Shown here: piece after piece, positions 1-62,476 of the stretch | Layout of the letters: every line of letters begins with the position of its first letter | Numbering within the stretch: the stretch's first letter is position 1 | Origin: an uncultured virus (IMG/VR IMGVR_UViG_3300033076_001192) | Lineage: Duplodnaviria > Heunggongvirae > Uroviricota > Caudoviricetes | Reading direction: 5' to 3' (one strand) | DNA: 62,476 nucleotides | IMG/VR virus record: IMGVR_UViG_3300033076_001192 | The notes under the pieces: model-generated | Seen by the model: only the letters and a program-made list of their open reading frames with translations | Told to the model about the DNA's origin: nothing | Databases searched by the model: none | Program-made: the position numbers and the translations under genes

Positions 1-2158
1 GATGTATCCTTTTTATTTCATCTAATACTTCTTTAGGCTTAGTTTTTAATAGTTCTCCAAAACTATCCCAACCCTCACTTGTTGCAGATTGTTTTTTATA
101 TAGAGCTGGGTCTTCAAATTTACTACCAATTCTGATTCCTTCTTGTGCCATAGGCACTTCTTGTCCTTCCTCTGTAGGATTAGATAAATTACCTTCCATA
201 CTCTCTTCTTGCGGAGATTGTCCTTGTAGTTGATTAGCTACTTCTTGTATAGCTTGAACTGCTTGTTGCTCTGGTAAACCCATTTGAACTAATTGCTGTA
301 CAATCTGTTCTGGTGGTAAACCTTGTTGTAACATTTGAGTAACTACTTGGAAAACTTCTTGTACAGGGGCTACCTGACCACCTTCTTGTAATAGTTGGTA
401 AGCTCTGTCTAAAGATATATTATACTTTTTAGCTAACTCTTCTATTCTACCTCCTTCCTGATACAAAGAAGCTACCCTATTATTATTCATATCTAAACCT
501 TCTTTACCTTGCTGTTGTGTAGATAACATTTTTTGGTAAGATGAGGAAGGTAAAACTATATTGTTAAATGCATCATTGGTAATAAATTCTCTATCTGTAT
601 TAACATCGAATCCTTGTTCTGTTGGGTCTTTATAGTATAAATAATAACCGCTTCCAAGTTTTTCGTTTCTAACCCCTGATTGTACTTTTAAAAGTGGTTT
701 TAATACAGATTGTGAAGGACTAGGTATAACATCAGAAGGTCTATAATTTTTTGATTCTGTACCTGGTACTCTTTTGTTTATGTTTCCACCCCTGTTTATA
801 AATTCCTGATACTTATCTGTTGCTTTATATTTATCTAAACCTTCTTGAGTAACAAATTCTCTAGTTCCGTCAGAATTATAAATATAGTATCCTTTTCCTA
901 ATTTATCATTTGTTACACCTGATTGTATGTAATCGGCAACTTTATAATTAGAATTTATCTTACCTCCTTCTTGCATTACAGGGTTTCCGTTTTTATCTAA
1001 TACCTGAGTACCATCTCCTTTTTTAGGTATACTTTCTTGTATTTTAAATAAATGTTCAAAAAGTTTATTAGATGCAACTTCTAATTCTTTAAGTTTTTCT
1101 TCTGATTCTTTTATCTCATCATTTAAAAGATTCTCATTTAGTCTTTTTGTAGTAGCATCTTTTATTTTTTCTACATCTCCTAACTTTTTTATATATTTGG
1201 ATTGCTCTTCAATAATCTCAGTTTTACCTATTTTTTTCTCGTACTTTTCCATCACTTTAGCAAAAGTATCTTCTTTTTTTACAGATAGTTTATACTTCTC
1301 TTTTAATTCTTTTGCTGTTTTTGCTCCAATTTTTGTATAATTCGATAAAACTTCTGCATCTGTTAGATTTACTTCTACTCCTCCATCTTTATGAGTATCT
1401 CCTATAACTTTTTTTACTTCTGCTGTATTATTATCTTTTACATATTCATTTCCTTCTAACTCTACATTACCTTGTCCTTCGTCTACTATAAACTTACCAG
1501 TTAAATAATCTGCTTTCGATATAGTTCCTCCTTCTTGCGCCATTATAGGTCTAGGATTATTATCATAAAGAGCGTTACGCATATTATCGTACACTTTTTG
1601 GTTTTCTCTTTCTGTGGATAAACCTGATAAGAAACTTCTAGCTCCTCCTAATAAAACTTTACCAGCTCCTGCCACTCCTCTTAAAGCATTCCAACCTTTC
1701 TCATCTCCTTTATAACCAAAAGATTGACCTAAAGAATAAAGAGCTTGTTCTGTTGATACTCCTGAGAAAGGGTTAAATATATTATAATTAATATTATCAT
1801 TATATTTCACATTGTTATTTTCAGGATAATCAGAAGCCTCATTAGCAAAACTGTTATTTATATTAGTTCCGTAATTGGTAAGCATAGTGTTTTGTAAACT
1901 TCTTAATCTATCTTCTTCCGAAGGTGTGTAAAGACTGTTAAAATCTATATTAGTGGAAAAAGATAAATCTTTGTTTTTTGATTGTTGCGCAAACATTGGT
2001 GGATTATTATCATACCAACTTCCTCCTTGTTGCATTTTTTTATGCTCTTTTTCATACATAGAATAAGCTATTGCTATATTCTGTGCATGACTTCTACCTT
2101 TATTTTCTTTTTCTAATAATCTTATTTTTGCGGAAATCCACTCTTGTTTAGTTGTCAT
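1..2158 (-). CDS. Virion core/cargo-like protein with repeated xQEGG motifs (partial, runs off left edge)
   Basis: Not in the ORF track. Manual translation from ATG at 2158 gives MTTKQEWISAKIRLLEKENKGRSHAQNIAIAYSMYE...; frame confirmed at MQEGG (974) and MAQEG (149). Q/E-rich and downstream of the muzzle gene, as for crassvirus cargo genes. Confidence 0.7.
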   Translation of the reverse strand, partial: MTTKQEWISAKIRLLEKENKGRSHAQNIAIAYSMYEKEHKKMQQGGSWYDNNPPMFAQQSKNKDLSFSTNIDFNSLYTPSEEDRLRSLQNTMLTNYGTNINNSFANEASDYPENNNVKYNDNINYNIFNPFSGVSTEQALYSLGQSFGYKGDEKGWNALRGVAGAGKVLLGGARSFLSGLSTERENQKVYDNMRNALYDNNPRPIMAQEGGTISKADYLTGKFIVDEGQGNVELEGNEYVKDNNTAEVKKVIGDTHKDGGVEVNLTDAEVLSNYTKIGAKTAKELKEKYKLSVKKEDTFAKVMEKYEKKIGKTEIIEEQSKYIKKLGDVEKIKDATTKRLNENLLNDEIKESEEKLKELEVASNKLFEHLFKIQESIPKKGDGTQVLDKNGNPVMQEGGKINSNYKVADYIQSGVTNDKLGKGYYIYNSDGTREFVTQEGLDKYKATDKYQEFINRGGNINKRVPGTESKNYRPSDVIPSPSQSVLKPLLKVQSGVRNEKLGSGYYLYYKDPTEQGFDVNTDREFITNDAFNNIVLPSSSYQKMLSTQQQGKEGLDMNNNRVASLYQEGGRIEELAKKYNISLDRAYQLLQEGGQVAPVQEVFQVVTQMLQQGLPPEQIVQQLVQMGLPEQQAVQAIQEVANQLQGQSPQEESMEGNLSNPTEEGQEVPMAQEGIRIGSKFEDPALYKKQSATSEGWDSFGELLKTKPKEVLDEIKRIH

Positions 2159-3122
2159 AATATGGTATTTCTATTACATTTTTTGTATTTTTAAAAAAGT
2201 ATTCTAAATCTGGCATCATAATCTTTTTTTCTCCTGTCTCTTTAGATATACCTAAAATAGGTTTTTTAATATTTTTCATAGTAATACGTGGACTACTAAT
2301 TTGAGTTATTTTTCCAGGGTGGTTATACTGACCTTTGTTATCTTTTATAGATATTTCACTAAGAAAATCTAGTTCATTTTTTAAAAATTTTCCACCTTCT
2401 TGCATTACAGGTGTATCTACAAATTGGCTTACTGAATTAAATGTACCTAAAACATCTGTTTGAGGTAAAACGCTTTGTTGTTCTTCTTGTGTTTGTTGTG
2501 GTAATTCTTCTTGCTGTGAATAAATATCTTTTAAAAAATTATATTCATTTGTTTTTTGTTTCACTTCTTGAATATCTTCGTCCACTTTTTCTTCTTTGTA
2601 AACATCAGGAACAGATGCAAAGGTATTATTTGTTTTAGGAATTTCAAAATCTATAAAATCGTTTGTAACTGTTTTATTAGAATGTGTGTTAGATAAACTA
2701 TACACTTTATCTCTTCTGTCTTTAGCATCTTTCCATTTTTTTGCAGGTATTTCATACATATCAGATATTACTCTTCCTGCATCATCTAAGTTTTTAGCAG
2801 ATTTTAAAGCTTCTCCTGCATTTTTATGTGTGTTTCTAAGTTCCCAATCTACAAATTCTAATTGATTGTTGAAATCTTTCCACTGATTTCCGTACTTTTC
2901 TTTTATCCTCCTAAGTCTGTCTCCTCTCCATTGAGCTAATCCGAAACTAGAACCTCCTTTATAACCTATGTCTCCTTCAGCAGATGTTTGTAAGCCACTT
3001 TCATGTAATAAATTACCTACAATACCTCTAGCTTGATGAGGAAGCCATCCCCTAGATTCATAAAAGGAGATGGCTTGTTGTTCTCTTTGTTTTCTTAATT
3101 TTTCATCTTTTATCGTAGCCAT
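2148..3122 (-). CDS. Virion-associated lysozyme (phage tail lysozyme-like N-terminal domain)
   Basis: GIVGNLLHESGL and GLAQWRGDRL motifs typical of the Phage_lysozyme2-type muramidase; Q-rich linker and MQEGG motif. Confidence 0.75.
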   Translation of the reverse strand: MATIKDEKLRKQREQQAISFYESRGWLPHQARGIVGNLLHESGLQTSAEGDIGYKGGSSFGLAQWRGDRLRRIKEKYGNQWKDFNNQLEFVDWELRNTHKNAGEALKSAKNLDDAGRVISDMYEIPAKKWKDAKDRRDKVYSLSNTHSNKTVTNDFIDFEIPKTNNTFASVPDVYKEEKVDEDIQEVKQKTNEYNFLKDIYSQQEELPQQTQEEQQSVLPQTDVLGTFNSVSQFVDTPVMQEGGKFLKNELDFLSEISIKDNKGQYNHPGKITQISSPRITMKNIKKPILGISKETGEKKIMMPDLEYFFKNTKNVIEIPYYDN

Positions 3123-6100
3123 TATTCAAAAACTGTTTCATCATTTGTTGTTGATTTTAATATAATATTAAATCTACTTTCTTTATCATTTGTCAATCCT
3201 ACAGTAAAACTCTCTCCTGTGAGTCTTTCTAAAACTCTCTTTCCTGTAAATTTTATATTATTAAAATTTAAATTTTTAAATATTTTATTTTCATCCCAAA
3301 GTAAGTTTGGAGTATTACTGTCTTGATTTACAACTCTGTTATAGAAATAATTAATATTTTGTTTTCCGTCTACAGGAGTATACAATATATCTTGACTTTG
3401 TGCATTAGTTTTAGGATAATTTTTTAAATCTTTTAAAGATTTTTGCTCGTTTAGATTTAAAATCCCACTATGTTGATTGTTTGTCCATATAGATAGTTTA
3501 TTAAATCCTATACCTTTCCATTGATTAAAATCCCATTGATTTTGAAATCTCTTAGATTCTATATTTAAAGATAAAGAGTTTAATTGTTTATTTATGTTTT
3601 GGTTTTGTATAGGAAACTCAATAGTAAATGGATTAAGTATTCCTTGAAAAACTTGAAAACTTGTGTTGTTTAAAGGATGTGTCCATAGAGTCCCTTTATC
3701 TGTTCCCCAATTATATCCTACTTGAAAATAGTTATTATAGAAAGGAGAATAATCTGGATAAAATGAAAAATAACTTGTCCAAGAACCTTCTTGTGGTTTA
3801 TAAGAAATTGTCCAACTCACATCTTTGAATAATGTCTTATTATCGAAAAATACTTCTGACTCATTATAGTATAATTTTTTTGTCAAACTATCAAAAGTAA
3901 AATCTTCTTTATTAATACCACTATTTAAAACATAGTCTCTTTTTGTAAAGAATACTCTGTTTCTTCTATCATCATACCATATATTAAAACCTATACCTTT
4001 ATATTTATTATCTACATCTATTTCTGGAAGATGTTTTAATATCTTCATAGGTAAATGTTCTCTAAACCATTGTTTTATATTAACTGGTTTACCTTGTATT
4101 GATTCTGAAATTATCTCTACTTGTTTTCCATTTTGGTCTACTTGAAAAATTTTACCTCTCTTAGCATCTACCCAAAAATGACCAAATGGTGTTGAACAAA
4201 TATCAGAATGTTGTGTTCCCATGTAACCTAAATCTGTTACTTTGAATTCTAAAGGTCTTTGTGCAAAAATTCCTGCTGTTCCTAATTCCTTATTTTGAGG
4301 AGTTATTCTTTCAGCCAAAGAATCAATAGCATTATGCAACACAAGTTGATTTTCAAATCTAGCCAAAAATTGCGCACTTTCAATATCTTTTAAATCGATT
4401 AATTTACCAAATTTATTTCCAAACTCATAAAAGTTTAAAGGTTTGTAAACTCTCCAAGGGTCTGTTAGACTATTATTGTTATTATCCATTTCAGAATAAA
4501 TAACTAAATTATCTTGTTTTAATCTTTTTTTCCAGACTTCTTTACTATAAGAATTATCTAAAAACTTGTATGGGGTGTTAGATACAGGAAAAGAGTAAAC
4601 ATTGTTGTAATAAAAAGAATTCGGTTCTTTTATACTTAGGTTTTTCTCTTGTGTCCATGAAACTACATCCCCCACTTGAGGGTAGAAATTATCTTTTAAT
4701 TCTTTTTTTGCGTATCTAAAATTACAATTTATTTCACTTTCTACTAAAAAATCTGTTATACCATAATAGTATAAATACATCTTAGCGTTAGGTTTAACAT
4801 AGAAAGTAGAGCTATTATTTTTACAATCAAAGTTATATGTGCTATCAATGTCTGGAAATGGTATTAATAGTCCATTGTAATCTGTATCTACTTTATAATC
4901 ACAGTAAAATCTAGGATACCCTACGTTATTATATGGGGAATAGTTGAATGGAAGTTTATCTGCCAATCCCATAGCAGTGGTTGAAAAAATAGGTATTTTT
5001 CTTTTCCATGTAAATCGAGATATCACAACAGTTCCTCCTAAAATAGAATTACAAGATGGATAGTCATTTACTTTAAAAATATGATTTGTAGTCAACCATT
5101 TTATAGAATCTATTGTGCCCCATTGGTCAGGTATATAATTTTTTAAAGTCATGTAAGGACTACCCACATTTCTTTGTGTTTCAAAATTTAATAAGCATCC
5201 GTTTTGACTAGCTATTGTTTTACTACCATTAGATGAAGATATTAAATTATTATCATAATTTCTATATTGATTATCATAATTAAAATAATAATTTCCTAAA
5301 GAAATAAATGTAGAATACTCTCTTAAAGTATTATTAATAAATAGTTTTTGACCATTATTTTCATCTCGTACTTGGTAACTACCATCTTTTAAATATTTTT
5401 TTGTAGATATACCTCTTATATATTCTTTAGTGTCTGTATTAGGTAAAAAATAGTTATGTTTTCCTACAGATATTCCATAGTTGGCAAAATTATATGATGA
5501 ACCTAAATTTTCAAATATTTTTAACCATTCATATCTGTATTGACCTATTTTCATAAATCCTTGAGTAGCAGTTGCTGCAATATAAACCGCTATAGCTCCT
5601 GCTGAAACAGCTACTCCTGGAGCACTAGAACCTGAAGAAGTTCCAACAGTAATCCATAAATTACCTGTACCTCCTTGTGTTATGAATTCTGCTGTTTTTA
5701 TTGTTACTTCTAGCCCAAATTCAGCTAAAGCTAAAGTTGTTGCTAGATTTCTAGCTTTTCTTCCAAGTATAGTCCATTTTGGATGGTCTTCTACTTCTAC
5801 AAATTTGGTTATAGAATTACCTAACTGATACCCAGATAATATAACCTCATTCGGTATTGTAGGTTTTGTTAATAATAAATCTGGTGAAATAAAAGAAAAA
5901 TAGTTATTTTTTTTAGAACCGTAAGGGTGTGTTATCAAACTTGTTCTTGACGAGTCTGTACAATGTAATACATCTGCACCTAAGTCGTTGTGTGGATAGT
6001 TTGAATATAAGTATTTGTTACCTTTGTTAAAATATTGATACATATCATAACCTAATCCACTAGCTATTATACTTTTATGTACAGTATTGTCTCCTCTTAA

Positions 6101-9100
6101 TATTTCAAAAGACTCTATATTATCATATTGCTCTTGTGTTATTAAATTATTAGATAGAGAAATATTAAGGATAGTTTCAATTGTACCTTCTTCTACAGTA
6201 ACCCCTAATGGGTATATTAAAGCTTTACTATAAGACGGTAAAGCTTTATCTGACATAAATGGTGCTATTGATTGACTAGGAAATTTAGGATGTCTAATAT
6301 TTGCACAAGTTAAATCTGTATTTTGTTTTAAAATATAATTTCCATTTAAATCTAAAGAAGCTTCTTCTGTAAAATAGTCTTCAAAATCAGATTTTAAATC
6401 ATTAGATAGCAATGCTAAATCGGAAGGTTTAATATTTAAATTGCTACTATCGTATAATTCCTTATTATTAGGATAAGTTTCAGTACTCTCCCAATATGCA
6501 AATTTTCCTTTTTTATAAGGAACTGGTTCACAGTCTTTTACTTTTGGTTGTTCAAATAAACAAGAGGCTGTGTAATCTATTCTTTTTTGAAGTCTTATCT
6601 CATCCCATGTTACCTCTGCTTTACCAAATTCTATATCTCTTTTAGATACTGTAAATGCACCAGTTGTTGGAGATATTATCCATCTATTTTGAGAGACAGG
6701 TGCAGAACATAGTCCATTTATAACGGGAATATTTATAACAGAAATTGGGCAATCTAACGCAATTAAGTATCTTTTACTAGAAGACCAACCTCCAGTAATA
6801 GTTACAGAAGTCCCTGCTGAATTAGTAATCTTTAAATCTACTAAACCTGATTTTTCAAATAAAAATATTCCCCCTACATTTAAATCAATCAGATTAGAAT
6901 ATATGTGAGTAGTATCTGAACATTTCTTAAAAAGTGTAAATCTTATATAACTTCCTGTAGATATAAAATCTAAACCTGGTGCATCTTTTTGTTTTGATAC
7001 ATCGATAATAAATCTCTCTTTTCCTTCTGTGTTTTGCTCAAACCATAAAGCAGTTTTATTTATCTTATCAAAAAAATAAGTATTTGGATGTATAGGATTA
7101 GGATGTAAATAATAATCAGAGGTTTTTGCCGTTAATAGTATAGGATTTACTGAAACTACAGGGTCATCTGCTGCTATGTCCGCAGCCCAAGCATAATTAT
7201 GGAAAAACGACTGTCCATTATTTTCCGATACGTTGTTATTATAATATATTTCTTCTGCAAAATCACAATCTTGGTTTGAAAATTCTGAATCTCTTATATA
7301 AACTGGTTGTGCTATATTTACAGAATCGGGTTCTGGACAAGTAAATCCTAATGGTGTGGCAGGGTCTTGTAAAAAACCTCCTGTACTATAATCAAGAGCA
7401 TATATAAAAGCATATTTAGGAGCAGGGATTTTTTTATATTCTGTTGGGAATATTTTTTCAATATATTCCACTTGCTCATTGACAACTTCATCTACTTCTA
7501 TTGTTTCAGAATCTACTATATAACTATCACAATTATCTGGAAACAATCTATAAACATCTCCTTCTAAATCACCACTTAACGTTGAAGTTGTAACTAAAGG
7601 AAATGCACCTGTAAATTCTATTTTATTTGCATTTGCTGTTACTGTAGCTCCAGTTTCTGATAGTATTTCTGCGCTATTAGCTGTTATAAAATCTGAAACT
7701 GTTGTTGTTAAATTTGTATTAAAAGCTAAAGTATATTCTAGATTAGCTATTTTTATTAATAAAGTACCACTAGTTCCTGATAATGTTATAGACAATAGTT
7801 CACAAGATATTGCGGAATAATCATCATATAAATATTCACAAATATCTACTGTAGAATTTAGGTAAGCTTGTGAACATTCTATTTGTGTATCTGCTTTTGT
7901 GTCGTTTATATACTCCTCTAATGTAGTGAAAGGTTCATCTAACTCTATAGTAAGAGTACCTGTAGGGATAATACTTACATTTTCAACAATACATGTTCTA
8001 TTTAAATCTTCCTCTACAGTTATAGTATCCGATGTTGAAGTACATGGAATATCCTCTACAGTTGCTGTATTGAATATTTGCCAATATTTATTTCTGTCAT
8101 TTTGTGCACAATTTGGAGTATTCTCATCTAAAGATAAAAAATTCTTATCTGTTAAAGACACTGTTTGCAATTCCTCTGGATATCCTGGTCTTCCAACAAT
8201 TGGGAATAAAGGGGAGTATCCTCCATTTTTAAATAAGAATCTAAAAGAAAAAGGTTGTACTTCTTCTCTATTGAAACCTTTATATTTAGAGGTAGCTATA
8301 GAATCATTGTATAAATCCTCTTTTGCTAGTGAAGTTTGCCATTTTAAGCCTACTGCTCCTATAAGATTTACAACAGGTTGTAAATTTATCTCTTCTTCTT
8401 GCTCTCCCCCAAAATGCCAAAGTCTGTCTCCGCTAGACATAGTACCTTTAAACTTTTTATAGTTGTTTTTTACTGCAAAAAGTTTTTCTATCTCTATTCT
8501 TTTTAATAATTTGACATTGCCTCTAGTAATATAAACATCATCACTAGAACTTCCCGAATGGGTATAAACTATAGTATCATCTGTAGTTGGGTGTATCCCT
8601 TCTACAAAAGCACTTTGAGTATTATCAACATTATTTCTTTCTACACAAACTACTTTATAATAACTAAATTTTTTAAAATCTAAATTATTTACTTTTAATT
8701 TTATTGAATAATTAGTAAATGTATCTAAATCTGTTTGTGATAATATATTATTATTTTCATCAAAAATACTTATAGGATTTGTAGGAGTAGAATACTCTGT
8801 CATTTCATTTCCTAAAGAATCACAGTATGCTACATAAAATTCATAAGTTCCTAACTTTAAATTACCTCCAGTTTGTAAAACATCTGCTTCTATTATTAAT
8901 CTACTGTGATTTGGATTAAGTAATAATTTATCTACTATGATACAATTGACAATAGTATCATCAGCACAAGGTTGTTCTTGTGTAATTAAATAGTGAGAGT
9001 TAGGGTTTTCTTCAACATCTGTAAGATTTAATAATCTTGGTGGGTTATTATAATCATTCCAATAAATAAAAGTTCCTAATTTTTCTTGCTTTAATTCTGA

Positions 9101-9601
9101 TTTTTTTATAGGAAAATTTATATCAAAGTTTAAACCTTTACCTACATCATGGCAAATATCATTTATAAGTTCTGTATATACTAAATAAGGTTCTTGTTCC
9201 GTGTTTTCTAAAGCATCTCCTAAAATATTAAAACTTTTACTACAGTTATCACAATCTTGTCTTACATCTAAATTTAAGGAGTCTTCTATGGAGGCTTTTA
9301 TATATCCAATAGAACTTTTTTTAGTTGTAGGATTAGTTAGAAAAAGGTAAGTTCTTTCCTTAAGTATATCTAATTTATGATGTATTACTTTATAACCTGT
9401 AGGTAAGACTACAGCTAAAAAATTAGAAGGTTCATTTTGTATATTAATACCCTCTCCTGTTTCATTAGAAGTATCTCCGTTTAAAAGAAAAATATATTCA
9501 ATATTAGATAATTGAGATATATGAACATCTCTGTTCATCCCTGTTTTTATAGCCGATACAGATTTATTATTTTTCAAAATTTTATAATTGAGGTAATTCA
9601 A
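3122..9601 (-). CDS. Tail muzzle/stabilization protein (crassvirus muzzle-like), 2159 aa
   Basis: N-terminal GMNRD and YWNDYNNPPR; C-terminal beta-propeller-like segments (FWVDAKRGKIF, SWTISY...WTSYFSFYPD); position after ring proteins. Confidence 0.7.
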   Translation of the reverse strand: MNYLNYKILKNNKSVSAIKTGMNRDVHISQLSNIEYIFLLNGDTSNETGEGINIQNEPSNFLAVVLPTGYKVIHHKLDILKERTYLFLTNPTTKKSSIGYIKASIEDSLNLDVRQDCDNCSKSFNILGDALENTEQEPYLVYTELINDICHDVGKGLNFDINFPIKKSELKQEKLGTFIYWNDYNNPPRLLNLTDVEENPNSHYLITQEQPCADDTIVNCIIVDKLLLNPNHSRLIIEADVLQTGGNLKLGTYEFYVAYCDSLGNEMTEYSTPTNPISIFDENNNILSQTDLDTFTNYSIKLKVNNLDFKKFSYYKVVCVERNNVDNTQSAFVEGIHPTTDDTIVYTHSGSSSDDVYITRGNVKLLKRIEIEKLFAVKNNYKKFKGTMSSGDRLWHFGGEQEEEINLQPVVNLIGAVGLKWQTSLAKEDLYNDSIATSKYKGFNREEVQPFSFRFLFKNGGYSPLFPIVGRPGYPEELQTVSLTDKNFLSLDENTPNCAQNDRNKYWQIFNTATVEDIPCTSTSDTITVEEDLNRTCIVENVSIIPTGTLTIELDEPFTTLEEYINDTKADTQIECSQAYLNSTVDICEYLYDDYSAISCELLSITLSGTSGTLLIKIANLEYTLAFNTNLTTTVSDFITANSAEILSETGATVTANANKIEFTGAFPLVTTSTLSGDLEGDVYRLFPDNCDSYIVDSETIEVDEVVNEQVEYIEKIFPTEYKKIPAPKYAFIYALDYSTGGFLQDPATPLGFTCPEPDSVNIAQPVYIRDSEFSNQDCDFAEEIYYNNNVSENNGQSFFHNYAWAADIAADDPVVSVNPILLTAKTSDYYLHPNPIHPNTYFFDKINKTALWFEQNTEGKERFIIDVSKQKDAPGLDFISTGSYIRFTLFKKCSDTTHIYSNLIDLNVGGIFLFEKSGLVDLKITNSAGTSVTITGGWSSSKRYLIALDCPISVINIPVINGLCSAPVSQNRWIISPTTGAFTVSKRDIEFGKAEVTWDEIRLQKRIDYTASCLFEQPKVKDCEPVPYKKGKFAYWESTETYPNNKELYDSSNLNIKPSDLALLSNDLKSDFEDYFTEEASLDLNGNYILKQNTDLTCANIRHPKFPSQSIAPFMSDKALPSYSKALIYPLGVTVEEGTIETILNISLSNNLITQEQYDNIESFEILRGDNTVHKSIIASGLGYDMYQYFNKGNKYLYSNYPHNDLGADVLHCTDSSRTSLITHPYGSKKNNYFSFISPDLLLTKPTIPNEVILSGYQLGNSITKFVEVEDHPKWTILGRKARNLATTLALAEFGLEVTIKTAEFITQGGTGNLWITVGTSSGSSAPGVAVSAGAIAVYIAATATQGFMKIGQYRYEWLKIFENLGSSYNFANYGISVGKHNYFLPNTDTKEYIRGISTKKYLKDGSYQVRDENNGQKLFINNTLREYSTFISLGNYYFNYDNQYRNYDNNLISSSNGSKTIASQNGCLLNFETQRNVGSPYMTLKNYIPDQWGTIDSIKWLTTNHIFKVNDYPSCNSILGGTVVISRFTWKRKIPIFSTTAMGLADKLPFNYSPYNNVGYPRFYCDYKVDTDYNGLLIPFPDIDSTYNFDCKNNSSTFYVKPNAKMYLYYYGITDFLVESEINCNFRYAKKELKDNFYPQVGDVVSWTQEKNLSIKEPNSFYYNNVYSFPVSNTPYKFLDNSYSKEVWKKRLKQDNLVIYSEMDNNNNSLTDPWRVYKPLNFYEFGNKFGKLIDLKDIESAQFLARFENQLVLHNAIDSLAERITPQNKELGTAGIFAQRPLEFKVTDLGYMGTQHSDICSTPFGHFWVDAKRGKIFQVDQNGKQVEIISESIQGKPVNIKQWFREHLPMKILKHLPEIDVDNKYKGIGFNIWYDDRRNRVFFTKRDYVLNSGINKEDFTFDSLTKKLYYNESEVFFDNKTLFKDVSWTISYKPQEGSWTSYFSFYPDYSPFYNNYFQVGYNWGTDKGTLWTHPLNNTSFQVFQGILNPFTIEFPIQNQNINKQLNSLSLNIESKRFQNQWDFNQWKGIGFNKLSIWTNNQHSGILNLNEQKSLKDLKNYPKTNAQSQDILYTPVDGKQNINYFYNRVVNQDSNTPNLLWDENKIFKNLNFNNIKFTGKRVLERLTGESFTVGLTNDKESRFNIILKSTTNDETVFE

Positions 9602-10445
9602 AAATAGCGATATCTCTTCTATTAAGTGTTTTAAACTTTCTTGTCCAATCTTTAGAAAGTCCTTTAAATCTACATTCTGTTAAAGCTGCATGTTTTAATT
9701 GTGGTAATTCAGATTTCCATGCAACAAAAAGTTGAGATAGTGCTTGTGGATTTTTATTATTTAATATTAAGTTTTCTGCAATTTTACATTTTACATATCC
9801 TTCTACATACTGTACTAAATCTCCTGTAGTTATTTCTGGTATAATTATTTCTCCTTCTTCATCAGATGGTAGTGAATTATATTGGATATAAATTTGACCT
9901 TGCTTAAAATTAGTTTGGATAGTTCTTCCTGTTATGGAAATTTCATGGGGATAACTGTTTCGTATAGAGGGATGTAAATTTTTACAATCTGAAGATAGAG
10001 AATCTTTATTTATTCCTTTAACTAAAGATAACCACTCTGGTGTATAATAAAATTCAGCAGGTTCTGCATTTAAAAATATTTTTTCCGTAACTATCTTACT
10101 ATTGCAATTAGTGTCATATTCAAAAGTTACTGTATTAAATACTGCCTCTTGTTCGATTCTTTGTTTATATATGTAAGAATCCATTGCTTTCTCTACGTTA
10201 CCTTTTATATTAAAACCTTCTGGATTTAATTTTAAAGCTAATTTTAAAGATTTAAAATTTTCAGGTAATAAAGATTGAGAATTTTTTACTTCGCATATTC
10301 TCTCTCTTACATCACAAATATTAACTCCCATCTGTCTTAAACATAGAATAACCCATGTTTTTATAGATATCCTATCTAAATCTCCTGTATCAGAATAATT
10401 AGCAAATGTTGTTTCTATCTCAGCTATAAATTCGTCTAAAGTCAT
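9582..10445 (-). CDS. Tail ring/adaptor protein
   Basis: Crassvirus ring-like C-terminus (IQTNFKQGQIYIQYNSLPSDEEGEIIIPE); synteny. Confidence 0.55.
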   Translation of the reverse strand: MTLDEFIAEIETTFANYSDTGDLDRISIKTWVILCLRQMGVNICDVRERICEVKNSQSLLPENFKSLKLALKLNPEGFNIKGNVEKAMDSYIYKQRIEQEAVFNTVTFEYDTNCNSKIVTEKIFLNAEPAEFYYTPEWLSLVKGINKDSLSSDCKNLHPSIRNSYPHEISITGRTIQTNFKQGQIYIQYNSLPSDEEGEIIIPEITTGDLVQYVEGYVKCKIAENLILNNKNPQALSQLFVAWKSELPQLKHAALTECRFKGLSKDWTRKFKTLNRRDIAIFELPQL

Positions 10446-10446
10446 A

Positions 10447-10926
10447 TTAATATTTATAAGGTCTTTTTAAATTCTTACTTATTCTTACAGATATTGTTTC
10501 CATTTCGTAAAAACTTCTGATGGCTTTTATGTGATTTTTATACTCTATATTTTTTTTATGCATATCACACATAAGCTTAGGAGAATATTGCCACCCATCA
10601 AATTTTTCATCTAAAGAAATATAGAAGAAATAATTTTTATATTTTACAGTTTTTTCAAAAAAACTTTTTGTTTTCTTTCTCTTTTTTCGTTCATTTTTTG
10701 ATTGTACATAACGAAAATAACCTAGTTTTTTTATATGTACTCCTCCTTCTACTTCGGAAGCTTTTCTTCTTATAACTGACAAAAGCCCAGATACTGCCTT
10801 TTTGAAAAGGTTGTAATCATTAATACCTTTACATACTTTAGTTCTGTGCTCTCTGTAATACTCGTAAAACTCTCTACATATAAGTTTTTCTGCTTTTATA
10901 ATTCTCTTATGTTCCTGCGACGTCAT
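10447..10926 (-). CDS. Basic IHF/HU-like protein
   Basis: Lys-rich; GVHIKKLGYF resembles the HU/IHF beta-arm; same slot in crassvirus structural modules. Confidence 0.4.
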   Translation of the reverse strand: MTSQEHKRIIKAEKLICREFYEYYREHRTKVCKGINDYNLFKKAVSGLLSVIRRKASEVEGGVHIKKLGYFRYVQSKNERKKRKKTKSFFEKTVKYKNYFFYISLDEKFDGWQYSPKLMCDMHKKNIEYKNHIKAIRSFYEMETISVRISKNLKRPYKY

Positions 10927-11581
10927 TTGGGTTCTGGTCTTCTCTTATTTGTCTTGTAATTCCTAAAACTTGTAAAGTTTGATTAAAAACAGTATCTAAT
11001 AATTTATCTGGGCATTTAAATTCAAAATCCCAATTTGATTTACATTTTGTATCAGAGCAAGAAGAGCATTTACTAATTTCTTCTGTTTTTAAAGTTAAAA
11101 CATTTAAATCTACTGAATATATTTCATGGTCTGGGATGTATAAATGCATATCTGAACCTATATAGATATAAACTTCATCTTTTATTTGATATTGTCTTTT
11201 TTTATTTCTTCTATATTGTGATTCATCAACCAAAATAAATTTATAATTACCATCTAAAGATACTATCTCTTTTATACTAGCTCCCAATCTACTAAAAATT
11301 AATTTAGGTAAAGGTTTTTTAGATTTCATTAAAGTTTTACATAATCTGAATTCTATACTAGGGCAATCTTTTGTATCTATTTTTTTAAATTCAAAACAAG
11401 GGATATAGCTATATAAATTTGTTTCATTTAAAATAGTTCTATCCATCCACTTTTGAGATATAAGTTGAGATGTAGTATCTTGTAATACTTTTAATACAAA
11501 TCTTCTAGAGATATGTTCATCCTTATTATTTAATTTTAAAGTATTTATTACTTTACTAACTATTTCTTTATATGTAGTCAT
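10907..11581 (-). CDS. Tail ring/tubular protein
   Basis: HISRRFVL N-terminus, C...C..MKSKKPLPK, C-terminal DQNPND; synteny. Confidence 0.55.
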   Translation of the reverse strand: MTTYKEIVSKVINTLKLNNKDEHISRRFVLKVLQDTTSQLISQKWMDRTILNETNLYSYIPCFEFKKIDTKDCPSIEFRLCKTLMKSKKPLPKLIFSRLGASIKEIVSLDGNYKFILVDESQYRRNKKRQYQIKDEVYIYIGSDMHLYIPDHEIYSVDLNVLTLKTEEISKCSSCSDTKCKSNWDFEFKCPDKLLDTVFNQTLQVLGITRQIREDQNPNDVAGT

Positions 11582-11598
11582 TATACTAAAATATTTTA

Positions 11599-11638
11599 CA
11601 AAAATAATTCTTTTTTATCTTGTTTCAAAAACTCTAAA
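11599..11638 (-). promoter_or_regulatory. Late promoter (TTTAGAG-extended -33 TTTG / -7 TAnnTTTG)
   Basis: Minus strand TTTAGAGTTTTTG-N19-TATTTTTG upstream of the 11581 start. Confidence 0.6.
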
Positions 11639-11720
11639 AGGAAATGTTATAAAAAAAGAGTGACAGAATTTCTTCTGCCACCCTACCAAGAAAAAACAGG
11701 TAAAACCAAAAACCTGTGTT

Positions 11721-13565
11721 TTATATTATTTCTAATGTATCTAAGTAAGCTGTTCCTGTTCCTGTTTCTGAACCTGTAGCAGTAAAAAAAGAACCAACTG
11801 TACCTAATGATGGAGAGCCTGAAGTAGCTACTTGATACTCTACATCAGCTACTAAATCTACAGCATTTACAACTTTTCTTTTTCTAAATAAATTTCCTTC
11901 TGTTAAACCTCCAGAAACAGCGTTAGCTTTAGAAGTGAAATTTTGTAAAGTTGCAAGTATCTTGCCTCCTATATTATTTAAAAAATTTACTTTTAACTTA
12001 AATTGTAAAGGGTCTATACTTCCACTGTAAAAATAACAATCTATAAAAGTAGAATTATCCCATAGAACAGAAGAAGATTTTGCAATAGATGTGCTTATTA
12101 TCCCATCGTTAAAACAATTATTTAAAAACAACTCTGGTTGAGAAGAACCTGAATTTTCAAAAAGATAGTTACAAGTACCACCTATATTAGAATTTCTTGC
12201 TCTAAATACCGAAGCCCCGCTTAGCTTACAGAAATTATTTAATAATAAACCTGTTTTGTTATAATTAATAAAATTACAATCATTTGCTGATAAAGTAGCA
12301 TCTGAAAATTCATAAGGAACTGTCTGTTCGTTATAACTTACAACTGTATCGTTGAATTGAGTAGTACTATCTGTAAAATATATTTTACTATTTAATCCTG
12401 CTTGTACTATTCTAGTATTATTTGTAACTAAATTTGTTTGTATATCGAAATTTGCTACGTTACCATCGTTAAAAAATCCAGAAGCGTTTGAAGTATTTGC
12501 TTTTATTATTGCTCTTGTAGAAGGACTAGATATATTTGAATCATTAGCAATTGATACAACTCCTTTTCCGATTAAATTTATTCTTTTACCGTTAGAACTA
12601 TTTGTATTTAATGTTGTTCCTGAATTATTAAATCCTTCTTTTTGTAATACTATTGCAGAACCTTCTTCTAGTGTTATTTTTATAGATACTGGTGTTGTAT
12701 TAGAGAAAACTGACATTCCTACAGGTAAAGATGCTGAAGAGTCTAAATCTATTAAAAAATTCCCTGTTGATGGGTTAGAAACTAAAGAAGCTCCTGATTT
12801 TAAAATCATATTTAAACCGCTATAAGCTAAAGAACCTGTGAAGACATTAGTGTCTTTTTGTACAGTTATTATTACACCTGCATTTTGAGGAGATAAGTTT
12901 GTTCCGTTACCTACAAAAGCATTTAAAGCATTTTGCGTATTTTTAAAAGGTTTTTGGATAGTTCCTAATTGCTCAGTTCCTGTATAATCAGAATTTACAA
13001 TAAATTGGGCAATACCTCCTTCGGATGGCAATTCTATTTTAACGTTGTCTGTTGTAGTAGTGACACTTAAAGTATCAGAAACTACTGTCCTAAAATTATG
13101 TTGGGTGTTATTTCCAGTAACTACAGAATTTTTATAAATTTGAGCTCCAGAACCTAAATTATTTAAACTATCTGTTTTTTGATTGTTTTGTATAAAGTTT
13201 GTTAAATTTGTTTCATCCAATCCTATAGATATATCTTCTGTATTTTGAACAATATCTACTAGATTATCTCCTTCTTTTATTTTTCGTATTTTTCTTTTCC
13301 CTACATTATCTATACCACTGTATATTTCTGCTCCTGTACCTGTATTAATAAGATTTATAGATGCATCTAATTGAGATATTTTTTCACATATTGCCTCATC
13401 TAAAAGAACTAATGTTTCAGTTAATGTTTGTCCTGCTTCTATTTCAGTACAAGGCAAGTCTTGTGTAAATACAACACAATCAGATTTTAAGTCCTTTACA
13501 GGGCAGTCACAATTAACTTGAGATGTTTGACTACATGGGTTTATATTTTCGTTACAATTACACAT
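11721..13565 (-). CDS. Tail fibre/spike protein with Cys-rich N-terminus and beta-helix-like body
   Basis: Cys-rich start, two N.G.GA.IY repeats, GTIQKPFKNTQNAL motif, Asn/Ser-rich beta body. Confidence 0.65.
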   Translation of the reverse strand: MCNCNENINPCSQTSQVNCDCPVKDLKSDCVVFTQDLPCTEIEAGQTLTETLVLLDEAICEKISQLDASINLINTGTGAEIYSGIDNVGKRKIRKIKEGDNLVDIVQNTEDISIGLDETNLTNFIQNNQKTDSLNNLGSGAQIYKNSVVTGNNTQHNFRTVVSDTLSVTTTTDNVKIELPSEGGIAQFIVNSDYTGTEQLGTIQKPFKNTQNALNAFVGNGTNLSPQNAGVIITVQKDTNVFTGSLAYSGLNMILKSGASLVSNPSTGNFLIDLDSSASLPVGMSVFSNTTPVSIKITLEEGSAIVLQKEGFNNSGTTLNTNSSNGKRINLIGKGVVSIANDSNISSPSTRAIIKANTSNASGFFNDGNVANFDIQTNLVTNNTRIVQAGLNSKIYFTDSTTQFNDTVVSYNEQTVPYEFSDATLSANDCNFINYNKTGLLLNNFCKLSGASVFRARNSNIGGTCNYLFENSGSSQPELFLNNCFNDGIISTSIAKSSSVLWDNSTFIDCYFYSGSIDPLQFKLKVNFLNNIGGKILATLQNFTSKANAVSGGLTEGNLFRKRKVVNAVDLVADVEYQVATSGSPSLGTVGSFFTATGSETGTGTAYLDTLEII

Positions 13566-13566
13566 A

Positions 13567-13812
13567 TTATGGTTCTAAATTTTGAATTCTTGTTTCGTGG
13601 TCTGCTACTATTCCTTCTAAAACTATTATTCTGTCTCTGGCATCTTTTAAGGATAATAATAATGTCGTAATAATTGTAGATAAATTACTGTTAGATGGTA
13701 ATCCTAAATAAGTTATGGCAGTAGGATGTATTATACATCCTGTATTTTTTGTTTCTCCTTTACACTCATCATTTTGTAAAATTGGTATTTCTATTCCTTG
13801 TTGACATTCCAT
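13567..13812 (-). CDS. Small fibre-associated coiled-coil protein
   Basis: Cys motif plus DHETRIQNLE trimeric coiled-coil tail. Confidence 0.5.
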   Translation of the reverse strand: MECQQGIEIPILQNDECKGETKNTGCIIHPTAITYLGLPSNSNLSTIITTLLLSLKDARDRIIVLEGIVADHETRIQNLEP

Positions 13813-13823
13813 AATTTAAATAT

Positions 13824-14282
13824 TTAATTATATACTCTTATTTCTATTGGTGTGTTTAACAATATACCATTTTCAAATGAATTGTCTGCTAAAACGGTGA
13901 ATAAAGAGATTTCGTTGTTTGAACTTCTACTTATTCCAAATTTTGAATCTGTATCTGGGGATTGAGCTATATTACTTTGAACAGGAAAAAATGTCTTATT
14001 TTCAGTAAAAGCATCTATTAAAGTACCTTTATAACTACCTGTATTTGTATAAGTCCATACTATATTCCCTTTTAATGTGTTTTCTAAAACTTTAGCTACT
14101 GGAGCATTTGTTCCAGATTGTGAAATTAATGCCGTATAAACTTTATATTTTGGTTCGTTTTCTTTTACTAGTTTTCTAAGAGTTTCTGCCAACATTTTAG
14201 GTAAATTCCAGTATCTAGATATTGATATCTTTTCTATTAATTCAGATAAAGAAAAATTTGAGTAGTCTGATAGGTTTTTCAT
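13824..14282 (-). CDS. Structural/fibre protein, paralog of 19296-19781
   Basis: Shared YK.Y.AL..QSGT.AP.A.VLENTL and NTPIEI.VYN motifs. Confidence 0.55.
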   Translation of the reverse strand: MKNLSDYSNFSLSELIEKISISRYWNLPKMLAETLRKLVKENEPKYKVYTALISQSGTNAPVAKVLENTLKGNIVWTYTNTGSYKGTLIDAFTENKTFFPVQSNIAQSPDTDSKFGISRSSNNEISLFTVLADNSFENGILLNTPIEIRVYN

Positions 14283-14283
14283 T

Positions 14284-14715
14284 TTAAGGATTTATTTGTG
14301 TTTGGTCTAATAATAATTGTAACACTTCTGCTAGTGTGGAAGGTTGTTGTCCACAACTGTCTACTAAATCATATAAATTTAAATTACAATCTTCTATATT
14401 TGTATTACAGATAGTTATTGTCTCAAGTTCAGTTATTTTTTGATTAAGCTCACAAATTTTATCCTCGAATTTTTTTAGAACATTTTTAACTTTTATTTTA
14501 TTATCTTCTAACAAATACTCTAAACATCCTTCTCCTAACTGTGATAAGTTAATTCCTTCTAACTGAGTATATATATCCTTTAAAGCTTCATCTACTGAAA
14601 TACAAGAATTTACATCTAAACTAGAATCTTCATTTATATCGTTTTCATAGTCTATACATGTTGCAAAGTTTCTACTTGCACAAGTGTGTTTTATTTTATT
14701 ACAATTTTTACTCAT
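14284..14715 (-). CDS. Cys-rich fibre-associated protein
   Basis: Cys-rich repeats with coiled coil, inside the fibre cluster. Confidence 0.5.
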   Translation of the reverse strand: MSKNCNKIKHTCASRNFATCIDYENDINEDSSLDVNSCISVDEALKDIYTQLEGINLSQLGEGCLEYLLEDNKIKVKNVLKKFEDKICELNQKITELETITICNTNIEDCNLNLYDLVDSCGQQPSTLAEVLQLLLDQTQINP

Positions 14716-14726
14716 TTTTTATATTT

Positions 14727-16190
14727 TTACTCCCAATATCCTCCTAAAGATATTGTAAATGTTATTGCCCCTGTTGTTGTAACCGTCCCTATATTTCTTG
14801 CTACTATATCTACAAATTCTCCTGGTCTTACGCAAATTGGGGTGTCAAAATTAATGTCTATAGCTCCTCCAATTGTACCAACAGCAGCATTAGTTGCATA
14901 AGATTGCATGCCTATTGGCATTATTCTAGGAGCGTGTGTAGTACCTGTTGCAAATGATGCAGATTCTGTAGTCGCTAAAGAAGTATTTGTATGTCCTACT
15001 GCTAATGCAAAAGCATATATTACAGCTCCTCCTGCTAAAACAACTGACACTGCTCCGTTCAACGTAACCCTAGTTATGTATAAGTTTCTACCTGTTAAAT
15101 TAATCGTTGGTGTTGGATTTTGATAGGTAATTAGTTTACCATCTGAGTTAGCAGCTAAAGTAGGTAGTACTGCTACTATACCTCCTAACCCAGTAAAAGC
15201 CGCTGTTGTGTTTGTCAAAGCTACTGCGGTAGGAGCTGTATTATTAGTCCATAAAGTAGTTTTACCTTGTGTGTGACCGTTTTGACCAAGTAAACAGTGT
15301 TGACCCATTCCTGCCATTTGATGAGACCAAGGTTTATTTGAAGCAATGTCCATTAAAGATACTGTTATATCTGTCAATCTTATGATAGAAGAGTTAGACA
15401 CGTTTCCAGTATTATATCTTTGTGTAAATACTGGTAAAGAGCTTGCCATAAAAGGTTGTCCATTAGCGGTTGGGATATTTAAGTGACCTTGGAAAATATC
15501 GTTTACCCAAAACTCTATCTCTTTCTCTCCTATAACAGCAACGTATGAAGCTGTTTCTCCTAAAACAGGGGCGTAATTAAAAATACCAGTTTGAGTAATT
15601 ACTCCGTTATAAGATATTTCTCCTAGTAGTCCTGCATTTGTTATCTTAAACCATACTCCATCTGTAGGTGGTGTATTAGCGGTAGTTGGTGCTCCCAAAC
15701 CAGTAATAAATATCTCACCAGCGGATAAAGCAGATGTAAAAATACCACCTGTAAACTCTACTGCTAATGGTGCAGTACCCATAAGTGGAAAATATTGAAA
15801 ACTTCTTAAAAAACAACCATGAGCTGAAGTAGTACCTTGTACAGTTCCAAGTTGTAAATATCCATTTCCAGGTTGTGATGCAGTCATAGTAGAAAAGGTG
15901 TATGACCACAAATTAGTATTTTGAACAGATGCATTAAAAGTATCTGTAAATAAAACAGTATCTATTCCTACTCTTTGTCTAAAATCTGTAGAAGTTTCCG
16001 TTGATTTTAAATAAGCTGTTCCTGTAGCTGTTCCTGGGTCGTTTTCCGAAAACATTCTCACTGCTCCTACATAAGGACTTTCATCTACATTTAAGGGTGT
16101 TGTAACTTGTGGTAATGCTACTTTCAAGTTGTGATTTGAATCTACATTAGCTATACCTGCTGAACTGTTCCCTCCGTGTATATTTGGCAT
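14727..16190 (-). CDS. Tail/head fibre protein, lectin-like beta-rich
   Basis: Thr/Gly/Ala-rich beta-strand composition; fibre cluster. Confidence 0.5.
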   Translation of the reverse strand: MPNIHGGNSSAGIANVDSNHNLKVALPQVTTPLNVDESPYVGAVRMFSENDPGTATGTAYLKSTETSTDFRQRVGIDTVLFTDTFNASVQNTNLWSYTFSTMTASQPGNGYLQLGTVQGTTSAHGCFLRSFQYFPLMGTAPLAVEFTGGIFTSALSAGEIFITGLGAPTTANTPPTDGVWFKITNAGLLGEISYNGVITQTGIFNYAPVLGETASYVAVIGEKEIEFWVNDIFQGHLNIPTANGQPFMASSLPVFTQRYNTGNVSNSSIIRLTDITVSLMDIASNKPWSHQMAGMGQHCLLGQNGHTQGKTTLWTNNTAPTAVALTNTTAAFTGLGGIVAVLPTLAANSDGKLITYQNPTPTINLTGRNLYITRVTLNGAVSVVLAGGAVIYAFALAVGHTNTSLATTESASFATGTTHAPRIMPIGMQSYATNAAVGTIGGAIDINFDTPICVRPGEFVDIVARNIGTVTTTGAITFTISLGGYWE

Positions 16191-16196
16191 ATTTTG

Positions 16197-17246
16197 TTAA
16201 TTTAATATTTGATAGTATATTTTTCTTTTTCCGTTTATCGAAAATGGTGCATTAACATATAATGTCATACTTCCTGTATTTGCTTTTGCAGAAAATATTG
16301 CTCCATCTACTTCCCAATCATTACCTACTTGTCCTGTTGCATTGTTAGGACTAGGGTGACAAACTATTATATTGTCTGAAGTAATATTGCTATCTGTTAT
16401 CGTAAACGTTTTATTATTTAAAGGTTTTGTTCCAAAATCTATTTCTATCTCTGTAATCGTTGGAGATACTTTTAATAAATCTTTTAAATTAGCATGTTTC
16501 CAAGTGTTTGTGGAAGTATCTCTATACAGTAATCCTTTATCTATATAGGTTGGCATAGATACATCATGTAATTCTTCTAATTCATATCCATTATCTACTT
16601 TTACAAATATTTTTCCGTGGACTCCGTGAGAGTATTCCACATATCCTACTACAACTGTATGATTTGGAGCTGTAGGTTTTATATTTGTTAATTTTCCTGG
16701 TGTTGTTGGAGAAAGATATAAAATATCTCCATCATTCCAAGTCTCTCCTTGTAAACTACCTGTAGTATTTATTTCTCTGACTTGCCCTCCTGTAGTTATA
16801 AAACCTTCTTGATTATTTAATATGGTTTCTGTAACTACCCCTAATGTGGTAGCAGAGTTTAAATCACTATCTGCTTGTGCTAAATCTACCGATAACCTTT
16901 GCCCTGTAGCACCTACTATTTTAACAACTTGATAGTTTTGTTCTAATAATGTTATATTTGTGATTGTTTTATTTACAACTCTTGCTAATTGTTCTTGTCC
17001 AAGTTGTAAAGTAACATTGCCTCCTTTTAAACCTAAATCTAAAGTTCCATCTACATTATTCCATCTCATTTTACCTACACCAAAAGTACTTGTAGGTGTT
17101 TGGTCAAACTCTAATTGTCCTAATTTTAATTGATATTCCCCTAAATCAACATCAGATGTTGCTCCTGTGTAAGGAACTCCTGAAACTGATATTTCTTTAG
17201 CGGTTTGTGTTCCATCATCGTTTAAAACAATTACTTTATCTGGCAT
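16197..17246 (-). CDS. Fibre protein
   Basis: VPYTGATSDVDLG, GDILYLSPTTPGKLT and ELEELHDV motifs common in phage fibre proteins. Confidence 0.55.
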   Translation of the reverse strand: MPDKVIVLNDDGTQTAKEISVSGVPYTGATSDVDLGEYQLKLGQLEFDQTPTSTFGVGKMRWNNVDGTLDLGLKGGNVTLQLGQEQLARVVNKTITNITLLEQNYQVVKIVGATGQRLSVDLAQADSDLNSATTLGVVTETILNNQEGFITTGGQVREINTTGSLQGETWNDGDILYLSPTTPGKLTNIKPTAPNHTVVVGYVEYSHGVHGKIFVKVDNGYELEELHDVSMPTYIDKGLLYRDTSTNTWKHANLKDLLKVSPTITEIEIDFGTKPLNNKTFTITDSNITSDNIIVCHPSPNNATGQVGNDWEVDGAIFSAKANTGSMTLYVNAPFSINGKRKIYYQILN

Positions 17247-17248
17247 TT

Positions 17249-17758
17249 TTAAGCTCTGATTACTGGTTCTTGTATATTTACTCTAAGAGATGTAGAAGAT
17301 GTTGCAAAACCAACTTCTTGTACAATATGTCCTGTTGTTGTTGTAGGTGTAGTTGTAATACCTCCTGGAGTTGAATGGTCTAAATAATAAGTAGCACCTG
17401 CTGTTAATCCTGTTTTTCCTGTATTAGTGTCATCAAAAAATACTGTAGCTGTAGCACCGTTTGAAACTGAAGAGTTTACATAACCTCTAGCTTGTTTAGC
17501 TATGGCTGTTGCATCTGCTTTTAACACTGTACCTGTTCCACTAAAATATACCATATCTCCTGCCGACAAAGCTTCTCCTGCTGTTGCTGATACAGCATCT
17601 TGTCCAAATCCAGTTGGCATAAAAGTTACATCTAGTTTTCCATTAGAGTCCAATCTAGGGATTTCATCAGCAGAACTTGAGCCAGCAGAACTATTTATTC
17701 CAGAATATTCTTGTTGTGTTCCGTTTGTATTTAAATTTATTAATCTTTTTACTGCCAT
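17249..17758 (-). CDS. Fibre/cement-like protein
   Basis: AGEALSAGDMVY and GLTAGATYYL beta-clip motifs. Confidence 0.5.
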   Translation of the reverse strand: MAVKRLINLNTNGTQQEYSGINSSAGSSSADEIPRLDSNGKLDVTFMPTGFGQDAVSATAGEALSAGDMVYFSGTGTVLKADATAIAKQARGYVNSSVSNGATATVFFDDTNTGKTGLTAGATYYLDHSTPGGITTTPTTTTGHIVQEVGFATSSTSLRVNIQEPVIRA

Positions 17759-17762
17759 TAGT

Positions 17763-18410
17763 TTATCTATTTATCGTGGAATAATCTTTTATTATTTGTA
17801 ATGTATTTGATGTGGTGGCATATCCTACAACCTTAGTAAAACCATTTGATAAATTTTCTGTTTGGATACTTCCTGCATTTCCTGCTAAATATTGTGTATT
17901 TTCAGTAAGTCCCCAACCATTCAAAGTCAGTTCTCCAATTTGTTGTATTTTACAAATTTGTCCTTGTGTTGTACCATTTACAGAAAAACCTACAAAAGCA
18001 AATTGATGTTGTGGGTTTAAATTGCTTAATTTATAAGCTAAATTATTAATTATAGCCACTGGAGTATGACTAGGTATATTTTCTCCGCTTTCTTTTTCTA
18101 AATAAGATATATATCCAGAATCGTTTGTTAATTCTGATATATTATCTCCTGATTGTAAAGAACTGTTTATTATTGTTAATAACTGAGAACTTATATTTAT
18201 CTGAAGCCCAGTTAATGTATTACTAACTATTATATTACCATCTGTATTTGATAAAGATAGGTTTTTTACAGAATAAGGTAGTCCATTTATATCAGTTACA
18301 TATAATTCAACTTGTGTTTCATTATCTTTTTTTAAAGCGATTATTGAATCTGGCTTTAAATTAACAAGTGTTTTCTTCTTATATACTCTTAATTCTTTAT
18401 CTTCTACCAT
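17763..18410 (-). CDS. Fibre/cement-like structural protein
   Basis: ISELTNDSGYI repeat; C-terminal domain resembles the neighbour (GENIPSHTPV, WGLTENTQYL, VGYATTSNTL). Confidence 0.45.
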   Translation of the reverse strand: MVEDKELRVYKKKTLVNLKPDSIIALKKDNETQVELYVTDINGLPYSVKNLSLSNTDGNIIVSNTLTGLQINISSQLLTIINSSLQSGDNISELTNDSGYISYLEKESGENIPSHTPVAIINNLAYKLSNLNPQHQFAFVGFSVNGTTQGQICKIQQIGELTLNGWGLTENTQYLAGNAGSIQTENLSNGFTKVVGYATTSNTLQIIKDYSTINR

Positions 18411-18760
18411 TCTACACTATCCCAAGTTTTATCTAAATTATAATAATAATTATTAGTTACGTAGATATTATTGTCTTCTATTACTTCTATAAAATCATTT
18501 TTCTTTTTGATTTTTGTTTTTTGCAGTTTACCTTTTATTTTCTTATCTATCCAATTAGATAAAGTACAGTCTTCTGTACATAAAGTCTCCTCAAAAAGTT
18601 GGGCATGTTTGAATTTTAAAATACTTCTTTTTTCTCCAATTTTAAAATGCTCGTTTACATATTTTAAATCTGCTTGATTTAAAAGTGTATTTATAGCTTT
18701 TTGGTATAAAGTTTCTTTACTGTATTTATCTAATTGTTGTTGTCCAGCCATTATAAACAA
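18404..18760 (-). CDS. Putative tail hub/structural protein
   Basis: ORF track; synteny only. Confidence 0.35.
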   Translation of the reverse strand: MFIMAGQQQLDKYSKETLYQKAINTLLNQADLKYVNEHFKIGEKRSILKFKHAQLFEETLCTEDCTLSNWIDKKIKGKLQKTKIKKKNDFIEVIEDNNIYVTNNYYYNLDKTWDSVEW

Positions 18761-19296
18761 TCTTTACATTCTACATACTCATTCAGCATTTTTCTAGCTT
18801 CTTCAAAAAATCTACTTGCTTTTACAAAATCTCCTAGTTTAGCATGTGCCTTAGCTACTGTTAATATACCTTTAATCTCCATCATAAAATCTAAGAATAG
18901 TTTATCTTCTTTAGAATACTCAAATCCGTGTTTTACCAACACTTTATCAAACTCTAATTCAAATAAATCTGTTTTTAAATAAAATTTTATGTTTTCGATA
19001 TCTTGATAAGAAGATTTTACATTTATAGTGTATATACCGTCTGGTAAATCAACATATACTTCTTCTTTGCAATCTCCAGATAGGCAACTTAATCCTAGAT
19101 TATGAGAATTAAAAACATTTAAATTGTGTTTTTTAAATGTAAAATTTTTAGTTTTTTTTGAACCTGGAATAGTAATTAAAATATAAGATGGTTTATTTTC
19201 TGCATATACCCAATCAGACATATCTCCTACTAATAATCTTTTAGTAGAATGCGAAAATATATCAAACTCTATATTAATATTTCCTATTTGTTCCAT
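18751..19296 (-). CDS. Putative tail hub protein
   Basis: DLPDGIYTI motif and terminal C..C, in the crassvirus hub position. Confidence 0.45.
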   Translation of the reverse strand: MEQIGNINIEFDIFSHSTKRLLVGDMSDWVYAENKPSYILITIPGSKKTKNFTFKKHNLNVFNSHNLGLSCLSGDCKEEVYVDLPDGIYTINVKSSYQDIENIKFYLKTDLFELEFDKVLVKHGFEYSKEDKLFLDFMMEIKGILTVAKAHAKLGDFVKASRFFEEARKMLNEYVECKDCL

Positions 19297-19781
19297 TAGT
19301 TATATACAATTATTTCTATTGGGGTATTATCCAATAATCCGTCTTTTGCAGTAGGCGGAGTATAAGTACTACTGATATAAGTAGGTTCTTCTTCTGATAA
19401 AATTCTAATAGTGTCGTTGTTTAACTTTTCTAATGACATCATATAACCATATATACTATTATACTCACTTTTTAAAAAAGTTTTGTTTGGTAAAAATTTA
19501 GTTATAGCTGAAATAGTATACTCTCCATCACCGACTCTTGAAAAAACTGGTGTAACACCTAATGTATTTTCCAAAACTACTGCTGTTGGTGCGTCTGTAC
19601 CTGATTGGGTTAATAGTGCTCTGTAAATTTTGTAAGGTAGGGTATATGAAGGTGCTTCTTCTATTACTTCTACTCTGTCTGAAATACTATTTAATGAATT
19701 TAATAAATCTTTTAAAATATCTTTTAATTTATTTATCTCATTCCACCATGTAAGTTTTGTTATTTTTTCAATTATTGTCAT
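19296..19781 (-). CDS. Structural protein, paralog of 13824-14282
   Basis: Shared motifs with 13824-14282. Confidence 0.55.
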   Translation of the reverse strand: MTIIEKITKLTWWNEINKLKDILKDLLNSLNSISDRVEVIEEAPSYTLPYKIYRALLTQSGTDAPTAVVLENTLGVTPVFSRVGDGEYTISAITKFLPNKTFLKSEYNSIYGYMMSLEKLNNDTIRILSEEEPTYISSTYTPPTAKDGLLDNTPIEIIVYN

Positions 19782-19783
19782 AT

Positions 19784-20377
19784 TTAGAATATTTTTTTAT
19801 ATTTTTCAATTAATTCTTTTCTTTCTTTTAGTCCATTAAAGCCTCCGTTTATTTCTTTAGTTGAACCTTCTATATCATTATTGTCTGCAAAACTATTTAA
19901 ACCGTGTTTTTTCCAAAACCATATAGCAGCAACAATAGCATTAGCTTCTTCGTTTAATAAGTCGGGGTTGTTTAAAAAATCTATTTTTGTATCTTCGCTT
20001 AACTCTTTATAATTTTCTTTAAAAGTAATACCTATGTAACCTCCAGCTCTATATTTCCAACCGTCTCCTGACTCTTCCGAACCATTGCCATATCTGTTTG
20101 CATAAACAAAATTTGCTATTTTTCTAGGATTACCTGCTATTTCTAATATTTTTTTCTTTTCGTTATCGTCCAGCCAACCGTCTTTATTTCTATCAAATCT
20201 TTTTTTAAATACTTCTATTAATCTTTTTACAGAGTAATTCATATTTTCCCTTTCAAGTTTAAATCCCCCTGATTCATGGTCTGTATGTCCAAAGAAAAAA
20301 GAAAGTCTGTTTTTGGTATTAATATCTGCTTTATCTAAAATAGTTTTATATTTTTTTCTTAACTCAAGAGCCTTCAT
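19784..20377 (-). CDS. Endolysin, glycoside hydrolase family 19
   Basis: HESGGF, YANRYGNG, GDGWKYRAGGYIGIT, AAIWFW, INGGFNGLKER. Confidence 0.9.
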   Translation of the reverse strand: MKALELRKKYKTILDKADINTKNRLSFFFGHTDHESGGFKLERENMNYSVKRLIEVFKKRFDRNKDGWLDDNEKKKILEIAGNPRKIANFVYANRYGNGSEESGDGWKYRAGGYIGITFKENYKELSEDTKIDFLNNPDLLNEEANAIVAAIWFWKKHGLNSFADNNDIEGSTKEINGGFNGLKERKELIEKYKKIF

Positions 20378-20594
20378 CTTCTTTTTTTAATAAGTTTTTT
20401 TGCCAAACTGTCATTCCTATCATTGATGCACTATATCCTATCAAAGCCATCATAACAAACTCTAATACTGTAAATTTTGGAAACCATATAGGTAAAAAAG
20501 CATATAAAATAGATACATTTAAAATGTATAAAGCTGTAACCCTTTTAAAAGAGTATTTTCCGTTTACTTTTAATAAGTCATTTATTATTTTCAT
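20364..20594 (-). CDS. Putative holin (2 TM helices)
   Basis: 76 aa, SFKR followed by two hydrophobic segments, directly upstream of the endolysin. Confidence 0.55.
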   Translation of the reverse strand: MKIINDLLKVNGKYSFKRVTALYILNVSILYAFLPIWFPKFTVLEFVMMALIGYSASMIGMTVWQKNLLKKEDEGS

Positions 20595-20679
20595 AATTAT
20601 ATTAAATATATCTTGCCTAATTTATTTCTACAGATTGTTAAGTATAAACTTTTGTAACTATAATATAATTTTGTAAGTA

Positions 20680-21108
20680 TTAGTTTGTTTTTTTATACTT
20701 TTCAAAATCTAATTTTAACTTTTCATAAAGTTTCATTAATTCTGCATATTTTTTGCCAGTGTCTTCGTTTTGGTTAAGAAGAATATCATACTTTTTATTT
20801 AAATCTATATGTTTTTTCTCTAACTCACTATATAATTTCTGCCAGTTAGCTGTGATTTCTATTTCTTTTGCGTAAGAGAGTTGTAAATCTATAAATTGTC
20901 CTTGTAGTTTATCTACTTGCTCAACTAACCTTTCGTACTGTTTTTTATAGTGTTCTAGAAATAAATCATAAGTTTGTTGCATTGAACTTATTGCATCACT
21001 TTGTTGTTTTTTTTCTAAAAATCTTGCGGATTTTCTCCCAATAATAAAAGATGCTATTCCACTTGCTGTTATCGTTATCTCTCTCCAATATTCTATTATA
21101 CTTGTCAT
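20680..21108 (-). CDS. Membrane-anchored coiled-coil protein (holin/antiholin-like)
   Basis: N-terminal hydrophobic segment plus long coiled coil in the lysis cassette. Confidence 0.45.
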   Translation of the reverse strand: MTSIIEYWREITITASGIASFIIGRKSARFLEKKQQSDAISSMQQTYDLFLEHYKKQYERLVEQVDKLQGQFIDLQLSYAKEIEITANWQKLYSELEKKHIDLNKKYDILLNQNEDTGKKYAELMKLYEKLKLDFEKYKKTN

Positions 21109-21457
21109 TCTTTAAATACCAAATAAAAGGGATTATTACTATTAATAAAGCTTCTCCTAATTTCAACTTTCCTGGTTCTAAAAAAAGCTCTTTTATTAAA
21201 TTAGCAACTGCCAATTCATATATTAAAAATTTAATGAAGCTTTTTTTATCATCTAATCTTATTTTGTAAGATAGTAATAATATAAATAAGGCTACTCCTA
21301 AATAAAAAATTCTAAAACCAGTTGCTTCTTTTATATATCCCCAAAAAGAATAAGTTATTAAACTAATAATAAAAGCTATCCATAAAACATATTTATCGAA
21401 TATCTTTTTAGTGTTTAATATAAAATTAATAAGTGTTATTTTAATTTTATCTATCAT
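20996..21457 (-). CDS. Multi-pass membrane protein
   Basis: Three to four hydrophobic segments. Confidence 0.5.
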   Translation of the reverse strand: MIDKIKITLINFILNTKKIFDKYVLWIAFIISLITYSFWGYIKEATGFRIFYLGVALFILLLSYKIRLDDKKSFIKFLIYELAVANLIKELFLEPGKLKLGEALLIVIIPFIWYLKNDKYNRILERDNDNSKWNSIFYYWEKIRKIFRKKTTK

Positions 21458-21566
21458 TAGGTCTAGTACCTATCAATTCTAATTTAACACTTGCTAGGAT
21501 TTCTATAGCTTTTTTAATTGCATCTAATTCCTCTTCTGTTGCTTCTCTTTCTATTGTTACTTTCAT
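21447..21566 (-). CDS. Small hypothetical protein (39 aa)
   Basis: Manual translation MKVTIEREATEEELDAIKKAIEILASVKLELIGTRPNDR fills the gap, with an A-rich leader. Confidence 0.5.
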   Translation of the reverse strand: MKVTIEREATEEELDAIKKAIEILASVKLELIGTRPNDR

Positions 21567-21578
21567 TTTATTATTATT

Positions 21579-21606
21579 AAAAGGGAGGGAAATTACCCTC
21601 CCTTAA
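21579..21606 (-). terminator. Intrinsic terminator
   Basis: AAGGGAGGG-aaatta-CCCTCCCTT inverted repeat after the 741-aa gene, with a T-run on the minus strand. Confidence 0.75.
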
Positions 21607-21612
21607 TTTTTA

Positions 21613-23838
21613 TTAATTAGCTGTTGGATTTACTGTATCCACTCCTGCTTTTGATGCTAGAGTATTTAATAAAGTTTCCAATTGTGTGTGGTAACCAAAT
21701 TCTGCTACTAACATCACGGAATGTCCTATTTGACTTCTTCCTCCTACTCCTTGAGAGTATTTATTATCATCAAAAGTAACTTCATAAGTAACATATTGAC
21801 TTCTTAAATCAATCACACTTTCATCTCCAAAATTACCTCTGGCAAACGCATTACCTTCCATTCTATTTTCACCTAAATAATGAGCTCTGGAAACTTCTTC
21901 CCATCCTAGGAAATTAAAGCCTAATGCGTCTCTGTCTTGTTTTCTAGAAAGTCTTACAACTTTAAAAATGTCTGAATATACAGGTTGGAAGTTTTCATAT
22001 TCTGCTTCTAAGTAACCTCCTGCAACTTTAATATCTACTGAAGTTTCATAGAAAGGGATTTCATCTCTTACAATATCATAAGGTACTAAATCAAAAGGTT
22101 TTCCTTTAATTAAAATACCCATTTTTGCATTAGCATCTGAGGTAAATTCTTTTTTAACCCACTCTGTAAAGTCATATCCTACAGGAGCTTCTGATTTAAA
22201 AGGTTGTAAAAATATATCCGAACATTCATCGCAAACAATATCAGTAACTACATAAGTTGAGTATACTCTTTGGCATCCACCTGTAGTTGCTGTTGTTAAA
22301 TAATCTATTGTTCCTACTGTTTCTACTAATCCACCTGCTGTTGCTGTTACTGTTGGGAAACCTTCTGCTTTATCTGTAATAGTAATAACTGCTCCAGAAC
22401 TAGTTACTTCTGCTCCTGTACTATCTAAAATAGCAGCAGCGTGATTTGTTACAAAGTTAGCTGCTGTAGTAGTTGAGTTACTAGAATATGCTTCAGTGTA
22501 TGCTACTCCAGCAATATTTATAACAGCATTTCCTGAACTTCCAGATAAGGTGACTGTTTGTGTCGCCATTCCAGTTGGTAACCCTTCTTCTATTACTAAA
22601 TTAGGATAAAATTTTTGTAATTCAGCTAATCTACTTGCACCACAATCATTATCTTTTAACTGTATAGAGTATTGTTCTACAGAAGCGTAACAAACTTGTC
22701 CGTCTACCCAAGCAGTAGTTGTAGTAGTAGATTTAGAACAAACATCGGCTAAAGTTCCTAAATATTTTAATTCCGCTGTTGATTGTCTATCTCCTGCTGC
22801 GATAAAAGAAGCAATTTCTGCATCTGTTAAAGCGTTATCTAAAATAGCAGTATATGAACCTACTCCATCTTTTACACCTGCTTTAACAACTGTACCTGTT
22901 ACATAACCTGGTAATGCTTCAATTAAAGCTGTTTGGTCAGTTCCGTCGTCTTCTAAGTTGATATGGTAAACAACTCCTCCATCAATTTCTGTATATCCAA
23001 CTGCACAGTTTGCACAATCTTTTACTGATGCGTCAATAACTGTTTTAGAATATGCTGATAAAGATGCAGATACAGGATGTAAAATAGTGTACTCAGTTGT
23101 TCCTAAAGCCTCATTTCTATTAGTTTTTACAACTAAATAAGGGTATTGTGCTTGAACTAAAGCTAATGAATTAGCATCTCCCGCATCTACCAAAGTTAAT
23201 TTAGAAAATACATAAGGAATTCCTGTTAAGTTCTCATTAGAGCTGTCTACAATTTTAATATCAACTAAGTCTGTTAATTTTTTATTTGCAGGTAATTTAA
23301 AATCTTGTAATTGTTTTACTGCTCTTCTAACAGCTTCTTGATTAGTTTCTCCTACTTTTCTTCCAAAGTGAATTTTAACTGGATAATCACATCCTTTACT
23401 TCTCGAAAAAACTTCTATAGGTTTTCCTGATAAAATTACATCTAATACTGTAGTTTGCCCTTCTGCTAAATCAATTGCAGAATCAGCGTTTACTCCATCA
23501 TACCCTATTAAAACTTCATCAAAGGTTCTTTTTGTATGTTTTGGAAAGTTTGCTTTAATGCTTACAATGTCTTTGCTTGTAAACCAAGAAGTTGAATAGT
23601 TTGGAGCGTAAGGTGAACGTAAATCACTTGGTAATTTATGTCGTCCTACCATAAATTTTATTGGGGCGTCTTTCGGTAATCCTGCAAAATCTGAAACAAC
23701 TTTTAATCCTCCAGCAACAGGTTTATCTGTAACTATTGCGAATTGTCCTTTTGCTAAATTTCCTGAAGCACCATCTGTTTTTACTAAACCCTTGTATATA
23801 AAAAGCGGTTTATCAATTGGCGAGTGTAATCCTGGCAT
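21613..23838 (-). CDS. Auxiliary capsid/major structural protein
   Basis: 741 aa, Ala/Thr-rich, strong codon bias, followed by a terminator; crassvirus auxiliary capsid position. Confidence 0.55.
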   Translation of the reverse strand: MPGLHSPIDKPLFIYKGLVKTDGASGNLAKGQFAIVTDKPVAGGLKVVSDFAGLPKDAPIKFMVGRHKLPSDLRSPYAPNYSTSWFTSKDIVSIKANFPKHTKRTFDEVLIGYDGVNADSAIDLAEGQTTVLDVILSGKPIEVFSRSKGCDYPVKIHFGRKVGETNQEAVRRAVKQLQDFKLPANKKLTDLVDIKIVDSSNENLTGIPYVFSKLTLVDAGDANSLALVQAQYPYLVVKTNRNEALGTTEYTILHPVSASLSAYSKTVIDASVKDCANCAVGYTEIDGGVVYHINLEDDGTDQTALIEALPGYVTGTVVKAGVKDGVGSYTAILDNALTDAEIASFIAAGDRQSTAELKYLGTLADVCSKSTTTTTAWVDGQVCYASVEQYSIQLKDNDCGASRLAELQKFYPNLVIEEGLPTGMATQTVTLSGSSGNAVINIAGVAYTEAYSSNSTTTAANFVTNHAAAILDSTGAEVTSSGAVITITDKAEGFPTVTATAGGLVETVGTIDYLTTATTGGCQRVYSTYVVTDIVCDECSDIFLQPFKSEAPVGYDFTEWVKKEFTSDANAKMGILIKGKPFDLVPYDIVRDEIPFYETSVDIKVAGGYLEAEYENFQPVYSDIFKVVRLSRKQDRDALGFNFLGWEEVSRAHYLGENRMEGNAFARGNFGDESVIDLRSQYVTYEVTFDDNKYSQGVGGRSQIGHSVMLVAEFGYHTQLETLLNTLASKAGVDTVNPTAN

Positions 23839-23863
23839 AGTTTTTAATTTAAATTTTAGTTAA

Positions 23864-24523
23864 TTATTTTTGTATTCTTAATGTTTGTAATTGAAATCTT
23901 GGATTGTTTTGGTTAATATCTAAAGAGAAAACCATTAATGAAATAATATCGTCTAAGGATTTATCATCCCATTCTATAGGAAAGTTTTCATCAAAATTAG
24001 ACTCTGGGTTGTTTTGGTCAACCAATTTTATTTGATTAGGGTAGCGGTAGTAATTTAGTAAAATTTCGCTAATAGAAAAATCTGTTGTGTAGATAGATAA
24101 ATTGTCAGAATTTATAGTAAAAGGGGCTTCTCTCCATTCAAAAGAAGGTTGATTGAATTCATCATTTAAAACTTCATTTAAATTTTCAGTTTTAATTTCA
24201 AATAAACTTATAATATCTGAGCAATTTTCTTTTTTAGCTTTAGCTCTTACATCAGCTAAATCAAAATAGTTTTTTGGAAGTTTAAAATTATACTTTCCTT
24301 GAGTTTTAGAAATGTAAGGTATTTTTTCATCTAAAATTAAAAATTTTTGAATATACCTTACATCATCTATTCCTCTGTTTTGTAAATGAAGTGTCAAAAA
24401 TTTATTTTGAGCTTCATTAAATAACAAGCATTTTCTTAACCTATCTGTTGCAATTCCATCGTTTACAGCATTTTTTTCTGCTTTAACGTGAAATCTATCC
24501 ATTGCTTGTTCTATAGTTATCAT
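23864..24523 (-). CDS. Tail ring/head-tail connector protein
   Basis: LFNEAQ, PSFEWRE and LNYYRYP motifs; synteny. Confidence 0.55.
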   Translation of the reverse strand: MITIEQAMDRFHVKAEKNAVNDGIATDRLRKCLLFNEAQNKFLTLHLQNRGIDDVRYIQKFLILDEKIPYISKTQGKYNFKLPKNYFDLADVRAKAKKENCSDIISLFEIKTENLNEVLNDEFNQPSFEWREAPFTINSDNLSIYTTDFSISEILLNYYRYPNQIKLVDQNNPESNFDENFPIEWDDKSLDDIISLMVFSLDINQNNPRFQLQTLRIQK

Positions 24524-25509
24524 TTATTAAATGCGTTATCGTATTCTGTTTGTAAAAGGTTGGCTATATCATGGTTATTCAAAGCTTTTTGAGCTATCTC
24601 ATGCATAGTATTCCCTAATAACATTCCTTCTAAATAAAGAGAATTATTTTTCTTACTTATTTTATTCTTCATAAGTAATTTTTGACCCATGATGAAATAT
24701 TCCATTCTTTTTTGACCTTCATCTGTGTCGTACATTTCTAATCCCTCTAAAAATCTTCTAGAAAAATCATATCCTGATGTTGGATTATCAAAAGAACGTA
24801 AGAAAGTAGTTTTAATTACTTTTTTATCCATTTCTCTTACATTAGTCATTTGAATCCATTCTAATACGGAGTATAGTTTTTCCTCTTCTGAATCTAGTAA
24901 AGATAAAAACTTATACATAGCTGTAGCTTTATCTTCTAATCTTTCTTCTTCTAGAGTTTTTTCTACTGTGATATTTTTAATGCAGTAATTAGCTTTTTGT
25001 AGTGTACTATCTTTTTCTCCTGGATTACATAATTTTCCTTTAGTGAGAGCATGAAATAAATCAAATAATCCTTTAGGGTCATTTGTTTTGAAAGTACCAT
25101 CTGTTTTTAATTCGTATTTATATTTATCCCAAAATTCGTTATTTGTTTCAGATACATCTACTTTATAAGCTTTTTCGTAAGGTTCTTTTATATATTTTAC
25201 GTATTTTTCAATCTCTGGTAAATCTTCGTTTAACATTTCAGATAAACATAAAGATTGAGGATAAAATCCCGTATCCCACGCTCTTCTGTTTTCATCATAA
25301 GGAATACTTCTTACTTCTTTATTTCCCTCATGTAAAAATTTCGTAGTCCCTTTTGCAATCATACCGTCTGGAGCACCCATATCTTTTTTAGGAACTATTT
25401 CATAAGATTCTCCTAATGTTATTACAGTATTTGCTATTTTAATTTTGATATCTTTATCTCTTTTTAAAGAACTTGAAGGTCTCCCTGGTTTTTGTTTAAC
25501 TTCAGTCAT
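24520..25509 (-). CDS. Conserved virion protein downstream of MCP (portal-vertex-like)
   Basis: Synteny; NNEFWD motif. Confidence 0.4.
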   Translation of the reverse strand: MTEVKQKPGRPSSSLKRDKDIKIKIANTVITLGESYEIVPKKDMGAPDGMIAKGTTKFLHEGNKEVRSIPYDENRRAWDTGFYPQSLCLSEMLNEDLPEIEKYVKYIKEPYEKAYKVDVSETNNEFWDKYKYELKTDGTFKTNDPKGLFDLFHALTKGKLCNPGEKDSTLQKANYCIKNITVEKTLEEERLEDKATAMYKFLSLLDSEEEKLYSVLEWIQMTNVREMDKKVIKTTFLRSFDNPTSGYDFSRRFLEGLEMYDTDEGQKRMEYFIMGQKLLMKNKISKKNNSLYLEGMLLGNTMHEIAQKALNNHDIANLLQTEYDNAFNK

Positions 25510-25541
25510 TGGTTTAATTTGGTTTTTCTTGGTTTTTAAAT

Positions 25542-25568
25542 AACTCCCCCATAAAAATGAGGGAGTTT
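25542..25568 (-). terminator. Intrinsic terminator after major capsid gene
   Basis: AACTCCC...GGGAGTT hairpin. Confidence 0.7.
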
Positions 25569-25576
25569 ATCTTATC

Positions 25577-27280
25577 TTAATTATATCCTTTTCTAGCAGA
25601 TTCTTCTAATTCTACCATTAAGAATTTACTTGGGTCTCTCATCCACATAGCTCCAAATCCAAAAATGAAGAACTCTTCTGTCATTGTCTTAGCTGTAGCT
25701 ATAATATCTGTAGCACTAGATTGGTTGTATCTTCCATTTTGTCTACCCCAATATACCGATTCACCCATAGGTTTAATCATGTAAATATTAGCAGACTTAT
25801 TATTTCCTAATACTTTTACGCTATCAGGCATTTTTGCATTGTTAGAATAAGTTTGGTCAGTTACATCCCAAATTATACCACTATAAGCTGTATAATCCAT
25901 TCCGTTAGGATTAAATCCTCTAAGATTTTTATCCGTAACATTCATATAATTCATTGTTTTATCCTCAATAGCCTCTACCCATCCAATTCCTGGAAGATTT
26001 ACAGTTTTAGCTTTAATTAAAGCTAAGGATAATTCATTTAATTTACCAGAAACAGGGTTTGATGTTAAAACTCTTTCACTTCCTAGTAAAGGTGCAATAA
26101 CTTGTAATTGTTGATTAAATTCTTTTTGAATAAGTGTTTCAATGTTATTATATAACTCCGAACCACATTTTATTCTCATAATAGAATCCTCAATTTTCAT
26201 ATTTACGTTTCCTTTAAATACGTAATCTCTGATTAATTTTAAATCTTCTAAAGAGAAACCTCCACGTCTTCCATAAGTATGAACAAAACCTCTTCGCATT
26301 TGTCTCCAAAGCCCTTCATTATATCTAATTACTCCTTTTGAAGTAGAGAAAGAGAATCCTGGTTGGAACATCAAAGATGTGTTAAAGTTTCTTGTAAACT
26401 TTTGAATAGCTAACATCTCTAAAATAGACCCAACTGTAAATTTATGTTTACCTGCTCTATCTTTATATACACCTACTAAAACTTCTTTATTGTTGTTCCA
26501 GTATTGTTCTACTTCATTGATATAATCTTGAGTTGAGGCAGAAGTGTATCCTGGCATTAAACTAACAGAGTTTGCTTTTCCAGTAAACCATGTTTCTACC
26601 CCTTGTCCTGCACCTAATTTAAATTTACAAGTCATGTAATTAGTTCCTGTTGGCATACCAACTTTAGCTAATTGTTCTGTATATTCACCAACAGCAGAAG
26701 AGCTCATTTCAAAATATTGAATATCTTTTTTCAAGTATGCTCTATTATAAGTTTTATCAGGGTCTTGTTCTGCTCCTGCTAAAACAACTAAATGTTCAAA
26801 TCCATATCCTAAGTTACGAACAGGTGCAATATCAGAAATTACTAATACATCTCCATCCATACCTTGGCAAGAGATAGTTTGAAAAGGAGACATTTCTTTA
26901 TTTAAAACAATTCTAAATGTAGAACCCCCTAATCCACACAATTCTTGGTCAGAAGTATCATCTACTGTTTTCATTGAATGGTCTGTTTCAATTGGTAATT
27001 GGTAATGGAATTCTCCTTCCCATCCATTAACTTCTAATATAGCATCGTGTTTTATCACGTCTTGAAATAATGGAAGTCTTGAAACATCTTGTTGCCCAAA
27101 ATAGCTATCTAATTTTAGCATATTTTTCATAGGGTCTTCTTTAAACCAAGTACTTAAAGTAGAAAAATCTTGGTATCCTTGGGAATTGATTAAAGCATTA
27201 GTTTCATTTGCCGAAGCAGTTGTGAAACTAGTGACCATATCCCCATTGTTAGTTAGTGGTTGATTTGTAAAAAAACTCAT
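25577..27280 (-). CDS. Major capsid protein
   Basis: 567 aa; EGLWRQ and IWDVTD motifs, GAMWMRDPSK C-terminus; portal-scaffold-MCP synteny. Confidence 0.8.
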   Translation of the reverse strand: MSFFTNQPLTNNGDMVTSFTTASANETNALINSQGYQDFSTLSTWFKEDPMKNMLKLDSYFGQQDVSRLPLFQDVIKHDAILEVNGWEGEFHYQLPIETDHSMKTVDDTSDQELCGLGGSTFRIVLNKEMSPFQTISCQGMDGDVLVISDIAPVRNLGYGFEHLVVLAGAEQDPDKTYNRAYLKKDIQYFEMSSSAVGEYTEQLAKVGMPTGTNYMTCKFKLGAGQGVETWFTGKANSVSLMPGYTSASTQDYINEVEQYWNNNKEVLVGVYKDRAGKHKFTVGSILEMLAIQKFTRNFNTSLMFQPGFSFSTSKGVIRYNEGLWRQMRRGFVHTYGRRGGFSLEDLKLIRDYVFKGNVNMKIEDSIMRIKCGSELYNNIETLIQKEFNQQLQVIAPLLGSERVLTSNPVSGKLNELSLALIKAKTVNLPGIGWVEAIEDKTMNYMNVTDKNLRGFNPNGMDYTAYSGIIWDVTDQTYSNNAKMPDSVKVLGNNKSANIYMIKPMGESVYWGRQNGRYNQSSATDIIATAKTMTEEFFIFGFGAMWMRDPSKFLMVELEESARKGYN

Positions 27281-27303
27281 AGTGTCTAAAGTGTATAATT
27301 TTA

Positions 27304-28413
27304 TTATTTGTTATTTCTGTTGAAGAAATTTTTCAATTCTTCTTCTTTTTTTTGTTCAGAAGTAGCAGGAGGTTGAACTTCTGTCTTTATATTTTTAGTA
27401 TTTATTTTTAATACTTTATTTACTTGTTCTAAAGTAGCTTTATTTTTTACTTTTACTCCTAAAAACTTTTTAAACTCTTCTCTATTATTTAAAAAGAAAG
27501 AAATTTCTGTATGTAATTCAGGGTCATTTTTAGAATCAAAATATAATTTATCTGTATTTGTTAAACCTACTTCATCTGTTGTTGTTGTGTTTTCTAAAAT
27601 CACTTTAGAGATATTTTCTGGTAGGTTGTATTCTTTAAGAATATTGTTTACATTTTTTTTAAATTCTTTTTGTTGCTTTTTTTCTTCTTCTATGGCATCT
27701 AATTGTTCTTTTTTCTTAGCTTCGATGAACTCATCTACCTTTTTATTAATATTTTCAGCAATTTTTTTAGCTTCTACATCTAAAGTAAAATCCTCTTTCA
27801 TTGCTTCAATTTGAGCATCAATTACTTTAGGTTTAATATTTTGAGATTGTAAATCTAAACGAACTAATCTTTCTTGGTCTGACTCTAATTCTAGATTAAA
27901 ATCTTTTAATGGGTTTGTATATTGAACTTCTACCTCTATGAGTTCAGAAAGGTCTCCTCCAGCTTTTTTAAGCTCTATCATCTTTTTAGTCCTTTCGTCT
28001 AATCCCTCTGTTGAGATATATCTCTCTTTTATTTCCTCGTCTTTAGATTTTTTATAATGTTGAATAACTGCTTTTAAAGTGTCTTCATCTATATCTTTAT
28101 AATCCGAAAGAAATACTACTTTTTTATCATCTCCATCACCTATTTCTATTTCAATATCCTCAATTAAACCATTTTCTATATAATCAATCACTTTATTATA
28201 TACAAGTTGTGTTTGAGATTCATTTGTAGGCTCTGTAAGTTGCTCTTCCTCTTCTACAGTTTCAGGTTCTTCATTAGAAGGTTCAATAGTAGGAATTAAT
28301 TTTTCTAATAAGCTATTAGAGTTTTCCTCTGCTTGTTCTGGTTCTTTATTAACAGCTTTTAAAAAATCTTCAATTTTTAATACTTCTGTTGTTGTGTTTT
28401 CTTGGTCATTCAT
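27304..28413 (-). CDS. Acidic scaffold-like protein
   Basis: Very E/D/K-rich coiled coil between portal and MCP. Confidence 0.55.
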   Translation of the reverse strand: MNDQENTTTEVLKIEDFLKAVNKEPEQAEENSNSLLEKLIPTIEPSNEEPETVEEEEQLTEPTNESQTQLVYNKVIDYIENGLIEDIEIEIGDGDDKKVVFLSDYKDIDEDTLKAVIQHYKKSKDEEIKERYISTEGLDERTKKMIELKKAGGDLSELIEVEVQYTNPLKDFNLELESDQERLVRLDLQSQNIKPKVIDAQIEAMKEDFTLDVEAKKIAENINKKVDEFIEAKKKEQLDAIEEEKKQQKEFKKNVNNILKEYNLPENISKVILENTTTTDEVGLTNTDKLYFDSKNDPELHTEISFFLNNREEFKKFLGVKVKNKATLEQVNKVLKINTKNIKTEVQPPATSEQKKEEELKNFFNRNNK

Positions 28414-28421
28414 TTATTTTG

Positions 28422-28461
28422 CAAATTTAAATTGGTTTTTTCGATTTTCAAAATCTCTAAA
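28422..28461 (-). promoter_or_regulatory. Late promoter
   Basis: Minus strand TTTAGAGATTTTG-N19-TAAATTTG. Confidence 0.65.
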
Positions 28462-28513
28462 GTTTAATATATAACAATAAAAAAATTCTTTAGAGATAAA
28501 AAAATTTTTTATT

Positions 28514-31327
28514 TTAGTTTTTATTTAGTGTACTCACTTTTTCTTGTACATCTAAAGCTCTCTCTCTTATTAACATTTCTTTAGCTTTTTGATTTATTTT
28601 TGCTAACTCTATTTTTCTTCTTTCGGCATCATCTGTTTGTTTTCTTACATTGTCTTGATACTTCAAATCAATATTTTGTTGTGCCTGGTTATTAGTTAAA
28701 GCTTGTTGTGTTTCTTGATTTATTCTATCAAATATTTCTAAATCTGTAACTTTTTTATCAGCAGCTCTTCCATAAGCGTTGATTTCTGCTGTTTGTATAT
28801 CTCCCTTATTTTTTAATATTTGTATGTCTAACTCATGTTTTTTGTTTCTGACATCTTTATCTGCTTCAGCTTTTAAAAGTTTGTCATTTTCTTGGGATTG
28901 GAATTTTCTATCTTCTTGTATATTCTTTTCTTTTCTAGCTCTCATATCTAAAGTAGCTTGTTTCAACTCTAAAATTACAGGATTTGTCATAATATCTATT
29001 ATATCTGCAAAATCCTTTTCTAGGGTATTATCATTCATCACTATCTGTCTGATAGCTTCAACAATTTTTCTATCTTTAGTATTTGTCACTGGTAATATGG
29101 AAAGTTTTCTTAATGGGAATAATTCTCCATCTTCTGCTAATATATCTATAAAAGATATTTCACCATCTCCTTTTCTTATAAGTCTAGTGTTTTCTTTTTT
29201 ATTAGTTTCACAATACTGTGCTATCGCAATATGAAGTTCATTTGACTTTGCTTTTGCAGTATTGAATTTTTCTATTACAGAATTCAACAAAGCAAAAGAT
29301 GCACTAGCTCCTTGTTGTACGCCTTCTGCTGTTATATATTTTGAAGGTTGTCCTAATAATTGAGGAGTTATTCCGATTTGACTGAAAGCTTCTTGCTTAT
29401 AATATTCAGCCATCTCTCTTCTATATTGAACTTGGGAGGCAAAAATAACCTCTTGTCTTTGAAATACATTAGGATAAGTTGGGTTATTTTGGGTATTTTG
29501 TCTAGATAAATCTAATCCTAATAAAGCTGTACTTTTTATAGCTTCTCTAGCATTTAATAAAGTTTCTTCTGTTGATTCATCTTGATATTCTGAAGGTAAT
29601 CCTGTAATATCAAAAGTAAAGAAAACACCAAGTTCTTTTTCTAATAACTCTGTATTTTGATTCATACAGATATTATGTAATTGTTGGTAAGGAAGTATTT
29701 TTGTTATTAAACTATTAGATATTATTCCTCCAATTGGAATTCTAACTTGATAAAAATCACTATCTCCTTTTATCTGATAATCTAAAGGTTCAACTTTTAA
29801 ATATAAATCTTCTTTAATTGTAGAAGCATTATTTTTTATTTTTATTCCGTGCCATATTTCTGGCACATAATGATAGCTTATTGTATTTCTAAAAGTTTCT
29901 AATTCTCCTTTTTCTAAAGATTTTTGTAACTTATCAATAGAAAGATTTTTATTTACTTTTATATCATTTTCTTCTAAAAACTCTGGTAATAATTCATCTG
30001 TAGTTATTTCTAACTCTAATTGTCCTTGTTCATTTTCATAAATCAAAATACCTATTCTTTTCATAGAACGCCAATAAACTTCCATGACTCTTATAGTATC
30101 TTGTCTTACATCGATATCTTCTCTAAGGTATGCGGAATAATAACCTGAATTAAATGGAGTAAATTCATTTTCCATTCTAGGCATCCAATGTTTATCAATA
30201 GAACCGTCTTGATTCATTGTTCTTCCTAAAGGTACTCCTAAAGCAGCCTCCATTTGAAGATTTATCTCGTGGTCAAGGTAATTATGGAATGGTGTAACCA
30301 CTTGTTTAGGAAAGATATTATCTATAAATGTTCCTGTACTAGAAATATCTCCGTTTTTATAGTTTGAGGATTGATTCCAATAGTTTCCTATTTTTTCCTG
30401 CTCACTTGTAGTCATTAAATGACCATATCTTTGTAAGATTTGAGAAATAGACATAGTAGTTATTCTACCTACATAATCTAAATCTTGTGGATATTCACAA
30501 TCTACATCTTGAGAGAAAAATACTTCCTCTGGTAACCATCTTTCTATATCGTAGTAGTCAAACCCAACTTTATAATGTCTAAAAAATCTTCCTGTTAATA
30601 TATAATCTGTAAGTGCTTTTCTATCTTCTTGATGTAAGTTAAATCTTTTTTTATCTGAATCTAAAACATTATTTGCCCATTCAGTGGCTAATACTTTAAA
30701 ATTTTTAGAAAGATTTTTCTCTATTTCTGAAGGAGTTAGTGCTTTTACTTGCGCATCTAATTCTGCTAAATATTGTTGTTTTTCCTCCTCAGATTGAAAC
30801 TCTTTTTGATTAGGGTTAATACCTTTTGAAATTAACATTCTATCAATTTCTGCTTTAAAAACAGCTTGAGCATAAGAATGTAATTTTTCTGTTCTTTGTC
30901 TTATATATTCATTTGTAGAATATTCGTCAAAACTTTCTACTCTATATAAGTCCTCCATATCATCGTAAACACCTACTATAGCGTTTACAATAATTCCTAT
31001 AAAATCAAAATGTTTTATATAAGTTGGTATACCTACATTTTGTCTTAAAAGTCTAACTTGTTTGTCAAACCAAGGTAAACCCATAGGGTTATCTTCTATA
31101 TCCACTGCTTTGTAAGTGAATTCTCCTTGGGTCATTTTTCTTGCGTCGGCAAAAATATAGTTTTTCTCTAATTGGCGAATACCCTCAGTTTCTAAAGCAT
31201 CTATAGTAGCTTTTTTCCAACCATCTCCTTTTTTACTTATAGGTAACGTCTGTCTAGGAATAGCTCTAGAAGTAGTAGCTCCTCCATTTATTCTATTAAA
31301 AAATTGATATTCGTGATTATTAGACAT
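28514..31327 (-). CDS. Portal protein
   Basis: 937 aa; PRQTLP..KK...W start, EVYWRSMKRIG, EIWHGIKI, PYQQLHNI, GITPQLLG as in crassvirus portals. Confidence 0.85.
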   Translation of the reverse strand: MSNNHEYQFFNRINGGATTSRAIPRQTLPISKKGDGWKKATIDALETEGIRQLEKNYIFADARKMTQGEFTYKAVDIEDNPMGLPWFDKQVRLLRQNVGIPTYIKHFDFIGIIVNAIVGVYDDMEDLYRVESFDEYSTNEYIRQRTEKLHSYAQAVFKAEIDRMLISKGINPNQKEFQSEEEKQQYLAELDAQVKALTPSEIEKNLSKNFKVLATEWANNVLDSDKKRFNLHQEDRKALTDYILTGRFFRHYKVGFDYYDIERWLPEEVFFSQDVDCEYPQDLDYVGRITTMSISQILQRYGHLMTTSEQEKIGNYWNQSSNYKNGDISSTGTFIDNIFPKQVVTPFHNYLDHEINLQMEAALGVPLGRTMNQDGSIDKHWMPRMENEFTPFNSGYYSAYLREDIDVRQDTIRVMEVYWRSMKRIGILIYENEQGQLELEITTDELLPEFLEENDIKVNKNLSIDKLQKSLEKGELETFRNTISYHYVPEIWHGIKIKNNASTIKEDLYLKVEPLDYQIKGDSDFYQVRIPIGGIISNSLITKILPYQQLHNICMNQNTELLEKELGVFFTFDITGLPSEYQDESTEETLLNAREAIKSTALLGLDLSRQNTQNNPTYPNVFQRQEVIFASQVQYRREMAEYYKQEAFSQIGITPQLLGQPSKYITAEGVQQGASASFALLNSVIEKFNTAKAKSNELHIAIAQYCETNKKENTRLIRKGDGEISFIDILAEDGELFPLRKLSILPVTNTKDRKIVEAIRQIVMNDNTLEKDFADIIDIMTNPVILELKQATLDMRARKEKNIQEDRKFQSQENDKLLKAEADKDVRNKKHELDIQILKNKGDIQTAEINAYGRAADKKVTDLEIFDRINQETQQALTNNQAQQNIDLKYQDNVRKQTDDAERRKIELAKINQKAKEMLIRERALDVQEKVSTLNKN

Positions 31328-31348
31328 TATTTTTATTTAGATAATTTG

Positions 31349-31388
31349 CAAATTTAATTATTATTACATAACTTTGCAAAACTCTAAA
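31349..31388 (-). promoter_or_regulatory. Late promoter
   Basis: Minus strand TTTAGAGTTTTG-N20-TAAATTTG. Confidence 0.65.
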
Positions 31389-31402
31389 TTAGAACGTTAG
31401 AA

Positions 31403-34141
31403 TTACCTTCTTCTGTTTGTATAAAAACTTCTTTGTCTACCATTATTGTAAAAATTTAATTTTCTAGTTTCTTTGGGTTTTGGTTGTTCTTCATTGTTTG
31501 TTCTCCTATAATTAACTTTAGGATATATGTAGTTTTTTTCTAATACATGTATTAATCCTATAGCTCCTATATTTCCAGATATTCTATCAAAGTTTCCTGA
31601 TTCGGAGAAATTTATTATCTCTGTTAATAACCAAATATCGTCTATAGTTTGAACTCGTTTTACCATTACTTTTTCTCCTATATCATTCTCAATTTCTACA
31701 TTTTCATTTAAATAAGAAGCATACATAGATATTAGTTTTCTTTTTGATTGTTTTGGAGTAAACCCATACTTTCTTGCATCTCCTTGCGAAAACTGAAGTG
31801 CCGTGTTAAAATCAATATGTTTTTCTAAATAAGTATCTTCTAAATGTTTATTTTCTAAATACGTCTGAAATACCGCTAAATCTTCATTTTCTGGAAATAA
31901 TTTTGCATTATAATATTCTAATAAGATTAAAACTTTATCATTAAATTTTTTATAAGTTGAAGGTCTAGCAGAATAAGAAGCTACTAACTTTTTACCACTT
32001 TTATCCCCGAATAATGGAAACTTATATATAGACACTGTCCCAACAGAATCTGTAGTAGTGGTGGTTTCTTGTTTATAAAAATCGGCACTCGCTACATAGT
32101 AATACATTGGGGCTTTTTCCATATCGGGTTCTTCTATAATCAAGAAGGGGGCGTCTTGGTTTCCTAGATTAAATGGGAACTCTATAAGAGGTTTTGTAGA
32201 TATTTCACTAATAATTTTACCATTTGAATCTTTTATCAAATCTCTTCTTCTATCCCATTTACCTGTTTCTAGTAAATATTCTTTGTGTTTTTTAGCTTCT
32301 TCATAAGGAAATGGATTTATTTCATTACTTAAAAAACATTCCTCTGGAGATATAGGATATTGTACAATTCTTTGCTGTAATAATAAATTATCTCCTTCTG
32401 CTTCTTTTCTCCACGCTAATAACTTATCTAAATTACCTTTCCAGTCTGTAACCTGTATGATATTTTTATTTAACTCATCTGCGTTTTCTATACCTAGAAA
32501 ATCACCTAATTTTTTCTCTATTTTTATAAAGCCTTCTTTATATGCCATTTGACCTGGTACAAATAAAGAAAAATTTCTTGGTTTCCATGAAATAGCTTCT
32601 GGGTCAACCCATTCATTTAAAGAATCCCAATCCATTGATACAAGATTATATTTTTGAGGATTAGTTAAAACTGTCATTGCATCATTTGATAACGAAGCTT
32701 CACCAGCAGTTCCTGCCAATAGTGGGACACATTTAAATCCATAAGGTGTTTCAAAAGATGGAAGTGCTGCTAAATAAGATTTTAAAAAGTTATACTTTCC
32801 AATCTCATCGTTTATAAAAGCAGACGGAGCTCCACCAGCGGTTTTTTGAGTGGCATTTTTAGCTCCAGAAGCTAAGTTTTTAACTTTTATTATCGAGTAA
32901 GGTATAGGGTTTGACGCATCCTCTTTCAAGCCTAATATTGTATCTCCACCATCCCATTCTTGCTTTATAAACTCTAACTTAAAGGCTGGTGGCATATAAG
33001 ACATTGAAGTTTTAATTTTACTAGTTAAATCTGTTAAGTCTCCTTCATTACCTCCTGTTATAGTTGCAACAGAATTAAACTTAGTAAAAGCTTTCCATTG
33101 TGCGTATGAAGCAAGAATTACAGATTTAGTAAATCTTCTAGTTCCGTAAAATAATAATCCTTTGTCTTTTGCATCTTCTGCCTTTTTTAAACTATTAACA
33201 AAAAATAACTCATTATCTCTTAAATACGGATTTATAGTAGGTTCTGAACCGTCTGGTTGTGGTATAGGTGTTTTAAATATATTTAAATGCCAGTATAACC
33301 AAGGATGTATCCAATAACCATTTATATTTAATCCTTTAGTTATCTTTAGCATTTCTTCTTGCCAAAACTGTAACACACTTGTATCTTGTTCAAAAAAATG
33401 TTTTCTGTGATTCCAAACTGGAATATCCTTTTGCTTCATATTTTTCAACATTTCAGTTGAACTGAATACATCCCATGTTACATTTAACTTTTCAGTGATT
33501 ATAGAAACATCAGGTATTCGTAAACTGATTGGCTCTTTCATTAAAAGAGAAGATTTTTGGTCTTTATAAAGTTTTAATTCAAAATTATCTATATTATTAG
33601 ATATATTCAATTTTGATAATTTATTTTGAATATCAATTTTTTTATTAAAAACTTCGTCTTGGAAAACTATTTCTTGTCCATTTGATTCTGTCTCTTCTTC
33701 TGTTAATGCTTCTTTTGTAAGTACATCTGTATTATATCTCAGATATTCAGACATTTTTTTTAAGTGTATGTTGATTATATCTACAGTAAAATCAATAAAA
33801 TCTTGTGTTTTACTTAAATTTCTATCTCCCGATGCTTCTGTTATAAAATCAGAGAGTCTTCCTAAAATAGATGTAGTTAATTTATTTTCTTGTTCAAAAA
33901 GAGCTTTTTTTGTTTTACTACTAAATTCTAAATAGTTTTTTATGTTTTTTTCAATTTCTTTTATTGTTTTTTCTTTATCCTTTGTATTACTATTTTGTGC
34001 CTCCAATATTCTCTCAGAGAAAGATTTTAACTTATCTTTATGATTTTTAGTGTCGTTCCAATTATTATTTTCTATAATTACTTTATTTCTTAAAAAATAC
34101 TCTTTATGGTCTTTTATAAAATTATCAACGTATTTACTCAC
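31403..34141 (-). CDS. terL: Terminase large subunit with N-terminal extension
   Basis: Deviant Walker A (GTRRFTKS), Walker B (FINDEIGK), GTAG coupling motif, RNase H-like domain (ASADFY, FPENE, GNFDRI). Confidence 0.85.
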   Translation of the reverse strand: MSKYVDNFIKDHKEYFLRNKVIIENNNWNDTKNHKDKLKSFSERILEAQNSNTKDKEKTIKEIEKNIKNYLEFSSKTKKALFEQENKLTTSILGRLSDFITEASGDRNLSKTQDFIDFTVDIINIHLKKMSEYLRYNTDVLTKEALTEEETESNGQEIVFQDEVFNKKIDIQNKLSKLNISNNIDNFELKLYKDQKSSLLMKEPISLRIPDVSIITEKLNVTWDVFSSTEMLKNMKQKDIPVWNHRKHFFEQDTSVLQFWQEEMLKITKGLNINGYWIHPWLYWHLNIFKTPIPQPDGSEPTINPYLRDNELFFVNSLKKAEDAKDKGLLFYGTRRFTKSVILASYAQWKAFTKFNSVATITGGNEGDLTDLTSKIKTSMSYMPPAFKLEFIKQEWDGGDTILGLKEDASNPIPYSIIKVKNLASGAKNATQKTAGGAPSAFINDEIGKYNFLKSYLAALPSFETPYGFKCVPLLAGTAGEASLSNDAMTVLTNPQKYNLVSMDWDSLNEWVDPEAISWKPRNFSLFVPGQMAYKEGFIKIEKKLGDFLGIENADELNKNIIQVTDWKGNLDKLLAWRKEAEGDNLLLQQRIVQYPISPEECFLSNEINPFPYEEAKKHKEYLLETGKWDRRRDLIKDSNGKIISEISTKPLIEFPFNLGNQDAPFLIIEEPDMEKAPMYYYVASADFYKQETTTTTDSVGTVSIYKFPLFGDKSGKKLVASYSARPSTYKKFNDKVLILLEYYNAKLFPENEDLAVFQTYLENKHLEDTYLEKHIDFNTALQFSQGDARKYGFTPKQSKRKLISMYASYLNENVEIENDIGEKVMVKRVQTIDDIWLLTEIINFSESGNFDRISGNIGAIGLIHVLEKNYIYPKVNYRRTNNEEQPKPKETRKLNFYNNGRQRSFYTNRRR

Positions 34142-34291
34142 AACTATTATTATTTAAATTAATTATTTCATTTATAGGTAATAATAAGTTAAAACATTCT
34201 ATATAAACCTACAAATTATTTTTATATTTAAATTGTTTTATCATTTATTTTTGTGATAGTTTATTTTTTCTTTTATCTCCTATAAATACTA

Positions 34292-34318
34292 AAACTCCCT
34301 AGTATTAGTAGGGAGTTT
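34292..34318 (-). terminator. Hairpin/terminator
   Basis: AAACTCCCTA...TAGGGAGTTT inverted repeat. Confidence 0.65.
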
Positions 34319-34323
34319 ATCTA

Positions 34324-34755
34324 TTACCTATAATCAAAAGCTTTTAAAATAGGTTTCATATTTTGTTTTATGGCATTTTTTATTTCTTTTATCTTTTCAG
34401 GATTTGTTTCAAAGTCTTTGCCGTTTTTTATAGTATAAAATTGCTCAAACCTATACATACTAACCTCTTCTAGAATTTCTTTAGGTATTTCTAATAAATC
34501 TTTATAGGCTTCTATAGTATGGTATAATCTTGTTAAAAGTCCTTGTAAGTCTTGCAGAAAAATAGTTTGTTTCTCTTGAATTTCAAAAAGTTTCTCAGAA
34601 ATTTTTTCTAAATCTTCTTCTCCTTCGATTTCTTTTATAAACTTTTCTCTAATTACATCAAGAGGTTTTACTTTATCTTTTATATGGTTTTTATAAGTTA
34701 TATATTCTGTATATACTTTTTCTAAATGAGCTTTTATTATGTCTTTATACTCCAT
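34324..34755 (-). CDS. Hypothetical helical protein
   Basis: ORF track; tightly packed operon. Confidence 0.6.
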   Translation of the reverse strand: MEYKDIIKAHLEKVYTEYITYKNHIKDKVKPLDVIREKFIKEIEGEEDLEKISEKLFEIQEKQTIFLQDLQGLLTRLYHTIEAYKDLLEIPKEILEEVSMYRFEQFYTIKNGKDFETNPEKIKEIKNAIKQNMKPILKAFDYR

Positions 34756-35000
34756 TATTCTTTAAATTTACTATCTACCCAACTTTGAAAATCTTCTTTA
34801 CTTAGTGGCTCATCTTTTTCTAAATCTATTGGATGGTCAACAAATTTTTCCATCGCTTGAAATATTTCAGAATCTTTAGCAAAAATAAAAGATGCCCCTA
34901 TCTCTTTTTCTATGGAAAATAATTTTTCACCAACTGATAAACCATCTTGTTTCTGTAAAACTTCATGGAATAGTGTATATATACTTCCTATATAATTCAT
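34755..35000 (-). CDS. Hypothetical protein
   Basis: ORF track; stop/start overlap. Confidence 0.6.
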   Translation of the reverse strand: MNYIGSIYTLFHEVLQKQDGLSVGEKLFSIEKEIGASFIFAKDSEIFQAMEKFVDHPIDLEKDEPLSKEDFQSWVDSKFKE

Positions 35001-35329
35001 TATATTATATTACCTTTTAAAATTAATCTTCTTTTCTCTTTATTATTTTCTATTATTGTAGTTTTTTCAAAAACACCTCTGATATCTAATTTTATTGTAG
35101 CCTCTACTGTCGTACTATTTATTTGACTTTTTGCACTAGTTGTACATCCACATTTATGTTCTAAATTAAATGTTTTTGGGTCTACATCATAAAATCTAAG
35201 TGTTGTTGAATTATCTTCTAATCTACTTATAGTTCCATAATCTACTATAAAAACTCCATTTACTTCTGTTAGTGTGTATTTATCTGTTATTTTTTCTACT
35301 CTCATTTTATCCATTTTTTTTGAGGACAT
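35000..35329 (-). CDS. DUF1573-like Ig-fold protein
   Basis: DYGTI...CGCTT...G.FEKTTII...LILKG pattern. Confidence 0.5.
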   Translation of the reverse strand: MSSKKMDKMRVEKITDKYTLTEVNGVFIVDYGTISRLEDNSTTLRFYDVDPKTFNLEHKCGCTTSAKSQINSTTVEATIKLDIRGVFEKTTIIENNKEKRRLILKGNII

Positions 35330-35589
35330 TTTTCTACTTCTGTTTGTGTTTTATAAAATATAGAACACATTTCACAAGCAGAACAGTTTCCTAAATTATC
35401 TTCGTCTCTATTTCCTGTAATAGAAGAATATAAATCAGAAAAGTATTTTAATATTTTTTGTTTTAAGGATAACTTTTCTAAATTTAAAGTATTATAAGTG
35501 CAGTGCTTACATACCTCTCTTCTTTTAAATACCCAATCTTCTTCTATTTTTAAAAATCTAGAAAAAAGAATAATTTTAATCTTCTTCAT
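35302..35589 (-). CDS. Zn-finger protein
   Basis: RREVCKHC, CSAC..C and CPQKKW motifs. Confidence 0.55.
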   Translation of the reverse strand: MKKIKIILFSRFLKIEEDWVFKRREVCKHCTYNTLNLEKLSLKQKILKYFSDLYSSITGNRDEDNLGNCSACEMCSIFYKTQTEVEKCPQKKWIK

Positions 35590-35893
35590 TTATGTCTTTT
35601 TTTCTGTTAACTAATGGATTTTTTAATAAAGCATCTTCTATAACCATATTATTATTTAACTTTTCTTTTTTTGTTGTTGGGTTCATTTTTAAATCTTGTT
35701 TATTAAATGTCTTATGCAAGATACCTACACTTTCTAAATCAACAGCGTAGGTATCATCACTTAACAATCTTTGTGAAAGATAACCCTTTAGACACTTTAG
35801 TAAATCTTTTACATCTTCTTCATTTAACGCTTTTCTTTTTTGAGCGTAAATTTTTATAATGTCTTCCTCTAAATAAAATAAATTGTCATTCAA
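35576..35893 (-). CDS. HU/IHF-like protein
   Basis: Two helices followed by AVDLESVGIL strand pattern. Confidence 0.35.
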   Translation of the reverse strand: MNDNLFYLEEDIIKIYAQKRKALNEEDVKDLLKCLKGYLSQRLLSDDTYAVDLESVGILHKTFNKQDLKMNPTTKKEKLNNNMVIEDALLKNPLVNRKKDINEED

Positions 35894-36233
35894 AATTAAG
35901 AAGTAACATATTGGTTTTTTTTAAGATAAATTCTTGTCTTAGTTTTTCAAACTCTGGATGAAGTTCTTTATCTTGTTTGTATGGTTTTGGTTTTAAAAAT
36001 CCTTTCTTTTGTAGGGAGGCGTTAGTTGTGTTTATATTTCCTCTGCTATATTTAACTTCCAAACCTTTTTTAGTTTGTTCGTTATAACCAGTATAAATAT
36101 AAGCTCTTAAAAATTCTAATTCTTTATCTGTTATTACAACTTTAAAACAAGTTACTGAATATATCTTTATTAATAAATCTATTTTTTCAATAGTTGTTCT
36201 TTTTAAGTTCATTTTTATTATGTTATTCGACAT
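35886..36233 (-). CDS. Putative winged-HTH protein
   Basis: ITDKELEFL and SLQKKGFL motifs. Confidence 0.4.
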   Translation of the reverse strand: MSNNIIKMNLKRTTIEKIDLLIKIYSVTCFKVVITDKELEFLRAYIYTGYNEQTKKGLEVKYSRGNINTTNASLQKKGFLKPKPYKQDKELHPEFEKLRQEFILKKTNMLLLNFE

Positions 36234-36487
36234 ATAATTTGATTTTCCATATCTACCATTCTTTCATTTTTATTAAAATACTTATGATTTCTTTGTATTA
36301 AAATAGAATCATGTACTAAAACTTTGTCACCTGGTTTATAAAATCCAGAGGTTGCATTACCTACAGCTAATACTTTAGCTTCTATAATCCTTTTTTCTCC
36401 GTCTTTGTTTCCTGCGTTTGAAAACCCAGCCTTATCTTCTGGTTCGATTTCCAATAAAACTTCTTTAAAAGCAAATTCTCTATTCAT
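36218..36487 (-). CDS. groES: GroES-like co-chaperonin
   Basis: 89 aa; EVLLEI, mobile-loop segment, AKVLAVG...KPGDKVLV, ENQIIC. Confidence 0.6.
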   Translation of the reverse strand: MNREFAFKEVLLEIEPEDKAGFSNAGNKDGEKRIIEAKVLAVGNATSGFYKPGDKVLVHDSILIQRNHKYFNKNERMVDMENQIICRIT

Positions 36488-36767
36488 TTATTTTTTTATA
36501 ACTTAATCTAATTAATATGTTTCTTATTATTTGATATACCTCTCTGTAAAAAAGACTTTGTGTGTTATATTCTTCTTCTACTTCAAAAGTTTTACAATCT
36601 ACAAATAATACTTTTAAAAAATCTTTTTTATATTTTACAAGTATTAAATAGTAATTATTATCCTTTAAAACTAAATAATTTTTATCATTTCTTATTACGT
36701 CTATGTTATAAGTATCCGACATAATTAAAAGATACTCAACTAACTTTTTTAAAAAACGTTTTTCCAT
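36480..36767 (-). CDS. Hypothetical protein
   Basis: First ORF after the minus-strand promoter. Confidence 0.55.
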   Translation of the reverse strand: MEKRFLKKLVEYLLIMSDTYNIDVIRNDKNYLVLKDNNYYLILVKYKKDFLKVLFVDCKTFEVEEEYNTQSLFYREVYQIIRNILIRLSYKKINE

Positions 36768-36775
36768 TTACAGTG

Positions 36776-36867
36776 CAAAGATATAAACAATATTTCAAAA
36801 AAGCAAAACATTTAACTAATATTTAACTTTATATATTTGTATAATTAAATTATTCTTTTTATTTTTG
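36776..36867. promoter_or_regulatory. Divergent Bacteroidota sigma-70 promoters at the strand switch
   Basis: Minus: TTTG-N20-TATCTTTG (36807-36776). Plus: TTTG-N20-TATTTTTG (36836-36867). Confidence 0.75.
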
Positions 36868-36878
36868 CAAAAAAAGTT

Positions 36879-37118
36879 ATGGAAAATAATAAATTAGGTA
36901 TTATAGAGTATCAAGAAGTTGTCATAGATAATATCTCTACTCTTATTTTAAATAAAGATTATATAGAAGAAAATAAAGATTTTTTTGATAATGTTCTTTA
37001 TAAAATGTATGAAATATATATAAATGACGTTAATGATTCGATATCTATACGTAAACAAGCTCAGTTTTTAGAAATATTTTTAGGTATGAATTTTAAATTT
37101 AAACTTTCAGATTATTAA
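36879..37118 (+). CDS. Hypothetical protein
   Basis: ORF directly after the promoter. Confidence 0.6.
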   Translation: MENNKLGIIEYQEVVIDNISTLILNKDYIEENKDFFDNVLYKMYEIYINDVNDSISIRKQAQFLEIFLGMNFKFKLSDY

Positions 37119-37133
37119 AGTTTTCTTAATAAG

Positions 37134-37165
37134 TTTGTATATTTAAAATAATTGTTTTATATTTG
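37134..37165 (+). promoter_or_regulatory. Sigma-70 promoter driving RNA island 1
   Basis: TTTG-N20-TATATTTG. Confidence 0.75.
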
Positions 37166-37171
37166 CACTAT

Positions 37172-37280
37172 AATACTGTTGAGTAGACTTTATAAATAGT
37201 TGGAAAACTATACTAAAAACGGTGATAGTCCGATAAGTCGTGGTAATAGAATTACTAATCTGCTTAGTTCCAACAGTATT
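37172..37280 (+). ncRNA. Putative ~110-nt structured RNA
   Basis: 10-bp terminal stem AATACTGTTG/CAACAGTATT with internal hairpins; starts at the expected TSS. Confidence 0.55.
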
Positions 37281-37288
37281 TTTTATAT

Positions 37289-37326
37289 TGCGCGGTAGAG
37301 CAGAGGTAGCTTGCGGGGCTCATAAT
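37289..37326 (+). pseudogene. 5' half of initiator tRNA-fMet(CAT), interrupted
   Basis: TGCGCGG-TA-GAGC-AGAGGTA-GCTT-G-CGGGG-CTCATAA with initiator hallmarks; no contiguous 3' half. Confidence 0.75.
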
Positions 37327-37339
37327 AATAAATAGTATT

Positions 37340-37768
37340 TTGAAAAAATGTAATTTTTGTTTAATTGAAAAACCCTTAGATAGATTTTCTAAAAAGAAAT
37401 CTTGTATAGATGGTTTTAATACAAAATGTAAAGATTGCCATAATAAATATAATAGAGAAATTTGGTATATTAAAAATAGAGACAAACAAAAAATGTCTTC
37501 TGTTAATTGGAAAATAGATAATAAAGATAGGATAAAAGCTACTAAATATGGAGTTACACCTGAAGATATAGTAGAATTTAGAATTTTACAAAATGATAAA
37601 TGTGCTATATGTTTAGCAGAAAATTTTACAGAAAATATAGACCATTGTCACAAAAAAGGTAACGTTAGAGGAATTCTATGTGGTAATTGTAATAAAGGTC
37701 TAGGTTTATTTAAAGATAATATTGAATATCTTTTAAATGCAATAAACTATTTAAATAATAACAACTAA
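37340..37768 (+). CDS. Endonuclease VII-like HNH homing endonuclease
   Basis: KYG, Q..KCAIC, IDHCHKKGNVRGILCGNCNKGLGLFKD; N-terminal Zn finger. Confidence 0.85.
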   Translation: MKKCNFCLIEKPLDRFSKKKSCIDGFNTKCKDCHNKYNREIWYIKNRDKQKMSSVNWKIDNKDRIKATKYGVTPEDIVEFRILQNDKCAICLAENFTENIDHCHKKGNVRGILCGNCNKGLGLFKDNIEYLLNAINYLNNNN

Positions 37769-37769
37769 G

Positions 37770-38085
37770 TTCATCCCGCATTTGCAGGAAGGAAATCGTG
37801 AATCGCAATATGCGTTTTGTGTAAATTTAAAAAGAGTCCCCTCATATACAGGTGCTAGAATACACTCAGGATGAGTAAGGTTATTTTAACTTTAGAATTG
37901 TAGGTTAACAATCCGTCCCTTATAATTCATTTAGCTTTTATAGTGGACGTTAAAAAAGACATATCGGAGTTTAAAAGTAGAAGTAGGAAGCTATGATTAA
38001 AACTAAAAAATAAACGCTTAAAAAAGCCTTTAAAACTGACAGCATCTTCCTACATAGTGCTGTTTTTGTTTTTTAGGCTTTTTAC
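37770..38085 (+). ncRNA. Putative structured RNA/leader upstream of the polymerase-like gene
   Basis: Stems TTCATCC/GGATGAG, CGCAT-TTGC/GCAA-ATGCG, CGTCC-TTATAA/TTATAG-GGACG; long hairpin 38021-38083. Confidence 0.45.
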
Positions 38086-38092
38086 TTTTATA

Positions 38093-39436
38093 ATGACTAA
38101 AATAATAAATACTTTTGTAACATTACCTCCAAAATTAATAGAGGATTTTGAAAAAATTCCGTTTTCTAAAATAGAACGTAATTACGCTCTAAAATTTATA
38201 GACAACTTAATGAAAAGGTCTTTTAGAGAGTATGGCATGATTGATGGTTTTGTTGAAACTCCTAAGAATTATTTTAGAAAGGTTTTTAACTCTCAATATC
38301 TTATTTGGTTAAATAAATTAATTGACGCAAAAATTATCATTTCTAATCTATCTTATTCTAACTCTATCTCTAATATATATTCTAAATCCTATTCTATAAA
38401 TACTAAATACACATCTATCCCTATTATGTGGCTCACTTTTGATGAAAACCCTTTAAAATCAATACCTTACACTTTCAAAATTAGCAAAGAAACAGAAGAT
38501 GAGAAATTAGACCTTCAAAGAGTAGTTGAAGATTTAAATGTTATAAAAGTAGATAGAAAAGTATTAATGCAGTTAGCTTCAAACGAAATAGAAAAAGTTA
38601 AAATAGAGGATTTTAAAACTAATGAGTTTGTAACAAGGGAGAGTTTTAATGTGTCTTTTGGGGGAGATAAAAAATATTGGATGTCAAGACAAAAAGCTAT
38701 TCAGAAAAGTGTAGAGTTAAATAAAACACTAATACAAGATGACAATAAGTTTTATATTATTGATGAGTATGAATTTATACTAAGAAAAAAGACAGCTATG
38801 GTTCAATCTTATCAAGACGCTATAAATAAACTGATAAATAAAAAATTCTATGGTAAAAGAAATTCTACAAATAGTAGGTTAGATACTAATCTTACTAATA
38901 TGGCTAAAGTACTTACAAAAGAAGTATGTATTAAAAATAATTTTGTTCAGTTTGATTTGTGTAATTCACAGTTCGCTATTTTATCTGACCTGTTAGAAAA
39001 TAAATTATCCACTGATGATTTTTTACATTTTAAAACACACTCTTATAATGGAACTCTTTATGAGTATATAATGCAAGAATTGAAATTAGAAACAAGATTA
39101 GAGGCTAAAAAAATGATGTTTGAATTAATGTTTTCAAAAGAGGAATATAGAAGTGGATTAAAAGATAAATTAAAATCTATATTTCCGTCTGTAGTTGAAG
39201 TTGTAGATAATTATAAAAAAGAAAATGGGTATAATAAATTTTCAATAAGTTTGCAACAAAGAGAGTCTGAAATTTTTATCGACGGTTTATGGAAACAAAT
39301 AAAGAAAAAGAAAATATTTTGCACCCCTAAACATGACTGTCTAATAGTTAAAGAAAAGGATGCAACTAAGGTAGAAAATATTATAAAAAAGTATTTTGAA
39401 AAAATCAATTTTAAAGGTAAAATAATTAGAGAATAA
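38093..39436 (+). CDS. Compact family-A-polymerase-like protein (no visible exonuclease domain)
   Basis: RLDTNLTNM, motif A FDLCNSQFAIL, motif B R.EAKKMMF, LQQRES, motif C HDCLIV. ATG 38093 preferred to GTG 38057. Confidence 0.6.
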   Translation: MTKIINTFVTLPPKLIEDFEKIPFSKIERNYALKFIDNLMKRSFREYGMIDGFVETPKNYFRKVFNSQYLIWLNKLIDAKIIISNLSYSNSISNIYSKSYSINTKYTSIPIMWLTFDENPLKSIPYTFKISKETEDEKLDLQRVVEDLNVIKVDRKVLMQLASNEIEKVKIEDFKTNEFVTRESFNVSFGGDKKYWMSRQKAIQKSVELNKTLIQDDNKFYIIDEYEFILRKKTAMVQSYQDAINKLINKKFYGKRNSTNSRLDTNLTNMAKVLTKEVCIKNNFVQFDLCNSQFAILSDLLENKLSTDDFLHFKTHSYNGTLYEYIMQELKLETRLEAKKMMFELMFSKEEYRSGLKDKLKSIFPSVVEVVDNYKKENGYNKFSISLQQRESEIFIDGLWKQIKKKKIFCTPKHDCLIVKEKDATKVENIIKKYFEKINFKGKIIRE

Positions 39437-39468
39437 TTTGTATAATTAAAAATAATGTTTTATCTTTG
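39437..39468 (+). promoter_or_regulatory. Sigma-70 promoter
   Basis: TTTG-N20-TATCTTTG. Confidence 0.75.
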
Positions 39469-39484
39469 TAAGATAAATATAAAA

Positions 39485-39655
39485 ATGGAAGAAAAAATAT
39501 ATCCTTTATATTACAAAGGAAAGTTTTGGACTGAAGAAGAAGTTGATGATATATTTAAATCTTTTTACTTTACAAAACTAGCTTTAGATTATCGGACATC
39601 TGTTTATGTAGGAGATGGTCTTAGAAGAACTCCCGATGGGGAATGGGTTGAATAA
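39485..39655 (+). CDS. Small hypothetical protein
   Basis: In-frame ATG (MEEKIYP) downstream of the promoter. Confidence 0.55.
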   Translation: MEEKIYPLYYKGKFWTEEEVDDIFKSFYFTKLALDYRTSVYVGDGLRRTPDGEWVE

Positions 39656-39662
39656 AAAAATT

Positions 39663-41093
39663 ATGAGTTATACATTAAGACCAAGACAAAAAATTGCAGT
39701 AGATAAAATAGACAGTTTTATTACAAATTCAAAAAATAATCATGGGATATTTGTTTACCCTACAAGTTTTGGAAAGTCACTTGTAATTGCTAATATTGCA
39801 TCAAAGTATCCTGAAAAATATTTTATAAATGTTACAAACAGTAAAGAGCTTTTGAAACAGAATTATGAGAAATACACTTCTTATGGATTTGAAGCTAATA
39901 TATGTTCTGCATCTTTGGGGGAAGTTGGAGTCGGAAAAGTAACTTTTGCAACGATAGGTACTGTAGTTAAATTTGTAGACTTCTTTAAGGATAAAGATGT
40001 AATTATATTAGATGATGAGTGTCAAGAAGGAAGTGCTTTAGGTTCACAATTACACAGTTTTGTAAAACAATTAAAAAATTACAAATTAGTTGGAGTAACA
40101 GCAACACCTTTTAGATTATCTCAAGGAATGGAAGGTACATCATTAAAAATGATGAATAGAGATAGAAAATGTATTTATAAATCTATTGAAGATGTTGTAC
40201 AAATTTCAGAAGTAGTTGAACAAAGCTATTGGTCAAAAATTATATATGATGTAAAAAATGTCGACGAAGACGATTTAAAACTTAACACTTCAGGTACAGA
40301 ATTTACAGATGAGTCAGTTCAAAAGTTTAAAGAAGTTAATGATATTAACAATAGACTTATAGAAGAAATTCAGGATTTAATTAGTAAAGGTAGAAAATCA
40401 ATTTTAGTATCAGTTCCTTTTATATCAGATGCACAAGAAATTTCATCAAAATTAGACGTTTGTAAGGCTGTTTACAGTGGTATGGACACAAAGGATAGAG
40501 ATAAGATAATTAATGACTTTAAATCGTTAAAATTAAAAGTAGTTGTTCAGTGTAGAATTTTATCTGTTGGGTTTGACCACCCTGAATTAGATGCTATTAT
40601 TATGGCTAAACCCACAAACTCTTTAACTTTTTATTATCAGTATTTAGGTCGCGGAGTTAGAGTACACCCTAGTAAAAAAAATTGTGTAGTTGTAGATTTA
40701 AGTGGTAATTTTAGAAGATTTGGTAAAATTGAAACATTAAGTATAGAAAATAGTGACTTAACTAAAGGTTGGGCAGTATTTAATGAAGATATGCTTTTAA
40801 GTAATTACCCTTTAAATACAAATAACAGACCTACAAAGAAAAGTCTTTTAGCTAAATTAAAAAGAGAGCAAGATAAAACAAGTCTAAATGAAGAAGACGC
40901 GTTATTTTATTTTGGAAAATATAAAGATAAAAAAGTGTCGGATGTAATGAAGGAAAATAAATCTTACCTCACATGGCTTTTAGACCAAAAAGATTTTAAT
41001 TGGTATGGAGAAAATGGAAGAAAGTTAAAACAAAGTATTCAAAAACAATTAGGGGTATTTTTGAACAAGAAGAAAAAGAATATACTAAAATAG
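39663..41093 (+). CDS. Superfamily 2 helicase (RadD/UvsW-like)
   Basis: LRPRQ, PTSFGKS, DECQ, TATPFR, GFDHPELD, QYLGRGVR; C-terminal FGKYK domain. Confidence 0.9.
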   Translation: MSYTLRPRQKIAVDKIDSFITNSKNNHGIFVYPTSFGKSLVIANIASKYPEKYFINVTNSKELLKQNYEKYTSYGFEANICSASLGEVGVGKVTFATIGTVVKFVDFFKDKDVIILDDECQEGSALGSQLHSFVKQLKNYKLVGVTATPFRLSQGMEGTSLKMMNRDRKCIYKSIEDVVQISEVVEQSYWSKIIYDVKNVDEDDLKLNTSGTEFTDESVQKFKEVNDINNRLIEEIQDLISKGRKSILVSVPFISDAQEISSKLDVCKAVYSGMDTKDRDKIINDFKSLKLKVVVQCRILSVGFDHPELDAIIMAKPTNSLTFYYQYLGRGVRVHPSKKNCVVVDLSGNFRRFGKIETLSIENSDLTKGWAVFNEDMLLSNYPLNTNNRPTKKSLLAKLKREQDKTSLNEEDALFYFGKYKDKKVSDVMKENKSYLTWLLDQKDFNWYGENGRKLKQSIQKQLGVFLNKKKKNILK

Positions 41094-41227
41094 GTTTTGG
41101 AAAATATTCTCAAATGACAACTATTGAACTTGTAGCAAATGATAAACGCTATGCAAAATGGTTGTATGAAAATTGCTCGGACGATATAATAAAAAAAGAA
41201 CTAAAGCAATTATTAAAAATAAAATAA
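41000..41227 (+). CDS. Second FGKY-domain, likely the -1 frame continuation of the helicase
   Basis: IGFGKYSQMTT.EL...DKRYAKWL resembles the helicase C-terminal repeat; no convincing own start. Confidence 0.5.
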   Translation: MVWRKWKKVKTKYSKTIRGIFEQEEKEYTKIGFGKYSQMTTIELVANDKRYAKWLYENCSDDIIKKELKQLLKIK

Positions 41228-41428
41228 ATGAGTAATACGTTAAGAAAAGATAAAAACGGAAAGACCTTTAAAGAAAGTTTAAAAAAGAAATGTGGTAGAA
41301 CAAGATGTAGATGTACATACTGTACTAACACAGAATCTAATAAAATTTTTGATAAAATTCTAAATAAAGAACTTAAAAAGCAAATAGAATATGAAACAGA
41401 AAATTGGAGAATTAATCCTTCATCATAA
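41228..41428 (+). CDS. Small basic Cys-containing protein
   Basis: ORF track; CRCTYC motif. Confidence 0.5.
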   Translation: MSNTLRKDKNGKTFKESLKKKCGRTRCRCTYCTNTESNKIFDKILNKELKKQIEYETENWRINPSS

Positions 41429-41594
41429 AACATCATGTGATGAACTTAAAGAGCTTTTAAACGAACTTCACGGGCTAGAAGGTAAAAGTGATAAACAAGA
41501 AGATATTGAAAGCTTAAATAAGATGATAGAGAAATATTCTAATGAATATGCTTGGAGAAAAGTGTTTATATCTCAACTAGAGGATTTACTATAA
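41391..41594 (+). CDS. Hypothetical protein
   Basis: ORF track. Confidence 0.55.
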   Translation: MKQKIGELILHHKTSCDELKELLNELHGLEGKSDKQEDIESLNKMIEKYSNEYAWRKVFISQLEDLL

Positions 41595-41662
41595 CCTTAA
41601 AAAGCTATAAAATACATTTATAGTTAAAATAAGATATAATAATGTTAAATAAATACTAAAAA

Positions 41663-41694
41663 GTTGTAATATTAAAAATATATTATTATATTTG
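41663..41694 (+). promoter_or_regulatory. Sigma-70 promoter
   Basis: GTTG-N20-TATATTTG. Confidence 0.6.
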
Positions 41695-41698
41695 TATA

Positions 41699-42088
41699 AT
41701 GATTAGAAAATATAGTAAAAAAGGTTTAGAAAAACGTAAACTAGAAAGAGAGTGTCTCTCTGAGTTTTTTATACGACATATAAATAAAATAAAAACAGAA
41801 AAATTATGTTGTGTAAACTGTGAAGAAAAGCTAAAAGGAGATGTATCAGAAGTGTGCCACAGGTTGCCAAAATCTACTTTCAAATCAATACAATGTGATG
41901 ATGATAACGCAGTTTATTTAGGTGGAAGATTTAGTAATTGTGGTTGTCATTCTTTATATGATGGTACAAACGAGCAACTTCAATCTTTAAATATTTTTGC
42001 ATCAGAAAAAGAGATAGTAAAAGAATTATTAGAAAAAGTAACAGAAAAATATAATTGGAAAATTTTAGAGCGGTGGATGATAGAATAG
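41699..42088 (+). CDS. HNH-like (NinG/Rap-like) nuclease
   Basis: CVNC...CHRLPKS...N...CH..YD. Confidence 0.55.
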   Translation: MIRKYSKKGLEKRKLERECLSEFFIRHINKIKTEKLCCVNCEEKLKGDVSEVCHRLPKSTFKSIQCDDDNAVYLGGRFSNCGCHSLYDGTNEQLQSLNIFASEKEIVKELLEKVTEKYNWKILERWMIE

Positions 42089-42855
42089 ATAATAAACATA
42101 TACTAAAAGCTAAAGAAAGGTTGGGTAAAATTTTTATTTCGACTCAAGGATTAGCTATGGAAATTATTGATTATGTAGACTCAATGAATTGTTCTGTAAA
42201 ATTTGAAGATGGAACTATTGTTAACAATTTACAATATAATCAAATAAAAGTAGGGTATGTAAAAAACCCATTTTTTGCCTCAACTTATGGACAAGGTTAT
42301 ATTGGAATAGGAAATAATATAACTCATATAAAGGGTAAAAAAGTAAAAGCTTATTCTAAGTGGGTTGGTATGTTAGAGAGATGTTACTCTGAAAAATATC
42401 ATGTTAAAAACCCAATTTATAAAGAGTGTGCCGTATCTAATGAGTGGAAATGCTTTCAAAATTTTGCAGAATGGTTTAACTTAAATTATAACCCTAACTT
42501 TATGTTTGATTGGGAATTAGATAAAGACATTTTAGTAAAAGGTAATAAAGTTTACAGCTCTGAAACCTGTTGTTTTGTACCTAAAGAGATAAACATGCTA
42601 CTATCTTTTAATAAAAATAAAGAACGTGAATTACCACTAGGAGTTTCAAAACATAAAGACCTTTATAAAGTTTATTGCAGAGTAAACAATAAAAATAAAT
42701 TTTTAGGTTTGTTTAGCACTCCTGAAGAAGCTTTCCAAGCATATAAAACTGAAAAAGAAGCTTATATTAAAGAAGTAGCTGATAAATATGAAAATTTAAT
42801 CAGTCAAAAAGTATACAAATCATTATATAATTATAAAATAGAAATAACAGATTAA
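42055..42855 (+). CDS. Homing endonuclease (HNH-type with AP2-like C-terminus)
   Basis: W.GMLERCY, W..FQNFAEW, LDKDIL..GNKVYS.ETCCFVP, LPLGV, LG.F.TPEEAF.AYK. Confidence 0.8.
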   Translation: MENFRAVDDRIDNKHILKAKERLGKIFISTQGLAMEIIDYVDSMNCSVKFEDGTIVNNLQYNQIKVGYVKNPFFASTYGQGYIGIGNNITHIKGKKVKAYSKWVGMLERCYSEKYHVKNPIYKECAVSNEWKCFQNFAEWFNLNYNPNFMFDWELDKDILVKGNKVYSSETCCFVPKEINMLLSFNKNKERELPLGVSKHKDLYKVYCRVNNKNKFLGLFSTPEEAFQAYKTEKEAYIKEVADKYENLISQKVYKSLYNYKIEITD

Positions 42856-42867
42856 ATATATTAAATT

Positions 42868-43848
42868 ATGCCCACATTAGAAGAAACACTGAAGAAATTC
42901 AATAAAGGTAAAGAAAACGACTCTGTTGTCCAGATGGCAGATAAAACAAATTTAAAAAAGAAAACTACTTCGACAGGAAGTCCTTACTTAGATTTACTTA
43001 CAGGTGGTGGGCATGCTCAAGGTGGTTTTAATTTAATTGTAGCAGATGGAGGAACAGGTAAAAGTTCAAAAGCATTATTAGCTATTAAAGAAGAACAGCA
43101 AGCCACAGGAAGAATTGGAGTGTACTATGACGGAGAAGGTACTTTAGAAGATTCTTATATTGAAAGAATGGGGGTTAATAGAAGTAAATTACTTGTTGTT
43201 AGAGGAAGAAATTTAGAAGAGATGTTAGACTCAGTTGAACTTTTTTCTAAGGCGGATGATGTGGGTGTAATTGTGTTAGATTCTATTCCAATTTTTGTTT
43301 CTTCTGTAGTAGAAGCTAAATCAGCAGGAGATAATAATATGGCTGTAGAAGCACGTAAATATACAGCACGTATGCCAATTATTGAGGCAAATTGTATGCA
43401 AAGAAATATTACTCTTCTTGGTCTTACATCGTATAAATTAGACCCAGGAGCTATGGGAGACCCTAGAAAACTTCCACGAGGTTTATGGCAATATACAATG
43501 GCAAATTTGATTTTAGATATTACTAAAAAAGAACAAATTAAAGATGATTTAAAAAGACCTATCGGACATGTATTAGATGTAAGAATAAAAAAATCAAAAT
43601 TAGCTCCTTACAATCCTAAAGATGTTTTCTCTGTTAATTTTTATTATGAAGGTGGATATAATAAAATTGAAGAGTATGTACTATTACTTTTAGAAAAAGG
43701 TATCATTCATCAAGGTGGTGGTGGAAATTACACTTATCCAAACAGAGACGGGGAAGAACTGAAAGCAAGAGGTAAAGACGTTCTAATGGATGATTTAAAA
43801 AATGATAAAGATACAATGGACTACTTAATTACTTTATTAAATGATTAA
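42868..43848 (+). CDS. recA: RecA/UvsX recombinase
   Basis: STGSPYLDLLTGGG, Walker A ADGGTGKS, YYDGEG, IVLDS, KSKLAPY. Confidence 0.9.
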   Translation: MPTLEETLKKFNKGKENDSVVQMADKTNLKKKTTSTGSPYLDLLTGGGHAQGGFNLIVADGGTGKSSKALLAIKEEQQATGRIGVYYDGEGTLEDSYIERMGVNRSKLLVVRGRNLEEMLDSVELFSKADDVGVIVLDSIPIFVSSVVEAKSAGDNNMAVEARKYTARMPIIEANCMQRNITLLGLTSYKLDPGAMGDPRKLPRGLWQYTMANLILDITKKEQIKDDLKRPIGHVLDVRIKKSKLAPYNPKDVFSVNFYYEGGYNKIEEYVLLLLEKGIIHQGGGGNYTYPNRDGEELKARGKDVLMDDLKNDKDTMDYLITLLND

Positions 43849-44284
43849 ACCATTAGAAGATATTATTCAAGAGTATGAAGACCTTAGAGAAAACTTTAAG
43901 GTCTTTACAAAAAATAGTGAAGATAATAAAAATACTTTATTAGAATACCAACACAGATTTATTGATTTAAAAGCCGATTTAAGACATTGGCATAAAACTG
44001 TAGGTGCTGAGTATGCTAGAAGAGACGATAAGAACGCTACAGGAATAAAGTATAGAATTGCCGTTGCCATATCTGAAGGTAATTTTAAAGATGAAGAAGG
44101 TAGATTAATATACGATAAATGCTCTTTAAGTCAAGCTGAAAAATTGGCGGCAGGAAGTGAGAAATATAAAGAATTTTTACAACAAAGAACTTTTTACAAA
44201 GAATCTTATATTAACATTTCAGATTTAAGAGAAGAAATATCTAATTATATTGTATTAACAAGAGACAGATTAAACAATCAATAG
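43841..44284 (+). CDS. Helical protein, possibly a UvsY-like recombination mediator
   Basis: About 150-aa coiled coil overlapping the recA stop; SQAEKLA motif. Confidence 0.35.
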   Translation: MIKPLEDIIQEYEDLRENFKVFTKNSEDNKNTLLEYQHRFIDLKADLRHWHKTVGAEYARRDDKNATGIKYRIAVAISEGNFKDEEGRLIYDKCSLSQAEKLAAGSEKYKEFLQQRTFYKESYINISDLREEISNYIVLTRDRLNNQ

Positions 44285-44359
44285 AAAAGAAGTAAGAGAA
44301 GCGATAGAGAGTGTTAAAAATTCAGAAGTTATAAGACAAATTATTAAAAAACATAGAAT

Positions 44360-44722
44360 ATGTGGAAGAAATCAAAATATGAATTACCTTACGATGATAA
44401 AGAGGTATTATGTGTTGTAAGGAATTATCTAGAACCTCACTGGTTAAAAAGAGAATTAGGTTCTTACATTGACAATAAATGGTATCTAGAAAACGGGTAT
44501 AACAGTAAAGAAAGTGAAATTATAAAGTGGTGCGAAATACCTGAAGATAACGATTTAAGAACTTCTGAGGAGTGGAATAAAATTTATAATAGAATTATTA
44601 CAGACCCTGATGGGTTGGATACAAGTAATTTTCAATATAGCTATTTTGAAGAAAAGATAACAGAAGAAGAGTTTACAAGAAGATTATTGCATTCAACACA
44701 ATTTCTCTACAATAAAAAATGA
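44360..44722 (+). CDS. Hypothetical protein (DUF551-like N-terminus)
   Basis: W....ELP....EVL...W..IPE pattern. Confidence 0.5.
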   Translation: MWKKSKYELPYDDKEVLCVVRNYLEPHWLKRELGSYIDNKWYLENGYNSKESEIIKWCEIPEDNDLRTSEEWNKIYNRIITDPDGLDTSNFQYSYFEEKITEEEFTRRLLHSTQFLYNKK

Positions 44723-44880
44723 CAGAATCAGAATACTTCAAATCAAATAAATTCAAAGAAGATTTCCGCAAAAAAGTAGAAGAAGATACTTGGGAAAAAG
44801 GAAAACCAATGATTTATATTGATGATAGTGGAAACATAGTAGAACATTGGAAAGATGGAACAATTAAAATAGTTAAATAG
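44719..44880 (+). CDS. Small hypothetical protein (53 aa)
   Basis: Manual translation MTESEYFKSNKFKEDFRKKVEEDTWEKGKPMIYIDDSGNIVEHWKDGTIKIVK. Confidence 0.6.
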   Translation: MTESEYFKSNKFKEDFRKKVEEDTWEKGKPMIYIDDSGNIVEHWKDGTIKIVK

Positions 44881-44881
44881 T

Positions 44882-45115
44882 ATGGAGAACATTAATACAA
44901 TAAAGTTTTTTATATTCATTATAATATTATTTTCAATTATTACTGCAATTTTAATAAATAGCTTAGTAGCTGGTTATAAATTAAAAGAGCAAAAATTGAC
45001 CCTTATAATAGATGAAATACTTAAAGAAAATCACGAATTAAAAGTATATAAAGCTAAAAAAGAATTCAGTGCTAAAACAATCAATAAACTAAAAAATGCA
45101 ACCAAAGAAAAGTAA
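44882..45115 (+). CDS. Small membrane protein
   Basis: N-terminal TM helix. Confidence 0.55.
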   Translation: MENINTIKFFIFIIILFSIITAILINSLVAGYKLKEQKLTLIIDEILKENHELKVYKAKKEFSAKTINKLKNATKEK

Positions 45116-45509
45116 AACTGAAAAAGCAATATGGACTTATCAAGGCAAAAAAGATTTTGAAGTCCCTGAATCAGCAATAGGGTTTGTATATAGAATAGAT
45201 GTAATTGGAACTCCTTTTTATTACTATGGAAAAAAGAATTTAACTTCTACTCGTGGGCGGGGGAAAAAGAAAGTAACAAAAGAATCAACTTGGAGAACTT
45301 ACGAATCCTCATCTAAAGAGATTAAAGAACTTATAAAGGCGGGTAAAAAAATAAAAAAAGAGATACTTGAATTTGCATATAGTAAAAGTGAATTAACACT
45401 TTTAGAAACAAAATACATAGTCTGTAATAACTGCATAGAAGATGAGAACTCTTTGAACAGATGGATTTATTGCAGGGTATATCAGAAACATGTTTTAGCA
45501 GGAAAATAA
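45096..45509 (+). CDS. GIY-YIG family nuclease
   Basis: GFVYRI...YYYGKK, WRTYESS, KEIL..., LE, N.WI. Confidence 0.7.
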   Translation: MQPKKSKTEKAIWTYQGKKDFEVPESAIGFVYRIDVIGTPFYYYGKKNLTSTRGRGKKKVTKESTWRTYESSSKEIKELIKAGKKIKKEILEFAYSKSELTLLETKYIVCNNCIEDENSLNRWIYCRVYQKHVLAGK

Positions 45510-45524
45510 TTTATAAATAATTTT

Positions 45525-46286
45525 ATGACACAAAAGAAATCGCCACCAAAAAGAGAGGTTAAAAAACAAGCAAAAGTAGTTGAACATACATTGACAGCAA
45601 GTAAATTAGAATCAGTTAGTACTAAAAACTCAGATAATTTTAAATTAGAACTTACAGATATTCAAAAACCTATTGTCAATCTACACAGACAGAATGATAT
45701 AATGATTCTAACAGGTGCACCAGGAACAGGTAAGGATTTTATGCAAATTTATAGGGCTATATCAGGTTTGATAAGTAAAGAGTTTGAAGAAGTTATTTTT
45801 ATGCGCACAATTTTAGAGGCTACGAGTTCTAAATTGGGTTTCCTTAAAGGAGATGAAGATAGCAAGCTCCAGCCCTATTTAGAAGTTTTTCAAGAACATG
45901 TTAAATCAATGGTAAAACCCCATGTTTATGAGAGAATTAAAAATAAAATTCGTTTTGAATATCCAGGATTTATTCGTGGAAAAACTTTTGGAGGAAACGA
46001 CAAAGGAAACGTTTGTGTTGTGTTAACAGAGGCACAAAATTGCGAATTAAAAGAATTAGTTACTATCAGTACTCGTATGGCTGAAGGTTCTAAATTATAT
46101 TTAAATGGTGATTTTTTTCAAAGTGATATTGGTAGTAAATCAGGATTAAAAGTTTTTATAGAACTTGTAAAAAATATTGAAGGTGTTGGTTACGAAGAGT
46201 TGGATGATACTTTCCAAATGAGAGGTAGACTCGTGCAAGAAATAGATACAGCTTATAGAAAATACTTAAACACTAAAAATAAGTAA
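45525..46286 (+). CDS. phoH: PhoH-like ATPase
   Basis: GAPGTGKD, LGFLKG, FIRGKTF, EAQN, GDFFQSD. Confidence 0.9.
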   Translation: MTQKKSPPKREVKKQAKVVEHTLTASKLESVSTKNSDNFKLELTDIQKPIVNLHRQNDIMILTGAPGTGKDFMQIYRAISGLISKEFEEVIFMRTILEATSSKLGFLKGDEDSKLQPYLEVFQEHVKSMVKPHVYERIKNKIRFEYPGFIRGKTFGGNDKGNVCVVLTEAQNCELKELVTISTRMAEGSKLYLNGDFFQSDIGSKSGLKVFIELVKNIEGVGYEELDDTFQMRGRLVQEIDTAYRKYLNTKNK

Positions 46287-46287
46287 A

Positions 46288-46941
46288 ATGGTTTATTTTG
46301 TAAAAGCAGGGGATTATATAAAAATAGGATATAGTAAAAATGAAAAAGCTTTTAAAACAAGATTATCTTCTTATAAAACAAGTTGTCCATTTGAAGTTGA
46401 AGTATTAGGTACTTTAGATGGCGGAGTTGAAGAAGAAAGGAATATAATGAATTATTTTATAAAATTTCACACAAGGGGTGAGTGGTTCAATTACGATGAG
46501 AGTATTGAAAATTTTGCAAAGAACCCTTACGAAATACCAAAATCTAATTACTTAAAACCTCTACACAGCACAAATAAAAAAGTAGATGAAAACATAGAGG
46601 AAATATTAAAACTATACAAGGAGGGAGTATCATTAAGAGTTATAGAAGATATTTTTAAAATAAGTAGAAAAAGATTAACAAAGTATATACCTGACGACCT
46701 AAGAAGGGCTAAGAATGAGTGGTTTAGATTAAGAAGACAGGAGACAAATCCAAAAAATATTCCTATAATTTGTATAACAACAGGAGAGAAGTTTATAAGT
46801 ACTGCTGAAGCAAGTAGAAAATTAGGAGTGACTCATGGTTGTATATGGAGAGTTTTAAATGGTAAAAGAGCTCATACTAAAGGATTAGTTTTTATGTACT
46901 ATAGTGATTTTTTAGAAAAAGAAGAAAATAATCCAAAATAA
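46288..46941 (+). CDS. GIY-YIG (T5orf172-like) homing endonuclease with NUMOD1-like HTH
   Basis: VYF...IKIGYS, RL..., RGEWF; C-terminal F.S..EASRKLG...I...L.GKR..TKG..F.Y. Confidence 0.8.
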   Translation: MVYFVKAGDYIKIGYSKNEKAFKTRLSSYKTSCPFEVEVLGTLDGGVEEERNIMNYFIKFHTRGEWFNYDESIENFAKNPYEIPKSNYLKPLHSTNKKVDENIEEILKLYKEGVSLRVIEDIFKISRKRLTKYIPDDLRRAKNEWFRLRRQETNPKNIPIICITTGEKFISTAEASRKLGVTHGCIWRVLNGKRAHTKGLVFMYYSDFLEKEENNPK

Positions 46942-46942
46942 A

Positions 46943-46974
46943 TTTGCATAATTAAAAAATAGTTTGTATATTTG
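46943..46974 (+). promoter_or_regulatory. Sigma-70 promoter driving RNA island 2
   Basis: TTTG-N20-TATATTTG. Confidence 0.75.
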
Positions 46975-47107
46975 CAGAAGAAATAAGAAGAGAACTATTA
47001 AATACACCTTAGTTGGTAGTAAATAGTAAACGTCATACTTCTTATTTTTTCTGTTTATTTAACTTTTTGGCGGAAAATAATTAAATCAAAGATTTACAGA
47101 AGGAAAA

Positions 47108-47301
47108 GCGGGCTTATCTACGATTGTAGCTTTAAAAGGGAGTAGAGGGTTTAATTAATTAACGGTTAAACAACCCTTAGAATAGTATTCTTTGGCTGAC
47201 CTCTATTGCGTGTGTAACAGTGCGTGTTAAAGGAGGTTTATTAAAATGTGTTGCTTTAAAAGTGCGTCAAAGAAAGATTAGATAGTAACGTAAGATACCG
47301 C
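47108..47301 (+). ncRNA. Putative ~195-nt multi-stem RNA
   Basis: Closing stem GCGG..TATCT.ACG/CGT.AGATA.CCGC; inner stems TTCTTTGGC/GTCAAAGAA and ACCTCT/GGAGGT. Confidence 0.5.
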
Positions 47302-47392
47302 CTGATACAACACAAAATAAAAGGTGCTACTCGCTGTCGATATTCGGCAGTATTAGGATTGTAGTTAAATGGTAGTTCATTTAGCCTTTGGT

Positions 47393-47520
47393 TAGGTTTG
47401 TTGGCGAGTATTCCGTTCGATTCGGGTTAGTTTGGAACTGTGTGGTTCGAGTCCACGTTAAAAAAGTTGGCATCAAATAGGAAGATATTCCGCTCAGAGG
47501 TTCGACTCCTCTAAACCTAC
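47393..47520 (+). ncRNA. tRNA-like RNA with three T-loop hairpins
   Basis: Acceptor-like TAGGTTT/AAACCTA, canonical T-arm AGAGG-TTCGACT-CCTCT, and two further GTTCGA hairpins. Confidence 0.55.
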
Positions 47521-47600
47521 AAAATATAGTTGTAACAAATGCCTGTACTAAAATGTGCACTAAAAATCAGGGATGTGTCGGTAATGACGTACCATAAAGA

Positions 47601-47674
47601 GGTTCTTTAGCTCAGTTGGTTAGAGCATCTGACTCATAATCAGAAGGTCACAGGTTCAAGACCTGTAAGAACCA
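47601..47674 (+). tRNA. tRNA with CAT anticodon (elongator Met or Ile2)
   Basis: Full cloverleaf GGTTCTT/AAGAACC, GCTC/GAGC, TCTGA-CTCATAA-TCAGA, ACAGG-TTCAAGA-CCTGT; CCA not encoded. Confidence 0.93.
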
Positions 47675-47825
47675 CAACATTCACTTGATTCTCTTATAGT
47701 AAAGTGAAGGACATCGGAGTCAAGAGAGCTCTCGGATGGAGCGTCATGCTACGAAAAGCATGTGAGGGTACGGAAGAGCAGACGTGTATACCAAGTGCAA
47801 CCCCTCATTTTTAAATTATTAAATT

Positions 47826-48038
47826 ATGATGAACTTTTATTATGACCCTGTCTTAGGACTACGGTACGATTCTTTAGGAGAATTATTTATTATTGATTTA
47901 GATTGCATTCCTCAAGATATTAAATTTGATACAGAATATTGGATAAAGTATATTAAACAAACTAGTGTTCAAATAGTAAAACCTTTCTCTGAGTCATGTG
48001 TACAAATTGTCGGACAAATAACACAATATAAATTATGA
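47826..48038 (+). CDS. Hypothetical protein
   Basis: ORF track. Confidence 0.55.
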   Translation: MMNFYYDPVLGLRYDSLGELFIIDLDCIPQDIKFDTEYWIKYIKQTSVQIVKPFSESCVQIVGQITQYKL

Positions 48039-48155
48039 AAACAACAGGAGGTTTCATTTATCACATTGACGGAGAAAAGGTAAAAGACTTTGACACGTTT
48101 GAAAAGAAAATTAATAAATTAGAAATTAAAGAAATAATAGTAAACGGATTAAAAA

Positions 48156-48896
48156 TTGATGCAAGAACAAAAGAAAATTAGGTACATCTACAACGGAAAA
48201 GAAGTTAGTAGAGAAGATTTTGAAAAATTATCAATAGGTAGTTTTAAATGGTTTTATGGAGACAGTATTGTTGCTGTTCCTTTTTCTTCTTTTGATTCTT
48301 TTTTTGATGGCGAATTTAAGAGTAGAAGACAAATCAATGACCATTTAAATTCTGTTTTAAATATAAAAAAAGATAAATTAACAAAAGATATTATAAGTAA
48401 ACCTAAATGCTCTCCACAGTGTTTTTGCGACGGTAGTTGTAATAAACTACAAGAAAAAAATATCAAACCTCTTCCCAAACATATAGAAAGACCTTTTGGA
48501 GAAATAATTAAAGACTTAACTGATAAATTAGAAGGGGAAAAACAAGGTTTAAAATATAATAATTTAAAACCAAGTTTAGATATTGTAATCAATAGGCAAT
48601 TCCCCAAAGCTTTGCAATTAATTGCATTAGCTACAGAATACGGTCATAAGAAGTATATTGAAAATGATTTAAACTACCTAAATTACAAGTCTGTTAAAGG
48701 AGGTTCTCAAACTTATTTTGATGGAGCAGCAAGACATAACACAGATAGGCAAGGAATTGATGAGAGTGGTTTACCACATTTAATTCATGTTTTATGGAAT
48801 TATCTTGCAGGTGTTGAACTTTGGGCAGAAGAAAATAATGTAAATGTAAAAGATTTTACAGAAAATTATATGAAAAATTTGCATAATTCAAAATAA
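48156..48896 (+). CDS. dATP/dGTP diphosphohydrolase-like (DUF5664) domain protein
   Basis: GLKYN..KP, YG.KKY, AARH, DESGLPHL.H..WN. Confidence 0.7.
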   Translation: MMQEQKKIRYIYNGKEVSREDFEKLSIGSFKWFYGDSIVAVPFSSFDSFFDGEFKSRRQINDHLNSVLNIKKDKLTKDIISKPKCSPQCFCDGSCNKLQEKNIKPLPKHIERPFGEIIKDLTDKLEGEKQGLKYNNLKPSLDIVINRQFPKALQLIALATEYGHKKYIENDLNYLNYKSVKGGSQTYFDGAARHNTDRQGIDESGLPHLIHVLWNYLAGVELWAEENNVNVKDFTENYMKNLHNSK

Positions 48897-48909
48897 TGTT
48901 GTATATTTG
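48878..48909 (+). promoter_or_regulatory. Sigma-70 promoter
   Basis: TTTG-N20-TATATTTG. Confidence 0.7.
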
Positions 48910-48927
48910 TACAATAAAACAATATAA

Positions 48928-49431
48928 ATGAAGAGACTATATTTAACAGCCGTCTTAACAGTTCCTTCAGAAGAAGGTCAGAAGAGAATTGATGAAGCTT
49001 TAGAAAAACAAAATTCTATAATTTCACAAGAAACAGTGTATAGAGATGAGGACGGTAAGAGTAGAGAAGATTGGGAAGACATACTATCAGGAAAAGTACC
49101 TCCAGGATTTGCAGACGCAGAAAAAGAGTTTTATAACAATAATACTCAAATTTCAGAGATAGATGAAAATGGTTACATGCAACTTGATATCGAAGAGATA
49201 GATTATTTATTTTTAGATTATCTTTTACCTATTAATCAGATAGTTGATATAATTGATAACCAAGAGTTTGGTTCAATGATAACACTAAAAGATTCTGCAA
49301 CTATCCATGTAAAAGAACCTGTTGAAGTTATCAATTATCTTATAGAACTATCGTATATGAATAGTTTTCAAAAATTTAGAGTATATATTTATACCTTATT
49401 TAATAAATTAAAATCAATTATAAACAAGTAG
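48928..49431 (+). CDS. Hypothetical acidic protein
   Basis: ORF track. Confidence 0.6.
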   Translation: MKRLYLTAVLTVPSEEGQKRIDEALEKQNSIISQETVYRDEDGKSREDWEDILSGKVPPGFADAEKEFYNNNTQISEIDENGYMQLDIEEIDYLFLDYLLPINQIVDIIDNQEFGSMITLKDSATIHVKEPVEVINYLIELSYMNSFQKFRVYIYTLFNKLKSIINK

Positions 49432-49445
49432 TACAAACAAACATT

Positions 49446-50159
49446 ATGACGTACAGAAATTTTAGTATCAGTTCAAAAAGAGGTAAATTGTACCTTAAAG
49501 AAAAACAACCAACTCAAGGATATGAAGAAGTATCTTATGGAACGGAAGGTAAAAAAACTTATCATCAATACCACGATTCTATTAAAGGATTTCCTAAATT
49601 TTTTGAAGTAAAAGAAATTCAACATGAAGGTAAACCTTTAAAATTCATGGAGTTTACTTTATTAGATGGAAATGTGTCCAACAAAGTTTCAGTTCCTTTG
49701 AAAAACACTAAAGGAGGTTATACAGATGAAGCAAGAGCTCTACTTTCAGCTTTAATAGGAATGGATTTAAATGAAGAAGTTACTCTATCTACTAAAACAT
49801 CTACAACAACAGGTAAAAATGGAAAAGAGTATAAGAATTTAAACATTTATATCAATTATGTTAATAGATTAGGAGATAATGGTAAAGGTTTATCAACAGG
49901 TTTTATACCTTATAACGAAATACCAGCTCCTATTGAAAAAATTGTTGCTGGAGATAAAACTTGGGATTGGACACCACAGACAGAATTTTTTTATGGTAAA
50001 CTACAAGAAGTCCAAAGTAAATTTCAAAATGGGCAAACAACTCCACAGCCGCAAATAACCGCAGAAGCCCCTAGTATTCCAGTAGCTTCTCCTAGTCAAG
50101 CATTTGAGCCTGCTACAGCTTCTAGTAAAGCAGAACATGATGATTTACCATTCAACTAA
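49446..50159 (+). CDS. Putative single-stranded DNA-binding protein
   Basis: Beta-rich core, P/Q/A linker, terminal DDLPF motif. Confidence 0.65.
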   Translation: MTYRNFSISSKRGKLYLKEKQPTQGYEEVSYGTEGKKTYHQYHDSIKGFPKFFEVKEIQHEGKPLKFMEFTLLDGNVSNKVSVPLKNTKGGYTDEARALLSALIGMDLNEEVTLSTKTSTTTGKNGKEYKNLNIYINYVNRLGDNGKGLSTGFIPYNEIPAPIEKIVAGDKTWDWTPQTEFFYGKLQEVQSKFQNGQTTPQPQITAEAPSIPVASPSQAFEPATASSKAEHDDLPFN

Positions 50160-50165
50160 TTTAAA

Positions 50166-51053
50166 ATGAGGAAGTTACAACAAACAAGATTACATAATCC
50201 ACCTGTAATATTAGGTAATTGTTTTCCAACTGTTATAGCTTGCTTTTTAGACTTAAATTCTCCTGAAGATGTTATTCAAATTCAGGAGAAATATGAAGAA
50301 GATGATTGGAATGAGCAGTTGCAAAAATGGCTTTTAGAAAAAGGATGGGAGTGGAAAAAATTAAGTGGACATTTATTTGATAATTCTTATTATTTAGTTA
50401 TTGGAAAAACAAATAGAGGTAGTGCAAGTCATGTATGTATTTATCAAAATGGAGAACTTTATCACGACCCAAACCCATCTAATGATGGTTTAATAACAGA
50501 GGATTATTTTGAAATATTAATAGAGAAAAAGAAGATATGTTTTAAGTGTAATATTGAGAGACCTTTGTCTGAGTATTATAATCACAAACAAATGAGTGAT
50601 GGTCGATTAAATAAATGTAAGACATGCACTAAGAAAGATTCTAAGTTACAAACAGATATAAACACATCAACTCCTGAGGGTTTAGAAAAGGAAAGAGCAA
50701 GACATAGAGATAAATACCATAGACTTAGTTACAAAGAACAGCAAAAGGAATGGGATAGAGATAAACCTTGGAAAAATACAAATACTTATAAAGGTCTAAG
50801 AAAAAAATATTATAAGGATTTACCAAGAGAATTTGAACTGCATCATTGGAATTACAATGATGAGTATTTAGAGGATGTTTTTATTCTTAATGTAAAAGAA
50901 CATAAAAATTTACATAATGATTTATTCTTAGATTTAGAAAAAAGAATATTTTATTTAGAGGATGGAACATACTTAGACACAAAAGAAAAGCACAAAAATT
51001 ACATTAAAAAACTAAATATAAAAATAATTAATGACACAAGAAAAAGAATATAA
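50166..51053 (+). CDS. Fusion of a Cys-His-Asp domain with a Zn-finger/HNH-like domain
   Basis: GNCF...HVCIY...HDP; then C..C...DG.LN.CK.C and ELHHWNY...H..LH. Confidence 0.5.
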   Translation: MRKLQQTRLHNPPVILGNCFPTVIACFLDLNSPEDVIQIQEKYEEDDWNEQLQKWLLEKGWEWKKLSGHLFDNSYYLVIGKTNRGSASHVCIYQNGELYHDPNPSNDGLITEDYFEILIEKKKICFKCNIERPLSEYYNHKQMSDGRLNKCKTCTKKDSKLQTDINTSTPEGLEKERARHRDKYHRLSYKEQQKEWDRDKPWKNTNTYKGLRKKYYKDLPREFELHHWNYNDEYLEDVFILNVKEHKNLHNDLFLDLEKRIFYLEDGTYLDTKEKHKNYIKKLNIKIINDTRKRI

Positions 51054-51366
51054 TTTATCAGAGTATGCCTACAAAGAAGGTGATGTAGTTGAAATGCCAG
51101 CTAAAGATTTTGTAGGATTAATAACTTTACTTCAAAATGTATTTCAAGAAGGGGAGGTAGTTACGTTTAGTCACCCAAGTTTAGCAAAAAGTCAAGAAGA
51201 GTATTTCTCTCAAAGAGAACCTACAATTTCAATTAATGCCACTGCTTATACAGCATCATATTTTTTAATGGGGATGAAAGCAATTCACTTAGATAATATT
51301 AAAAGTGGTAAAGCGGTTAAATTAGGAGAATTAATACCAGAAAAAGATGCAGAATTTTCACACTAG
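51031..51366 (+). CDS. Hypothetical protein
   Basis: ORF track. Confidence 0.6.
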   Translation: MTQEKEYNLSEYAYKEGDVVEMPAKDFVGLITLLQNVFQEGEVVTFSHPSLAKSQEEYFSQREPTISINATAYTASYFLMGMKAIHLDNIKSGKAVKLGELIPEKDAEFSH

Positions 51367-51553
51367 ACATTTAAATCACATAAAAAAATCTCTTGGAGCT
51401 TCTTATGTAGCTTGGGAGAGGAATAAAGATGAATATAGATTGAAAGTTGTAGTTAGCGGAAACCCCTTATATTTTGTTATAGGGGGTACTCCAAACGATG
51501 TAACAGCAGAAAATTATTCAGATTTTTTAAAAAGTTTTACAAATGAAGAATAG
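51347..51553 (+). CDS. Hypothetical protein
   Basis: ORF track; overlapping operon packing. Confidence 0.55.
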   Translation: MQNFHTRHLNHIKKSLGASYVAWERNKDEYRLKVVVSGNPLYFVIGGTPNDVTAENYSDFLKSFTNEE

Positions 51554-51752
51554 AGAAAAAGAATTAGAGTCCTTGTATAATACATTATTAGAAAATGATG
51601 AATTATACGTCATGTTTGACGGGATGAAAGGGGAATGGGAAAAAGATAAAAAGAGATTTATTGAGGAGCAAATAAAACTAGAGAATACTGCTCAAGAATT
51701 AACAGCAAATTATTATAAAATAATAGAAGATTTACACGAAGAAGATGAATAA
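51543..51752 (+). CDS. Hypothetical protein
   Basis: ORF track. Confidence 0.55.
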   Translation: MKNREKELESLYNTLLENDELYVMFDGMKGEWEKDKKRFIEEQIKLENTAQELTANYYKIIEDLHEEDE

Positions 51753-53328
51753 TGTACAAATAAAAGATTTAGATGAGCTTTATAATGGTTTTTTACATAC
51801 TTGTAATGCAGTTTCTGAAACTTTAGGAGCAGAAGGTAAATTAGCTGTTTTAGAACATGTTGACCCTACAATGCCTCCTACAGTTACAAAAGATGGTGTG
51901 TCGGTAGCTTCTCATATTAGATTTACAAATAGAGTAAACAATTTTGGAGCTATTTTAGCTAGACAAGTGGCTGCAAAAACTTTAGAAAAATCTGGAGATA
52001 GTACAACAACGTCTTTAGTTTTATCTAAAGCGTTTTTAAATAATTTTCCAAACAAAAAAAAGTATAATAAAGCTGTTGAAAGAGGGATAGATATCGCTTA
52101 TAAAGAGGTGTTAGAGCATTTAAAAAATTATTCTCAATCTATAACAACTGATACATTAGAAAGAATTGCTGTTATTTCTGCTAATAATGATGAATACCTT
52201 GGAAAACTTATAGTAGAAGCTTATGAAGCTGTTGGTGGTGTGCATGGTATTGTAGAGGTTAAAAAAAATAGAGAAAGTAATGAAACTACCCTTTCTAAAC
52301 AAAAAGGTATGAAGATTGATAAAGGATATCACTCTCCTTTTTTTATTAACAATCAACAATCTGTAACTTGGGAAGCTGAGAATGTTTTAATAGCTGTTTT
52401 AGAAACATGGGTATCAGATAGTAATATTAAAACTTTTATACGAGATAATAGATACGATAAAGATGGAAAATTACAACCTATACTTTTAGTAATGGAAAAA
52501 ACTGAGGATATAGATTTTGTAATGGATTTAGAAAAATTTGCTAAAATGAATCTTTATAATATTTGTCTTATTACTACCCCAGATTTAGAAAAATTTAAAA
52601 AACTAAATCATTTAAGTGATATTGCTACTTATACGGAAGCTGAAATATATCAACCAAATCAAGAGGAGTTTGTCGAAATAAAACCAGGAAAAGCAGATTC
52701 GGTGATAGTTAATAGTGAAAGTACTGTTATTATAAGAAAAAATATAACCGAAGACACTAAAAAATTAATATCTAATCTTAAAAAACAGTTAAAAGTTACT
52801 AAAGAAGAAGATTTTTTAAGAAAAAGAATTCAAAGACTAGAAGGTGTAAGTTGTATTATCAATGTAGGCGGTTATACAGATAGTGAATTGGATGAAAGGT
52901 TTGATAGAGTAGATGATAGTTTAAAATCTGTAAAATCTTCTATTGAGGAGGGTTGGATTGTAGGAGGAGGAAGTGGATTGGTTTATATTTCTGGTCTTAT
53001 GAACAATAAGTTTAAAAACGCAGATGAGCAATTAGGATATGACCTTGTAAAAGAAGTTATAAAAGAGCCTTTTAAACAAATATTAAAAAATGCAAATAGA
53101 AAAGAACCTACTTTTTTAGAAAAAACTTTTAAAAGAAAATCTGGATATATTGAACACTCTTTAAAAGAATACGGAATAGGTTATAATGCAAAAACAGATA
53201 AAATTAGTAACCTTATAGAGGATGGTGTTATAGACTCTACAAAATCTATTAGGGTTGCTTTTGATAATGCCAAATCGATGGCTGAAAAACTTTTAAATAT
53301 TGGAGTTGTAGTCTGCCAAAGCAGTTAA
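51745..53328 (+). CDS. groEL: GroEL-like chaperonin
   Basis: AVSETLG, TKDGVSVA, GDSTTT, ISANND, GM.IDKGY.SPFF, EEG.IVGGG, GVIDS.K. Confidence 0.92.
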   Translation: MNNVQIKDLDELYNGFLHTCNAVSETLGAEGKLAVLEHVDPTMPPTVTKDGVSVASHIRFTNRVNNFGAILARQVAAKTLEKSGDSTTTSLVLSKAFLNNFPNKKKYNKAVERGIDIAYKEVLEHLKNYSQSITTDTLERIAVISANNDEYLGKLIVEAYEAVGGVHGIVEVKKNRESNETTLSKQKGMKIDKGYHSPFFINNQQSVTWEAENVLIAVLETWVSDSNIKTFIRDNRYDKDGKLQPILLVMEKTEDIDFVMDLEKFAKMNLYNICLITTPDLEKFKKLNHLSDIATYTEAEIYQPNQEEFVEIKPGKADSVIVNSESTVIIRKNITEDTKKLISNLKKQLKVTKEEDFLRKRIQRLEGVSCIINVGGYTDSELDERFDRVDDSLKSVKSSIEEGWIVGGGSGLVYISGLMNNKFKNADEQLGYDLVKEVIKEPFKQILKNANRKEPTFLEKTFKRKSGYIEHSLKEYGIGYNAKTDKISNLIEDGVIDSTKSIRVAFDNAKSMAEKLLNIGVVVCQSS

Positions 53329-53335
53329 TGTTAAT

Positions 53336-53365
53336 AAGGGGAGATTTAAAGTCTCCCTTTTTTTA
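53336..53365 (+). terminator. Intrinsic terminator
   Basis: GGGAGA-tttaaag-TCTCCC followed by a T-run. Confidence 0.8.
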
Positions 53366-53376
53366 TTTTATAAATT

Positions 53377-54081
53377 ATGGAACAAATTAAAAAATATTGG
53401 AAAATTGTTATAGCTTTTATTATTTTACTAGCTGTATTTTATACATGTGAGAATAACAAAAGTAATATATTAAAAGGAAAAACAATTGCTTTAGAAGAGC
53501 AATTGAAAAAAGTAAATAGGGAAATAAAAATTCAGGAAAAAAACAGACAAGAATTAAAAGATAGCATATTAAAAAATACTATTAAAAATAATAGGCAAAT
53601 AGACAGTCTTAAGAATAAAAATATTGAATTACAATATAAAATTACGTATTTATCTAATAAGAACCAGGAAAATAAAAAACTGGTGGAGAATAAAAATATA
53701 AAAGAGTTAGTTTCTTTTTATAATAAACGTTATAATACTTCTGAAAATTATCCTTTAGATTCTACTAAGATGGTAACAGGAAAAAATACAGCTAAATTAG
53801 TTAATAAAGAACTTTTAGATTTAGATTTTTGTAAAGAAGAAAGTACTATACAAAAAGAACAACTATCTTTAAGAGATAGTATTATTGATAAAAAAACAAA
53901 AATTATAAACGACTCTTTTATAATAATAACAGAATCGGAAAAAACAATAGAATTACAAAAACAGCAACAGGAAACAAGTGATGAGGTAATTAAAAATGTA
54001 AAAAAGCAATTGAAAAAAGAGAAAGTAAAGACTTGGATTTTAGTACCTTTAGTTTTTTTAGGTGGAATTTTAATAAAATAA
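53377..54081 (+). CDS. Membrane-anchored coiled-coil protein (spanin-like)
   Basis: N-terminal TM/lipobox-like segment, long coiled coil, C-terminal hydrophobic tail. Confidence 0.5.
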   Translation: MEQIKKYWKIVIAFIILLAVFYTCENNKSNILKGKTIALEEQLKKVNREIKIQEKNRQELKDSILKNTIKNNRQIDSLKNKNIELQYKITYLSNKNQENKKLVENKNIKELVSFYNKRYNTSENYPLDSTKMVTGKNTAKLVNKELLDLDFCKEESTIQKEQLSLRDSIIDKKTKIINDSFIIITESEKTIELQKQQQETSDEVIKNVKKQLKKEKVKTWILVPLVFLGGILIK

Positions 54082-54113
54082 TTTGGTTAATTGAAAAATA
54101 ATTATTACATTTG
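54082..54113 (+). promoter_or_regulatory. Sigma-70 promoter
   Basis: TTTG-N20-TACATTTG. Confidence 0.65.
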
Positions 54114-54116
54114 TAT

Positions 54117-54536
54117 ATGAAAAAATTAATATTATTACTGTTTTTAATTACTTCTTGTAGTACAGTAAAAAATAAAGAAAGTATAGAGTTGATTAGAAAA
54201 GAGAAGTTGTTTAATGTAGAGGTCACTTTAAATAACTCTGTAAAAGTTCCTTTTATTGTTGATACAGGGGCAACTATAACTTCTATTCCGTCTTATGTAA
54301 TAATTACATTAATTAAAGCTGGAAAAATTAAAAAACATCATTTTATTGGTGAAAAATCTTTTACTTTAGCTGATGGAAGTGTTGTAAAAAACACAGTAGT
54401 TTTATTAGATGAGATGGATATAGATGGTGTAAAAATATACAATGTAAAATGTACCGTTACTGAAAATATGGATTCTCCTCTTTTATTAGGTCAAAACGCC
54501 TTAGAAAAAATAGGAAAAATAACTTTAAATTACTAA
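54117..54536 (+). CDS. Retropepsin-like aspartyl protease with lipoprotein signal
   Basis: MKKLILLLFLITSC lipobox; FIVDTGA, LADGS, LLGQNAL. Confidence 0.85.
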   Translation: MKKLILLLFLITSCSTVKNKESIELIRKEKLFNVEVTLNNSVKVPFIVDTGATITSIPSYVIITLIKAGKIKKHHFIGEKSFTLADGSVVKNTVVLLDEMDIDGVKIYNVKCTVTENMDSPLLLGQNALEKIGKITLNY

Positions 54537-55198
54537 TGAAAACAGAAATAATAGACTTTTTTGGTGGTGACCAAAATCATGCAAACGTAGCTCGTGTTAG
54601 TTTTGCAAAAGAAGCAAATAATTATACAAAGGAACAAAATGCTAAATTAATTAAGTACTTAGTTGAACATAGGCACACGAGTCCTTTTAGGCATAGTACA
54701 TTACAATTCAGAATCAAATGCCCAATTTATGTAGAGCGTCAACTTCATAAACATCAGGTTGGTGTTTCAGTAAATAGTATTTCAGGTAGATATGTTGATT
54801 TTTCAGATAGTTATTATGAAATACCTTTTGGTGATTGGCGTAAACAATCTAAGTCTAGCAAACAAGGTAGCGAAGGTTTTTTAGATGACGAATCTCAAAA
54901 ATTAACAGATTCAATTCAGTGGCATGTAATAGAAACTTGTCAAAAAGCATATAATGAATTATTAGATTTAGGTGTGAGTAAAGAACAGGCTCGCTCAGTA
55001 TTACCACTATCATTAGAAACAGAATTTATTTGGACAGGCTCTTTTTTAGCTTTTATGCACATGTGTAATCTACGTTTAAAAGAAGATACACAAAAAGAAA
55101 CAAGAGATGTTGTACGTTCAATGTTATATTTAGTTCAAAATCTAGAAGGTAACCCATTTAAAGAAAGTTTAAAAGCATTTAATTATGAAAAAGTTTAA
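54536..55198 (+). CDS. thyX: Flavin-dependent thymidylate synthase
   Basis: ARVSF, H.SPF.H, RQLHKH, NSISGRY, KEQARSVLP, LRL...TQKETR. Confidence 0.95.
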   Translation: MKTEIIDFFGGDQNHANVARVSFAKEANNYTKEQNAKLIKYLVEHRHTSPFRHSTLQFRIKCPIYVERQLHKHQVGVSVNSISGRYVDFSDSYYEIPFGDWRKQSKSSKQGSEGFLDDESQKLTDSIQWHVIETCQKAYNELLDLGVSKEQARSVLPLSLETEFIWTGSFLAFMHMCNLRLKEDTQKETRDVVRSMLYLVQNLEGNPFKESLKAFNYEKV

Positions 55199-55367
55199 AG
55201 TACAGTGGTTAATAGACCAAACATATCAAGTATTAAGATTAGAGTATATAGATTTATACTCGCCTAATTTACAATTTTTAGAATCAGATACACCTGAAGT
55301 GGTATTTCAAGGCAGTTTAGCAGATTGTGAATCTTATATTAGGTTAAAAGAACAAGTATATTTATAA
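55185..55367 (+). CDS. Hypothetical protein
   Basis: ORF track. Confidence 0.5.
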   Translation: MKKFKVQWLIDQTYQVLRLEYIDLYSPNLQFLESDTPEVVFQGSLADCESYIRLKEQVYL

Positions 55368-55536
55368 TTATGAGTGATAGCGTGCAAAGATTTTATTCAG
55401 ACGAAAGTTTCGGCGAAAAAGAAATTAAAAATAACAGTAAAGAAGTCCAAAACATTTTAGATATATTTAGACTTTTATCTGTAGAAGATAAAATATCGGT
55501 AAAAAGATTAATAAGAGAAGAAGAAATTTTTTAAGT

Positions 55537-55773
55537 ATGATAAAAGATAATAAATGTTACAACACACCAACTTTAGAAAGTATTTATAATCTTACAAAGT
55601 ATGGATACACAAAATCCCAATTAAAAATGTATTTTGAAGCATTTAAAGAAGATACTTACTATTATTTCTACGAAGATAATTTAAGAAAACCTTATTTTAT
55701 AAGTGGTAAAAGGGCTGGTGAAATAGGTTTAATAAAAACATTTTTACATCCTAAACCTATAACAATAGAATGA
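55537..55773 (+). CDS. Hypothetical protein
   Basis: ORF track. Confidence 0.5.
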   Translation: MIKDNKCYNTPTLESIYNLTKYGYTKSQLKMYFEAFKEDTYYYFYEDNLRKPYFISGKRAGEIGLIKTFLHPKPITIE

Positions 55774-55915
55774 AAGATAAAGACATATTATTAATTATTT
55801 TGTCATATTCTAAAGAAAAATTAGAGAATACAAAAATAAAAGAGGAGCAACATGCACTTGGTTACATCAATGAAGCAATAAAATGGGTAAAGGAACTATA
55901 AAGTGTCAGTGAAAT

Positions 55916-56236
55916 ATGAAATACAGAGGAAAAAGTAAAATAAACAATAATTTTGTATTTGGTTATTATAGTGTAGATGGTAATTCACATTCGATTCATA
56001 CAGACCACACAACGTATCCAGTATATGAAGACTCTATTTCTATTTATTTTGGCAAAAAAGATAAAAATGGAAAAGGGATTTACACAAACGACAAAGTAAA
56101 GTACAAAGGTAAGGAGTATCAAGTAAAATATTTTGAAGAATATGGAGCTTTTGGTTTATATGACAATTATTGTAAAAAGCAATTGAAAGGATTATATTTA
56201 TCTGATTATCACACAAAACAAATGGAAGTAATATGA
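55916..56236 (+). CDS. YopX-family protein
   Basis: KYRGK...FVFGY...G.KDKNGK.IY..D.V...EVI. Confidence 0.75.
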   Translation: MKYRGKSKINNNFVFGYYSVDGNSHSIHTDHTTYPVYEDSISIYFGKKDKNGKGIYTNDKVKYKGKEYQVKYFEEYGAFGLYDNYCKKQLKGLYLSDYHTKQMEVI

Positions 56237-56448
56237 AAATAGTAGAACGCAGATTAGTAACACAAGAGTGGTATGAAACTGAATTTAGTGAAACAGGATG
56301 GGAATCGCAAGGTGGTTGGAGATTTTTAGATGATGTTGATAATAATCCTGATGATTTTAATTGGAACATTGTACAACATATAGAAACAGATAAATTTGGA
56401 AACCCTACTTTAGCAATTGCCGAAAAAGAAACTAAATTAAAATTATGA
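56233..56448 (+). CDS. Hypothetical protein
   Basis: ORF track. Confidence 0.55.
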   Translation: MKIVERRLVTQEWYETEFSETGWESQGGWRFLDDVDNNPDDFNWNIVQHIETDKFGNPTLAIAEKETKLKL

Positions 56449-56714
56449 AAAACTTAAAAGAACAACTTACAAAAACTTTATACCAAAACTCTTTTGATGG
56501 AGACTCTTACCATAGTTACATACTTTTTGAAAATATGGATAAAATATTAAATGAACAAACAGTCATAGCTAAAGAATATGCAAAAAGTAAATGTGAAGAA
56601 CTTTTAAAAATTGTAGCGGAAGATTTAGGTAATGGAAGTTGGTATGTGAATGAATACAAAGTATTAGAAAACTTTAATTTGGACAATTTTATTGAAGGAA
56701 CTGTGTCATCTTAA
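56445..56714 (+). CDS. Hypothetical protein
   Basis: ORF track. Confidence 0.55.
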   Translation: MKNLKEQLTKTLYQNSFDGDSYHSYILFENMDKILNEQTVIAKEYAKSKCEELLKIVAEDLGNGSWYVNEYKVLENFNLDNFIEGTVSS

Positions 56715-56756
56715 TCTTTTTGTGCGGAAAATTATGGAAAATGAAATTATAAAAAT

Positions 56757-56996
56757 ATGAAACAAGTAACTAAACAAGAATTTTGGAATTATTTTCAAGA
56801 TAAAGACTACAATGAAAAGCAAGGTGATGCATTTCATTCTGATATTTTTATTGTTAATGGGGAAGAAGTTGGATATAGAGAAACAAGTAGTTATGGAGCA
56901 TCTGACGTGTATATGTTAAAATACGGAACAGTTAATTCAGAAACAATAAGTTTAGTAGGAAATATTTTGGAAAAATTAGGAAGTATAAATAAATAA
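56757..56996 (+). CDS. Hypothetical protein
   Basis: ORF track. Confidence 0.55.
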   Translation: MKQVTKQEFWNYFQDKDYNEKQGDAFHSDIFIVNGEEVGYRETSSYGASDVYMLKYGTVNSETISLVGNILEKLGSINK

Positions 56997-57087
56997 ATAA
57001 ATAAATATTGTTATGAGTATTGATAAGAAAGTAGACTCATTTACAAATACAAAATTTGAATAGTAGGTTTATAAATAAAACTCAACA

Positions 57088-57543
57088 ATGTCACAAACCG
57101 AAGATATAGATGGAATACATCACATAAACATATATTCCAAAGGTAAAACAGAAATAGGTAGATGGCTTAGTAACTTCAGTTATTCTCCTATACTAACACA
57201 ACATGGAGAATTTAATTCTATAGAAGGTTATTGGTATTGGTTAACCACATTACATGGTAAACTTAGACAACTACACGGATTTTCCGCGAAAAAACTAGGA
57301 AAAGAATGTAAAAAAGTAAAAGATATTCCAGAAAAAGAATTTAAAGATTATATTTGTAAAGCTATTGATTTAAAAATAAAAACAAATCCCAAATGGATAG
57401 CAGAACAATGTAACCTCCCACTTAAACACTATTATGAATACGGCGAGAAAAGAATTGAAAAGGAAGAATATAATTGGATAACAGAACATATACAAACAAG
57501 AATAAATCAACTAAAAGAATATTATGAAAAGAACAAAAGGTAA
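57088..57543 (+). CDS. NADAR/YbiA-like protein
   Basis: INIYSKG.TE.GRWLSNF..SP, F.SIEGYW, G..AKKLG, PLKHYY.YG. Confidence 0.6.
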   Translation: MSQTEDIDGIHHINIYSKGKTEIGRWLSNFSYSPILTQHGEFNSIEGYWYWLTTLHGKLRQLHGFSAKKLGKECKKVKDIPEKEFKDYICKAIDLKIKTNPKWIAEQCNLPLKHYYEYGEKRIEKEEYNWITEHIQTRINQLKEYYEKNKR

Positions 57544-57819
57544 AATAATGGTAGAGTTAGGTGATGCTTTATATGAAATGCATTATTTAGAATATGATAA
57601 AATACCAAGACTTAAAGAAGAGTTAAAAAAAATATAAATTAAATAAATCTGAAAAAGACGAATTTGAAATATGAGATTAACAACACACATTAGAAACCTT
57701 ATTTTTCTTTGGCAAGAAAGCAGAAGAACTGAGATAAAATCAAAAAATCAGACCCTGAAATAATATTAAGAGTTACTAAAAATACTTACAAAAGAAAAAA
57801 TAGTTGGGTTAGAAATCAA

Positions 57820-58257
57820 GTGGCTCAATTAATAAGAAAAATACGTAAAGAAAACCCTTATAAAATTCAAGACTATTCTAAAGCAAAAGAATTGTATGAT
57901 TCAAGAATTCCAATTGATTTATCAGAAGTAAAAGAAGGTAGTTACGTTTACAAAAATAGGGAAGAACCTGTTAAAGGTGAACGTTGGTGCGAGTATTTTA
58001 TTAATGAGTGTGGAACTGAAGGTATTTATAGGATAGATAAATGGCACGATAGTTATAAGTATTGGTCTGTTGAAGATTATACAGGGAATAGAAACACTTT
58101 TGGTAATTCTTTAGATGAAGAATCTTCTCGGTCTTTTCGTTTCGCCACAAAAGAAGAAATCCAGGAATTCAAAAATCGCCAAAAAGAATATAAAGCAAAA
58201 AGAAAAGAAATAGATAAGTTACAAAAACAAATAAGTAAATTGTACAAAGAGTTATGA
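57820..58257 (+). CDS. Hypothetical protein
   Basis: ORF track; RFATKEEI motif. Confidence 0.55.
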   Translation: MAQLIRKIRKENPYKIQDYSKAKELYDSRIPIDLSEVKEGSYVYKNREEPVKGERWCEYFINECGTEGIYRIDKWHDSYKYWSVEDYTGNRNTFGNSLDEESSRSFRFATKEEIQEFKNRQKEYKAKRKEIDKLQKQISKLYKEL

Positions 58258-58472
58258 CAGTAAAACAATTAATAAAAATATTTATGAGAGTTTTAGAATT
58301 ATTGACAGGATTTCATAAGATACATAGTATCAAATACAGTTATGGGTATAAAATACCTTTTACAAATTTTGGTATATTTTATAAGTATGGAATACAAAAA
58401 TTAGGAACATTTAAATCAAATAATGGACAACATAAAGATTACCATAACTGTACACTAACTAATATTTATTAA
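58254..58472 (+). CDS. Hypothetical protein
   Basis: ORF track. Confidence 0.45.
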   Translation: MTVKQLIKIFMRVLELLTGFHKIHSIKYSYGYKIPFTNFGIFYKYGIQKLGTFKSNNGQHKDYHNCTLTNIY

Positions 58473-58538
58473 ATATATTAGGCGGATAAACAGTTAATTT
58501 AAAATTCGGAGGAAAACAATTAGAAAATAAAAATTATT

Positions 58539-58847
58539 ATGAAATTAGGAGAATTTATAAAAAACTTTAGCCACAATAACTTAATAAGGTTACACTATAA
58601 AGATAAAGAAGGTACACAACTTGTATTAGAAGATTGGAATGATGTTTCAATGGATTGGGAGGTAAATTACCAAAAAGGAAAGTTTAGACACTATATTAAC
58701 AATGAAGTTTTAGGGTTAGTAGGAATTTATTTTAGTGGTAAACCATCCCACTATCCAGAAGCTTTAAATATTATAATTGAACGATTAGATAACCAACCAT
58801 TTTTAGAGGAGAAGAAAAGAGAAGAATTTTTCGCAGAAAATAAATAA
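58539..58847 (+). CDS. Hypothetical protein
   Basis: ORF track. Confidence 0.6.
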   Translation: MKLGEFIKNFSHNNLIRLHYKDKEGTQLVLEDWNDVSMDWEVNYQKGKFRHYINNEVLGLVGIYFSGKPSHYPEALNIIIERLDNQPFLEEKKREEFFAENK

Positions 58848-58864
58848 AAACAGAAAATAAAATC

Positions 58865-59131
58865 ATGACACTAGAAGAATTAAACCAAAACCAAGAAGAG
58901 ATATGTAATATATTATCTTCTACCTCAAAAAACTTAGAAAAATTATTAATAAAACTAATAGGAGAAGAATCTTTAGAAATTTTATCAGCATATCCAGTAA
59001 AAGAAGAAAAAGGATTAATAGACCAAATAGAGAATAAACAAACATTAACAAAATTTTATTTATATACACTAGACAGTCGTCTTAAAAGTTTAGAGAATTG
59101 TTTATACCTTCCTGAAAAACCAACAGAGTAA
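58865..59131 (+). CDS. Hypothetical protein
   Basis: ORF track. Confidence 0.55.
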   Translation: MTLEELNQNQEEICNILSSTSKNLEKLLIKLIGEESLEILSAYPVKEEKGLIDQIENKQTLTKFYLYTLDSRLKSLENCLYLPEKPTE

Positions 59132-59141
59132 AAACCACATG

Positions 59142-59172
59142 CCCCTTCCTAATATACAGGAGGGGTTTTTTG
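59142..59172 (+). terminator. Intrinsic terminator
   Basis: CCCCTTCCT-aatatac-AGGAGGGG followed by a T-run. Confidence 0.8.
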
Positions 59173-59298
59173 TTTTTAATACTACCCCCATGATTTTTAT
59201 ATTTTATACACGTAATTGTACTAAATTTTTATATACAACTTTTATAAAAAACCTAGGGGGTTATGTATAGGGGAGATATTAGAAACTTGGAATTTATA

Positions 59299-59370
59299 AA
59301 ATTTTTTATATGTGGCTTAGTGAAATTTTTTATACTTTGTTCTGTGAAATTTTCTATATGTGGCTCTGTG
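59299..59370 (+). repeat. Three tandem imperfect 24-bp repeats
   Basis: AAATTTTTTATATGTGGCTTAGTG / AAATTTTTTATACTTTGTTCTGTG / AAATTTTCTATATGTGGCTCTGTG. Confidence 0.8.
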
Positions 59371-59788
59371 GGGTAGCACTAATGCCAAACCTCGCACCCC
59401 TAAAATTGATTTTTTGGGTGCACCCCCTACCTAAGTACTATTTTATTTTTTCAAGGCTTTAGAACCAAGATTTTTTACTTTTATTTGGAAGTTTTATTTT
59501 GTTGTTGTTCTTTGTATTTTAGTTGTGTGTATTAGTTGTTATTTTTATCTTTTCTATTTTTTATTAGTTTGTTTTCTTTTATTGTGGCTTCTTTTTTTTG
59601 CGGAATTTTTAATTATTAATTGAATTGCGCGCACGTATACGAAAAACTTTTTAAATAAAAAAATTTATTTTACTTGTTTTGTATATATTTTTTATCTTAT
59701 ATTTGTATTATCAAAATGAAACAAGTTCTTTTTTTTAATGTAAGTCCAAACAATGCTTATTTAGAATGTTTCTAAATTTCATAAAAAG

Positions 59789-59819
59789 TTTGGTTATTAA
59801 AAAATAAGTTTTATCTTTG
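59789..59819 (+). promoter_or_regulatory. Sigma-70 promoter of the early-type region
   Basis: TTTG-N19-TATCTTTG. Confidence 0.7.
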
Positions 59820-60045
59820 CTATATCAAAATTAAAGTTCTTTGAAATATTGTGAACAAGTTATTAAGCGTTAAGCCTCCTTATTTAGTAAGTATGGAACG
59901 TTAAAGAGAATAACATTAAAACTATAAAGATGATTTATATTTTTAATTGTGGCGAAACTCCACGAAAAAATAAAAAATCCCTTCACAACTGAAAAAAGGT
60001 TGTAACATCGAAGTAATGAAGGGAACGAATTTAAAATATTTAATT

Positions 60046-60189
60046 ATGGTTACAATGGTAGAAATTCCCGATTTTGTTTATTATCAATATATAGATAAAA
60101 ACGTTTGCTTATTAGCCTTTAGTTTATCGGGGTTAATAGCACAAGTAAAGACAATTTATAATATTAACCTTTTAATCTTTTTAAACTAA
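60046..60189 (+). CDS. Small hypothetical protein (47 aa)
   Basis: Manual translation MVTMVEIPDFVYYQ...; TAATG coupling to the next ORF. Confidence 0.45.
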   Translation: MVTMVEIPDFVYYQYIDKNVCLLAFSLSGLIAQVKTIYNINLLIFLN

Positions 60190-60347
60190 TGGAACTAATA
60201 AAAGTAGCAATTTTGCAAGGACAAAAAACAGTAATAGTTAATAATATTTTATTTGAGCGTTTACCAGTTTGCCCAAGAGATACGCAAAAGAATCGGGAAA
60301 AATTCGCGGAAGAAAAAGCAAAAGAATTGTTTAAATTAATAAGTTAG
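60189..60347 (+). CDS. Small hypothetical protein (52 aa)
   Basis: Manual translation MELIKVAILQGQKTVIV... Confidence 0.5.
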   Translation: MELIKVAILQGQKTVIVNNILFERLPVCPRDTQKNREKFAEEKAKELFKLIS

Positions 60348-60419
60348 AATGATTTTAAATTAACTTTCACTATTGCACAATAAAAAATAAATAATTAACT
60401 TTACAAAAATATTTAAAAC

Positions 60420-60719
60420 ATGATAACAACTGAAAATTTAACAAGAGTAAATAACGACGTTAACGGTAATCCAAGATACGTAACGCATTTTTTAAACCTT
60501 ATAACAGACAAAGATGAGGAGCAAATAAAAATTGATTTTGCACTTACTTTACAACAAAACCCGTTTAAACGTACTAGTTTACTTTATGATTTAGCAATTA
60601 GTAAGGCAAGGAATTTAGGCGGTAAAAAGTATAGAGGTAAGGATTTTGGTGGCGGTATTGTATTCCAATCCTATAACACTCAAAACTTAGTAAAAAATTT
60701 AAACGAGCTTAACAAATAG
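60420..60719 (+). CDS. Conserved small phage early protein
   Basis: RVNNDVNGNPRYV.HFL and GGKKY.GK.FGGGIVFQSYN; function unknown. Confidence 0.7.
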   Translation: MITTENLTRVNNDVNGNPRYVTHFLNLITDKDEEQIKIDFALTLQQNPFKRTSLLYDLAISKARNLGGKKYRGKDFGGGIVFQSYNTQNLVKNLNELNK

Positions 60720-60767
60720 TAATAATATAAACGGGGGACAGCGGGGCAATACTGAACACTTTTAAAA

Positions 60768-61424
60768 ATGGCAACAGTTAAAAATATCATCGCTAAAATG
60801 TTAAAAGAAAATACGGGAACTCACTTTTTAGATAGTGGAGGCGATAACGGTCGAGCGTGGCAAAAAAATCAAAAAATAAACTTTGAAAAAACCCCACGAA
60901 TTGAAGTTGATAAATACGGGGTTACAGTTTCAACTTACCACTATTTAAGTGAAATTTTAGAACTTAATGAGGTAACTAAAAAAGTAAATAGTTTTATTAC
61001 TAAAAATAGACTTCATTGGGTTGATGAGGTAGCCGATGAATTAAATAATAGTGAAGTATTAAGCTATTTTTTAGATACTGAATTTAGTAAAACTACTAAC
61101 ACTTACAACGGTGAAAATAATTTAAGTCAAATTTTACTTTTTAAGACTTTTAAAGTAGGGCAGTCGGTTTATGTACTTCTGCAAATTCATAACGGGGCAG
61201 ATGTAAGGGGAGGTTATACAGATTGTAAATGTTTTAAATTAAACGGTTATTTAACGGGGTTAGTTGATATTTATGGGACTATTGAGGGTAAAGAAGTAAG
61301 CAACACTTATAATGGTTATTACTTAACGTGGGAAGAAACTAACGAGGAAGTAGATTTTGAAGTAGTTGATTTAAATACGGTTGAGGTTGATTTTTGTGTA
61401 ATGGAAGAAACTTATATGTATTAG
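60768..61424 (+). CDS. Conserved hypothetical phage protein
   Basis: ENTG.HFLDSGG..GR.WQ.N, NTYN.E..LSQ, H.GADVRGGYT. Confidence 0.7.
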   Translation: MATVKNIIAKMLKENTGTHFLDSGGDNGRAWQKNQKINFEKTPRIEVDKYGVTVSTYHYLSEILELNEVTKKVNSFITKNRLHWVDEVADELNNSEVLSYFLDTEFSKTTNTYNGENNLSQILLFKTFKVGQSVYVLLQIHNGADVRGGYTDCKCFKLNGYLTGLVDIYGTIEGKEVSNTYNGYYLTWEETNEEVDFEVVDLNTVEVDFCVMEETYMY

Positions 61425-61434
61425 TAGTAATTAT

Positions 61435-61459
61435 TCCCGCTCTTAATTTAGGGGCGGGA
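61435..61459 (+). terminator. Hairpin (terminator or processing site)
   Basis: TCCCGCTCT...AGGGGCGGGA; lacks a plus-strand T-run. Confidence 0.45.
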
Positions 61460-61476
61460 TAAAAACAAATAAAACA

Positions 61477-61653
61477 ATGACTACAATATTAAGAACTGTA
61501 AAAAATACCTATTGCGTTATTGATACTATTTATATAAATGGTAAGTTAATAGGGGAGCAAGGGAATTTAACAAATAGAAACCGTTACGGAGCAAAACAAT
61601 ACAATTATCAAGGTAAAATATTAAACGTTGATTTATGGAAAAAACAAAAATAA
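61477..61653 (+). CDS. Small hypothetical protein (58 aa)
   Basis: Manual translation MTTILRTVKNTYCVIDTIYINGKLIGEQGN... Confidence 0.5.
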   Translation: MTTILRTVKNTYCVIDTIYINGKLIGEQGNLTNRNRYGAKQYNYQGKILNVDLWKKQK

Positions 61654-61949
61654 AAGAGTTAACAAAAAAAGAGTATCAAAACCTTTTTAAAATGCTCTTA
61701 AAAAAACAAACAGATAAAGAAATCATTTTAGAAGATAATCTTTTAAATATAACCAAAAGAAAATCTAAAAGAAACTCTTTAAAAAATAGAATTAGATGCT
61801 ATCTTCAAACGCTATTTTCCACACAAATAAGAGAAGTAAAACAACCTTTGAATACTGGGATAGGGGTACGCCGTAAAAAGTTTAAAAACAAAGAAATTAT
61901 AGAGGTAAGCAACCCACAAACAGATTATAAATTTTTTAAAAGAATCTAA
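61635..61949 (+). CDS. Basic hypothetical protein
   Basis: ORF track. Confidence 0.5.
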   Translation: MEKTKIKELTKKEYQNLFKMLLKKQTDKEIILEDNLLNITKRKSKRNSLKNRIRCYLQTLFSTQIREVKQPLNTGIGVRRKKFKNKEIIEVSNPQTDYKFFKRI

Positions 61950-62030
61950 TCTTATTTTTAATGGTTCTAAATTTCGGCAAAAAGAAATAAAACAGTAGGA
62001 AATATCAAAACAAATAACTATCTTTACAGC

Positions 62031-62363
62031 ATGCAAACAACATATCACACAAAAGTAATAAACGGAATACCTTTAGGAATCCCAAATAAAATAAGCAAAG
62101 AAAACAAAGATTTATATATATCTTATAATAACAGAGATATAGCTTCTTATGGTTCAGATACCACCGCACTAGTTATTAATAGTACAGGTCAGTATTTAAT
62201 CTTAAACGGAGACCATAGAAAAAGTTACGATAGTTTAAACACTTTGGATGAGCATTTACAATACTTCTATACTAATATAGATAAAGTAAATTTTAGAAGC
62301 GAACATAATAAAGTATTTAAAATAGTGGATAATAAAGGGGTTTATGTTGAAGGAGGTTACTAA
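62031..62363 (+). CDS. Hypothetical protein
   Basis: ORF track; YISYN, YGSDTTALV, LILNGDHR. Confidence 0.6.
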   Translation: MQTTYHTKVINGIPLGIPNKISKENKDLYISYNNRDIASYGSDTTALVINSTGQYLILNGDHRKSYDSLNTLDEHLQYFYTNIDKVNFRSEHNKVFKIVDNKGVYVEGGY

Positions 62364-62476
62364 AATCTGGCGGTAAAAAAAGAAATTAAAAACAGAAATA
62401 AAATGAACACAACAGAAAACAATAAACTAATAGCAGAGTTTATGGGAGTATTTGATAAAATACTTTCAACAGGTAA

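Follow-up and report, generated by a model that had tools for sequence, protein, structure and literature searches.

A predicted winged-helix family A polymerase beside a probable tRNA pseudogene in a phage of Bacteroidota

Background

The primase-polymerases known as TV-Pol were predicted in 2008 by Iyer, Abhiman and Aravind, who named as features of the polymerase core an arginine in a beta-hairpin, two aspartates and an RxxxK motif (PMC2579912). Biochemical evidence for primase activity came in 2020 with CcPol-MP, and the sections of that report drawn on here also state that CcPol alone only extends primers (PMC7581432). Divergent extra PolAs of phages are described, in the parts of a 2024 Virology Journal article cited here, as possibly repair enzymes (PMC11348598). 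A different kind of phage gene is represented by segB of T4, which the cited portion of its description presents as a homing-endonuclease gene within a tRNA cluster (PMC2330249).

The locus analysed here can be compared with both kinds. We favor, with moderate confidence, a joint reading in which a TV-Pol-like winged-helix polymerase is encoded behind one promoter, together with an unrelated remnant of a tRNA cluster that carries an HNH insertion. If the enzyme is a primase-polymerase, then many mobile elements and phages of Bacteroidota start replication outside the two textbook primase families, and the phage clade would add a new small cofactor, a putative one of 56 aa. The locus also carries a caution, in that a suggestive fragment beside a polymerase can be the mere scar of a homing-endonuclease insertion, as the tRNA half described below appears to be.

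The window and its relatives

The window is the whole stretch of DNA that was analysed, 62,476 nt from the uncultured virus IMGVR_UViG_3300033076_001192 (Caudoviricetes), and the features under study occupy positions 37134..39436 (Table 1). The virus is a phage of Bacteroidota. Among named phages it stands nearest to phi4:1 and phi17:2 of Cellulophaga, its closest relative of all is locus L002 (90% identical), and the window encodes GroEL. Relatives were compared in three sets, comprising 81 loci for blastn of the leader and tRNA half, 100 for the HNH gene and a 23S-like motif, and 180 for the 56-aa gene. A first-pass annotation had grouped these features into one self-contained, RNA-linked unit. 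All of the features it listed were found at the coordinates it gave; the results below bear mainly on whether they belong together.

Table 1. Features in and next to positions 37134..39436 of the window
Feature	Position	Strand	Evidence
Bacteroidota-type promoter (TTTG ... TAtaTTTG)	37134..37165	+	pattern scan; repeat family D1
First non-coding block ("small RNA"), closing stem and T-run at end	37166..37288	+	fold, blastn, Rfam
Truncated tRNA, 5' half (positions 1-38) of initiator-like tRNA-Met	37289..37325	+	alignment to phi4:1 tRNA-Met
Free-standing EndoVII/HNH endonuclease gene, 142 aa	37340..37768	+	Pfam, PHROGs
Block conserved with L002, two small hairpins	37766..37826	+	blastn 49 nt, 94% identity, E 3.8e-15
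Conserved leader element, CGTCC...GGACGTTAAAA hairpin	37914..37955	+	blastn 79.5% over 44 nt, E 0.001
Long terminator-like hairpin with U-run, 10 nt upstream of polymerase start codon	38021..38083	+	fold, z -5.34
N-terminal winged-helix domain (predicted), residues 1-131	38093..38485	+	model pLDDT 82
Family A polymerase domain (predicted thumb, palm, fingers), residues 132-447	38486..39436	+	model pLDDT 92, Foldseek
Next promoter, same family	39437..39468	+	pattern scan; near-identical repeat family
56-aa protein, no known family	39485..39655	+	directly downstream of polymerase in window and 9/180 loci
SF2 helicase (ResIII, Helicase_C, ExoX-like C-terminal domains)	39615..41093	+	Pfam, PHROG matches

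A minimal family A polymerase and its family

The 447-aa protein (38093-39436) gave nothing meaningful in Pfam, PHROGs, NCBIfam or PDB sequence searches, and its affinities come from an AlphaFold model (pLDDT 92.1, pTM 0.86). The matches listed by Foldseek are all A-family DNA polymerases, 46 of them at E <= 1e-3, which agrees with the palm motifs noticed in the first-pass annotation and answers its proviso that the protein might model as a non-polymerase. Over residues 132-447 the structural Z scores are 12.5-14.1 with the Klenow, Taq, T7 and apicoplast polymerases, and the match to 5dkt aligns 249 residues at an rmsd of 4.0. Residues 1-131 find their best matches in the winged-helix domains of ORC2 (Z 6.8), CodY, Rpa2 and Cdc6, with none reaching Z 8 and no Foldseek hit at E <= 1e-3. 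The 3'-5' exonuclease domain, of which the first-pass annotation saw no sign, is absent, since Pfam scans found no exonuclease family and the N-terminus matches a winged helix instead. As modelled, then, the protein is a minimal family A polymerase that lacks an exonuclease and is joined to a winged-helix domain.

Residues R262, D288, Q293, K339, H414 and D415 are invariant across the family (56/56 sequences); of the same 56 sequences, 52 retain R335 and 55 retain F347, and in the model R262 lies within a beta-hairpin (strands 254-256/263-265). Assignment of D288, K339 and H414/D415 to motifs A, B and C follows what we take to be the Pol I pattern rather than a residue-level superposition. The residue five after the motif A aspartate, presumably the steric gate in Pol I, is the invariant glutamine Q293 and not a glutamate.

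The family is very large, with 1200 cluster representatives at 50% identity, and is unannotated in Pfam and NCBIfam for the sequences scanned: no model of either database matched the 56 family sequences, and among PHROGs only the uncharacterised phrog_4756 did so (8/56). Most members are in Bacteroidota chromosomes (by record title, about 62 of 67 loci in species genomes) and have serine recombinases and restriction-modification genes as neighbours. Within 20 bacterial loci examined, a resolvase-domain protein was found in six, three of which have a large serine recombinase directly downstream; one locus has a weak match to a tyrosine integrase, five have restriction-modification or BREX genes, and SNF2/DEAD-type helicases are present in some. 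Scanning viral contigs with the single protein revealed no relatives, the family alignment detected 19 (best identity 41%), and tblastn with the 447-aa protein matched only three uncultured huge phages. Closer proteins, at 74-83% identity (P0012, P0015, P0019 and others), are encoded on long contigs. A literature search of limited scope found no paper on the Bacteroidota winged-helix form.

In the phage clade the conserved partners of the polymerase lie downstream of it. The 56-aa gene comes directly after the polymerase in the window and nine loci, and a downstream RecA (L003, L004, L015 and others) or helicase (the window, L002, L012 and L016) is also present. The helicase of the window is 46% identical to the phi4:1 helicase gp079. 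Outside the window, the 56-aa gene occurs only in L002, L003, L004, L014, L015, L082, L083, L084 and L088. Its product has no recognised fold and no usable ESM Atlas match, and no fused form was seen among 259 family proteins. With the promoter at 39437 between them, the polymerase and the 56-aa gene do not form an obvious single operon. A Pfam DNA_pol_A search detected a canonical PolA elsewhere in the phi4:1 genome and none in two partial viral records that carry the family (47% and 55% complete). Since phi4:1 has that canonical PolA and no member of the present family, the polymerase is not essential to all phages of the group.

A probable role in starting replication

The 447-aa protein is probably a starter enzyme for DNA replication, of the kind predicted in 2008, and the replication-initiation role suggested in the first-pass annotation is plausible in this respect. 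In the mechanism that we propose, the enzyme would be anchored by its winged helix to DNA close to the divergent early-promoter region, and the polymerase core would then start new chains and extend them briefly, that is, act as a primase. The 56-aa protein, as a putative partner, and the SF2 helicase and RecA-like protein encoded downstream would join the polymerase in replication or recombination-dependent replication.

An alternative that we consider unlikely is that the protein has no priming activity and serves as an accessory DNA polymerase, dependent on primers, in repair, in translesion synthesis or in synthesis linked to recombination. The presence of RecA next to the polymerase in many loci would suit such an enzyme, as would the canonical PolA of phi4:1-type phages, the restriction of CcPol alone to primer extension in the cited sections of its report (PMC7581432), and the possible repair function given to divergent extra PolAs in the cited parts of that article (PMC11348598). 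However, the gene of this polymerase comes first among the early genes beside the divergent promoter region, and its product carries a fused, predicted DNA-binding domain. In the bacterial mobile elements, moreover, the neighbouring ORFs that were examined include no further polymerase and no primase or replicative-helicase family.

A reading of the protein as a single-subunit RNA polymerase like those of T7 or mitochondria, with the winged helix recognising promoters and some of the phage genes as targets, is more doubtful still. One of the three nearest ESM-Atlas clusters is auto-named "DNA-directed RNA polymerase family protein" (score 0.97), and the glutamine at the presumed steric gate could be taken in the same sense. 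But RNA polymerases do not appear among the structural matches listed, and the host-type promoter pattern is also matched on the minus strand among the structural genes. Furthermore, the neighbours are a helicase, RecA or, in bacteria, mobile-element recombinases, a context that points to replication.

Promoters and the non-coding leader

Promoters were scanned with the pattern TTTG-N17-21-TAnnTTTG, which we take to be the Bacteroidota -33/-7 consensus. The window holds 17 matches, compared with 4.44 +/- 1.92 expected, and 0/100 shuffles reach 17. Both promoters of Table 1 fit the pattern where they had first been placed, with no further match on the plus strand between them. Near-identical promoter repeats lie at 36831, 37129, 39432 and 46938, and an overlapping repeat family (D2) is represented at 41658; the promoter at 37134-37165 is thus one of a near-identical early-promoter family.

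The first-pass annotation described about 420 nt of folded non-coding sequence downstream of this promoter, and that description holds for the last 96 nt before the polymerase ATG, which are strongly structured (z -5.34, 0/200 shuffles equally good). It fails for block 1 (37166-37339), which folds no better than chance (z -0.58, 59/200 shuffles equally good; z -1.71 for 37169-37290), and for the whole of block 2 the result is borderline (z -1.85, 2/100 shuffles equally good). The G+C content of both blocks is 0.30-0.34, against 0.19-0.27 in flanking coding sequence. Blastn of block 1 against the 81 loci gave only promoter-like matches. A 42-nt stretch of the first non-coding block resembles positions 336-377 of 23S rRNA (Rfam local match to LSU rRNA, 21.5 bits, E 4.5e-5 in a 177-nt search) and does not recur in the window or in 100 loci. 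Rfam recognised no family in the leader region.

The sequence upstream of the polymerase differs in length and content among relatives, with a few recurring elements. The element at 37914..37955 is common to L014 and L004, where it stands at the 5' end of the polymerase transcript, and it folds with unremarkable energy (z -0.8 to -1.8). The polymerase of L002, L003 and L004 is preceded by the same kind of hairpin as that at 38021..38083 (z -3.7 to -4.7). In L015, L082 and L084 the fold of the 96 nt upstream of the start codon shows no significant advantage over shuffles, and in L015, L082 and L088 only some 90-120 nt lie between an upstream small ORF and the polymerase ORF. A simple terminator scan of 36700-41200 returned no sites and left the hairpin of the window uncalled. 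RNAalifold of the 120 nt upstream of the start codon proposed 21 pairs, 8 of them changed on both sides, with an unsupportive covariation term (+0.6) and a poor alignment; our claim is thus limited to what single-sequence folds show, a similar hairpin at the corresponding position. Together, the 44-nt element and the terminator-like hairpin may tune expression of the polymerase gene.

A bolder idea places the start of replication by the polymerase within its own leader. The 44-nt element would be the docking site of the winged helix, a transcript from the 37134 promoter, halted at the terminator-like hairpin, would serve as primer or R-loop opener, and the 56-aa protein would be a new primase cofactor without an OB fold, so that expression and origin firing would be coupled. 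We regard this arrangement as very unlikely, and favor the starter enzyme described above.

The tRNA half and the HNH gene

The tRNA fragment of the first-pass annotation is indeed present, and it comprises the 5' strand of the acceptor, the D arm, the 5' strand of the anticodon stem and a loop CTCATAA. By hand count, 30/36 aligned bases are identical to the first 38 nt of a phi4:1 tRNA-Met. Neither ARAGORN nor Rfam, truncated mode included, called it, as expected for only half a tRNA. The 62-kb window contains no 3' half, second copy or direct repeat of the fragment, and blastn found no counterpart in 81 loci. ARAGORN at default settings found no tRNA in the loci of the phage clade; at an 80% threshold it reported a tRNA-Met(cat) at -2..73 of L002. 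This whole tRNA-Met-like gene abuts the conserved block of 37766..37826, exactly where the window has the stop codon of the HNH gene. With a likeness of only about 60% (hand count), the L002 tRNA and the half tRNA may represent distinct members of an array, which prevents an exact reconstruction of the deletion. In phi4:1 (NC_021788), an array of 23 tRNA genes, two tRNA-Met included, occupies the syntenic site before the helicase, and about 10 kb downstream in the window there are one tRNA-Met and two degenerate tRNA-like elements.

Two other origins for a half tRNA were considered and rejected. The first is a split tRNA whose missing part is encoded at another site; the two sites that resemble a T arm (47444 and 47499) turned out to belong to the degenerate tRNA-like elements, which have no matching acceptor or anticodon strand. 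The second is a tRNA interrupted by a group I intron; Rfam gave no intron match at E <= 10, the window has no 3' exon, and homology to L002 restarts precisely at the HNH stop codon.

The nuclease assignment of the intervening gene (37340-37768) is borne out by matches to Pfam Endonuclease_7 (PF02945, 2e-20) and phrog_2633 (2e-32). A homologue is found in 0/100 related loci, and L003, L004 and L014 keep the gene order of orf79, non-coding sequence and polymerase without it. The gene thus has a nuclease domain, a sporadic distribution among close relatives and a site within a tRNA remnant, as a free-standing homing-endonuclease gene would. Because the whole tRNA-Met-like gene of L002 sits at the position of the HNH stop codon, we take the HNH gene to be an insertion and the half tRNA to be its leftover. 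Judged from these sequence comparisons, the half tRNA is probably a pseudogene, and together with the nuclease gene it has the look of a scar left by an inserted selfish gene rather than of a component of an RNA-driven machine. In this scenario, an EndoVII/HNH homing-endonuclease gene would have inserted at the anticodon loop of an initiator-like tRNA-Met and replaced the rest of the tRNA, leaving a dead 5' half, and the non-coding sequence upstream would be the remains of a tRNA gene cluster.

The half tRNA could also be the attachment-site scar of a tRNA-targeting integrative element that brought in the polymerase, an idea that gains something from the serine recombinases adjoining the bacterial relatives. 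It is nevertheless highly improbable, given that the window has neither a matching 3' half nor a direct repeat, that no recombinase is nearby, that the tRNA is broken where the HNH gene lies and homology to L002 picks up again at the stop codon of that gene, and that synteny across the phage clade takes in the polymerase, the 56-aa gene and RecA or the helicase.

A further proposal is a single retron- or DRT-like module for RNA-primed or RNA-guided DNA synthesis, made up of everything from the promoter and small RNA, through the tRNA half, the nuclease and the structured RNA, to the polymerase. It could cite the one consensus promoter heading the whole stretch, with none between it and the polymerase, the G+C-enriched non-coding blocks and the conserved element and strong hairpin of the leader. 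It is extremely unlikely in view of a family A rather than reverse-transcriptase fold, an HNH gene without homologues in 100 related loci, a tRNA half without a counterpart in 81 loci and with a whole tRNA in L002, the short upstream gap of some relatives, the final 96 nt of some that are not significantly structured, a first block not structured beyond chance, and the lack of any Rfam family in the region. The self-contained unit of the first-pass annotation is accordingly not upheld. Its author had looked to conservation of an upstream RNA or tRNA fragment among homologs; the kind of hairpin recurs in L002, L003 and L004 and the tRNA fragment does not, and with no conserved RNA-linked unit among the relatives the RNA-primed reading lacks support. 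Nor is the polymerase component "undescribed", given the TV-Pol prediction of 2008 (PMC2579912) and the CcPol-MP biochemistry of 2020 in the sections cited (PMC7581432).

Comparison with known systems

Retrons and DRT systems are a poor match, since the fold here is family A and not a reverse transcriptase and there is no conserved adjacent non-coding RNA. The putative insertion resembles T4 segB, which in the cited portion of its description is likewise an endonuclease gene among tRNA genes, sporadic in related phages (PMC2330249). SegB is a GIY-YIG enzyme, whereas the gene in the window is of the predicted EndoVII/HNH type, and unlike segB its insertion appears to have destroyed a tRNA gene. 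The tRNA array of phi4:1 has the corresponding genomic position, with the divergent gene switch on one side and the SF2 helicase on the other, and one of its tRNA-Met genes aligns with the half tRNA; it comprises 23 tRNA genes, in a phage that lacks the polymerase family, whereas the window has one half tRNA at the site.

The divPolA1 and divPolA2 genes, as presented in the parts of the article cited here, are also extra, divergent PolA-like phage genes in which the palm is intact and an active exonuclease is lacking; an unrelated globular domain forms the N-terminus of divPolA2, and divPolA1 occurs in Flavobacterium phages that, like the window, carry GroEL (PMC11348598). The family profile had no match at E <= 1 in a divPolA1 phage (MW353176) or a divPolA2 phage (MG592441), nor in phi4:1 or in Microcystis phage Ma-LMM01, the source of a named TV-Pol; no direct link in sequence to any named TV-Pol emerged. 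Profile comparison by hhalign with 64 ORFs of at least 250 aa from the Ma-LMM01 loci and the phi4:1 PolA locus gave probabilities of <= 3%, and is too weak to decide the matter because the 12 best targets include none from the canonical PolA locus of phi4:1.

The only tested analogue of the family is the CcPol-MP primase of SCCmec. The CcPol-MP-Cch2 and PolA-SSB systems, in the sections of the two reports cited, have, in this order as in the window, a polymerase-only A-family protein, a small protein of no known family and a helicase (PMC7581432, PMC10061031). The small partner gene is directly downstream of the polymerase there, as it is in the window and nine other loci, and the large serine recombinases beside the bacterial relatives recall SCCmec (PMC7581432). 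The differences are that MP has a predicted OB fold whereas the candidate partner in the window has only 56 aa, that a promoter separates polymerase and small gene in the window, and that the described systems belong to Bacillota whereas the present family belongs to Bacteroidota and their phages (PMC7581432, PMC10061031).

The closest likeness in features is to TV-Pol. That family has a minimal family A core without a nuclease domain, whose named residues correspond here to R262, D288, D415 and R335-x3-K339, and a subset of its members has an extra N-terminal globular domain (PMC2579912). TV-Pols occur in viruses and in resolvase- or integrase-bearing mobile elements, often in regions rich in restriction-modification genes, or with a helicase as neighbour, and Bacteroidetes are among the named hosts (PMC2579912). 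Their N-terminal domain was predicted to be all-helical, whereas a winged helix with strands is modelled here, and the D5-like helicase of TV-Pol is replaced by one of SF2 type (PMC2579912). With these differences noted, the polymerase family of the window fits, by its features, the TV-Pol primase-polymerases predicted in 2008.

The polymerase and its fold

Sequence searches with the 447-aa protein found nothing in Pfam, PHROGs, NCBIfam or the PDB. A word-indexed search returned 112 related proteins, for which any name given by the source is simply "hypothetical protein", and an exhaustive search at E <= 1e-3 returned 1200 cluster representatives, of which 202 also pass E <= 1e-30. The AlphaFold model of the protein is confident (pLDDT 92.1), and of its 46 Foldseek matches at E <= 1e-3, all among the matches listed are family-A DNA polymerases (Bst, Klenow, Taq, T7, apicoplast, M. 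smegmatis and Aquifex). Alignment of the model with family-A polymerases by VIA-align gave Z scores of 12.5-14.1 across residues 132-447. The first-pass annotation, which had called a family-A polymerase from palm motifs, is thereby borne out, as is its observation that the exonuclease domain is missing.

The N-terminal 131 residues resemble winged-helix domains instead. Modelled alone (pLDDT 82), they match ORC2 best (Z 6.8), followed by CodY, Rpa2, Cdc6 and MarR/ArsR-type proteins. No structural match reached Z 8 and Foldseek gave none at E <= 1e-3, so the model is taken to indicate a probable winged-helix domain and no more than that. In an alignment of 56 sequences, residues N260, R262, T268, D288, Q293, Y323, K339, Q388, E391, H414 and D415 are invariant. 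The fifth position after D288, that of the steric-gate Glu in Pol I enzymes, is an invariant Gln, and for this reason the sugar choice of the polymerase cannot be read from sequence.

The phage and its early region

The window is A+T-rich phage DNA, with the Cellulophaga phages phi4:1 and phi17:2 (145-kb) as the closest named relatives (33% identity for terminase and 46% for helicase). The motif TTTG-N17-21-TAnnTTTG, the Bacteroidota promoter consensus, occurs 17 times against an expected 4.44 +/- 1.92, a count reached in 0 of 100 shuffles. Both promoters that had been proposed to bound the polymerase unit (37134-37165 and 39437-39468) match it exactly and belong to one near-identical promoter family. 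Early promoters almost identical to one another, all reading TTTG(T/C)ATAATT...TATATTTG, occur at five positions (36836, 37134, 39437, 46943 and 48878); their near-identity suggests one tightly co-regulated early class.

The early region holds further HNH/homing-endonuclease-like genes, and the phage is rich in such insertions. It also encodes a GroEL-like chaperonin (phrog_5725 at 2e-95); a 2024 paper on divergent PolAs notes chaperonins in comparable Flavobacterium phages (PMC11348598).

Features of the window
Feature	Position	Strand	Remark
Structural genes, including terminase and portal	2 to 34141	-	
Early and replication genes	from 36879	+	
Half tRNA	37289-37325		aligns to the first 38 nt of a tRNA-Met from phi4:1
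EndoVII/HNH gene	37340-37768		starts 14 nt past the half tRNA
Polymerase gene	38093-39436	+	start codon backed by alignment with L002
HNH/homing-endonuclease-like genes	42055-42855, 45096-45509, 46288-46941, 50166-51053		
Second long non-coding region	46943-47826		preceded by a promoter of the same type
Two overlapping degenerate tRNA-like elements	47385-47465, 47426-47521		detected with ARAGORN only when its threshold is 90%
tRNA-Met	47601-47675		one good tRNA, in the second non-coding region
GroEL-like chaperonin gene	51745-53328		

The half tRNA and the nuclease gene

A unit of small RNA, half tRNA, nuclease, structured RNA and polymerase had been proposed. No homologue of the EndoVII/HNH gene was found in the 100 related loci searched, and the non-coding block ahead of it (block 1, 37166-37339) folds no better than chance (z -0.58); neither the half tRNA nor the nuclease, nor most of the proposed "RNA", belongs to a conserved module. 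By our own count, the half tRNA is identical to the phi4:1 tRNA-Met, which itself bears a 1:72 mismatch, at 30 of 36 aligned bases, and its 3' half is absent from the window. The same genomic slot in phi4:1 holds 23 tRNA genes. L002 is a locus with a 90% identical polymerase, and its contig begins 292 nt before the polymerase gene. There, a gene resembling tRNA-Met (called by ARAGORN at the 80% threshold) ends exactly at the position matching the HNH stop codon of the window, and the 49 nt after that point are 94% identical. The simplest reading is the insertion of a homing endonuclease into a tRNA cluster, for which T4 segB provides a precedent (PMC2330249). The L002 tRNA and the half tRNA are only about 60% alike and could represent separate members of the array. 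In the second non-coding region, the good tRNA-Met is followed by about 150 nt of G+C-rich sequence.

Block 1 also contains a 42-nt Rfam match (37194-37235) to positions 336-377 of bacterial 23S rRNA, at 21.5 bits and E 4.5e-5 for the 177-nt search, or roughly 0.02 scaled to the whole window. Its stems are altered yet still paired, no second copy occurs in the window or the 100 loci, and it may be either a chance match or a small mimic of rRNA.

The leader of the polymerase gene

The claim of structured RNA survives in one place, the last 96 nt before the start codon, which fold into a long hairpin that carries a U-run; taken whole, block 2, between the HNH gene and the polymerase, is borderline (z -1.85). 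The 96-nt fold has z -5.3 in the window, -4.7 in L002, -3.7 in L003 and -4.5 in L004, in each case unmatched by any of 200 shuffles, and -2.0, -1.3 and -0.9 in L015, L082 and L084. The RNAalifold covariation term for the sequence before the start codon (+0.6) is not supportive, and the hairpin was missed by a simple terminator scan. L014 and L004 share a 44-nt element of the window (37914-37955) at about 80% identity; in both loci it lies immediately downstream of a promoter. With promoters read in sequence, L003, L004 and L014 have leaders of roughly 185-440 nt, and the window has one of about 930 nt, including the HNH gene; in L015, L082 and L088 about 90-120 nt separate the upstream small ORF from the polymerase ORF.

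Gene neighbourhoods of the family

In the window and nine loci (L002, L003, L004, L014, L015, L082, L083, L084 and L088; polymerase identity 33-90%), the polymerase gene is directly followed by one for a conserved 56-63-aa protein with 13 invariant residues, found nowhere else among 180 loci or 259 family proteins, and then by RecA or an SF2 helicase. On its upstream side the polymerase gene has a small ORF and, beyond that, genes on the opposite strand, which makes it the first early gene beside the divergent switch. A role for the polymerase in starting replication is plausible. The 56-aa and helicase genes, which overlap in the window, are separated in L002 by about 700 extra bases (L002 positions 1853-2597) with a 150-aa ORF that matches no Pfam family.

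Species-representative genomes contain 67 family loci, about 62 of them from Bacteroidota according to their record titles, chiefly Flavobacterium and its relatives. For 20 of these loci, a Pfam scan that covered 89 of 145 neighbouring ORFs found a resolvase-domain protein in six, three of which (L147, L151 and L165) have a large serine recombinase directly downstream, restriction-modification or BREX genes in five, and a weak tyrosine-integrase match in one. Metagenomic loci show the same mix (81 of 84 ORFs scanned). In another branch of the family (L027, L037, L042 and L050), the polymerase gene is followed by a small gene for mutually related 65-72-aa proteins, with DNA methylases next in L027, L042 and L050; from their sequences these look like Xre-type helix-turn-helix proteins and are read as a restriction-modification controller, not a polymerase partner.

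Comparison with known polymerase systems

The family profile found nothing in Ma-LMM01, phi4:1, one divPolA1 phage or one divPolA2 phage (the last two carrying divergent PolAs); phi4:1 lacks a family member and carries a canonical PolA elsewhere in its genome. Comparison by hhalign with ORFs of the Ma-LMM01 loci and the phi4:1 PolA locus gave no signal, a test too weak to decide because none of the ORFs from the phi4:1 locus ranked in the 12 best targets. Neither profile search nor hhalign linked the family directly by sequence to any named TV-Pol. The genomic context of the family is that described by Iyer et al. for the TV-Pols, a group of predicted primase-polymerases (PMC2579912), and it is also similar to that of the CcPol-MP-Cch2 replication module of SCCmec (PMC7581432, PMC10061031).

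What the first reader, a model, noticed from the sequence alone, without database searches (positions are those of the whole stretch)
37285..37811. Initiator tRNA split at the anticodon loop by a homing endonuclease, with a decayed 3' half
Seen: 37289-37325 is a near-perfect 5' half of tRNA-fMet (A11:U24 pair, G29-G30-G31, CT-CAT-AA loop). It breaks off into the EndoVII ORF 14 nt later. Just after the ORF stop comes TCAT-CCCG (37771-37778): TCAT repeats the anticodon-loop sequence and TCCCG can complete the anticodon stem. Next is GCAGG-aaggaaat-CGTGA, resembling a ruined T-arm, then CGCAATAT (37804-37811), complementary to ATATTGCG (37285-37292) at the acceptor end. Inference: an endonuclease invaded a tRNA gene. 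The well-kept 5' half against a degenerate 3' half suggests it is retained as a processing signal, decoy, primer or splicing exon.
Basis: partly seen in the sequence, partly recalled or inferred. Interest (0 to 1): 0.7.

Follow-up and report, generated by a model that had tools for sequence, protein, structure and literature searches.

The report
Nuclease gene splitting a phage tRNA
A selfish nuclease gene sits in the middle of a phage's methionine tRNA gene with no intron to splice it out, so the tRNA is most likely dead; it shows how such genes invade RNA genes.

Summary
37289-37325 is a complete 5' half (positions 1-38) of a phage-type tRNA-Met(CAU). A 448-bp cassette follows: 14 nt, an intact EndoVII/HNH ORF (37340-37768), then 5 nt. 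Next comes a 35-nt stretch in exact tRNA register. It keeps the anticodon-stem strand (TCCCG, 37774-78) and the acceptor end (CGCAA, 37804-08). This in-register pairing occurs once in 124,872 window positions. The 25 nt between them show no T-arm and no similarity to intact tRNAs.

I found no group I ribozyme, no bulge-helix-bulge motif and no tRNA call, even after joining the halves in silico.

The closest homologues of the nuclease in annotated phages lie in tRNA arrays. In Vequintavirinae they sit 14-16 nt after a tRNA-Met(CAU).

Two related phages lack the nuclease at this slot. One has an intact tRNA-Leu there; the other has no tRNA.

Best reading (about 0.7): a free-standing homing endonuclease of a tRNA-associated lineage inserted into the anticodon loop and killed a dispensable phage tRNA.

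Earlier notes of this scan describe similar nuclease cassettes splitting tRNA genes on other DNA. Unlike those, this cassette carries no replacement tRNA.

This is a new variant of a known kind, of moderate interest.

The parts
37134..37165 (+). Bacteroidota-type promoter motif (TTTG, spacer, TAnnTTTG) that would drive the whole non-coding unit and the nuclease gene
   Evidence: The pattern has 17 matches in the window against 5.4 expected; 0 of 100 shuffles reach 17. It is 85-88% identical to the motif ahead of the L001 tRNA unit and to window 46943-46976. The consensus itself is recalled, and activity is untested.
37289..37325 (+). 5' half of a phage-type tRNA-Met(CAU), positions 1-38, structurally intact
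   Evidence: Read directly. It is 30-32 of 37 identical to 7 intact tRNA-Met genes found with a pattern derived from it. GC is 59.5% against 28.4% for the window.
37326..37773 (+). 448-bp inserted cassette (equally 37325-37772; the junction is ambiguous between positions 37/38 and 38/39): 14 nt, the ORF, 5 nt
   Evidence: Removing it restores the stem-loop CGGGG-CTCATAA-TCCCG. There is no target-site duplication and no terminal hairpin by eye.
37340..37768 (+). EndoVII-type HNH homing endonuclease gene, 142 aa, TTG start
   Evidence: Pfam PF02945 at E 2.1e-20; PHROG 2633 at E 1.8e-32. All 24 invariant columns are kept, including both Cys pairs, D101, H102, H104 and N118. GC is 22.4%.
37774..37778 (+). 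Retained 3' strand of the anticodon stem (positions 39-43, TCCCG)
   Evidence: Pairs with 37314-37318. The same pentamer stands at this position in 4 of the 7 intact tRNAs (L008, L009, L018, L019). The register test found it unique in the window.
37779..37803 (+). 25 nt in the place of the variable loop, the T-arm and positions 66-68: no T-arm, unrecognisable
   Evidence: No stem pairing (direct reading). Global alignment to four intact 3' halves gives p 0.36-0.82, best-of-four p 0.65. No similar sequence elsewhere in the window or in any locus held at that point (L001-L024).
37804..37808 (+). Retained acceptor 3' end (positions 69-72 plus discriminator A73, CGCAA)
   Evidence: Pairs with 37289-37292 in register. 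Pairing continues outward to 8 bp, 37285-92 with 37804-11.
37888..38075 (+). Conserved non-coding RNA module downstream of the tRNA slot, ending in a nested hairpin and a T-run; context, not part of the tRNA
   Evidence: 75-79% identical to L001 4249-4457 in two blocks. The motif is shared with L002. The helix 37983-90 with 38046-53 varies in step in L001 and L002. No Rfam family matches.

Best explanation
A free-standing homing endonuclease gene (EndoVII/HNH type) has inserted as a compact 448-bp cassette into the anticodon loop of a phage-encoded tRNA-Met(CAU) gene, next to position 38. It belongs to a lineage that lives in phage tRNA gene arrays.

Nothing in the insert can splice it out, so the tRNA is a dead gene. 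The intact 5' half now serves only as the leader of the nuclease mRNA. That mRNA would be transcribed from the promoter of the tRNA/non-coding RNA unit.

The nuclease presumably cuts nuclease-free alleles (an intact tRNA-Met gene) in co-infecting relatives, and is then copied in by repair.

The uneven state of the 3' half is best explained by two events and little elapsed time: the insertion, and a local overwriting of the T-arm segment. The overwriting may have been favoured because it removes the enzyme's own recognition site.

Shown: the anatomy, the intact catalytic motifs, the absence of a ribozyme, the tRNA-array habitat of the homologues, and the absence of the gene in two relatives.

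Inferred: homing activity, the target, the lack of splicing, and the timing.
For: - Exact restoration of the anticodon stem-loop on removing 448 bp, and a 3' remnant in register that is unique among 124,872 positions.
- Only 19 non-coding bases in the insert, and no Rfam group I hit at E up to 10. For comparison, the tRNA-fMet intron of Synechocystis is 655 nt with a 150-aa ORF (PMC1995217, passages).
- The nuclease is intact.
- I looked at 8 homologue loci. Four lie within 160 nt downstream of a tRNA on the same strand: APT65 (45% identity) 21 nt after tRNA-Asp, KpS8 and LNA4 (43%) 14 and 16 nt after tRNA-Met(CAT), and Persimmon 160 nt after tRNA-Thr.
- In Vequintavirinae the gene is present or absent among close relatives, and the nuclease-free phages carry a differently spelled tRNA-Met at that spot.
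- 2 of 2 close relatives of this phage lack the nuclease at the slot; one has an intact tRNA-Leu there.
- The window holds two more free-standing endonuclease genes and other tRNA-like wrecks.
- The tRNA type occurs in 7 viral or metagenome loci and in 0 of 185,579 species genomes.
Against: - No nuclease-free intact tRNA-Met allele was found at this slot (0 of 2 relatives), so the insertion is inferred from one sequence.
- Uniform neutral decay does not predict 10 of 10 flanking bases kept beside 25 unrecognisable ones. The two-event account is ad hoc.
- The kept segments are exactly the ones that pair with the 5' half, which is also what selection on an RNA fold would give.
- Four of the 8 homologue loci have no tRNA nearby (phiM6 and three IMG/VR loci). 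KpS8 and LNA4 are related phages, so the tRNA-Met link rests on one independent case plus this one.
- Enzyme activity and target are untested.
Confidence: 0.7

Rival explanations
1. The split tRNA-like shape is kept by selection. In the transcript, the acceptor helix (8 bp) and the anticodon helix (7 bp) would clamp the ends of the nuclease mRNA into a T-arm-less tRNA-like fold. That fold would limit translation, stabilise the mRNA or direct its processing; or the 5' half would act as a tRNA-half RNA.
For: The only parts of the 3' half that survive are the two strands that pair with the 5' half, and they are in exact register. The segment between them is unrecognisable. The 5' half has no visible defect. 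ARAGORN's metazoan-mitochondrial mode accepts the joined sequence as an armless tRNA-Met in 2 of 3 junction variants.
Against: The MFE and centroid folds of 37270-37830 do not contain the long-range helices, and the fold is no more stable than shuffles (z -0.87; 20 of 100 shuffles fold as well). A local hairpin (CGCA-ATA-TGCG, 37804-14) competes for the acceptor strand. There is no relative in which to test covariation. RNase P and RNase Z recognise the acceptor/T-arm stack, which is missing here (recalled knowledge).
Confidence: 0.12
2. The layout came from rearrangement of a tRNA-Met-plus-nuclease unit rather than a plain insertion. The starting unit could be like that of Vequintavirinae, or like the cassettes with a replacement tRNA noted earlier in this scan. 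Deletions later removed the replacement tRNA or moved the gene.
For: In KpS8 and LNA4 the homologue follows a complete tRNA-Met by 14-16 nt, and that tRNA allele travels with it. Earlier notes of the scan describe nuclease cassettes that carry their own tRNA copy (unchecked leads). The spacer before the ORF is 14 nt here too.
Against: This needs two or more deletions ending exactly at position 38|39 on both sides. A single insertion explains the perfect stem-loop restoration. No second tRNA-Met half or complete copy lies in or beside the cassette. The 14-nt spacers share no sequence.
Confidence: 0.12
3. It is a true intron. The 448 nt would be removed from the pre-tRNA by self-splicing, by a protein endonuclease and ligase at the canonical 37/38 site, or by an unknown route, giving a working tRNA.
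For: The junction is compatible with position 37/38, the canonical site of archaeal and eukaryal tRNA introns (PMC4090602, abstract). Removal restores the anticodon stem-loop.
Against: No ribozyme: 19 non-coding bases and no Rfam hit. A group I 5' exon should end in U36, which would leave a 6-nt loop here (direct reading). The four bases before the 3' junction cannot form the central helix of a bulge-helix-bulge with positions 32-35 (direct reading). The joined product has no T-arm and only 4 in-register acceptor pairs, and ARAGORN's bacterial mode rejects it in 3 of 3 variants. No RNA ligase or splicing endonuclease was found among the 37 ORFs scanned; the rest of the genome was not seen.
Confidence: 0.03
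4. Chance resemblance: the 3' 'remnant', or the whole half-tRNA, is fortuitous sequence next to an ordinary free-standing nuclease gene.
For: ARAGORN and the Rfam tRNA model report neither half. The middle 25 nt look random.
Against: The register test finds 1 site in 124,872 positions, lying 5 nt after the stop codon. The 28-nt pattern from the 5' half hits only tRNA-Met genes, 7 of 7. The half is 59.5% GC in a 28.4% GC genome.
Confidence: 0.02

Closest known systems
Group I intron of the Synechocystis PCC 6803 tRNA-fMet gene with its endonuclease I-Ssp6803I (PMC1995217, passages; Bonocora & Shub 2001, seen only as a title in the reference list of PMC3984707)
   Same: [quoted passage not shown]
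   Different: There a 655-nt self-splicing intron carries the 150-aa ORF and the tRNA works. Here there is no ribozyme (19 non-coding bases), the enzyme family differs (EndoVII/HNH against PD-(D/E)XK), the host is a phage, and the 3' half is wrecked.
Phage T4 SegB and other free-standing endonucleases ('intronless homing') in tRNA gene clusters (PMC2330249, abstract in a search listing; PMC3984707, passages)
   Same: A free-standing nuclease gene lives among phage tRNA genes, is present or absent among relatives, and is co-inherited with flanking tRNA sequence. The homologues of this HNH in APT65, KpS8, LNA4 and Persimmon have that layout.
   Different: SegB is a GIY-YIG enzyme and lies between tRNA genes. 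Here the gene lies inside one and destroys it.
Endonuclease-gene invasion model (Loizos et al., as described in PMC3984707, passages)
   Same: A free-standing endonuclease gene ends up inserted at a site resembling its own cleavage site. The sequences flanking the ORF, when fused, recreate the target.
   Different: That model concerns invasion of an existing intron (T4 sunY), which keeps the host gene alive. Here there is no intron. Cleavage of the fused flanks is untested.
Canonical 37/38 tRNA introns of archaea and eukaryotes, and split tRNA genes (PMC4090602 and PMC4390854, abstracts in a search listing)
   Same: The position of the interruption, and two halves that can pair through the acceptor and anticodon stems.
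   Different: No bulge-helix-bulge motif; bacterial-type (Bacteroidota-like) promoters; no splicing enzymes seen; no T-arm.
Nuclease cassettes that split tRNA genes at the anticodon loop, noted earlier in this scan on other DNA (e1-847111, e1-868582, e1-5046590 and others; unchecked AI notes)
   Same: A small nuclease gene in the anticodon loop of a tRNA gene leaves a 5'-half stump, and relatives of the nuclease sit beside differently spelled tRNA copies.
   Different: Those cassettes are reported to bring a replacement tRNA. No complete tRNA lies in or next to this cassette. This one is in a phage and is of the EndoVII type.

Membership tests
Functional tRNA gene (Rfam RF00005 / cloverleaf) | Acceptor stem, D-arm and anticodon arm with conserved residues | tested here: met
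   The 5' half has all of them. The anticodon stem is restored by 37774-78. The acceptor stem has 4 in-register pairs, or 7 if 37799-37803 are looped out.
Functional tRNA gene (Rfam RF00005 / cloverleaf) | T-arm with the T-loop; detection by tRNA finders | tested here: not met
   37784-37800 cannot pair and lacks the T-loop residues. No ARAGORN or Rfam call on the native sequence. ARAGORN's bacterial mode finds 0 genes in 3 of 3 in-silico joins.
Group I intron in a tRNA anticodon loop | Ribozyme core (P3-P9) within the intervening sequence | tested here: not met
   Only 19 of 448 bases lie outside the ORF. cmscan of 36800-38600 at E up to 10 gives no group I match.
Group I intron in a tRNA anticodon loop | 5' exon ending in U, and a 3' exon that completes a 7-nt loop | tested here: not met
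   Ending the exon at U36 would need AA before TCCCG on the 3' side, and only one A is there. The U rule is recalled.
Archaeal/eukaryal protein-spliced tRNA intron | Position 37/38 | tested here: met
   The junction is compatible with 37/38, and equally with 38/39.
Archaeal/eukaryal protein-spliced tRNA intron | Bulge-helix-bulge at the exon-intron boundaries | tested here: not met
   37767-37770 cannot pair with positions 32-35 (at most one G:U). Read directly.
Free-standing homing endonuclease (intronless homing) | Intact nuclease domain | tested here: met
   PF02945 at E 2e-20. All invariant Cys, Asp, His and Asn columns are kept.
Free-standing homing endonuclease (intronless homing) | Sporadic presence among otherwise syntenic relatives | tested here: met
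   Absent from the slot in L001 and L002, 2 of 2. The Vequintavirinae homologue is present in 10 records at 80% coverage or more, and absent in the 3 partial-coverage records I inspected.
Free-standing homing endonuclease (intronless homing) | Cleaves the nuclease-free allele and is copied in by repair | not testable with these tools
   Needs enzyme assays or phage crosses.
tRNA-splitting nuclease cassette with replacement tRNA (earlier notes of this scan) | The cassette carries or recreates a complete tRNA of the same kind | tested here: not met
   No complete tRNA in 37000-38100. Only 5 nt lie between the stop codon and position 38/39.

The most novel reading that the evidence does not exclude
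The broken tRNA is not junk. The intact 5' half and the two surviving pairing strands would be held by selection because the transcript folds into a T-arm-less tRNA-like clamp around the nuclease mRNA. That would be a new way for a homing endonuclease to borrow a tRNA scaffold, either to control its own expression or processing, or to release a 5' tRNA-half with a role of its own.
Probability: 0.1. Interest if true: 0.7.

Novelty: new variant of a known kind. Interest (0 to 1): 0.4.

Why it matters
Mobile introns in tRNA genes are thought to arise when a free-standing endonuclease gene and a ribozyme come together at one target. This locus shows the endonuclease alone, sitting in a tRNA anticodon loop at the cost of the gene. 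That is possible only because a phage tRNA is dispensable.

A 2014 review notes that all phage introns known then lie in protein genes despite the many phage tRNA genes (PMC3984707, passages). My four literature searches found no description of a phage tRNA gene split by an intron-less endonuclease gene.

The locus also links one HNH lineage to tRNA-Met(CAU) genes in two unrelated phage groups, which gives a concrete target to test.

Finally, it warns annotators that half-tRNAs next to small nuclease genes are scars, not split genes.

Tried and rejected
- Group I intron: cmscan of 36800-38600 at E up to 10 gave only weak, unrelated matches. Gathering-threshold scans of the window, L001 and L002 gave only the two known tRNAs.
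- ARAGORN with introns of 0-600 nt allowed: 0 genes at the default and -ps90 settings. At -ps80 it made one call, a 'tRNA-Leu' lying inside the ORF, which I take to be spurious.
- A 3' half elsewhere in the window: the acceptor complement CCGCGCA is absent from the + strand.
- A donor for the scrambled 25 nt: blastn-short against the window and the loci held at that point (L001-L024) found nothing.
- Closer relatives:
  - The downstream 459-aa protein found none in IMG/VR.
  - The strict 5'-half pattern found 0.
  - Two non-coding-RNA motif scans returned only the contigs of L001 and L002, plus about 47 chance hits.
  - More distant relatives L003-L006 have unrelated tRNAs or none.
Read-level tests for nuclease-free alleles or spliced RNA could therefore not be run.
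- Long-range RNA clamp: not in the MFE or centroid fold, z -0.87.
- A second relic (tRNA-Leu-like) at 37812-37875: one 12-nt local match (p about 0.03), but the global alignment is not significant (p 0.32). Left open.
- The sigma-70 promoter and terminator scan was uninformative: 14 promoter-like sites against 10.5 expected, and 0 terminators.
- PMC3706429 and PMC7589089 were opened for tRNA-interruption leads and proved irrelevant.

Full report
**Setting.** The window is part of a tailed-phage genome.
- A block of minus-strand structural genes (portal 28514-31327, large terminase 31403-34141) ends at 36767. Plus-strand replication genes follow: helicase 39615-41093, a RecA/UvsX-like gene, PhoH, GroEL and ThyX.
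- The finding lies in the gap between these blocks.
- The motif TTTG-N17-22-TANNTTTG, which I recall as the Bacteroidota promoter consensus, occurs 17 times against 5.4 expected (0 of 100 shuffles reach 17). One copy is at 37134-37165, just upstream of the finding.
- No whole genome is held for the window.

**The observation.**
- 37289-37325 reads as positions 1-38 of a tRNA-Met(CAU). All D-arm pairs, U8, A14, G18, G19, A21, A11:U24, G29-G31 and the loop CTCATAA are present.
- A 28-nt pattern taken from it, with two N, found 4 metagenome loci, 3 viral loci and no hit in 185,579 species genomes. ARAGORN calls all 7 hits as intact 73-76-nt tRNA-Met(CAT) genes, and two (L010, L017) sit in arrays of seven tRNA genes within the locus. 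The half therefore belongs to a phage-type tRNA-Met family. It is 30-32 of 37 identical to them, 26 positions being fixed by the pattern.
- U1:A72 would be a normal pair, so 'initiator' is only partly apt.
- The EndoVII ORF starts 14 nt after position 38 and ends at 37768.

**The 3' side.**
- Counting back from A72 = 37807 with standard arm lengths puts A38 at 37773 and TCCCG at positions 39-43. CGCAA falls at positions 69-73.
- I scored every position of the window, on both strands, for the nine in-register pairs to positions 27-31 and 1-4. 33 of 124,872 positions pair fully if G:U is allowed. Only 37774 does so with 8 Watson-Crick pairs; the others have three or more G:U.
- The site lies 5 nt after the stop codon, so the remnant is real.
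- The 25 nt between the two retained pentamers cannot form a T-arm. They align to four intact 3' halves no better than shuffles (p 0.36-0.82; best of four, p 0.65). They have no copy elsewhere in the window or in the loci held at that point.
- If 37799-37803 are looped out, all seven acceptor pairs can form. That extra match is not significant on its own.

**What the insert is.**
- Removing 37326-37773 (or 37325-37772) restores CGGGG-CTCATAA-TCCCG, the same stem-loop as in L008 and L009. The insert is 448 bp: 14 nt, a 429-nt ORF and 5 nt.
- It cannot be a group I intron. cmscan at E up to 10 finds none, and only 19 bases are non-coding. The Synechocystis tRNA-fMet intron has 655 nt for a 150-aa ORF (PMC1995217, passages). 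An exon ending in U36 would also leave a 6-nt loop.
- The four bases before the 3' junction cannot form the central helix of a bulge-helix-bulge (read directly).
- ARAGORN with introns allowed finds nothing credible.
- After in-silico joining, its bacterial mode finds no gene in 3 of 3 junction variants. Only the metazoan-mitochondrial mode calls an armless 68-nt tRNA-Met, in 2 of 3 variants.
- No RNA ligase or splicing endonuclease is among the 37 ORFs scanned against Pfam. The rest of the genome was not seen.

**The nuclease and its relatives.**
- The protein keeps both Cys pairs of the N-terminal zinc finger and the D-H-x-H ... N core, matching all 24 invariant columns.
- tblastn finds 467 phage records. 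The best hit has 45% identity, so there is no close relative. IMG/VR gives 40% at best.
- I inspected 8 homologue loci:

| Phage or locus | Identity | Nearest upstream tRNA (same strand) |
|---|---|---|
| Aeromonas phage APT65 | 45% | 21 nt after tRNA-Asp, inside a 12-tRNA array |
| Klebsiella phage KpS8 | 43% | 14 nt after a tRNA-Met(CAT); the record does not annotate it, ARAGORN finds it |
| Escherichia phage LNA4 | 43% | 16 nt after tRNA-Met(CAT) |
| Streptomyces phage Persimmon | 38% | 160 nt after tRNA-Thr |
| Sinorhizobium phage phiM6 | 39% | none nearby |
| Three IMG/VR loci | 28-40% | none nearby |

- Among the 67 phage records that match the KpS8 region, mostly Vequintavirinae-type phages, 10 cover the gene. 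The three partial matches I opened (Iguana_ER37, KP12, PVP-SE1) lack it. They carry a differently spelled 82-nt gene with a CTCATAA loop at the same place. Two of those records annotate it as tRNA-Met; ARAGORN reads it otherwise.
- That is the usual signature of a free-standing homing endonuclease travelling with its flank. It ties this lineage to tRNA arrays and, in one independent case besides this window, to tRNA-Met(CAU).

**Relatives of the phage.**
- Two IMG/VR contigs have helicases 82-84% identical (L001, L002). Neither has an ORF of 60 aa or more at this slot.
- L001 has a near-identical promoter motif, a longer leader and an intact 75-nt tRNA-Leu(TAG). A non-coding block 75-79% identical to window 37888-38009 follows.
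- L002 comes from a complete 135.9-kb genome. It has the non-coding block but no tRNA.
- The slot is therefore a variable tRNA position inside a promoter-driven non-coding unit. No intact tRNA-Met allele was found.
- More distant relatives (L003-L006) do not help.

**Reading.**
[quoted passage not shown] It matches the endonuclease-gene invasion model described for I-TevII (PMC3984707, passages), but without an intron to protect the host gene.
- The gene has no promoter of its own in its 14-nt leader, so it would be read from the tRNA unit's promoter.
- The tRNA is dead.
- What is not explained by simple decay is the mosaic 3' half. I favour a second, local event that overwrote the T-arm, perhaps selected because it removes the enzyme's own site. 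That part is inference.

**Alternatives.**
- Selection for an RNA clamp around the mRNA cannot be excluded, but it gets no support from folding (z -0.87).
- Rearrangement from a tRNA-plus-nuclease unit is possible but needs more events.

**Earlier notes of this scan.** They describe nuclease cassettes that split tRNA genes at the anticodon loop in at least eight other genomes, usually with a replacement tRNA (unchecked). This case fits the theme but has no replacement tRNA.

**Literature.** Four searches found SegB in the T4 tRNA cluster, the tRNA-fMet intron endonuclease, and the statement that the phage introns known in 2014 are all in protein genes. I found no phage tRNA gene split by an intron-less endonuclease gene. 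Supplements were not consulted.

Noticed in passing
window 37888-38075; L001 4249-4535; L002 about 4800-4990: A conserved non-coding RNA module follows the tRNA slot in all three phages. It contains a shared motif (…TTTAAA(A)GTAGA…) and a long-range helix that changes in step (window 37983-90 with 38046-53). It ends in a nested hairpin with a T-run just before the next gene. It matches no Rfam family, and no further members turned up in IMG/VR.
   Followed up: partly
window 46943-47830: A second promoter-driven non-coding unit. It has three T-arm-like hairpins (47413-25, 47442-56, 47496-512), a weak tRNA-Sec-like match at 47426-47520 (16.7 bits, E 3), the intact tRNA-Met at 47601-47675, and a downstream stretch sharing 'ACATCGGAGT' with the first unit. 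47470-47512 is 77% identical to the 3' part of the L001 tRNA-Leu, so part of this unit looks like a decayed tRNA.
   Followed up: partly
L016 (record of L002, 118913-119034, minus strand): A 122-nt tRNA-like element with an 8-bp acceptor-like helix and two T-arm-like hairpins. It is the only tRNA-model hit (18 bits) in a complete 135.9-kb relative that has no ordinary tRNA.
   Followed up: no
window 45096-45509 and 46288-46941: Two more free-standing endonuclease genes: one SegE-like GIY-YIG, and one GIY-YIG/T5orf172 with an I-HmuI-type NUMOD domain. The second ends directly at the promoter of the second tRNA/non-coding unit.
   Followed up: no
L026 2411-2486 (Klebsiella phage KpS8, MT178275.1): ARAGORN finds a tRNA-Met(CAT) that the record does not annotate, 14 nt upstream of its endonuclease VII gene. 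ARAGORN also calls four more tRNAs in this stretch that the record's feature table omits (14 calls against 9 annotated). Relatives without the nuclease carry a differently spelled 82-nt allele at that place. The tail of the KpS8 nuclease ORF reads into flanking DNA that it shares with two of the three relatives inspected, KP12 and PVP-SE1.
   Followed up: partly
window 37812-37875: Possible relic of a tRNA-Leu like the one in L001. The start resembles its acceptor strand, a 12-nt stretch matches its anticodon arm (11 of 12; p about 0.03), and 37835-37855 resembles its 3' end. The pieces are not collinear, and the global alignment is not significant (p 0.32).
   Followed up: partly
L001 4151-4225: The tRNA-Leu(TAG) of the relative is only 75 nt long and has no long variable arm, which is unusual for a leucine tRNA. 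The class II rule is recalled.
   Followed up: no
window, whole: Bacteroidota-type promoter motifs are enriched (17 against 5.4 expected). They stand before several plus-strand genes and both non-coding units, which suggests a Bacteroidota host.
   Followed up: no
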